A DNA stretch of 45,958 nt from Chiloscyllium plagiosum. Lineage: Eukaryota. A program made the position numbers and the translations under genes. This document shows, piece by piece, positions 1 through 45,958 of the stretch; the first letter of the stretch is position 1, and every line of letters starts with the position of its first letter. The stretch is from positions 41,000,023 to 41,045,980 of the forward strand of contig NC_057718.1 in NCBI RefSeq assembly GCF_004010195.1, written 5' to 3'. The notes under the pieces are model-generated. The model saw only the letters and a program-made list of their open reading frames with translations. It did not search any database and was not told where the DNA came from.

Positions 1-654
1 TTTAACCTATCTTTCAGGTTTAACCCCAGCAGCTATGGGAAATGAGGCCTACTTTGTGGAAGATAGTTCTTTTCAGCATAGTTTGTGGGTCAAAAAGTGT
101 TTCCTACTGGACCAATAATCTACCCTTCTTCCTTTCATATCCACCAGTTTCCAGGAGATTTAACAATGTCTTCACCTCCCTCCCCACCCCCTCCCAACAA
201 TCATGCTTTCCCCACTCTGGGCCAAGACCAAGACTTGGAGATTACACCCCCTCAACATGACTTTAGATTGATTTCCCCTCCAGGCATCAATGCCCAATTC
301 CACTTGTGATGAGATTATACCGTCCCTGAAGATCCAGGTATACACTCCCTCCAGCCCAGCTACATCTCCCTAGCAATCTTGGATTTTGTCCTCCTCCAGA
401 GCATTGCCTTTCTCAAAAGGAAGCCACGATTGTCAATTTGGCTGGCTTTGAGATGGGTAACATGCTTGAAAGGAAAGACTATGTATTGTAAAGTCAAATG
501 ACTAATAGTTGACAAAGATTACACACTGATGTAGAAAAACATGGCATGTTATTTAGTTTGTATCATGAAGGTAAGTTGTACTGATTGAATTAAGTGAACT
601 GGTCATAACTATTTCTCTGTATGCCACCTCAGTAAAATAAAACAATTAAGTAGG

Positions 655-950
655 AACATAGAAACAGGAATGGTCTATTCAGCTTTTCGAGCCTGTTCCA
701 TCATTCAATGAAATCAAATGGTTGATCTGTTGCCTAACTTCAAAGGCCTGCCTTTGAACTATATCTTTTAATACCTTTGTTTAACAAAAGATTATCTATC
801 TCTCAGATTTAAATTAATAACTGATCCAAACTCCACTGCCATTTATGGAAGGGAATTCCAAGCATCTGCCATCCCTATGTTTCTTAAAATCTCTCCCGAA
901 CGGTCTGGCCCTAATTTTTGGAATCCCAACTAATGTAAATAGTTTGTTTA
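655..950 (-). mobile_element. CR1 LINE 3' end, old and degraded
   Basis: gaacatagaaacagga...ctattcagc...gagcctgttccatcattcaatg is the reverse of a CR1-type 3' UTR and tail; similar decayed ends at ~6600 and ~30210. Confidence 0.6.
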
Positions 951-1024
951 CCTTGTTTTTTTCCTGTTATGATTCCTGTAAATCCATACTGTTTCTATGT
1001 TTGTTTAGTTCATATCCCAAGTGA

Positions 1025-3790
1025 TATAAAAATGAAATAAAAACAGAAATTGCTGGAGAAACTCAGCAAGCTTGGCAGTATCTGTGGAGAGAAAGCGGAG
1101 TTAACATTTTAGGTCCAGTGATCCTTCTTTAGAATTGACTGTAGCTAGGAAAAGTTGATATTGAAGAGAGGGTAAGGGGAGGTGAGAGAGAGCAAACAGT
1201 AAGTGGAGATAGATTGCAGAGAGATAGCCAGGTAAATAGACAAGGTCTTTTCCCCAGGGTGGAGCAGTCCAAAACTAACGTGCATAAGTTTAAAGTGAGA
1301 GGGGAAAGATTTAAAAAGGACCTAAGGGGCAACTTTTTCATGCAGAAGGCAGTGTGTGCATGGAATGAGCTGCCAGAGGAAGTGGTGGTGGCTCATACAA
1401 TTATAACATTTAAAAGACATCTGGATCGGTATATGAATAGAAAGGGTTTAGAGGGACTTGGACCAAATGCTGTCAAATGGGACTAGTTTTATCTAGGATA
1501 TCTGCTCAGCATGGATGGGTTGGACTAAAGGGTCTGTTTCCCTGCTATACAGCTCTATAACTTCATGACTAACAGCAGTTGGGCAGACAAAGGAATGGGG
1601 AAAGGTTAGCCTGGGAGAATCAAGCGCTGCTAATGGGGACCATATAACTGACAACGGGTAGATTGTTGTGGCAGCTCATGTGTGTGGAGGTGTGTGTGAA
1701 GACATAAAAGAAAGTACTCAGACCCTAAAATTATTGAACATGATATTGAATCCATAAGGCTGCAGTGTCCCCAAGCGAAAAATGAGATCCTGTTCTTCCA
1801 GCTTGCACTGAGCTTCGCTGGAGAACTGCAGCATGCCTGAGACAGAGATGTTGGCCAGGGAACATGGTGGTGTATTGAAGTGGCAGGCAACTGAAGGCTC
1901 AGGATCAGTATTGTGGTCGTCCAGTCTGAGTTTTATCTCACCAGTGAACTGGAGGAATTATTATGAACAGAGAATACAGTAGACTCGATTGAGTGAAGTT
2001 TAGGTCAACTGTTGCTTCACATGGAAGGTGTATTTGAGACTTTGGATAGTGAGGAGGGAGGAAGTAAACAGACAAGTGTTACACCTTCTGCCATTGCATG
2101 GGTAGCTGCCATGAGTATGTGGGGTGGTGTTCGGAATGGAGGAGGGGTGGACCAAGGTGTCCCGGAGTGACCAGTCCCCCGTGTAAAGTTGACAAGGGGG
2201 AGCAGTGGAATATGTCTCTGGTGTTGGCATCTCAGTGGAGGTGGCAAAAATGGTGGCTAATGATCCTTTGGATGTGAATGCTGGTAGGCTGGTAAATCAG
2301 GACCAAGGCACCCTATCACTGTTTTTGGAAGGAAGAGAGGGGGTGAAAGCTGAAGTTTGGGAGATGAGATTGGACATGGCTAAGGGCCTTGTTAACCACG
2401 GTGGTAGGGAATCCTCAGTTGAAGAAAAGGTGGACATTTCAGAGGTCCTCTTGTAGAAGCTGGTAGATGTGACAGACAAACTGGGAGAATGGAATAGAGT
2501 TTTTATAGGAAGCAGAGTGTGAGGATGTCTAATCAAAGTAAGTGTGAGAGTCAGTGGGTTTATAGTCGATGTTGGTGCCTTGTCTATCACCAGGAATAGA
2601 AACAGAGATGTCAAGGAACAGAATGGAGGAGTCAGAGATGGATTGGATGATGATGAAAGCAAGGTGAAAATTAAAAGCAAAATTGATAAGCTTTTCTACT
2701 TCCGAATGAAAGAGGGAAGCCGCACTGATGATGTCATCAATATAACAGAGAAAGAATTGTGGGGACCAAAAAATGGTCCATGTACCCCACGAAGAGATAG
2801 ACATAACTGGGGCCCATGCAGGTACCCACGACCGCTCTGTTAACCTGAAGTAAGTGAGAGAAGTTAAACAAGAAGTTACTCAGAGTGAGGATGAGCTCAG
2901 CCAGGTGGAGAAGGGTGGTGATAGATGTGGATGGTTCAGGAAGAAGCAGAGAACTCTGAGCCCATTCTGGTGGAGGATGGATATGCAAAGTAATTACAGT
3001 TTTATGGTAAAGAGGAACCCACAAACTGGAAATTCTGAAACTGATGTAAAGCAACAGAGGAATCGCAAACGTAAGTGAGAAGGGACAGGACAAGAGGAGA
3101 AAAAAATCAAGTCGAGGTAGGAAGAGATGAGTTCTGTGGAGCAGAAACATTGGGTCTGCCGAGGCAGTTCTGTTAGTGGATTTTGGGAAGGAGGTAGAAG
3201 TGAGCTGTGCAGTGTTGGGAGACTATGAACATAATGGCAATGGTGGGATGATCACCAGATGAAATGAGATTAGTGACCATAGTTGACACAATGGCCTGAT
3301 ATTTCATGGTGGGGTCATGGTCCAGACACAAATAGGAGAAGGTATCTGAGAGCTGGCGCTCAGCCTCCACAATATAAAGATCAGAATGCTGGACAACAAC
3401 AGCACCACCCTTGTTGGCAGACTTAATTACAAAGTCGGGGTTAGATCTGAGAGCACAGATTGCAGTCAGTTCAGAGGGAGATAGATTGGAATGAGTGAAG
3501 GGGCAGAGAAATTAAGACAATCAATCTCATGGTGTTTCTCTGATGAACAGGTTGCGTGCAAGTAAATGGCCAGAGGGAAGGAACCAGATGGAAGGACAGT
3601 GTTGGGAAATGGGTTTATGGGCCAGAGAGAGGATTCTTGTCCAAAGAAATTGGCTCGGAGGTGGAGGCAAGTGAAGAAGAGTTCAACGTCATGTTGTGTC
3701 TGAAATTCATTGAGGGTAGAGACACAGAAGAAAAGAACTAAGAATTTTGTGGGGTACAAGAAATTAAATTGTATGAATATTTGGTTCAAG
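1025..3790 (-). mobile_element. Penelope-like element (RT + GIY-YIG), long decayed copy
   Basis: Minus-strand fragments HDVELFF, FYLLPKIH, GTCMGPSYVYLFVGYM, CYIDDII, YKPTDSHTY, PCNGRRCNTC and a VYCILC...FTGE GIY-YIG remnant; terminal repeat at 1040-1135; many stops and frameshifts; interrupted by a CR1 at ~1225-1570. Confidence 0.88.
1225..1572 (+). mobile_element. CR1 LINE 3' fragment nested in the Penelope element
   Basis: ORF2 C-terminus HKFKVRGERFKKDLRGNFF...WNELPEEVV...FKRHLDRYM, then a ctctataacttcatga tail. Confidence 0.9.
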
Positions 3791-4734
3791 TCATGCGGGG
3801 GTTTATAGTAACACCCTTGTTTATACTGTAGTGCAGTTTAAGCAAACTCTCCTAAAAGTAAGATGCTCAGACTCTACGTGACTGATTGATGCCACTGAAT
3901 CTTATCTGGCATTTGTGACCTAAATTTGGAACAGCAGTCTACTTAATATCAATTGATTGTGTATTCTATTGTTCTGAGTAGATTTTGTAATGCCATACAA
4001 AAGCATTTTCTTCTGTTCAGTAAAATGCATTGAATAATGTTTTGCTTAGCAGACTTACACATAAAGCACATGTCAATAATGGGTCCATGACATACATTTT
4101 TAGTTTTGCAAATGCAAGTTCTTTATTTGTTTATGTAACTATGTCATTTTAACTCCATAGTGTGCCAAGTGCTAGAGTATGTCCATTCTAAATGCTATAT
4201 TTGGTTCCTCTTGTCCAAACTATACTGAAACCTCACACACATCTGTTAACAAATGAGCTTCTTCATATTTTAAATTAGAGGGGAGCTTCTTTAGGTGGTA
4301 AGAATTCATTTTTTTTTCCTTTCTGTTAACTCTACCTTGTGATTCTATCTGTGAAAAGGAAGCTCCAATACAGTTCAGTGGATGAATGACTGGTTTCTGT
4401 TTTTGAATACCCTCAACTGTCATAACTATGATTAATAATTTAATATAGAAACAAAATACAGGAAGAACCCTTCATTTCACCATTCTACCTGCCATTTCAA
4501 TGTAACTTAACATCTACCTGACCTTTTAAAAAATGAAATGTAATGTTGAACACACTAGAGTGGATCTTCACATTGTAAGATAGTGCAAAGCAGGTGATAG
4601 TGAACAGGCACCCTGCTTTACATTTCCGTTTTATTTCTATTAGCCAGAAAGAAACACAGGATGTAATGGCAGAGATCTAGTGGAGATGTTGAGGATGTCT
4701 CCAAAGTAGCAACAGGCAAAACCCTCTCTCAAAT

Positions 4735-5130
4735 TTTCTTCCTTCAGAAGGGATTGACTCTTATTGGAGTTCATTGAGGTCATGATTTTATAAACCTCTG
4801 TAAGGTCACTCCTTAGTTTCTGACGCTTCAGGGAAAACAGCCCCAGCCTGTTCAGCCTCTCCCAAGAACTCAAACCCTCCAATGCTGGCAACATCCTTGT
4901 AAATCTTTTCTGAACCTTTTCAAGTTTCACAACATCTTTCCTATAGCAGGGAGGCCAGAATTGAACATAGTATTCCAAAGATGGCCTAACCAATGTCCTG
5001 TACAGCTGTAACATGACCTTCCAACTCCTATACTGAATGTACTGATCAATAAAGGCATGAGTACAAAATACCTTCCTCTATCCTATCTACTTGTGACTCC
5101 ACTTTCAAGGAAATATGAACCTGTACCCTA
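4735..5130 (-). mobile_element. CR1 LINE fragment
   Basis: LYRTLVRPSLEYYVQFWPP...LERLNRLGLFSL is the CR1 ORF2 post-RT region. Confidence 0.88.
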
Positions 5131-5269
5131 ACAGCTGTAAGCCTAGCAGCATTGTTAGCAGTCAACCATTGCTGTTCTCAAGTACTTCCACTTATCAATA
5201 TAGACTACTAAATAACTATTGAATCAGTTTGTGTGCCATTAATGATTTCAAAGAAGTGCAGCATTTCTA

Positions 5270-5378
5270 GGGCTCTTACATTGCAATGGTAATGGCCATA
5301 CCTTTAAGCCTGGGTTTGAGAGCCAGCTGCTCCAGAGATTTATGATAGAATCTCTGAACAGCTTGAATAGAAAATACC
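5270..5378 (+). mobile_element. Degraded tRNA-derived short SINE; related copy on - strand at ~29040-29130
   Basis: gggctcttacattgcaatggtaat...gggtttgag resembles decayed Pol III A/B boxes; similar reverse sequence ends at cacaagagaccc. Confidence 0.4.
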
Positions 5379-6261
5379 GAGGTGCAGCATTTCTGTCAAA
5401 TGTCATAATTGGCCCAACATACTAACTCTGTTTCTCTTCACAGATGCTGTCTGATCTGCTGAATAGTTTCTGCTTGTAAATACAAAATCAACTATATGTT
5501 CTATTTGTGATTTATTTCAAGTCATGATTTTTAAAATCTAATTGTAGTAATAGGCACTTGTATCTTTCCTGAATTGCATTTTCTGGAAGGAAACAACATA
5601 GCTTTTATGTAACACATTTATTCCTGGTCCAGATCTTTTAACAAGAACTGTAATACCATGATGAACAACATCACATTATTTAACAGTTTAAATTTAGGAA
5701 TGTGCAGAATTGAAAAAGTCACGTTCAATTCTGGCCTCCCTGCTATGGGGAGGGCAATTCCATACTTTGTACTGATAACAACATTTTCAGTACAATTATT
5801 GACAGGAGGAATTTCACATACACTTTTTGGAAATTGAACATAAAAATAAGGGCACAACAATACTGACTTACAGAGTAGACAGCGTGGATATGCTGGTGAG
5901 ATTTAACAGGAAAATATAATCACTATACATCAGTCTGTCTTTCAGTAGTGATAAGTGATAATCTAAAATACCCCATAAAAGACACTGGTTGCTTTCTGAA
6001 GGTTTGAAATTTAAGAAAATATATTTGCAAGCAGCTTTATAAAAGCAACTTAACATTGTCTCTCTCATGTTCAATGCTGTATGGTCCATTACACTTAAAA
6101 CTATAGATCTTGCTTTTATCTGAAGACCTTGCTGTGCAAGAGATTAGTGATCTACATTTTGGAAAGCTACCCATAATAAAAACACATTAATCACATGATA
6201 TCACTATTATCTGATGTGTGTGAACACTGTAATTCACAAAAGCAATCAAGCACTTCAGTTG

Positions 6262-6325
6262 ATCTGAAGAAGAGTCATATTGAAGTCAAAATGTTACTTC
6301 TGTTTCTCTCACCATAAATGCTACA
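6262..6325 (+). mobile_element. Penelope terminal-repeat fragment with degenerate hammerhead motif
   Basis: CTGAAGAAGAGTCATATTGAAGTCAAAATGTT followed by ctgtttctctc, the same family as 1040-1135 and 42690-42885. Confidence 0.6.
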
Positions 6326-6879
6326 GTTTCTCCCGCATTATGTGTGTCTGTTAGGGAACAAGAAAAGTTTTATGTCTTGTGCTCACTGCTCAAAATCTGA
6401 TCTTTTCTACAGAATGTGGATTAGGCGATTGCTTGCAGACCATTCTGCTCAGTTCCCAAGTGTGACCAATGTGCTCCGATTTTACAAGCTTCTGGATTCG
6501 ACATTGAGTTCAATAATTTTAGATCATGAACATTTTTGCTGCTGTTTTTGCTTTGTGGCTTTTGGATAGCAGCATTTAGTAATTCAATAGAATTTAAAAA
6601 GGAATATTGGATGAGGAGTAAGTCTTTCAGCCTATTAAACCTGCTTTGCAATCAATACAATCATGGCTAATCATCTAATTCAATTCCTCTCCCTCTCTGC
6701 TTTTCCCATGTTCATTTGTGTCATTAGAATTTAGAAAGCTCTCAATCTCTACTTCAGTCAAACTTCTGCAGCTCTCTGGGCTAGAAAATTACAATGATTC
6801 ATAACCCTATGAGTAAACAAAATTCTGTTTATGTGACTGAGTGTAAAATATTATCAAATAACACATTTTTGAAGGATCT

Positions 6880-6952
6880 TGAATTGAATTGAATTGTCAC
6901 ATGTACCGAGGCACAGTGAAAAGCTTTGCCTTGCGAGCAATACAGGCAGATC
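6880..6952 (-). mobile_element. Rex1-type LINE 3' tail fragment
   Basis: gaattgaattgaattgtcacatgtaccgaggcacagtgaaaagc...tacaggcagatc matches the tail of the Rex1 copy at 22235-22635. Confidence 0.6.
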
Positions 6953-7073
6953 TTGGAATGTTTCACAATGTTAGGCACAGCATATTAATTAAATTTGCTG
7001 TTCCCGTTGTTCTCGTGTTTAAAAGAGGCCCCTTGTATATCATTGATTCCAATAAAGCATATCTGGATTGATT

Positions 7074-7192
7074 CAAAAAGTGTAGTGCTGGAAAAGCACA
7101 GTCAGTCAGGCAGCATCCGATGCTCAGCTGTGCTTTTCCAGCACCACACGTTTTGACTCTGACCTTCAGTGTCTGCAGTCCTCACTTTCTCC
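7074..7192 (+). mobile_element. Short fold-back Penelope terminal-repeat insertion with TSD
   Basis: Inverted arms gtgctggaaaagcacag / ctgtgcttttccagcac; flanked by tatctggattgatt (7060-7073) and tatctggtttgatt (7193-7206). Confidence 0.8.
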
Positions 7193-7349
7193 TATCTGGT
7201 TTGATTGTCCAGGAAATTTTGGTATAAGTGTCATGTGAGATGAAGTTGGATTGCAAATATCTCATTTAATGGGATGCTAATCCTCTGAGTGGATAACTGT
7301 GTAACACATAGACACAAGTATCTGTATGATCCTGTACTTTAATAAGAGG

Positions 7350-9843
7350 AAGAAGTTGGCGATCAAGATATGGGTCAGTATGGGTGGAAGTCAGAAACAG
7401 GAAAGGATTAGTCACCTTACTGGGAGTTTTCTATAGACGCCCAATAGCAACAGAGACACAGAGGAGCAGATTGGGAGGCAGATTTTGGAAAGGTGCAGAA
7501 GTAACAGGGTTGTTGTTCTGGGTGCCTTCAACTTCCCTAATATTGATTGGAACCTTCTTAATGCAAATTGTTTGGATGGAGCAGATTTTGTCAGGTGTGC
7601 CCATGAAGAATTCCTGACTCAATATGTAGATAGGCCAACTAGAGGGAAGGCCATATTGGATTTGGTTCTTGGCAACAGATCAGATTAAGTGTCAGATCTC
7701 TCAGTGGGAGAGCATTTCGGCGATAGTGATCACAACTCCCTGATCTTTACTATAGTCATCGAGAGGGATAGGAGCAGACAGTATGGGAAAGTATTTAATT
7801 GGGGGAGGGGGATTGCAATGCTATTAGGCAGGAACTCTGGAGCATAAATTGGGAACAGATATTCTCAGGGAAATGCATGACAGAAATGTGGAAGTTGTTT
7901 CAGGAGCACTTGCTGCGAGTTCTGGATAGCTTTGTCCCACTGAGGCAAGGAAGGGATGGTAGTGTGAAGGAATCTTGGATGACAAGAGATGTGGACCATC
8001 TAGTCAAGAGGAAGAAGGAAGCTTACTTAAGGTTGAGGAAGCAAAGATCAGACAGGTAGCCAGGAAGGACTAGGAGATTGGACTTAGGAGAGCTAGAAGG
8101 TGGCATGAAAAAGCCTTGGCAAGTAGGATGAAGGAAAACCATAAGGCGTTCCACACTTATGTGAGGAACAAGAGGATGGACAGAGTAAGGGTAGGGCCAA
8201 TCAGATTTAGAGATGGGAACTTGTGCCTGGAGTTGGAAGAGGTAGGGAAAGTCCTTAATGAATACTTTGCTTCAGTGTTCATTAATGGGAGCGACCTTGT
8301 CATTGTGAGTACAGCGTTAAATGGGCTGATATGCTCGAACAGGTTGATGTTAAGAAAGAAAATGTGCGGGAAGCTTTTGAAAAGCATGACAATAGATAAA
8401 TCCCCTGGGCCAGACGGGATATACTCAAAGTTACTACTGGAAGCGAGGGAAGAGATTACTGCACCTTTGACGATGATCTTTGCATTCTCACTGTCCGCTG
8501 GAGTAGTACCAGATGATTGGAGAGTGGAAAATGTTATTTCCTTGTTGAAGAAAGGGAATAGACATAGCCCTTGAAATTACAGACCTGTCAGTCTTAGGTC
8601 TAGGGAGTTGGGGGCAAATTATTGTAGAGGAATCTGAGAGACAGGATGTATGATTATTTAGAAAAGCATAGTTTGTTTAGAAATAGTTGGCATGGCTTTG
8701 TCGGTGGAGGTCATGTCTCATAAGTGCTACTGAATTCTTTAAGGATGTGACAAAATGCGTTGATTAAGGTAGAGCAGTTAATGTGGTGTACATGGATTTT
8801 AGCAAGACATTTGATAAGGTTCCCTATGGTAAGCTCATTCAGGAATTCAGGAGGCATGGGATCCAGGGAAATTTCTATATCCAGGGATATAGAATTGGCT
8901 GGCCCATAGAAGACAGAGGATAGTGGTAGATGGAAAGTATTCAACCTGGAGCTTGGTGACTAGTGGTGTTCCGCAGGGATCTGTTCTGCTCTTTGTGATT
9001 TTTATAAATGACTTGGATGAGGAAGTGGAAGAGTGGTTGGTCAATGATAAGAAGGTTGGTAGAGTTGTTGATAGTGTGGAGGGCTGGAGTTCAATCTCAA
9101 AAAGTATGAAGTGATTCATTTTGGAAGATTGAATTTGAATGTAGTTTACAGGGTTGAAGGCAGGACTCTTGGTATTGTGGATGAACAGAGGGATCTTGGG
9201 GTCCATGTCCATAGATCCCTCAAAGGTGCCATGTGCATTGGTGTGGTTGTTAAGAAGGTGTATGGTGTGTTGGCTTTTATCAGCAAAAGTGTTGAGTTTA
9301 AGAGCTATGAGGTTATGTTGCGGTTCTATAAAGCCCTGGTTAGACCACACTTGGGATGTTGTGTTCAGTTCTGGTAGTGTCATTATAGGAAGGGTGTAGA
9401 AGCTTTAGAGAGGATGCAAAGCAGATTTACCAGGATGCTGCCTGAACTGGAGGGCTTTTCTCATTAGGGTGAAGAAGGATGAGACATGACTTAATGAGAG
9501 GCATGAGTGGATAGCCAGAGACCTTTTCCCAAGTGGAAATGTCTATCACGAGGGGGCATAATTTTAAAGTGATTGGAGGAAGGTTCAGGGGAGATTTCAG
9601 AGGTTGGTTCTTTACACACAGATTGGTGGTTTTATAGAATGCACTGCCAGCGGTGGTAGTAGATTCAGAGACATTAGGGACATTTAAGCAACTCTTGGAT
9701 GATAGGCACATGGATGATAGTAAAATGAAGGGTTAGAAGGTTTGTTTGATCTTAGAATAGGATAATAAGTCGGCACAATATAGAGGGCTGAATGGCCTGT
9801 ACTGTGCTGTACTGTTCTATGTTCTGTGTTCTTTGTTCTATGA
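7350..9843 (+). mobile_element. CR1 LINE, 5'-truncated (endonuclease to 3' tail), disrupted ORF2
   Basis: LGVFYRRP, GAFNFPNIDW, PTRGKAILDLVL, KSPGPDGIY, SGVPQGSVL, YKALVRPHL; (ttctatg)n-like tail. Confidence 0.95.
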
Positions 9844-9859
9844 GGTGGATAGGACTACA

Positions 9860-11085
9860 AAACATAAAAAGAACACAAGAACTGGGTGCTGGAGTGTACA
9901 GCTTCTCTGGCATTCAGTATGATCCCAATTGATTGTGGGCTTCAATTCCATTTTTCCACTTGCTCACCATAGCTTTTGAATCCTTCAGAAACAAAAATTC
10001 TTTCTCTTCTGGCCTTCAATCTATTCAGTGATGAAGCACCCACAAACCTCTGGAGTAGACAATTTTAAACATGACTGAATAAAGTAATTTCCTCTCCTTT
10101 CAGTACTAAGTGATCAGACCCTTGCACCTTCTCTCCATATCTGTGTGAGTTTGCTCTGGATCCTCCGATTTCCTCCCTCAGTCCAAACCTGTGCAGGTTA
10201 GGTGGATTGGTCATGCTAATTCGCCCATAGTATCAAGGGATCAGGATAGATGGAATCACCGTGGGAAAGGCAGGGTTATAAGGATAGCGGGGGGGGGGGG
10301 GGGGGGCATTCAGCTGGGTGGAATGCTCTTTCTAGATAATGAGACCAAAACTGCATGCACTACTCCAAGGCCTTGTACAATTGTGGAAGGACATCCCTGC
10401 CCTTTTCTTGAATCGTCACACTATGAAGGCCAACATGTCATTCGCCTACTTCACTGTCTGCTGCTCCTGCATGCTTCCGTTTCTGACTGGTGTATAAGGA
10501 CATCAAGGTCGAATTGCACTTCCCCCTTTCCCAATCTGCTACCATTCAGATGATAATCTGACTTCTGTTTTTGCTATCCAAGTGGATAAACTCACATTCA
10601 TCTGCCCACTCACACAAAATGCCCAACACAATGAAACTTTTCCAAAACCACAACCATTTAAATATGTAACCCCCTACAACATGAGCTCTTATTTTATGCA
10701 GTAAACATTGATGTGGTACCTTTTCCTTCTGGGAATCTAATTCCACTACATTCATAGTTACCCTCTATCACATTCCCTGTTGGTTCCTCAAAGAACACTA
10801 ATATGTTAATCAAGCATAATGTCCCCTTCCCATGTTGATGCTGTCTGATTGCATTGAGATTTACTAAGTGCCTTGCTATAACATCCTTAGTTACACATTT
10901 CAACGTTTTCCTTAAAACTGACATTAAGCTAACCAGCTTTTGGGTTCCTACTTTTTGTCTCTCTCCTTTCTTGAATAAAGGAGTTGCATTTACTATTTTC
11001 CTCACTGATTGCCCCTTTCCAGAACTTTGGAAAACTAAAATCAAGGTACCTACTATCTTAGCAATCACTTATTTGAAGACAAGAT
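9860..11085 (-). mobile_element. Older CR1 LINE, decayed, interrupted by a SINE
   Basis: Minus-strand NATPLFKKGERQKVG, QHGKGTLCLINILVFFEE; 3' end near 9860; probably continues at ~11980-12250. Confidence 0.75.
10120..10335 (+). mobile_element. HE1/V-SINE fragment, 5'-truncated
   Basis: gatttcctccctcagtccaaacctgtgcaggttaggtggattggtcatgcta aligns by eye with the V domain of the intact SINE at 16431. Confidence 0.75.
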
Positions 11086-11089
11086 GATA

Positions 11090-11978
11090 CTAAAATAGGA
11101 GGTATCGTAGACAGTGAGGAAGGTTATTAGAAATTGCAACAGGATGTTGATCAGCTAGGAAAGTGGGCTGAGAAATGGCAAATGGAGTTTATATAGATAA
11201 GTGTGAGGTGCTGCATTTTGGAAAGTCAAATCAAGGTAGGAGTTTCATGGAGAATGGTAGGGCCTTAAGGAGTGCAGTGGAACAGAGGGACCTTGGAGTT
11301 CAGGTGCACAGTTCTCTGAAAGTGGAGTCACAGGTAGATAGGCCGATGAAGAAGGCGTTTGGCACACCTATCTTTGTCAGTCAGAGCATTAAGTATAGAA
11401 GTTGAGAAGTCATGTTGCAGTTGTATAGGATGTTGGTGAGGCTGCACTTGGAGTATTGTGTTCAGTTTTGGTCACCTTGCTATCGGAAAGATTTATTAAA
11501 CTGGAAAAAGTGCAGAAGAAATTTACAAGGATATTGCCAGGACTCAAATGTCTGAATTATAGGGAGAGGTTGGACAATCTAGGACTTTTTCCTTTAGAGC
11601 ATAGGAGACTGAGTGGGGACCTGGAAAAAGTCTATAGGATTATGAGATGCATGGATAGGGTGAATGCACTCAGTTTTTTCCCAAGGTTGGGGAATCAAGG
11701 ACTCGAGGGGATCAGTTTAAGGTAAGAGGGAAAAGAATAAAAGGAAACCCAAGGGCAACATTTTTACACAGACAGAATGAGCTGCCATCGGAAGTTGTTG
11801 AGGCAGGTGCATTCACAACATTTAAAAGGCATTTGGACAAATACATAGATAGGAAAGATTTGGAAGGACCTGGGCCAAGTGCAGGGAAATGAGGTTAGCG
11901 TGGATGGAGGTTTTGGTCAGCATGGACCAGTTTGGGCCAAAGAGCCTGTCTCTGCGCTGTTGGACTCTGACTCTATGA
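11090..11978 (+). mobile_element. CR1 LINE 3' fragment
   Basis: DKCEVLHFGKSN, QRDLGVQVH, LGLFPLEHRRL; gactctgactctatga tail. Confidence 0.92.
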
Positions 11979-12287
11979 CAAGGGAATGAAACGCTTCAAG
12001 ATCTGGGAACATGTCAGTTTTTAATACTAATAATTTTCTCAGTAACATTTGTCTGGTAATTGTAATTGTTTTAGGTTGCTCCCTTCCTTTCACTTCTGGT
12101 TTTACAATTTCTGATTGCTATTCCTATCTTCTGCAGCAAAGGTGGATACAAAATAGCTGTTCAATTAATCCTTATTTTCTATTAATAATTCCACAGACTC
12201 TCTCTCTAGAGAACCCATGCTCATTCAGTATGAACTATTTCTGTTGACACATCTGGGCCTATGTAAACTTTTGGTGACATAACAAGA

Positions 12288-13565
12288 TACATAGAACCTA
12301 GAACAGTACAGCACAGTCCAGGGCTTTTGGCCCTCGATGTCGTGCCGGCCTTAATATCTTACCCAAAGATCAGACTAACCTACATACCCTTCATTGTACT
12401 ATCTTCCATGTGCCTATCCAAAAGCTGCTTAAATGTCCCGACTCCATTACCACTGCTGGCAGAGCATTCCACACACCCACTACTCTTTGTGTAAACAACC
12501 GACCTCTGACATCTCCCCTAAACCTTCCTCCAGTTCCCTTAAATTTATGCTCCCTCGTGATAGACATTTCCGCCATGGGAAAAAGTCTCTAGCTATCCAC
12601 TCTATCTATGCCTCTCATCATCTTCTACACCTCTATCAAGTAACCGCTCATCCTTCTTCTCTCCAATGAGAAAAGCCCTAGCTCCTTCAACCTTTCTTCA
12701 TAAGATATGCCCTCCAGTCCAGGCAGCATCCTGGTAAATCTCCTCTGCACCTTTTGTAAAGCTTCTACATCTTTCCTATAATGAGGTGACCAGAACTGAA
12801 CACAATATTCCAAGTATGATCTAATCAGTGCTCTACAGAGCTGCAGCATAACCTCGCAGCTCTTAAACTCAATCCCCCTGCTAATGAAAGCCAACACACC
12901 ATATGCCTTCTTAACAACCCTATCAACTTGGGTTGCAACTTTGAGGGATCTATGGACATGGACCCTATGATCCATCTGTTCCTGCACACTGCCAAGAATC
13001 CTGCCTTTAACCCTGTAATCTGCATTTAAATTTGACCTTCCAAAGTGAATAACTTCACACTTTTCAGGTTGAATTGCATCTGCCATTTCTCAGCCCAGCT
13101 CTGCATCCTGTCAATGTCTTGCTGCAACCTCCAACAGCTCTTCACACTATCCACAACTCCCCTAACCTTCATACCATTGGCAGACTTACTAACCCACCTA
13201 TCCACTTCCTCATCCAAGTCATTTATAAAAATCACAAAGAATAGAGGTTCTGGAACAGATCCCTACGGAACACCACTGGTCATCGAGCTCCAGGCTGAAT
13301 ACTTTCCATCTACCACCCCTCTGTCTTCTATGGGCCATCCAATTCGGTATCCAGACAGCCAGATTTCCCTGGATCCCATGCCTCCTTACGTTCTGAATGA
13401 GCCTACCATAGGAAACTTATCAAATGCCTTGTTAAAATCCATGTACACCACATCCACTGATCTACCTTCATCAACATGTTTTGTTACATCCTCAAAGAAT
13501 TCAATAAGGTTTGTGAGGCCTGATCTGCCTCTCATAAAGCCATGCTGACTATCTTTAATCAAAAA
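12288..13565 (-). mobile_element. CR1 LINE 3' half
   Basis: SQHGFMRGRSGLTNLIEFF, VYMDFNKAFDK, IFINDLDE, LEYCVQFWSPHY; tail catagaacctagaac. Confidence 0.95.
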
Positions 13566-15048
13566 TCCAAGATGGTGGTGCATGGATATATATGTATAGT
13601 ATGGATATAAAACCTGGCACAGGGAATTCATTAGTACAGACCATGTGCTGAGTGATGTTAGGCTGTATCACTGATTTTTCTTCAATAATCAAGAAGTGTT
13701 GTAATTCACTTATGCACTTATTACTTGGTTTGTAATGAATGTTTTTAAATACATTTTACTTGATAAAGAAATGTCATTACAGAGCAGTTCAGCCAATATT
13801 TTCATTATGATGTCAGTTGGTATCACTGATTACCAATTTCAATGAATAAGTGTGCAACGTCTTAAAAGCATTAGTGTGTCCCTCTCTAAGCTATTCTCTT
13901 CTAAGCTATCCCTAAACAATCGTTCAAATTAATTTCTTGATTTGGCAAAATTGCCACCACACATACATGAGTTCAGGGGAACAAAGTAAACATCAGGTTT
14001 CTTTATTTGCCTGCTCTTTATTTTTTTTTTAACTGAAACATTAAACACTCTAATGTTGAAATGTTGTTTCAATTCAAAGACATTGGGACAGGAGCAAAGA
14101 CTGTATGTTGATTTATCAGCTCATCCTTCTCTGTTGATCTAGAAATAATGACGTACAAATTGCAAGTGCCAAAGAGGAAATAGATTGTAAGTTTATTGTG
14201 TATTCAAAACAGACAAGCTTTTGACTTACATGAGGTTGAAATGAATGGGTGATCCTGTATTTTTCTTTTTAAATTTATAGAAACTTTAAAAAATATTTCT
14301 AGCCAACTTTCTTACTCAAAGAAGTCATTCTTTGCTTTTTTTAAATGTTATGTCCTAACTTCTAACTGTTACTTTTTTCATGAAATTGTATGTTTTTTCT
14401 TTCAATTTAATAGTCTCTAACTTCCTTAGTTGAACACTGATGATGCATTCTAAAACTAGAGACTTGCTCTCTAACTGAATACATATTTGCTGAGTACAAA
14501 GAAATACCTCTTAAGTGTTTGCAACTGCATCACTAGTGACCTCTCTTTTAACCTCATTTCCCCATTCACTTGAGCCACCTCTTCCTTATGCCTTCATACT
14601 TGCTCTTATTAAGTTTAAAACAGTAGTCTTAGATCCACTGTTCTATGTCTCAAATTGAAGACCAATTATGTTATGACAAATAGGCTGCCTTCACTTTGAG
14701 GTTATTAATTAATGCTGTTCCATTGCACATTACAAGATCTAGAATAATCTTCTTCCTGATTGCCCCTAAGCTGCTTAACAAACTGTTCCAGAAAACAAAA
14801 TCTATGAATTCATCTTCCAGGCTAATATTACCAATCTGATTCATCCAAACTACATCAGATTAAAATTACCCATGATTATTATTGCACCTTACTCACAAGT
14901 CCCCATTATTTCTGTCTCTTTAGCCTGTTCACATTTTGATAACTGTTACGAGGTCTATAAGCAATTTCTACAAGTGATTTCTTCTGTTTACTATTTCTTA
15001 TCTCTACCCAAACTGTTTCTACATCTTGACTTTTAGAACAAAGCTCCT

Positions 15049-15152
15049 ACTTTCTATTTCAAAAATATACAGTACTTTAATCATAAAAGGTCTTTATATA
15101 TACATAGTCACAAATGCAGTTCAGTTTTGTACAGTAGCATACATAAGACAAT
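15049..15152 (-). mobile_element. ~100-bp L1/Tx1-type 3' tail insertion with 9-bp TSD
   Basis: tttcaaaaatatac...tttaatcataaaa resembles the tail at 22830-22860; aaagctcct at 15040-15048 and 15153-15161. Confidence 0.6.
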
Positions 15153-15282
15153 AAAGCTCCTGTCTCTCCATTGTATTAATACATAACTATGCTTCCACCT
15201 TCTCCTAGCTTCCTGTCCTAAAATCTTATATTTAGGGTCATCTTGTAGCTATGTCTTTGTAAATAATATCTGATCATACATA

Positions 15283-15652
15283 TGATGTGGAGGTGCTGGT
15301 GTTGGACTGGGGTGGACAAAGTTAAAGTTCAAGAGTGTGATGCTGGAATGATGAAGGGCTTTTGCCTGAAATGTCAATTTTCATGCTCTTCAGATGCTGC
15401 CTGACCTGCTGTGCTTTTCCAGCACCACACCGTTGACTCTAATCTCCAGCATCTGCAGTACTCACTTTTGCCAAAGTTAAAATTTGCACAACACCAGGTT
15501 ATAGTCCAATAGGTTTATTTGGCAGTACAAGCTTTCAGAGTGCTGCTCCTACATCAGGTAGCTACATGACAAAGGAGCAGTGCTGTAAAAGCTTGTACTT
15601 CCAAATAAACCTGTTGGATTATAACCTGGTATTGTGTGATTTTAATTTTGAT
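15283..15652. mobile_element. Palindromic Penelope-type terminal-repeat element (second family) carrying a nested insertion
   Basis: Arms cacaacaccaggttatagtccaataggtttatttgg / ccaaataaacctgttggattataacctggtattgtgtg; axis near 15560. Confidence 0.75.
15327..15471 (+). mobile_element. Short Penelope terminal-repeat insertion with hammerhead-like motif and 10-bp TSD
   Basis: ATGATGAAGGGCTTTTGCCTGAAATGTC at 15348-15375; caaagttaaa at 15317-15326 and 15472-15481. Confidence 0.82.
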
Positions 15653-16349
15653 CATGCGTAGTTCTTACTATTTCAGCTATCATTTCATCCAGTTTGTCAC
15701 AGATGTTGTATGCCTTCACATATAGACCCTTTAGTTCTGTCTTTTTTACTGTTTGTAAAATGCAGCTTTATCCGATTGTGCATTCTTACGTTTGTATGCA
15801 TTGTCTTTTCCTGCCACACTTTGATTATCAATATCCTTATTGCTACCTAGCATTCTTCCCTTGACTTCTCTCCTAATTTATCACATCTTCCCTCGTATGA
15901 AACTCACCTCCACTATTTATGTAAAGCCTTCTTTCCTGTCGTAGTTATAAAACTCACCAGAACACTTGTCCCACATTGGTTCAGGTGAAATCTGTTCCAA
16001 TAGTATACCTCCTATTTTCTCTAGTGCCAATGCCTCATGATTTAAACCCACTTCTCCAACACCAGTATTTCAACCATGCATTCCTTTCTCTAATCTGATT
16101 TATTCTATATTCATTTGCATCTGATTTGGGTAATAATCCAGAGATTATTTAACTTCGTGTTTCTGACTTTTAAGTTGGCCCTTAACAACTCACACTTTCT
16201 TAAGCAGAATCTCTTTACTAGTCCTATCGATGTTACTGATACCAACTCAGATCATGACCCTCCCACTGAAAGTACCTCTTCAGTCCAGAAGAGAAATCCA
16301 GAATTTTAGTATCAGCAGGCTACACAGTCTTCTCCCAGTCTCAACTTAG

Positions 16350-16430
16350 AATTGAATAGAATAGAATAGCAATTTATTGTCATGTGTATTTTTACAAATA
16401 AGATACAGTGAAAAGTTTTATAAGTTTTAT
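16350..16430 (-). mobile_element. Rex1-like 3' tail
   Basis: gaattgaatagaatag...tttattgtcatgtgta...atacagtgaaaag resembles 6880-6930 and 22240-22285. Confidence 0.55.
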
Positions 16431-16760
16431 GGGCGGCACGGTGGCACAGTGGTTAGCACTGCTGCCTCACAGCGCCTGAGACCCAGGTTCAATTCCCGCC
16501 TCAGGCGACTGACTGAGTGAAGTTTGCACGTTCTCCCTGTGTCTGCCTGGGTTTCCTCCGGGTGCTCCAGTTTCCTCCCACAGTCCAAAGATGTGCAGGT
16601 CAGGTGAATTGGCCATGCTAATTTGCCCGTAGTGTTAGGTAAGGGGTAAATTTAGGGGCATGGGTGGGTTGTGCTTCGGCGGGTCGGTGTGGACTTGTTG
16701 GGCCGAAGGGCCTGTTTCCACGCTGTAATGTAATCTAATCTAATCTACCGTAATCTAATC
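16431..16760 (+). mobile_element. HE1-type V-SINE (tRNA-derived, CR1-like tail), full length
   Basis: A box TGGCACAGTGG, B box GGTTCAATTCC, V domain ttgcacgttctccctgtgtctgcctgggtttcctccggg, CR1-like gggccgaagggcctgtttcc, (taatc)n tail. Confidence 0.93.
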
Positions 16761-16899
16761 TTGTCACGCCACGGTGCCTAAATTAATGACAAAAGTCATA
16801 AATAAAAAGTAAGTAAAAGTTCATCACAGTGCAATTAACAACAACTGGGTTCAGGGTATGCTGAAACTGGGCTGAAACTGCGACCTAGGGCAAGGCCAA

Positions 16900-17452
16900 G
16901 ATTGGGTTGAGACCACTACACCAGGCCAAGACCATCATAACGGGCCAGGACTGCCACACCTGGCCGAGGCTACCACACTGGGCCGGGATTCTCATACCAG
17001 GCTGAGACCGCCATACCAGGCCGAGACCACTACACTGCACGAATACTGCCACAGCGGGCCGAGATCGCCATACCAGGCCGAGGCCACCACATCAAGCCGA
17101 AACCACCGGACTGGACTGAAACTGCCACACTGGGTCTTAACTGCCATACTGGATCAGGACCGCCACACTTGGCCGAGACTGCTACACTGAGCCGAGACTG
17201 CTACACTGGGCCAAGACTACTACACTGGGACAAAACCACTCCACAGGATCAAGACTGCCACACTGTGCTGAGACCACCACACTGGCAAAGACCACTACAT
17301 CAGGCAGAGAACACCATACTGCACTGAAACTGCCACACTGGGTCGAAACTGCCATACTGGACCAGGACCGCCACACTCGGTCGAGCCCACTACATCAGAC
17401 CGAGACCGCTACAAGGGCTGAGACCGCCACACTGGAACTAGAACTCCATACT
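16900..17452. repeat. Diverged 19-bp tandem array
   Basis: Unit approximately GCCGAGACTGCCACACTGG, e.g. 17171-17230; roughly 28 copies. Confidence 0.9.
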
Positions 17453-17649
17453 GTTATTAGACCTTCACTCTGGGACTAGGCCTTCACTGTGGGCTGTAGG
17501 AAGACCTGGAGGCAGCCTCTATAGCAAGGACAAGACCTCCATGTGGGGACTAGACCTTCATGGCAGACTGCTGCAACACCTGGAAGCAACCGAAATAGAC
17601 ACAATGGAGAAGAACGCCAACCCAGGCCGAGACTGTCCCTCCTGGATAA

Positions 17650-20600
17650 CACCACCACACCAGGACACTGCCACCCCAGGACACCACCACGTCAGGAGAC
17701 CATCACACCAGGACACCACCACACCAGGACACCACCACACCAGGACACCACCACCCCAGGAGACCACCGCACCAGGACACCACCACACCAGGAGACTGCC
17801 ATACCAGGACACCACCACACCAGGACACCCTTCATGGCAGGCTGCTGCAACACCTGGAAGCAAGCGAAATAGACACAATGGAGAAGAACGCCAACCCAGG
17901 CCAAGACTGTCCCTCCTGGATAATACCACCACACCAGGACACCACCACACCAGGACACCGCCACCCCAGGACACCACCACATCAGGAGACCACCACACCA
18001 GGACACCGCCACCCCAGGAGACTGCCACACCAGGACACTGCCACCCCAGGACACCACCACCAGGAGACCGCAATGGAGAAGAACGCCAACCCAGGCCAAG
18101 ACTGTCCCTCCTGGATAATACCACCACACCAGGACACCACCACACCAGGACACCGCCACCCCAGGACACCACCACATCAGGACACCACCACACCAGGACA
18201 CCGCCACCCCAGGAGACCACCATACCAGGAGACTGCCACACCAGCAAACTGTCATATGGGGGACCCCCATACCGGGGGGACAGCCACACCAGGTGACTGC
18301 AACACCAGGAGACTGTCACATGGGGGACCACCAAATAGGGGGGACAGCTACACCAGGAGACTGCAACACCGGGAGACCACCACACCAGGAGACACACACA
18401 CCAGGAGACCGCCACACTGGGAGACAGCCACACTAGGAGACTGTCACATTGGGAGACCGCCACACTGGGAGACAGCCACACTGGGAGACTGTCACATTGG
18501 GATACAACCACACTGGGAGACAGCCACACTGGGAGACTGTCACATTGGGATACAACCACACTGGGAGACAGCCACACTGGGAGACTGTCACAAACCACCA
18601 TACCAGGAGACTGCCACACCAGCAAACTGTCACATGGGGGACCCCCATACCTGGGGGACAGCCGCACCAGGTGACTGCAACACCAGGAGACTGGCACATG
18701 GGGGACCACCAAATGGGGGGGACAGCTACACCAGGAGACTGTAACACCGGGAGACCACCACACCAGGAGACCGCCACATGGGGGACTGCCACACTGGCAG
18801 ACCGCACGACTGGGAGACAGCCACACTGGGAGACAGCCACACTGGTAAGACTGTCACACTGGGAGACCGCCACACTGGGAGGCAGCCACACTGGGAGACT
18901 GTCACACTGGGAGACCGCCACACTGGGAGACTGTCACACTGGGATACCGCCACACTGGGAGACTATCACATTGGGAGAATGCCACAATGGGAGACCGCCT
19001 CACTGGGAGACAGCTACACTGGGAGACAGCCAAACTGAGAGACAGCCACACTGGGAGACTGTCACACAGGGATACTGTCACACTGGGAGACTGTCACACA
19101 GGGATACTGTCACATTGGGAGAACGCCACACTGGGAGACCACTATACTGGGAGACCACTACACTAGGAGTCAGCCACACTGGGAGACAGCCACACTGGGA
19201 GACCACCACACTGGGAGACCGCCACACTGGGAGACCGCCACACTGGGAGACTGTCACATTGGGAGACTGTCACATTGGGAGAACGTCGGACTGGGAGACT
19301 GTCACACAGGGATACTGTCACATTGGGAGAACGCCACACTGGGAGACCGCCACACTGGGAGACCACTATACTGGGAGACCACTACACTGGGAGTCAGCCA
19401 CACTGGGAGACAGCCACACTGGGAGACAGCCACACTGGGAGACCACTACACTGGGAGACCGCCACACTGGGAGACCACCACACTGGGAGACCGCCACACT
19501 GGGAGACTGTCACATTGGGAGAACGCCGGACTGGGAGACAGCCACACTGGGAGAATACCAGACTGAGAGACCACCACACTGAGAGACCACCACACTGGAA
19601 GACCACTACACTGGGAGACAGCCACTCTGGGAGACTGTCACATTAGGAGACAGCCACACTGGGAGACTATCACACTGGGAGACAGTCACACTGGGAGACC
19701 GCCACACCGGGAGACCGCCACACTGGAAGACCACCACACTGAGAGACCACCACACTGGGAGACCACTACACTGGAAGACCACTACACTGGGAGACAGCCA
19801 CACTGGGAGATTGTCACATTGGGAGAATGCCACACTGGGAGACAGCCACACTGGGAGACAGTCACACTGGGAAACAGTCACACTGGGAGACCACCACACC
19901 GGGAGACCGCCACACTGGGAGACCACCACATTGGGACAGCCACTGGGAGACAGCCACACTGGGAGACCGCCACACCGGGAGACCACCACACTGGGAGACC
20001 ACCACACTGGGAGGCCACCACACCGGGAGGCCACCACACTGGGAGGCCACCACACCGGGAGGCCACCACACTGGGAGACCACCACACTGGGAGACCACCA
20101 CACTGGGAGACAGCAACACTGGGAGACAGCTACACTGGGAGACAGCAACACTAGGAGGCAGCAACACTGGGAGGCAGCCACACTGGGAGACAGCAACACT
20201 AGGAGGCAGCAACACTGGGAGGCAGCCACACTGGGAGGCAGCCACACTGGGAGACAGCAACACTGGGAGACAGCCACACTGGAAGACCACCACGCAGGGT
20301 GACAGCCACACTGGGAGACAGCAACACTGGGAGGCAGCCACATTGGGAGACTACCACACTGGGAGACCGCCACACCAGGAGACTGTTACACTGTGAGACT
20401 GTCACATTGGGAGACCGCCACACCGGGAGACTGTCACATTGGGAGACAGCCACATTGGGAGACAGCCACACTGGGCAACAGCCACACTGGGAGACATCCA
20501 CACTGGGAGACTGTTACACTGGGAGGGAGCCACACTGGGAGACTGTTACACTGTGAGACTGCCACACTGTGAGACTGCCACACTGAGAGACCACCACATT

Positions 20601-21005
20601 GGGAGACCGCCACATAGGGAGAACGCCACACTGGTAGACCGCCACACTGGGAGACCACTACACTGGGCGACCACCACACTGGGAGACTGCCCACTGGGAG
20701 ACAGCCAAACTGGGAGACAGCCACACTGGGAGACAGCCACACAAGGAGACAGCCACAATGGGAGGCCAGTACACTGGGAATCTGCCACACAGGAGTCCAG
20801 TACACTGAGAGACCAGCACACGAAGAGACTGCCTCACTCGGAGCAGTACACCCGGAAACTGCCACACCTGGAATCTGGCACACCAAGAGACCGGCATACC
20901 GAGAGACCGGCACATTAGGAGGCCGGCACACTGGGAGATCGGCACACTGGGAGACCGCCACACCAAGAGACTACCACACCAGGAGACTGGAACACTGGGA
21001 GATCT
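17650..21005. repeat. 16-bp minisatellite (~200 units) with higher-order duplications
   Basis: Units CAGGACACCACCACAC grading into TGGGAGACAGCCACAC; the 16-aa periodicity of the ORFs (TGRQPHWETATLGDSH) equals 3 units. Confidence 0.97.
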
Positions 21006-21149
21006 CACTGCCAGGTACCAGGCCTGTACTGTCATTCCTGGCTAATGGAAGCCGCCTCATTGCTTGACCTGGTCTGGGAGAAGATGCCTTCCACCAAAGT
21101 CGTTAAGAAGTGGTAATGTACCATATTAAATAGAAACATTAAAAAATAG

Positions 21150-21450
21150 TTTCTTGCCCATTACCCAATCCTTTACCTATGCTAATACATTATCCCCATT
21201 TCCATTATCCAATCTATTAACTGTTTGCATGACATCTTATCAAATATCCTTTCAAAATCCTACGACTATCCATTTCCTTATTCCCATCCTACCAATTACA
21301 TTCACATGAAAACTCTAATAAATTTACTGAACTGGATTTCCCATTTGTAAAACCATGGTGACTTGTTCTAACCATGCTATTTTTTTAAAGTATGTTCTTA
21401 AGACCTCACAATAATAAATTTAGCATTTCATAGTGACTGGTTTTATGACA
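21150..21450 (-). mobile_element. Old CR1 RT fragment
   Basis: Reverse contains DF.RIFDK-like and QHG-region remnants (aaaaccatggtgact). Confidence 0.5.
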
Positions 21451-21904
21451 AAACTCCTAATGAAATGCAGCATCTACAAAAACCAGCATGATATCATCTA
21501 ATCCTGTTCGAAGGTAGTTGCACAGAAATGAACAGTAGGGTCTCCTTTTGAGTATATTAGGAGAGTTTACATCTTTGGCAGGAGAAAGCTCCTGTTGCAT
21601 ATCTTCTCAATATTCCTTTCTGTTGAAGTCGCCTGTGTTATTGGCTGATTGCCAAAGCACAACACAGTAGGGTAATAAGGCACACTGGCTAATTAATGGT
21701 TCCAAACATTAATTCACTATGACTCAATTCTTTTATAGGGTAGGATGGAGTGTGCCAGTATTCCTCCTCCTTCTCAAAAATTATTTGTTACTTGTTGCTA
21801 TTTATTTAAACTAATTATAAAACTGCAAAGAGATAAAACTGCCAACTGACAACCCTGCTAACTAATTTTTTACAGTCTTAAAGAAAGTAAACATATATCA
21901 AACA

Positions 21905-22025
21905 ACAATATAGTACTACAGATGCTGGAAATCTCAAAAAGAAACTGAAGTGCTGAATGCACCCAGGTCAGGCAGCATCTGGACAGAAAAAAACACAGCC
22001 AGTGTTTGAGGTTGAACATTTTTCT
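21905..22025 (-). mobile_element. Penelope terminal-repeat fragment
   Basis: tactacagatgctggaaatct...caggtcaggcagcatctg, the same family as 26000-26170. Confidence 0.65.
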
Positions 22026-22234
22026 GCAATAAGAACTTACACTACACCTTTAATATAATGAAACATCCAAAGTGCTTCAAAGGTGGATTTTGAAACAAAG
22101 TAAGACACTGAGGCACATAAGGCCATATTAAATCTGATGACCAAAAGTTTAATCAAGGAGGTAGTTTAAAGGAGCATCTTCAGGGAGATAGGTGTATTTG
22201 TGGTTAGGGAGCACATAAAATGGAATGGGAGGTT

Positions 22235-22635
22235 TTGATTTGATATGTATTATTATTGTCACACGTTCTTAAGTACAGTGAAAAATTAAGTTTTGTCTGC
22301 AGTACAGGCAGATCACAACATACAAAGATCATTGGGAGATTGAACAGAGTGAGGAATACAAGGTTACAGCTGCAAAGAAGGTGCATAAAAAGCAAGATCA
22401 ATATTAGATTTGAAATTTGAGAGGTCCATCCAGCCTCATAACAGCAGGGAAGAGACTGTTCTTGAACCTGTTGGTTCGTGTGTTTAGATGTTTGTATGTT
22501 CTGTCTGATGGAAGAGGTTGGAAGAGATTATAACTGGGGTGGGAGGCGTCTTTGACGATGTTGGCTGACGATTTTCGCAGCAGCGAGAAGTGTAGATGGA
22601 GTCAATGGATGGAAGGTTGGCTTGCATGATGATTG
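22235..22635 (-). mobile_element. Rex1/Babar LINE 3' fragment
   Basis: Minus translation LPSDRTYKHLNTRTNRFKNSLFPAVMR matches the Rex1 C-terminal LPSGRRYR...TTR..NSFFP signature. Confidence 0.8.
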
Positions 22636-22821
22636 GTTAACTACCTTCACACCACCTCGTCCCCACACAAATAATGCAATGGGTGGAAAAGGTACCAGCC
22701 AGCCCACACTTCCTTAAACTATTGAGGGCCTTAATTGCTCGAGTCAGTGGCAATTCTGTTTCCACTGATATATTTGGGCAGTTGAGGCAGAAGGGGATGG
22801 TCAATCTATTTTACAACAAGT

Positions 22822-23176
22822 TATTTTTAATTTCAAAAATATACTTTATTCATAAAATTATTTTGATATCTATACAATTGGTCACGCCATACATATATAT
22901 ATATACATTCCATTTCCTTACATACAGAGATCGGAATTAATCATTCGTATATCCAGGTCTGTACGTTTACCATCCATATATTTAGCTGATGCTTCAGTGG
23001 AGCCCACTTACTGAGTGGGCCCCCTGTTCTTCTTGGGCAGGCAGATGTTACACAGTAGTCTTTCCCCACCGTGCCTTGGCGGCAGCTGCCCCAAGCTTCA
23101 GTGCGTCCCTTAACACGTAGTCCTGGACCTTGGAATGTGCCAGTCTGCAACACTCAGTCGGGGTCAACTCCTTCAA
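22822..23176 (-). mobile_element. L1/Tx1-clade LINE 3' end
   Basis: Minus translation KELTPTECCRLAHSKVQDYVLRDALKLGAAAAKARWGKTTV*, 3' UTR with AATAAA and an A-rich end. Confidence 0.7.
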
Positions 23177-25074
23177 ATCTGGTTAAAGGGCAGGAAAAGG
23201 TGGGAGTGGGGGTTGGTGTGGATTGTGCCCAGTGTTGAGCAGCCACTTATAAATGTCCCTATTTTTGTCAGGGTGCCTGATCTCACCCCATTCAAAAAGG
23301 TCCAACTCACATTACCCAAGAATCCTTGTTGCCTTCTGCCCCGGGGACAGCTTCCAGTGCAGCAAGCACCCACTGCTGTAATTACTGATTGCTGCTATAA
23401 CTGGCCAGCAACTCTCTCGAGTGGGATTGTCTTCCATTAAATTATGGAGCGCGGGGAGTGTTTGATTTGAAGCCTCCCACAATATAATATCCCCAAAGGA
23501 CTGTTGTTTCTTAAAATTCAAATAATTTGAGACCAAAGATGCTTCCCAGTGATTGAACAGCAAACCATTTTAAAATGCAGCCTTGTGTGATTGAATATTT
23601 TGAGCTGAGATCTCAATTAAATACCAAGTGTTTCATATCAGATTTTCCAAAAATCTTAGGAAAAATAAGAATTAATTATTTTTATACAGATATACATACA
23701 CAATACAGAATGATATTGAGACCCTATCTATCGTAAGGTCACTAAATGTAGGCAGTTGTAATTAATATGGTGGATAATGGTGAGAAAATAGCTGTGGGAA
23801 TAGAAGTTATTAATTGATAATGGCCATCAAATTTATGTAATAGTAGAAATGTAAACAAGAAATGGTATCTTAAAAGATTTGTGTTAAACTAAACCTGATG
23901 ACAAATGTCTGACTTATTCTGTGGTAATTTGTACCAGTGGTCAACAAAAAGCTGATGTAACATAAAGGGTCATGAAAACAAAGTGGAGCAATTAAAACTC
24001 TTTTCCCAACAATTACTTCAAAGAAAAAACTAGGCAGACATATTCTGAGAATATTTTGAGAACATTACATATTAAAAGTAACTCGTTACAAAGGCATTGA
24101 AGCTCTTTTTGGATCTGTACATTGATTAAAGAGTTCTAACCCTGGCAACTTAGTAAAAACATAAGAAAAGAAATTCACTTGGAGAGTAAAGCATTATAAT
24201 AGCAAAGCAGGCTTTGCCAGAAACAAATGCTTCTATAATAACTTTTGTCCAAACAATAACACTACTTATAATCATGAAAAGCAGATGTCTGATCTCAAAG
24301 TGAGAGTTATTGCCTAGATACTTCATATTTTTACTGTCCAAAATCAATTCCAGGTCAGAAAATTTATTTATCTCCAAAGGTTTGCCAGGATGTGAAGGAA
24401 AACTCCTTTTTCTTTTCAGCTGAACTAAACAATTTACTTCAAAGCTTTCATGTGAACTTGGTTTTTGTTTCATTGAACATAACCACTGAACTCCAGAAAT
24501 CTGTAACAATAAAGGATATTCAAGAAAGCAATTTTTGCACTGGATTGTCTCTTTAAATGCAACAACAGAGATGCACCAACTATTTAAAATCAATCTCGTT
24601 TTACATTATGGTTGGGGGCAGGGAGTTGGAATTACCATCACCATTTTTTCTTGACTGAAAGGTGAGTGATTGACAGTTGACAATTGTAGAGGATTATGTT
24701 ATGAATGTACATTGGCTACCCGTTTAACGGAAGTATATAAATAGGAGCAGCTCCCTTGAATCTTTTTAATAATATCATAGCTGAAGCCTAAACTTACCTC
24801 AGCTTTCTTGCCCAATTCACATAGCCCATAGTGTCCAACAATTTATTGATATCAGCCTTGAATAGTTGATGCCCATGTTCAGTTGATGTAATAGTTTGGC
24901 AGCCTGAAATTACAGCTGGCTTGCTTGGAACAGGGTGTAAGTACTTAATTTTGCAAATTAGGGTCCAACGCCAGTTGTAGGATCCAAATGTCAAACTTTA
25001 TGTACAATGGGGAGACAGACATTTGATGCACATGCTCTGCCCAGTTTACATGAGATACATATGAAATATGGCAC

Positions 25075-25595
25075 AAAAATTGACCATTTGGCACAATAAT
25101 CTGTGCCAGTATTTATATTTCATTCGAACCTCACCCTATTTTCCTCATAGAAATTTATCTTTGTAACCATCTATTCCTTTCTCCTCATATTGTTGTCTAG
25201 TTTTCCCTTAAATGCATTAAACTATTCACTTCAAACTATCCACATTCTCACTAGTCTTTAGGGAAAGAAGTTACTTCTGAATTCCCTATTGGATTTCTTG
25301 GCCACTCGTTTATATTGATGGCTGCTAATTATGCTCTCTCCTACAAGGGGAAACATTCTCTTTGTCGACACTTCTGTAATTTTAAAGTCCCCTTTTAGGC
25401 CACATCTCAGCCTGCCATTTTCAAGAGAAAAGAGAAACGGTCTGTCATTTCCTTCCTGACATATACACCTATGCATTTCTAAAAGTGTCCTGGTCAATCT
25501 CTGCACTGTCCCCAATGTCTCTATAGCCCTATCATATTATGGTAATCAAAAGGACAAGCATTATTCAATGTGTGGTCTGACCAATTACAGCTGCA
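25075..25595 (-). mobile_element. Old CR1 3' fragment; another decayed tail at ~24735-24880
   Basis: LFSLENGRLRCGL...FPLVGES...REFRSNFF. Confidence 0.75.
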
Positions 25596-25766
25596 CTAGG
25601 CAAAAATGAGGACTGCACATGCTGGAGATTAGAATCAAGATTAGAGTGGTGCTGGAAAAGCACATCAGGTCAGGCAGCATCCCAGGAGCAGGAAAATCCA
25701 AGATTAGTTCCTGCTTCCTAGATGCTGCCTGACCTGCTGTGCTTTTCCAGCACTCTCTAATCTTGA
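25596..25766 (-). mobile_element. Fold-back Penelope terminal-repeat insertion with 14-bp TSD
   Basis: Arms caagattagagtggtgctggaaaagcac / gtgcttttccagcactctctaatcttg; caattacagctgca at 25582-25595 and 25767-25780. Confidence 0.85.
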
Positions 25767-25996
25767 CAATTACAGCTGCATTACAGAGCTAGCATAGCCT
25801 CCATGCTTTTCAATTCTGTGCTTTCAGAATTAAAGGTTTAGTTTCCCGTCTTCTGCCACTCTTAATAACTACCCTATATTCTAACTCGCTACTTTCTGTC
25901 TTGAAATCAGCTAGCCGTCCATTCTGCCAGTTCTCCCATGAGTTTACATTCTCTAACCTTATTCAATAGTCTATTTTGAGGCACTTCATTAGAGGC

Positions 25997-26173
25997 TAAC
26001 ACAGAGACTGTTGGTGAAATTCAGCAGGTGTGGCAGCTTGTGTAAGAAATCAGTTCTGTAGAAGTCATACCAGACTCAAAATTTTAACTGTGTCTCTCTC
26101 CACAGATGGTAGAGTTTTCTCCAACAATCTCTGTTGTTTCAGATTTCCAGCATCTGTAGTATTTGGCTGTTAT
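25997..26173 (+). mobile_element. Fold-back Penelope terminal-repeat insertion with 14-bp TSD
   Basis: aacacagagactgttgg...ccaacaatctctgttgtt; acttcattagaggc at 25983-25996 and 26174-26187. Confidence 0.78.
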
Positions 26174-26639
26174 ACTTCATTAGAGGCAGTTTGGAAATGC
26201 AGCTAAATTACATATACTGCAATATTCGAATCTATTCTCTTTGGTGATTCCTGAAAAAAGTCATTAATGTTGGTCACTGAAGATTTTTCCTTTTATAATC
26301 CATGCCAACTATTCATTGTGATGTTTTCCTTTGATAAATGTTCTTTGTTTCTCTAGTTTGGTCAGGATCCATTACTTTTCCTGCCATTGATGTTAAGCAG
26401 ATGGTATATCATCACTAGACGTGTTCTGTCCCCCGTTTCCCCACCCCCCCCCATTTTTAAACGTAGGCCGTCCATTAATTCATCAGACCTCTGGGACTAT
26501 ATCTTTTTCAGTTGTACCAGATGTTGCATGTCTTACACTCACATGACAATGTTTACATGAACCAATGGGCAAGGTATTTAATCTACCTACTTGGAGCATG
26601 TTTTGGGATGCGGTTTACTCTTTTTGGCTTGTCTGGTCC

Positions 26640-28055
26640 ACAGTAGGGTCAGATGGTATCTATCTCAAGCATTCAGTTGATAATCAAGCACTTGATCATA
26701 AGGTTCAATGCTCAGCTTCAAGTGATTTCTCGTCATACATGCTGCTCCTTGACAACATTATCCAAATGGACAGTATTAGTCTTCACCTGTATATCGAAGG
26801 CATCCAACTATAATCACTACAACCTCTCTCAACTCCTCCAACTCTGCTAAGTTAACAGAAGTGGCAGATGGAGTTTAATTTAGATAAATGTGAGGTGCTG
26901 CATTTTGGGAAAGCAAATCTTAGCAGATTTGGACTTATACACTTAATGGTAAGTTCCCAGAGAGTGTTGCTGAACAAAGAGACCTTGGAGTGCAGGTTCA
27001 TAGCTCCTTCAAAATGGAGTCGCAGATAGATAGGAAAGTGAAGAAGGTGTTTGATATGCTTTCCTTTATTGGTCCGAGTACTGAGTACAGGAGTTGGGAG
27101 GTCATGTTGTGGCTGTACAGGACATTGGTTAGGCCACCTTTGGAATATTGCATGCAGTTCTGGAAGGACGTTGTGAAACTTGAAAGTGTTCATAAAACAT
27201 TTACAAAGATGTTGCCAGGGTTGGAGGATTTGAGCTACAGGGAGAGGCTGAATAGGCTGGGGCTGTTTTCCCTGGAGTGTCGGAAGCTGAGGGGTGACCT
27301 TGTAGAGGTTTATAAAATCATGAAGGGCATGGATAGGATAAATAGACAAAGTCTTTTCCCCGGGGTGGGGGAGTCCAGAACTAGAGAGCATAGTTTTATG
27401 TGAGAGGGAAAGATATAAAAGAGACCTAAGGGGCAACTTTTTCACACAGAGTGTGGTACGTGTATGGAATGAGCTGCCAGAGGAAGTGGTGAAGGCTAGT
27501 ATGATTGCAATATTTAAAAGGCATTTGGATGGGTATATGAATAGGAAGAATTTGGAGGGATATGGGCCGGGGGCTGGCAGGTGGGACGAAATTGGGTTGG
27601 GATATCTGGTCTGCATGGAGGGGTTGGATAGAAGAGTCTGTTTCCATGCTGTACATCTCTATGACTCTATGACTCTAGCAGATGAGCAGGAATTTTATCG
27701 AATTAAACGGTGTGAAAATTGAGATAATTGTTTTCAATCCCACTCTAAACTCCAGTCCCTAGCTATCGGCTCCATCTCTTTCCCTGGAAATGGTCTGAGA
27801 TAAAATCTATATGTTCAAACTGTTGGTCCCATATTTGACCCTGAGTTGAGTTTCTGATCAGTTATTCAAGCCCATCTCTAAGATACACAATTTTTGTCCT
27901 TAATATAACCTGACCTAGCCTCCTTATCTTAGCTCAGCTACTGCTGAAACACACTGGCATGCTGGATCCTCATCAATGAAAATGCCTGGATTTCAAAATT
28001 CTGATCTTTGTTTTCAAATTTCTCCATGACCTCAGCCTTCCTATCTCTCAAACCT
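26640..28055 (+). mobile_element. Old L2 LINE RT fragment split by a CR1 insertion
   Basis: YMLLLDNIIQMDSISLHLYIEGIQL resembles L2 YMLPLGDII...FH.YADDTQL; catatttgaccctgagttgagtttc resembles LGVIFDP.LSF after the CR1. Confidence 0.6.
26855..27677 (+). mobile_element. CR1 LINE 3' fragment
   Basis: LYRTLVRPPLEYCMQFW, VRVWNELPEEVV; ctctatgactctatgactct tail. Confidence 0.93.
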
Positions 28056-28057
28056 TC

Positions 28058-28352
28058 TATCCATCATAAAGTCAGATATGGGATGTTCACTGATGATTGT
28101 GTAACATTCAGAAGCATTCATGACTCTTCAAATACTGAAGCAAACCATGTCTAAATGCAGCAAAATCTGGAGAAGAGCCAAGGTTGGATTGACAAGTGAC
28201 AAGTAATATTCATGCCACACAAGCACCAGGCAATGACTATTCCAGCAAGAGAGAATCTATCCATAAATCCTTGATATAACATTACCATTGCTGAACCTTT
28301 TGATCAGTAACTAAGATGGGATTGACCGGAACTGAATGGACTAGCCATATGT
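28058..28352 (+). mobile_element. Non-LTR RT fragment (CR1/L2 group, distinct family); probable relative on - strand at ~34190-34825
   Basis: gggatgttcactgatgattgt encodes GMFTDDC (FADD-like); 34571-34759 encodes HKARVRSVMEYSPLAWM. Confidence 0.6.
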
Positions 28353-29434
28353 GCTTATGTTGTCGTGCAGCCACATGAACTTTTGTTGCAGCATAGAGCT
28401 TGGTAGGTTTTGCTTGTGTTATTTTCTCTTCTCTTCTGTTTTTTTGTTTCTCTTATTTTAGTTTTAGAGGTTGCACTTTTAAAAGAAGAAAGCTTGTGCT
28501 TGTGGGTCAAAAAAGAATTGTGATATCACATCTGCCTTTTTAAAAACTTGTCTTCATTTTCAGGAAGCAATATCTGGACACTGGTAAGTCATTTTTATTG
28601 TATGAAACTGCTTTCTCAGTGTGTTTTTCTCTAAACGTATTTTACCTAAGGTTTGCTTTAGTAAGATGGCATCTCTTAAAACTGCTGCTTGTTTTTTTTT
28701 GTTAGATCAGATCAGCTACAGCCTCCCTTTTAAATAGTGAGAATGTACTCACAAATATTTCTCACTTCTGTGCAGTTGTAGCCTTCAATCTTGATTGTAG
28801 TGCTTTAGATTAGATTATTAACTTCAGTGCTGAACTCCAACATATGTCTGGTGACAGTTGGGAAAATAGGTTGTCACAACTCCTTCTGTGTTCAGTATCA
28901 GCTTTCTGTCACCATGTTGTAATATCCACTTGCTGCCACTACAACAGCAAGCATCCTAAATGTTAGCCTACATAGCACTAACATGGAGATTTAAGTTCAT
29001 ATTCAGTCGAATCTCTGGAAGTGAATTAATTTCTAACTATGTTGCATGCCTCTGAGGCATGTAGGATATGAATGCAGACCTCCTGGCTCAGGGATAGGGA
29101 CACTATTATTATGTCACAAGAGACCCTTGGGAAAGTAACTGTCGAATCAGCATATGAAATGTTCTGATCCAGTTAATCACTGAAGAACATTAAAAGCAGG
29201 GGATAGCTTTGATCCATTGACTTCCGGCTTATAGACTCAGCACGCATCTGTTGCATCACTTTACTGACAGTCTGGCTCATATGCTTACTTAGATTACAAT
29301 TATATTCTGTACATTGTAGGCTGCCAGGCTATTGATTGACCATACAAACAGCATGCTGGAGACCTCTTAGACACAACTTCACAGGTTGTGACTTCATATA
29401 GCTATCATATAGGTATAATGCCTTTCTGAGATCT

Positions 29435-29850
29435 GTGCAAAAATGCAACACTCTTCATGGCCACCAGAAGTCTCGAAGCACTTTAGAGTCAGTAAATTAC
29501 TTTCTCAAGTGTAGTCCCTGTTGTAATGCACACAGTGAACTCCCACGAGCAGCAATAAATGGATAATTTTTTTTGTGATGTTATTTGCTATAATATTATT
29601 TAGATATAGACCAGGCCATAAGGATAACTCCCCTTCTCTTCAAAATAGTTCTATTCCTTTTATTTTTGCATACCCAAACAGGCATAAAGGACTTTGTTTC
29701 ACTCTTCTCTGAAAGATAGCACTTCTCATAGTGCAGTGCTCCCTCCATACTGCTCTGGAGTGTCCTCCTGTATATGTGTGCTGAAGTCCTGGAGCTGGAC
29801 TTAAACTGAGGAGCATCTGAAACATAAGGATGCTACCAATGAAGTGTTAG
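29435..29850 (-). mobile_element. DeuSINE (SacSINE1/AmnSINE1-like), decayed
   Basis: Reverse reads actccagagcagtatggagggagcactgcactatgagaagtgctatctttcagagaagagtgaaacaaag, resembling the Deu-domain core. Confidence 0.7.
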
Positions 29851-30549
29851 TTGACACAAATATAAGAAGCTACCAAAAAATTCAATCAGAAAACCAGAAG
29901 AAATTTCTTGAAGTGTGATCAGAATATGAAACATACATCCAGAGGAAGTTGTTGGGATGAATTTTATAGGTGCATTTAACAGAATGCCAGATTAGTGTAT
30001 GAAGGAGAAGGGGGAAGAAGGTCACACTGATAGAATTAATTAAGGAAAGATGACAGAAGTCTTAAGTAGAGCATAAATGCTCAGGGTGAATTATAGAGCT
30101 TGTTTCTGTGCTAGTATTTAACTACAATAAAATCTTAATGACAGTAAAGCTTTGTGCTGCTTTTTCCCTTTCTACTCTCTTACACTTCAGTAGCAGGGAT
30201 GTGAAAATAAGAACATAAGTCATGGGACCAGAAGTCAGCTATTTAGCCCATTGAGTCTGTTCTGACATTCACTGAGCTCATGCATGATCTGATAACCCTC
30301 AATTCCACATTCCTGCCTTTTCCTTATGAACTTTCTATTCCCTAACTGATTAAAAATCCGTCCGTCAGAGCCTTGAAAACACTCACAGACACAGCCACGA
30401 CAAAAATAACACCAGTTAATGTATACATTGTCAAATTTAAAATAGATTTATTCTCTAATGTAAAAAAAAACTGCATGTAAAATAACAGCTTGATATTCAC
30501 AAACCAATATCTGTGAGGACTGAGAAATGTTTTCAGAAAACACTTAGTT

Positions 30550-31530
30550 GGCTTTAGTGACTGGAAGCCAGTGTGCGGAGGTGAACCACAGGGGCCTTTG
30601 CTCGGTCCCCTATTATTTGTCATTTATATAAATTATATAGATGACTGTGTTGGGGGTTTGGATTAGTAAGTGTGCGGATGTCACAAAGATTGGTCAGGTG
30701 GTTAACTGTAAGGTCGAGTGTCTTTGGCTACAAGAATATACAAATTGAATAGTCAAATGGGCTGATAAGTGGCACATGGAATTCAACCCTGAAAAGTTTG
30801 AAGTGATACACTTCAGAAGGAATAATTTGACAAGGACATATTCAATGGATGGCATGACATGGGGAAGTTTTGTGGAACAAAGGGATCTTGGAGTATTTAT
30901 TCATAAATCTGTGAAGGTGGAAGGGCATGTTAGTGAGGTAGTGAAAAAGACATATGGGGCACCTGCAGGAAAGTTATGATGAAATTGTATGGAATCTTGG
31001 TGAGACCATAGCTGGAGTACTGTGTGCAGTTCTGCTGGAAATGTGATTGCACGGGAGTGGGTGCAGAGGAGATTCACCAAGATGGTGCCTGAGATGGAAA
31101 ATTTAAGTTATGAATAAAGGTTGGATAGGCTTGGGTTGTTTTTGTTAGAGCAGAGAAGACTGAGGTGTAGAAGCTTATGAGAGGCATGGACAGAGTAGAT
31201 AAGGAGCAGCTGTTCCCCAGTTGATGAATCAGTCACGAGGGGACATGGGTTCAAGGTGAGGGGCAGGAGGTGTGCGGGGGGTGTGAGGAAAATCTTTTTT
31301 ACCCAGAAGGTGGTGATGGGCTGAATGTGTTGCATGGGAGGGTTGCAGAGGCATGCGCCTCACATCTTTTAAAAGAACGTGGATGAGCACTTGGCATGTC
31401 ATAACATTCAGGGCTATGGGCCAAGTACTGGTAAATGGGATTAGGTTGAAGGTCAGGTGTTTCTCACGTGTTAGGGCAGACTCAATGGGCTGAAGGATCT
31501 CTTCTGCACTGTATGATTTTGATGATTCTG
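30550..31530 (+). mobile_element. CR1 LINE 3' fragment
   Basis: PQGPLLGPLLFVIYIN, MEFNPEKFEVIHF, QRDLGVFIH; CR1 3' UTR. Confidence 0.88.
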
Positions 31531-31584
31531 AAAGCTGATTTTTAGCTGCTTATCTGTAAAAGTAAGCTTGGAAAAGTAAGCTTC

Positions 31585-33217
31585 AAGGCAAGGGCGTAAT
31601 TGATATGTGGAGCTTGTTCAAGGAGCAACTATTGAGTGTCCTTGATAAGTATGTACCCGTCAGGCAGGGAGGAAAGGGTCGTGTTAGGGAGCCATGGTTT
31701 AATAAGGAATTGGAATCCCTTGTTAAAGGAAAGAGGGCGGCCTATGTAAAGATGAGGCGTGAAGGTTCAATTGGGGCGATTGAGAGTTATAAGGTAGCCA
31801 GGAAGGACCTGAAGAGAGAGCTAAGAGCAGCAAGGAGGGGACATGAAAAGTCCTTAGTTGGTAGGATTAAGGAAAACCCTAAGGCTTTCTATAGGTATGT
31901 CAGGAATAAAAGAATGACTAGAGTAGGAATAGGTCCAGTCAAGGATAGTAGTGGGAAGTTGCGTGTGGAGGCTGAAGAGATTGGGGAGACACCGAATGAA
32001 TACTTTTCGTCAGTATTCAAAAGGGCAATGTTATTGAGAATACAAAGATACAGGCTATTAGATTAGATGGAATTGAGGTTGACAAAGAGGAGGTTTTAGC
32101 AATTTTGAAAGATCTGAAACAGATAAGACCCCTGGGCTGGATGGGATTATTCCTTGGATTCTCTGGGAAGCCAGGGAGGAGATTGCAGGGCCTTTGGCTT
32201 CGATCTATAGTGATCATTGTTGACAGGAGTAGAGTGGAGAAGACTGGAGGATAGCGGAGAAGACTGGAGGATAGCAATGTTGTTCCTTTGTTTAAGAAGG
32301 GGAGTCAGGGCAACCCCAGTAATTATAGGCCAGTGAGCCTTACTTTGGTTGTGGGTAAATGTTGGAAAAGGTTATAAGAGATGGAATAACTTAATTAGAG
32401 ATAGTTAGTGTGGTTTTGTGAAGGGTAGGTCATGCCTCACTAACCTTCTTTGAGAGGGTGACAAAACAGGTGGATAAAGGTAAAGCGGTTGATGTGGTAT
32501 ATTTGGACTTCAGTAAGGTGTTTGATAAGGTTCCATATGGTAGGCTATTGCACAGTTTCGGGATTGAAGATGATTTAGTGGTTTGGATCAGAAATTGGCT
32601 AGCTGAAAGAAGACAAGATGGTGGTGGATGGGAATTGTTCATCCTGGAGCTCAGTTACCAGTGGTGTGCCACAAGGATTTGTTTTTGGGCCACTGATGTT
32701 CGTCATTTTCATAAATGATCTTGAGGTGGGTGTAGAAGGATGAGTTAGTAAATTTGCTGATGACACTAAGGTAGGCAGAGTTGTGGATAGTGCCGAAGGA
32801 TGCTGTGCGTTACAAAGGGACATAGATAAGATGCAGAGTTAGGCTGAGAAGTGGCGAATGGAGTTTAATGCGGAAAAGTGTGAGGTAGTTCACTTTGGGA
32901 AAAAGTAACAGGAATGCGGGGTACTGGGCTAATAGTAAAATTCTTGGCAGTGTAGATGAATAGAGAGGTCTCTATGTTGAAGTGCATAAATCCCTGAAAG
33001 TTGCCACCCAGGTTCATAGGGTTGTTAAAAAGGCATACAGTGAATGCCCTGCCAGTAGCAGTGGTGGACTCTCCCTCTTTATGGGCATTTAAGCGGGCAT
33101 TGGATAGGCATATGGAGGATAGTGGGCTAGTGTAGGTTAGGTGGGCTTGGATCGGCGCAACATCGAGGGCCAAAGGGCCTGTACTGCCCTGTATTCTTCT
33201 ATGTTCTATGTTCTATT
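31585..33217 (+). mobile_element. CR1 LINE, 5'-truncated, with internal deletion near 33040
   Basis: IKENPKAFYRYVRNKR, VYLDFSKVFDKVP, KFADDTK; jumps from aaggcatacagtg to aatgccctgcca; ttctatgttctatg tail. Confidence 0.93.
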
Positions 33218-35809
33218 GAAAGAAAAACTTTGGCATAAACGTTAAACACAACTGCACAACTAAATTTCAGAATGGACCAATTTTAAAGGTGTTCCACCTT
33301 AGGTTTGTACATGGCTAACATTAGAAAATAGGAGCTTGAAGTCCACCCATTGACTTGATTGCTTCTATCAGTTTTCAATCCCACTTTTCATCAACTTGAA
33401 TAAACTCTGACCGGGGCCACTTTCCACTTTATCTGTGTGGTCAAGACTGGGGCCACCTTCCATATTATCTGTGTGATCGATCCTGACAACCTCTAATCGT
33501 GTAAAAGTACTAATTTTGCTTGTGGAGCATTGATAAGCTAAAAAAGAGGTTGCAGCACTGATTCTTGATTGTAAATACCAATGTCTGACATGGATGTGAA
33601 CCCTTTTGTGTTGTGTATCTCAGCATTACAAAGGAAGCACCTGGAAAAAAAACATCCTTAAATAACACCACAAAGTATGGTGTTTTTACTTTAACTCTGC
33701 CTAAGCATTATGATTTCCTTATCATCTACCCATCAGCAATGACTATCACCATGATCAATCAGTTAAGTACAGCACATTCCAAACTGACAATACATGCCAG
33801 ACAGGCATTGGCAAGAACTCATGCTAAGGACTAAGTGCAACGTTACTTTAAAATATCAAGACAATGGATTGTGATTATCAGCTGCATAAATGTCAGACAA
33901 TTAATTGGGGATGGTTTGCATCCATTTATTGGGTGTTAAGAATCTCATTGATGCTCCAAAGTGGTGTTATAGCACTGGTATAATTGTAATGGATCCCAGA
34001 TAGGTGAAGGGTATTGAGTACAGCTACCATTTGGCCAAAAAATACAGAGCTGGTAAATCATTTCCCTGTGATGCCCATTTAATGCCAATGATATCCTGTT
34101 TCACAAAAATGATAAAATATGGATTACTGAATTTTAAATTCCATCATCTGCTTTTTAAGGCAGGAACCTTCATAGATTTTTTATTTATTCCTTAAGGGAT
34201 GCTGGCACTGTAGTATCTGTCAGCATTTATTTCTCATCCCTAATTGCTTTGGTGAATGTGAAGATGGACTGATTTGTGAAGCACTGCAGACCTTGGGGTG
34301 TAGGTATTCCTAAAGTACTGTCAGAAAGGAAGTTCTAGGATTTTCACCCAGCAACAGAGAAGGAACAGTGATAATGTTCAAAATCAGGATGGTGTATGAG
34401 TTTTACAGGAGGTTGCATGTAATGTTACATCTGTTGCCCTTGTACTTTTAGATGGTATCGGTTGTGGGTTTTGAAGATGCTATTGAAAAAGCCTTGATGT
34501 GTAACTGCCTTTTAGATGGTACGTAGTACTGCCTCTGTATATCAGTGGTGAAGAGGTTGAATATGATACACTATATGACAACCAAGTGGACTGCTTGGTC
34601 CTTCATGGTGGTGAAATACTTGAGTTTTGTTGGAGCTGGACCCATCCAGGCAAGCGGGGAATATTCCATTACACTCCTAACTCTTGCCTTATGGATGCTA
34701 ACAAGCATTAGTTTGACAGGATATGAGTTACTTTCTGCAGAATTCAAAGCCTGTGACACACTCTTGTAGTCACAGTGTTATATCATCTGTCCAATTCACT
34801 TTCTGGTCAATGATAACCTCCAGTGGATATCTTAATCTTTTCTGATGTTAATCTTAATATGGAAGAATTTAAAATGGCCATAGCAAGCAACTGACCATCC
34901 AGGTTAGCCAGGCTTCCTCCAACCAATGTGGAATGTACAAAATACTCTGAACTGAACTTAACATTTTTATCAAAAGATACTGAAGTTAGTCAGAGGTAAA
35001 TAAATCCTCATCTCCTATTCTGTTTACACCTTTATGTTTAAACAACTGTCATCTCATGTTAAATTCTTGTACTTCAAAGGACAATCTAAGAGCTTTTGTA
35101 AAGACTACATTTATTTTTTTTCCACCCGTGGACTGAAAATGCGAGAAAAAAGATACTCCTTTAAGCCAAGCAAACTGCCTAAGAAGATGTTTGCAATTTC
35201 AAAAACAATTTACAGGAACAAATTAATGCTTCATCGAGAATGCTGGCTTATTCAAGCAGGGAGGGAGCATTCCAGGCAGAATGGCATTACCAGGCTGATG
35301 AGAGCAATTTTGCCCAGAGGACAGCCTTTTGCTTGGCTTTTCATTTGGGATCAGGTGACTTGGGTTTAAGAGGACTCCGCCTAGTAACAATCACTCGATT
35401 GGTCCCTGGGTTGCAACTTTGCAGGTGGACAACGTTACAGAAAGATCCAACTGGTGAAAACGGAGATCATTAGTCTTTCTCTTTCCTCACCATGTGGAGA
35501 AGCAAAAGAAAATCCTTAGTAGCTGCTTTTTTTTTGCAAATCCCTTGATGAAAGGAAAGGAAAAATGCCTTCAGGACATTCTAAGAGTGAATTCACAACC
35601 AATGAATGAAAAAATTGAGAATCAGTGTATCCATAACCTTGTGACATTAGCAAAGAATTGGTGTCAGACAAAGCTGTAAGAAAACAATCTGTTTGTGCAT
35701 CAGAACTGAGCCAGAACTGTGCATGTCTGCCATTTTCTCTTGACTTCACCTTCAATATTTCTATCTTGTTTTGTCTCTTTGAGTACAATAATGTATGTGG
35801 GTTTGTTTG

Positions 35810-36020
35810 AGACATTGTTTTCCCTTGTGGGAGAGTCGACAACAAGACGGCATAATCTTAGAGCCAGGGCATACCCAATTAAGGCAGAGATGAGCACAGC
35901 TTTTGTCTGCTAGAAGCTGGTCAATATGTAGAATTCTTTACTGCAGAGGGCAGTAGAGACTGGATCATTAAATACATTCAAGGCTGAGATAGACAGATTG
36001 TTAATCACTGAAGGAATCAT
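35810..36020 (+). mobile_element. CR1 3' fragment
   Basis: LFSLVGESTTRRHNLRAR; tacattcaaggctgagatagacagat. Confidence 0.7.
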
Positions 36021-36765
36021 GTCATAGACTCAGAGAGATGTACAGCACAGAAACAGAACCGTTGGTCCAACTCGTCCATGCCGACCAGATATTCCAAACT
36101 AATCTAGTCCCATTTGCCAGCACTTGGCCCATATCCCTTCAAACCTTTCCTATTCATATACCCATCCAGATGCCTTTTAAATGTTTCAATTGTACTAGCC
36201 TCCACCACTTCCTAAGGCAGCTCATTTTATACACAAACCACCCTCTTTGAGAAAAAGTTGCCCCTTAAGTCCCTTTTAAATCCTTCCCGTTTCACCCTAA
36301 ACCTACACCTCTTGTTCTGGACTCCCCCACCCAGGCAAAAGACCTTGTCTATTTATCCTATCCATGCCTCTCATGATTTTATAAACCTCTATGAGGCCAT
36401 CACTCAAGATCTTGATGCTCCAGGGAAAACAGCCCCAGCCTATTCACCCTCTCCCTGTAGCTCAAATCCTCCAACCCTGGCAACATCTTTGTAAATCTTT
36501 TCTGAACCATTTCAAGTTTGTAAGGTCACCCCTCAGCCTCCGGCACTCCAAGGAAAACAGCCCAAGCCTGTTCAGCCTCTTCCTGTAGCTCAAATCCTCC
36601 AACCCTGGCAACATCTTTGTAAATCTTTTCTGAACCATTTCAAGTTTCACAACATCCTTCCAATAGGAAGGAGGCCAGTATTGCATGCAATATTCCAAAA
36701 GTGGCCTAACCAACATCCTGTACAGCCTAACCCAACCTCCCAACCCCTGTACTCAATACTCTGAA
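36021..36765 (-). mobile_element. CR1 3' fragment with ~125-bp internal tandem duplication
   Basis: LYRMLVRPLLEYCMQYW; the segment ending gtagctcaaatcctccaaccctggcaacatctttgtaaatcttttctgaaccatttcaagttt occurs twice. Confidence 0.9.
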
Positions 36766-37292
36766 TCAATTCCGTTCAAAGCAGAACCCGGATTACCGAC
36801 ACACTTGGTCAGAGGCAGGGGTTAAAGGAGGAGGGAAGTGGAGAGGGAATAGGTAGTACAAGGTATCATTTTCTCAGGACACATAAAAATGCAGCTCATT
36901 GGGCAGAGAAAGGAAAGTGGTGCCAAATTACAGTTGAACATTCATGAAATACAACTTCAATCCAACATCTGGTCAAATGTAAAAATGCAGAGTGGTGCTT
37001 TGAATCGCTAAGACTCTTTTTAACCCTATCAGTAGACAACTCTATTCATCCTGTCTAACCAGAATCTAAATAATGCTCTGTGGTATGGACATCACCACAC
37101 GCCATCCAGAATATGGGTTCCAACCAGACAATTTAAACAGGACAAAGCATGGCTGGAGGCAAGACCGCAGCTACTAGAGTGAGGGTTAGTCAAGGTTCTA
37201 GTTCATGATCACAGTCCAGTGTCTCATAATAAGTGGGTTTGATCTGGATATTCAAAGATAGAACTGGGTAAGGCTGTGATGCCCCCTACAGA

Positions 37293-37432
37293 AGGAGAAA
37301 GTGAGGATTGCAGATGCAGGGGATCAGAGTCAAAAAGCGTGATGCTGGAAAAGCACAGCAGATCAGGCAGCATCCAAGGAGCAAGTGAGTCAACGTTTCT
37401 AGCATAAGCTCTTCGTCAGGAAGAGTTTTTGA
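37293..37432 (-). mobile_element. Solo Penelope terminal repeat with hammerhead motif
   Basis: Minus strand CTGACGA-A-GAGC-TTAT-GCTA-GAAAC-GTT at 37419-37392; body similar to 42925-43054. Confidence 0.82.
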
Positions 37433-37639
37433 CTTCATACTCCCTCCACAGTTAAATGTTCTCAATATTCACCATACAAGTTTCCCTCACCCAAGCAGTT
37501 AGCAACTTCAGAAGAAGTGGGCATAAAAGTGACAACACTTCTACATGCAAGTTCAGTTAAATATCTGCAATCCTATCAGCAGGGATGAAATTTTCCAGTT
37601 TGACTTAGTGACTCACTGATTTCAACGTGTACATGTGGG

Positions 37640-39105
37640 AGTCAAGATTAGAGTGGTGCTGGAAATGCATAGCAGGTCAGGTAGCATCCGAGGAGCAGGA
37701 AAATCGATGCAGGAGCTCTTCATCAGGAATGAGGCTGGAAGCCTCGGGGGTGGAGAGATAAATGGGAGGGGGTAAGGCTGGGGAGAAGGTAGCGGAGAGT
37801 GCAATAGGAGGAAGGCGTAAAGGTGATAGGTCGGAGAGTAGGGTGGAGCAGATAGGTGGGGGTAAGGAAGATTGACAGGTGGGGCAGGTCATGAGGAATG
37901 TGCTGAGCTGGAAGGTTAGAACTGGTGTAAAGTGGGGCCAGGGAAAATTAGGAAACTGGTGAAGTCCACATTGATGCCCTGGGGTTGAAGTGTTCCGAGG
38001 CGGAAGATGAGGTGTTCTTCCTCCAGGCGTCGGGTGGTGAGGGCGTGCAGTGGAGGAGGCCCAGGACCTGCATGTCTTCGATAGAGTGGGAGGGGGAGTT
38101 GAAATATTCAGCCATGGGGCGATGGGGTTGTTTGGTACGGGGATATTCCCTGAAGCACTTTGCTAGAAGGTGTCCAGTCTCCCCAATGTAAAGGAGACTG
38201 CATCAGGAGCAACGGATGCAATAAATGACATTTGTGGAAGTGCAGGTGAAACTTTGATGGATGTGGAAGGCTCCTTTAGGGCCTTGGATGGAGGTGAGGG
38301 GGAAGATGTTGGTGCCAGGAGGGGAGGGTGGGTTGTTGGTGGGTGTGGACCTAACTAGGTAGTCACAGAGGGAATGGTCTTTGCGTCAAGTGGATAGGGG
38401 TGGGGAAGAGAATATATCCTTGGTGGTGGGGTCCGTTTGCAGGTGGCAGAAACATCGGCAGATAATCCAGATTATGCAAAGGTTGGTGGGGTGGAGGGTG
38501 AGGACTGGGGTGTCGGGGACTTCTGTCCTGGTTGCAGTTGGAGGGGTGGGGTTTGAGGGCGGAGGTGCGGGATGTGGACAAGATGCGTTGGAGGGCATCT
38601 TCAACCACATGGGAAGGGAAATTATGCTCTTTAAAGAAGGAGGCCATCTGGCGCGTTCTGTGGTGGAACTGGTCCTCCTGGGAACAAATACAGCGGAGGC
38701 GGAGGAATTGGGAATACGGGATAGCATTTTTGCGGGAGATAGGGTGGGAAGAGGTGTAATCCAGGTAGCTGTGGGAGTCGGTGAGTTTGTAAAAGATGTT
38801 GGTGTTGAGTCGGTCATCGTTGATGGAGATGGAGAGGTCTAGGAAGGGAAGGGAGTTGACAGAGATGGTCCAGGTCAATTTAAGGTCAGGGTGGAATGTG
38901 TTGGTGAAATTGATGAACTGCTCAACCTCCTTGTGGGAACATGAGGTGGTGCCGATGCAGTCATAAATGTAACGGAGGACAAGGTGGGGAGTGGTGCTGG
39001 TGTAACTATGGAAGATGGACTGTTCTACGTAGCCAACAAAGAAACAGGCATAGCTGGGGCCCATACAGATGCCCATGGCTACCTCTTTGGTCTGGAGGAA
39101 GTGGG
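37640..39105 (-). mobile_element. Penelope-like element 3' half (left arm of inverted pair)
   Basis: AMGICMGPSYACFFVGYVE, LRYIYDCIG, LPFLDLSI, YKLTDSHSYLDY, IPYSQFLRLRCICS; terminal repeat at 37640-37730. Confidence 0.93.
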
Positions 39106-40463
39106 AGCATCGGCGCCACATCGTGCTCCCACGAGGAGGTTAAGCAGTTCATCAATTTCACCAACACATTCCACCCCAAACTTAAATTCACATGGACCAT
39201 CTCTGACACCTCCCTCCCCTCCCTAGACCCCTCCATCTCCATCAACGATGACCGACTCAACACCGACTGACTCCCACAGCTATCTGGATTACATCTCCAC
39301 CCACCCCACCTCCTGCAAAAATGCTATCCCGTATTCCCAAATCCTCCGCCTCCACCGTATCTGCTCCCAGGAGGACCAGTTCCACTGCAGAACACACCAG
39401 ATGGCCTCCTTCTTTAAATTTCCCCTCTGACATGGTTGAAGATGCCCTCCAACACATCTCACCCACATCCTGCACCTCTGCCGTCAAACCACAGCCCTCC
39501 AACCGCAACAAGGACAGAACCCCCCTGGTCCTCACCTTCCACCCCACCAACCTTCGCATAAACTGCATAATTTGTCGACATTTCCACCACCTACAAACGG
39601 ACCCCACCACCAGAGATATATTTCCCTCCCCACCCCTATCCACTTTATGCAAAGACTGTTCCCTCTGTGACTACCTGGTAAGGTCCACGCCCTCAAACAA
39701 CCCACCCTCCTTTCCTGGCACCTTCCCCTGCCATCGCAGGAATTGCAAAACCTGTGCCCACACCTCCTCCCTCACCTCCGTCCAAGGCCCCAAAAGAGCC
39801 TTCCACATCCATCAAAGTTTCACCTGCTCTTCCAACAAATATCATTTATTGTATCCGTTGCTCCTGATGCAGTCTTCTTTACATTGGGGAGACTGGATGC
39901 CTTCTCGCAGAGCTCTTCAGGGAACATCTCTGTGACACCCGCATCAATCAACCCCACCGTCCCATGGCCCAACATTTCAATTCCCCCTCCCACTCTGTTG
40001 AGGACATGCAGGTCCTGGGCCTCCTCCACTGCCACTCGATCACCACCTGACACCTGGAGGAAGAACGCCTCATCTTCCGCCTCGGAATACTTCAACCCCA
40101 GAGCATCATTGTGGACTTAACCAGTTTCCTCATTTCCCTTCCCCTCACCTTATCCCTGGTCCAAACTTGCAGCTCAGTATCATCCTCATGACCTGTCCCA
40201 ACTGTCAATCTTCCTTCCGCCCACCTATCTGCTCCACCCTCCTCTCTGACCTATCACCTTTACACCTTCCTCCATCCACCTATTGCACTCCCAGCTATCT
40301 TCTCTCCACCTCTGAGGCTTTCAGCCTCACTCCTGATGAAGGGCTCCTGCCCGAAATATCGATTTTCCTGCTCCTTGGATGCTGCCTGACCTGCTGTGCA
40401 TTTCCAGCACCACTCTAATCTTGACTCTAATCTCCAGCATCTGCAATCCTGACTTTTGCCTAG
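39106..40463 (+). mobile_element. Penelope-like element 3' half (right arm of inverted pair)
   Basis: FINFTNTFHP, PCHRRNCKTCAH, IIYCIRCS...LYIGETG (GIY-YIG); terminal repeat with hammerhead motif at 40333-40360. Confidence 0.93.
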
Positions 40464-41419
40464 TTGATTACATGCTAGAGGCCTGTGGTTAATGCTTGGT
40501 AACTTTTTTTCGCCTTGACTCTGACCCGATACATTAGTTTTCTCATTTCGCACTGACTACGTGCTCAATCAACCATTCATGTCTCAGACAGGGTCGAGCT
40601 GGCATCTTGCACAAAGCAACATCATCCAAGCTTAGAAACTGCATCAAGCATACAATAAGGTGGCCTTGCACTGCACCAGACATATCCCACTATTATTAGC
40701 ACTCTACTTGGGGGACATCTCTAGACATAACAATGCTCTACATGGTTCTCATAGATGTGAGAGGGAGGGGATCTTTACACATGCAACAAAGTAACTATGT
40801 TTTACACAGTTCAGATAAACCCTCACAAATCCACATGAAATTATCAACAAAGATCCACTGTTTGTTACCTGATAGGAACATGTTTGGTCATCCACCTGCC
40901 TCTTTAAAGTGTGATGCTCTTTTCACCGGGCTGAAAGTACACAAGAAAGCAGCAAAAGGACCAGTGTCAACATGATAAGAAACAGTTAATTTTGCCTGAA
41001 ATGGTTAAATAATCCAGATTCTACATAAGATAATTGTCGGAGTGAACAAACTGGACTCATTGAATGTTTGCTGGTAAAGAGATGGTTATCAGAAAAGCCA
41101 GGAATCAGCCGTGACCTCTTTGAACAGGTTCACTTGGCATAATGGCCTACTTCTACTCCTACACCTTGTGGTCCTATGGAGATGGGAATTTTAATTGTTA
41201 CATTTTTTTTGCTGGCAAACCAAACAGTTTGAAAAGAGGGAAGCCATTTTGAACCTTCTCACCTAAGCATAAGAAAATTGGGATCTTTGTCAACTTCCCA
41301 CTGACTAATGAAAGAATTGGAGCAGAGACGAAAAACTGTAAAAAGATTTGCTTCGCTTTTTAATATTAAAGGTGATGATATTTGATGTTTCTGCTGCAGT
41401 TAAATAGGAAGCATTAACA

Positions 41420-42500
41420 TATGAAAAATTAAAAAAGGTAGCTAAGCACTTAATACTGTGAATTCCTCCTGAAATTCATAAAACAAAAATCGCAAATTCA
41501 GTGCTGAAACACCTAGGGATGGAAATTGAGGACAGTGAAATGGAGAAATTAAAATTGGAGCAGTGGCAGTTGGAACTAGAAGTAAATGAAACAGGAAAAT
41601 GGGAAGTGGCAGGAATGGAGGAAAGAGCAGGATTTCTGTTGCATGAGATATTGGTTCTGCAATTGTTAATGTTAGAGCTATGTTAAGCTCTGTCCAGTCT
41701 GATGATGTGTTCTAGACATGATGAATCACAGAAGAGGAGTCAGTGAGAAGGCCGTGTGGGCTACACTTGGTGGAAGGGAGTGATCTGAGTTGGGATTTGG
41801 CTACTGAATGTTTGGGCCTCAAAGACTCAAGTAGTAAATTTCACATGAATATGCAAGGTATGGAAGGATAAGGATCAAGGGCAGGCAGAAAGGATTAGTT
41901 TCATTTAGCGCCATGTTCAGCACAACACTGTGGGCCAAAGGGGCCATCCCTGTGCTGTATTGTTCTATATTCTAAAGCTCCAATGAAAAGGTTTGAAAAT
42001 TTATTTAAGTGACATAAAATCCAGTTTGGAGGTTGCTATAATAAAATTGGAAGACATAACAGCAAAACAAATATTACTGCAGTTGCAAATAATGCCAGAA
42101 GTATCAGTTGCAAATTTTAAAAAAGGGGTTAATAGCTTTAATTTATATTGAAGTTGGACATATTGGAAATTAACTTAAATATCCTAAGTCCTCCACAGAA
42201 GGAAGTTAAGATCAATAAAGCATTTCAGATGCAAGACAAAAAGTTATTTTAAATTTAAGAACATAGTGTATGGTGGAAATAATGTGAATATTCCAAATTG
42301 TTAAGGAAAACAGAGCAAATCATTCCAAGAAGAAGGAAAAATGGCACAATGCAAAAGATACAAATAATGCAGGGCTTATCCATTTTTGTTCCTGTAAGTG
42401 GCAAGAGTATAATGAAATATTTTTTTCTGAAGCAACTAGGAGAATTTACAACTTTTGTAATGTTTAAAGAATTTTAAAAGCTTATTATTGCAGTACAGAA
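41420..42500 (+). mobile_element. Possible highly decayed Gypsy gag/SCAN-like remnant with a CR1 tail at ~41850-41975
   Basis: LKHLGMEIEDSEMEKLKLEQWQLELE coiled-coil-like stretch and weak downstream QIMPEV / EF(K) resemblance. Confidence 0.25.
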
Positions 42501-42687
42501 TTTTAAGAATCAACGGTTTTAAGAATGGAACTGCTTTACAAGAAAATATATTTCAGAACTGGATGCAGTAAATCACTCCAGAACAGCCAGTAAATACAAT
42601 TTAAAATTTTATTAGAAGTATTTGATACTTTTCAAAGTCTGGTAAACAGAAATCTGCAAATCTGTAAATCTAGAAATCTGTAAATCA

Positions 42688-42886
42688 AAAACTAAAACAG
42701 AAATTACTGGAAAAGCTCAGCAGGTTCGGTAGCATCTGTGGAGAGAAATCAGAGTTAACGTTTTGAGTTGTGTGATTCATCCTCAGACCGGAGGAAGGGT
42801 CAGTCGACTCGAAGTGTAAACTCTGATTTCTTTCAACAGATGCTGCCAGACCTGCTGAGCTTTACAAGCAATTTCTGTTTTTGTTT
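42688..42886. mobile_element. Palindromic Penelope terminal-repeat pair with two degenerate hammerhead motifs back to back
   Basis: aaacagaaattactggaaaagctcagcagg...cagagttaac / aactctgatttc...cctgctgagctttacaagcaatttctgttt; axis ~42788. Confidence 0.85.
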
Positions 42887-42924
42887 GTGAGTCATTTTTC
42901 TTTGTAGGTCAACTTTCTTCCCCA

Positions 42925-43054
42925 GGAGAAAGTGAGGTCTGCAGATGCTGGAGATCAGAGCTGAAAATGTGTTGCTGGAAAAGCGCAGCAGGTCAGGCAG
43001 CATCCAGGGAACAGGAGAATCGACGTTTCGGGCATAAGCCCTTCTTCAGGATGC
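42925..43054 (-). mobile_element. 130-bp solo Penelope terminal repeat with perfect 15-bp TSD
   Basis: caactttcttcccca at 42910-42924 and 43055-43069; CpGs retained. Confidence 0.9.
43015..43054 (-). ncRNA. Minimal type I hammerhead ribozyme motif
   Basis: AUC-CUGAAGA-A-GGGC-UUAU-GCCC-GAAAC-GUC^GAU: complete core, 4-bp stem II, palindromic ACGU stem III, 3-bp stem I. Confidence 0.8.
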
Positions 43055-43552
43055 CAACTTTCTTCCCCAACCAGTTTCAATACTGTATCCAGATATATTG
43101 CATCTCCCCTGTGGTTGGTTCAGGGTACTATTAAGTGGCATAGGCTAATTTTACTCATACTAACCCCATACTGATTTGGGCTCCTTATTGTGGGACTCAC
43201 AACAATGTTTTTAGAGCTGGGCCACACTCAATAAACATGAAGCAGCAGGAGGTTTGCCTTCTGTTTGGATCAGAAGTAATGTCCACCATGTTCATCATAC
43301 ATATGATCCTTACATCCATTTTCAGGCTTTAATGTATTTTGAACTTCTTTGGCTTTTGAATGACTTGTCTCATTAAGAAATTATTAATTTTGACTAGTCA
43401 GTATCCAACCTCTCTAAGCCAGTAAACTACAATCAATTACTGCAAATCCCTGACAATTGGGAATGAGCCAGAACTAACATTAACAATCAATATCTTTTAC
43501 TGAAATTGAGAATTCACTTTTTCAATTGTATTGCAATCACAGCTCAGATTGT

Positions 43553-44745
43553 AGAATCATAGAGTTCTACAGCATGGAAACAGACCCTTCGGTCCAACTC
43601 ATCCATGCTGGACAGATATCCTAAATTAATCTAATCCCATTTGCCAGTGTTTGGCCCAAATCCCTCTATACCCTCCCTGTTCATGTACTCATCCAGATGC
43701 CTTTTAAATGTTGTAATTGTATCAGCCTCTATCACTTCTGGCGGTCTATTCCATGCACACACCACCTTCTGCGTGAAAATATTTCCCCTTAGTTCCCTTT
43801 TAAATCTTTCCCCTCTCACCTTAAACCTATGCCCTCCAGTTATGAACTCCCCTACCCTGGGAAACATATCTTGGTTATTCACCCTATTCATGCCCCTCAT
43901 GATTTTATAAGATCACCCCTCAGCCTCTGGTGCTCCAGGTAAAATAGCCCTAGCCTTTTCGCTTCTCCCTATAGCTCAAACCCTACAACCTTGACAACAT
44001 CTTGTAAATATTTTCTGCACCCTTTCAAGCTTAACAACATTTTTCCTATAGCAGGGAGACCAGAATTGAATGTAGTAATCCAAAAGTGGCCTAACCAATA
44101 TCCTGTACAGCTGCAACATGACCTTCCAACTCCTATACCTCAATGCACTGATAAATAAATGCAAGTATACCAAATGCCTTCTTCACTACACTGTCTACCT
44201 GTGACTCTACTTTCAAGGAACTAGGAACCTGCACTCCAAGGTCTTTTTGTTCAGCAACACTCACCAGGACCCTAACATTAAGTGTATAAGTCCTGACCTG
44301 ATTTGCCTTAAAATTCATCACCTCACATCTATCTAAATTAAACTCTATTTTCCTCTCCTCAGTCCATCACCCATCTGATCAAGGTACTGTTGTGCTCTGA
44401 AATAATCTTCTTCATTGACAACTACACCACCAATTTTGGTATCATCTGCAAACTTACTGACTGTACCTCTTATGCTCACATCCAAATCATTTATGTCAAT
44501 GACAAAGAAGTAGAGGGCCCAGCACCAATCCTTGTGGCCATACCTCCTATCTTCACATTCAAATCATTTATATGAATGACAAAAAGCAGCGGGCCCAGCA
44601 CCGAATCCTTGTATCACAAGGCCTAATATCCGAGAAGACTTCCTTCCACCACCACCCTTTGTTTCTTAGCTTTAAACCAATTTTGTAATAAATTGGCTAG
44701 CTCTCCCATGTGATCTAACCTTGCTAACCATGCACTTGTCGAATT
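43553..44745 (-). mobile_element. CR1 LINE 3' half with short internal duplication
   Basis: QKDLGVQVPSSLKV, LYRILVRPLLDY, GHRFKVRGERFKRELRGNIF; caaatcatttat...gggcccagcacc repeated at ~44480 and ~44560. Confidence 0.92.
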
Positions 44746-45272
44746 GTCAGCTGCAATACTTCATTTTTGAATATTTTTAATCTTGTTCTTCTTTATTTGG
44801 GAATTAATTGTCTTCTATTAAAATTAATCCAATATGCTTCAGCATGCCTATTACCATTTTCTGTTTTCATCTCTTTCCGGCTCATTGCCACATTAGTGTT
44901 AGTTTCTGGTGAAGCTTTCCTTGTCTGTGCTCTTCACAGCACCCACTAATGAATTATCCTGAACTTCTTTAGCTCAAGGTAAACTATCATCAGGTTCCTC
45001 ATTATGTCTCCTTTCTGCATTCTTGGATCTACCTTGGAAGTAAAGTATAATCTGCAGGCATAGTGATGCATTTCCAAGCAAGATTCTCTTTGATATTTGA
45101 CTACTGACTGCATATTTAATAAGCAATAGTTAGTTCCTTTTCTGACCTTTACTAATCCATAGTCCTTCATTGAAAGCGTTTTTTAATCATATGTTTTAGG
45201 TGTATTTTTGCTCCATTACCAATAATGGGGGTCTATTTCCTCAACTTTAAAAGTCTTCCTGTCACTTAAATC

Positions 45273-45470
45273 AAGAATAAGAGGATAGAGCAGATGAATA
45301 CATGGCTGAGGAGCTGGTGTATGGGAGAAGGATTCACATTTTTGGATCATTGGAATCTCTTTTGGGGCAGAAGTGACCTGTACAAGAAGGACGGATTGCA
45401 CCTAAATTGGAAGGGGACTAATATACTGTCAGGGAAATTTGCTAGAACTGCTTGGGAGGATTTAAACTAG
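45273..45470 (+). mobile_element. CR1 ORF1 C-terminus (SGNH esterase domain), 5'-truncated
   Basis: KNKRIEQMNTWLRSWCMGEGFTFLDHWNLFWGRSDLYKKDGLHLNWKGTNILSGKFARTAWEDLN*, with a DGLH motif. Confidence 0.88.
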
Positions 45471-45958
45471 TAAGGTGGGAGGGTGAGACCCAGGGAGATT
45501 GTGAGGAAAGAGATCAATCTGAGATGGGTACAGCTGAGAACAGAAGTGAGTCAAACAGTCAGGGCAGGCAGGGACAAGGTAGGACTAATAAATTACGCTG
45601 CATTTCTTTCAATGCAAGGGGCCTAACAGGGAAGGCAGATGAACTCAGGGCATGGTTAGGAACATGGGACTGCGATATCATAGCAATTACAGAAACATGG
45701 CTCAGGGATGGGCAGGACTGGCAGCTTAGTGTTCCAGGATACAAATGCTACAGGAAGGATAGAAAGGGAGGCAAGAGAGGAGGGGGAGTGGCATTTTTGA
45801 TAAGGGATAGCATTACAGCTGTGCTGAGGGAGGATATTCCCGGAAATACATCCAGGGAAGTTATTTGGGTGGAACTGAGAAATAAGAAAGGGATAATAAC
45901 CTTATTGGGATTGTATTATAGACCCCCTAATAGTCAGAAGGAAATTGAGAAACAAACT
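45461..45958 (+). CDS. CR1 ORF2 N-terminus (APE endonuclease), open to the window edge and absent from the ORF track
   Basis: Stop-free frame: ...LRCISFNARGL...DIIAITETWL...YRKDR...GGGVAFLI...IWVEL...LGLYYRPP; first ATG at 45524. Confidence 0.85.

What the first reader, a model, noticed from the sequence alone, without database searches (positions are those of the whole stretch)
42910..43069. 130-bp non-coding insertion carrying an intact minimal hammerhead ribozyme, flanked by a perfect 15-bp TSD
Seen: the minus strand reads GCAUC CUGAAGA A GGGC UUAU GCCC GAAAC GUC^GAUUCUCC, with predicted cleavage between 43022 and 43021. The insert starts only 5 nt upstream of the core, keeps its CpGs, and has identical TSDs. 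Known: Penelope-like retroelements carry minimal type I hammerheads in their terminal repeats; loopless palindromic stem III (ACGU) is thought to work as a dimer; an extra A after A9 is tolerated in a viroid hammerhead. Inference: a young ribozyme-bearing mini-element, either a severely 5'-truncated Penelope or a non-autonomous, retrozyme-like unit.
Basis: partly seen in the sequence, partly recalled or inferred. Interest (0 to 1): 0.72.

Follow-up and report, generated by a model that had tools for sequence, protein, structure and literature searches.

The report
Hammerhead-bearing Penelope retroelement end fragment
This is a young, 130-base stump of a Penelope-like jumping gene in a shark-like genome that still carries the small self-cutting RNA motif such elements are known to have; it is real but one of tens of thousands of similar copies, and ordinary.

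Summary
Observation confirmed: a perfect 15-bp direct repeat (42910-24/43055-69) flanks 130 bp whose minus strand holds a complete minimal type I hammerhead core, with the cut site at 43022/43021. The insert is the 3'-terminal module (hammerhead + 36-nt tail) of a Neptune-like Penelope element: 83% identical to the end of an RT/GIY-YIG copy at 39107-40460. Raw reads suggest about 40,000-150,000 copies with a sharp 3' end. Contigs of two related species align from exactly 43055, as an empty site would (indirect), so the copy is young. Retrozyme membership fails: the copy is solo, has a minimal core, and its ends do not lie at the cut site. Cleavage is untested and doubtful for this copy: a 6-bp rival helix outcompetes stem I, and published PLE minimal hammerheads are inactive as monomers. 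One point stays open: 5' ends seem enriched just upstream of the core (3 of 6 window units), perhaps marking the start of the template RNA. The scan has noted this family and this clustering many times on other pieces of the same genome. New member of a known kind; low interest.

The parts
42910..42924 (.). Target-site duplication, copy at the element's 3' end (its last base may be a 1-nt overlap with the element end)
   Evidence: clip positions
42925..43054 (-). 130-bp insert: terminal pLTR segment plus tail of a Penelope-like element
   Evidence: 82.7% over 127 nt to 40331-40456, the end of an RT/GIY-YIG copy
42925..42960 (-). About 36-nt 3' 'tail'; the part missing from the inverted arms of fold-back copies
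   Evidence: 4 of 4 fold-back units in the window lack the last 34-39 nt in the inverted arm; boundary in this copy placed by alignment
43000..43005 (-). GGAUGC: perfect complement of the insert's first 6 nt; rival helix to stem I and possible snap-back template
   Evidence: pair probability 0.38 (130-mer), 0.90 (context), about 1.0 (first 60 nt); fold-back joints 43005-43051 in 4 of 4 runs
43017..43054 (-). Minimal type I hammerhead motif: stem I 43054-50 with 43021-17, core 43049-43, extra A 43042, stem II 43041-30, GAAA 43029-26, palindromic ACGU 43026-23, C17 43022
43052..43054 (-). Three junction bases (GCA) that depart from the family's upstream sequence: either a 1-nt deletion plus one untemplated G, or a 3-nt snap-back extension
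   Evidence: 31,379 reads clip at 43051 and continue with a different consensus; interpretation is inference
43055..43069 (.). Target-site duplication, copy at the element's 5' end; orthologous contigs of two other species align from exactly 43055
   Evidence: table 8, records 8 and 24
37639..40463 (+). Related long, decayed PLE unit: inverted arm 37639-38958 plus direct arm from 39107 with RT thumb, CX4CX2C linker, GIY-YIG remnant, 3' UTR, hammerhead and tail (sister subfamily, not the direct parent)

Best explanation
A dead-on-arrival retrocopy of the end module of an endonuclease-bearing, Neptune-like Penelope element. An active element's GIY-YIG nuclease nicked both target strands about 15 bp apart. 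Its RT primed from the nick at 42924/5, started inside the element RNA at the tail end, copied about 127 nt through an uncleaved hammerhead, and stopped a few bases upstream of the core; repair joined that end to the second nick and made the TSD. It inserted after the split from two related species whose flanks differ by about 2% and 4%. The hammerhead is a passenger: in the parent it may process tandem transcripts as a dimer or with protein help, but this solo copy has no ORF, no partner and a poorly folded stem I, and most likely does nothing. Shown: identity with a PLE end, TSD, copy number, sharp 3' end, tail. Taken from literature: double nicking, internal priming, use of uncleaved RNA (PMC11167929). 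Inferred: empty sites, age, inactivity. Why copying stops near the core is open: run-off at the RNA's 5' end (about 0.4), stalling or microhomology/snap-back closure at the core's TCC (about 0.45), other (0.15).
For:: 82.7% identity over 127 nt to 40331-40456; that copy follows RT-thumb and GIY-YIG remnants on the same strand (tblastn E 4e-47 to P0013, which has RVT_1 and GIY-YIG) and has a CX4CX2C linker; 64 relatives among 311 candidates, the best three at 76-81% identity from Chiloscyllium; depth 57,600-78,600 on the insert against a mean of 1.55 over 19 flank bins; 31,041 reads clip at 42924/5 with unrelated flanks (agreement 0.33), i.e. a fixed 3' end; no clip at the cut site among the 6 rows shown for X19 (smallest 4,207); contigs of organisms B and C begin matching at 43055 with 55 and 75 unmatched letters before, while another individual of organism A crosses the junction with 0 differences; 4 of 4 fold-back units lack a 34-39-nt tail in the inverted arm, as described for PLEs (PMC8557442, PMC3846280). 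PMC4209133: most min-HHRs are single motifs 'probably related to truncated PLEs', have the extra base after position 9 and a palindromic 15.2-16.2, and a single motif gave no detectable cleavage; stem I is outcompeted.
Against: No ORF-bearing copy of this exact subfamily (3' end CTCC) was seen; the long copy in the window is a sister subfamily (3' end GCC). 5' ends are not scattered as plain truncation predicts: 3 of 6 window units start within about 8 nt of C3, and read depth does not decay along the 127 nt. The empty site is indirect: the joint itself is not among the 15 shown (1,429 hidden) and the unmatched letters were not printed. One of 6 window units (25596-25698) does begin at the cut site. 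Folding energies do not measure catalysis.
Confidence: 0.82

Rival explanations
1. A discrete, SINE-like non-autonomous family: about 130-nt units are transcribed on their own and re-copied in trans by PLE protein, so short copies beget short copies.
For: About as many reads clip at 43051 (31,379) as at the 3' end (31,041), so most copies span the whole module; 3 of 6 window units start near the core; pLTRs alone can drive insertion in trans (PMC3846280, passages).
Against: Reads continue past 43051 with a shared consensus (agreement 0.6 against 0.33 for unrelated flanks; roughly a third to a half continue for 30 nt or more, crude estimate); window 5' junctions all differ (direct, inverted arm, cut site, deep, long); the same module ends ORF-bearing copies.
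Confidence: 0.11
2. A non-LTR retrozyme monomer, made from a hammerhead-cleaved linear or circular RNA by rolling-circle copying.
For: Type I hammerhead and a TSD longer than 4 bp; retrozyme monomers exist, derive from PLE pLTRs, and retrozymes were found in the one chondrichthyan sampled (10.64898/2026.07.22.740005); one window unit begins at the cut site.
Against: No tandem here (0 of 4 TRF rows cover the insert); minimal rather than canonical core; the sequences before the core and after the tail are not a permuted repeat; no cut-site clip and no head-to-tail joint among the best-supported rows, apart from one X10 row (43052 to 42924, depth 112).
Confidence: 0.04
3. Not an insertion: a solo remnant left by deletion or recombination, with a chance or repair-made direct repeat.
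For: Solo pLTRs without TSDs occur (PMC3846280, passages); the empty site was not read letter by letter.
Against: Perfect 15-bp repeat exactly at both ends; 3' end at the family's priming site; both orthologous contigs break at 43055; 3 other window units also carry 7-14-bp TSDs.
Confidence: 0.03

Closest known systems
Minimal hammerheads (min-HHR) of metazoan Penelope-like elements (Cervera & De la Pena 2014, PMC4209133)
   Same: Type I core, no stem III loop, palindromic 15.2-16.2, extra base between 9 and 10.1, G10.1-C11.1, short helix I, located in the pLTR, mostly solo copies from truncated PLEs, thousands per vertebrate genome.
   Different: Sharks are not named in the parts I read; copy number here (about 4e4-1.5e5) exceeds the 4,000-9,000 given for coelacanth and Xenopus; stem II is 4 bp (7-8 bp in the Schistosoma families).
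5'-truncated insertions of EN+ PLEs, Neptune/Nematis type, with pLTR, tail and inverted arm (PMC8557442; PMC3846280)
   Same: Fixed 3' end, 30-40-nt tail, frequent inverted 5' arm, TSDs of about 8-10 bp in rotifers, CX2-5CxxC linker between RT and C-terminal GIY-YIG in the long relative.
   Different: This copy has no inverted arm (or only 3 nt of one) and a 14-15-bp TSD; clade assigned by linker motif only, no tree built.
PAc, Poseidon element of Anolis carolinensis (Frangieh et al. 2024, PMC11167929)
   Same: RT starts inside the RNA downstream of the hammerhead (85-92 nt past the cut for the site at ORF +111-118; here the 3' end is 97 nt past the cut); uncleaved RNA is the template; both strands nicked.
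   Different: Different clade; no biochemistry exists for the shark family; clustering of 5' ends at the core is not reported in the parts read.
Non-LTR retrozymes (PMC7229834; bioRxiv 10.64898/2026.07.22.740005)
   Same: Non-coding, type I hammerhead, pLTR-related, TSD longer than 4 bp.
   Different: Defined by tandem repeats of 150-450 bp, mostly canonical hammerheads and circular RNA; this copy is solo, 130 bp and minimal.

Membership tests
PLE min-HHR | Conserved core CUGANGA ... GAAA ... UH | tested here: met
   CUGAAGA 43049-43, GAAA 43029-26, GUC 43024-22
PLE min-HHR | Extra base after A9, G10.1-C11.1, palindromic 15.2-16.2, no loop 3 | tested here: met
   A 43042; G 43041 with C 43030; ACGU; features listed in PMC4209133
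PLE min-HHR | Helix II supported by folding and covariation | tested here: met
   Pair probability 0.94-0.99; 92% of cells paired, 2 of 4 pairs with two-sided changes in 7 window copies of two families (small set, structure taken from the focal copy)
PLE min-HHR | Helix I of about 4-5 bp | tested here: inconclusive
   3 bp + mismatch + 1 bp; probability 0.07 in the insert; 62% of cells paired across 7 copies; one of the 3 pairs depends on junction bases private to this copy
PLE min-HHR | Self-cleavage as dimer or with protein help | not testable with these tools
   Bench assay needed. In silico, the dimeric active fold of a tandem pair lies 13.5 kcal/mol above the MFE (-46.1 against -59.6)
EN+ Penelope-like element (truncated copy) | Homology to the terminal repeat of an RT + C-terminal GIY-YIG element, same strand | tested here: met
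EN+ Penelope-like element (truncated copy) | Fixed 3' end with a 30-40-nt tail; variable or inverted 5' ends | tested here: met
   31,041 clips at 42924/5; 34-39-nt tail in 4 of 4 fold-back units
EN+ Penelope-like element (truncated copy) | TSD present once at the empty site | tested here: inconclusive
   Contigs of 2 of 2 other species align from exactly 43055, but the joint and letters were not shown
Neptune/Nematis clades | CX2-5CxxC linker between RT and EN | tested here: met
   CHRRNCKTC in the long relative; definition from PMC8557442
Neptune clade | Placement by RT phylogeny | not tested
   No named reference PLE proteins were available from the tools; no tree built
Non-LTR retrozyme | Two or more tandem units, each with a hammerhead | tested here: not met
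   Single unit; 0 of 4 TRF rows in 41500-44500 cover it; arrays elsewhere in the genome not excluded
Non-LTR retrozyme | Canonical type I hammerhead (helix I of 6 bp, helix III loop, loop 1-2 contacts) | tested here: not met
   Minimal form; no Rfam hammerhead hit. The 2026 preprint also admits minimal models, so this feature is not decisive alone
Non-LTR retrozyme | Unit-length linear or circular RNA | not tested

The most novel reading that the evidence does not exclude
The 130-nt stumps are run-off products: RT primes internally in the 5' pLTR of the element's RNA and copies to the RNA's own 5' end a few bases before the hammerhead. Each active family would then shed tens of thousands of promoter-plus-ribozyme modules whose 5' junctions map the transcription start and show in vivo that uncleaved RNA is the template. 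That would make the open question of what the PLE hammerhead is for testable from genome data alone.
Probability: 0.35. Interest if true: 0.45.

Novelty: new member of a known kind. Interest (0 to 1): 0.2.

Why it matters
As a single locus, little: it is a clean, young, probably lineage-specific insertion, usable as a presence/absence marker among related sharks. As a family, it is a very large natural data set on how Penelope-like elements insert (tail priming, TSD length, 5' closure), and the apparent pile-up of 5' ends just before the hammerhead rather than at its cut site bears on whether the ribozyme acts before copying. That point is not new to this scan.

Tried and rejected
No whole genome is held, so no genome-wide BLAST or 5'-end histogram was possible; read pile-up on this one locus was the substitute. 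Rfam: 2 hits at E<=1 in the window and 6 at E<=10 in 201 bp, none a hammerhead and all below gathering score; the mir-1791 hit is a fold-back PLE copy. Whole-strand folding z-scores of the insert are unremarkable (-0.08 to +0.29 on the minus strand, -0.93 on the plus). Pfam found 0 families in 5 window frames and only 2 non-significant hits for P0001; the domains came from intact relatives. A 23-nt motif search gave 0 loci in viral contigs and 11 in metagenome contigs; 11 of 11 match only 23-26 nt of the insert, so they were dropped as unrelated. Earlier-findings look-ups by sequence and by nearby place returned nothing. Lunse et al. (RNA Biol 14:1499) is not held, so dimer cleavage in that paper is cited only through a review. 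Rejected: cut-site-bounded template as the rule (1 of 6 window units; not among the top clips); copy 1030-1133 as a short stump (it appears to end the long PLE remnant at 1742-3750, with a LINE piece between).

Full report
OBSERVATION. A perfect 15-bp direct repeat at 42910-42924 and 43055-43069 brackets 130 bp. A min-HHR descriptor finds exactly one hit in the window, with C3 at 43049 and C17 at 43022, and 0 hits in 100 Markov-random windows. Rfam finds no hammerhead, which I attribute to the missing stem III loop (inference). The insert has 4 CpGs in a window with CpG o/e 0.22.

WHAT IT IS. The insert matches five other units in the window at 80-84%: 37294-37421, 40331-40456, 15349-15468, 25603-25698 and 7127-7192, plus inverted arms. 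The match at 40331-40456 is the end of a long decayed element. Its direct arm (from 39107) carries RT-thumb, CX4CX2C linker and GIY-YIG remnants on the hammerhead strand, and an inverted arm lies at 37639-38958. A frame of that element (P0001) has 64 relatives among 311 candidates; the best three are Chiloscyllium proteins at 76-81% identity, and intact relatives carry RVT_1 and C-terminal GIY-YIG. The linker motif marks the Neptune and Nematis clades (PMC8557442); I built no tree. The host is probably a carpet shark (inference). The long copy is a sister subfamily (its end differs), so the direct parent was not seen.

FAMILY SCALE. I laid 4 of the 22 listed runs on 42350-43500 at 88% likeness. 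In raw reads X19 (about 4% of the run read), depth on the insert is 57,600-78,600 against a mean of 1.55 over 19 flank bins. That gives about 37,000-51,000 copies, or 115,000-157,000 if true depth is 0.5, which assumes a genome of about 4 Gb (size recalled). 22,385 reads clip at 42924 and 8,656 at 42925 with unrelated flanks (agreement 0.33): the family has a fixed 3' end, and it is this copy's end. In 4 of 4 fold-back units in the window the inverted arm lacks the last 34-39 nt. This is the 30-40-bp PLE tail (PMC8557442, PMC3846280), explained by two internal RT start sites (PMC11167929).

AGE AND EMPTY SITE. Another individual of organism A crosses the right junction with 0 differences (X15, 43027-43410). 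Contigs of organisms B and C match from exactly 43055, the first base of the right repeat, with 55 and 75 unmatched letters before it (table 8). An empty site predicts this. The skip joint is not among the 15 shown (1,429 hidden) and the letters were not printed, so the evidence is indirect. Flank divergence is 2.0% (16 of 799) for B and 4.0% (29 of 728) for C. The neighbouring fold-back element at 42685-42890 seems older: contigs of B and C run 22-23 nt into it.

5' END. Of 6 family units in the window, 3 start within about 8 nt of C3 (this one at -5; 37294-37421; 15349, joined to a 20-nt inverted arm), 1 starts at the cut site (25698), 1 starts further downstream (7127) and 1 is long. The focal copy was chosen for this trait, so the unbiased count is 2 of 5. 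Depth does not decay along the 127 nt, and 31,379 reads clip at 43051, where this copy departs from the family. Their loose parts agree at 0.6, so crudely a third to a half continue for 30 nt or more; other subfamilies would also lower this figure, so it is not decisive. No clip at the cut site is among the 6 rows shown for X19 (smallest 4,207; 1,876 rows hidden over all runs). Cleaved RNA therefore does not look like the main template, in line with PAc, where hammerhead mutants insert normally (PMC11167929). The three outermost bases (GCA) are either a 1-nt deletion plus an untemplated G, or a 3-nt snap-back onto GGATGC at 43000-43005; fold-back joints 43005-43051 occur in 4 of 4 runs. I cannot separate the two.

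IS THE RIBOZYME ACTIVE? Not tested. Stem II is stable (0.94-0.99). Stem I has probability 0.36 in the first 45 nt, 0.07 in the 130-mer and 0.003 in context, because GCAUCC pairs with GGAUGC. The dimeric active fold of a tandem pair is 13.5 kcal/mol above the MFE. Across 7 window copies of two families, 83% of cells pair and 4 of 9 pairs show two-sided changes; the set is small and the structure came from the focal copy, so this supports the motif only modestly. A single Schistosoma min-HHR gave no detectable cleavage and dimers were weak (PMC4209133); PAc's needs protein; 8 of 9 Xenopus dimers did not cleave (10.64898/2026.07.22.740005). This solo copy is most likely inert.

COMPARISON. It works like, and qualifies as, a truncated EN+ PLE insertion with a min-HHR; PMC4209133 already states that most such motifs are single and probably come from truncated PLEs. 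It fails the tandem test for non-LTR retrozymes (definitions). I found no paper on this shark family in the held library: 1 paper, 'shark' used only for the motif's shape; 1, unrelated; 0; 2, listing only; 25 of 43 listed, titles and abstract starts only. Repbase and Dfam could not be checked and may hold it.

PAPERS SEEN. PMC4209133: parts 1-2 of 4. PMC11167929: parts 1-2 of 4. 10.64898/2026.07.22.740005: parts 1-3 of 5. Passages only: PMC8557442 (12 of 29), PMC3846280 (12 of 15), PMC6765202 (6 of 6), PMC2377424 (12 of 20; internal promoter of Drosophila Penelope), PMC7229834 (12 of 18), PMC6155905 (10 of 10). No figures or supplements were seen; those of PMC4209133 and the 2026 preprint may list chondrichthyan motifs. 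Lunse et al. was not seen. Hammerhead numbering is recalled.

EARLIER NOTES OF THE SCAN. 106 of 163 notes on this genome fit 'Penelope hammerhead' (8 shown). Several describe the same stumps and the 5' clustering. My reading of a truncated PLE end was set down before I saw them. The RNA-start idea overlaps with theirs and is only partly tested here.

VERDICT. Real, young, well preserved and ordinary. New member of a known kind; interest 0.2. Most novel reading (run-off at the RNA start): probability 0.35, interest 0.45.

Noticed in passing
window 42685-42890: Fold-back insertion of a second PLE family, 19 bp from the left TSD: 100-nt arms, 80% complementary, centred at the upstream edge of a decayed hammerhead with a 5-bp stem II; appears shared with organisms B and C, so older.
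   Followed up: partly
window 25582-25780: Fold-back copy with a 14-bp TSD whose direct arm begins at the predicted cut site; the arms are joined by a 9-nt filler matching 25757-25765 on the other strand. The Rfam mir-1791 hit (E 0.004, below gathering score) is this hairpin.
   Followed up: partly
window 37639-40463: Long fold-back PLE remnant (two arms of about 1.3 kb, 80% alike) with RT, CX4CX2C and GIY-YIG remnants.
   Followed up: partly
window 1030-3750 (minus strand): Older, more diverged PLE remnant (28-50% to relatives), apparently ending in a second-family hammerhead module at 1030-1133 and interrupted by a LINE-like piece at about 1210-1570.
   Followed up: partly
flank of the 3' junction, family-wide (table 7): Loose-end consensus before 42924 shows a weak TTGG/TTAG about 16-19 nt from the junction in 4 of 4 runs and AACT next to it in 2 of 4; the focal site has TAGG at a similar distance. 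Possibly a target preference at the second nick, or variable tail length.
   Followed up: no
window 16900-21010: About 4-kb GC-rich (58-60%) short-period tandem array with strong A-over-T skew and many long open frames in both directions.
   Followed up: no
window 40313-40322: A pyrimidine-rich stretch ending in TTTCAG lies 8-9 nt upstream of the hammerhead core in the long PLE, resembling a 3' splice site; in Drosophila Penelope the intron ends at helix I (PMC4209133). Speculative.
   Followed up: no
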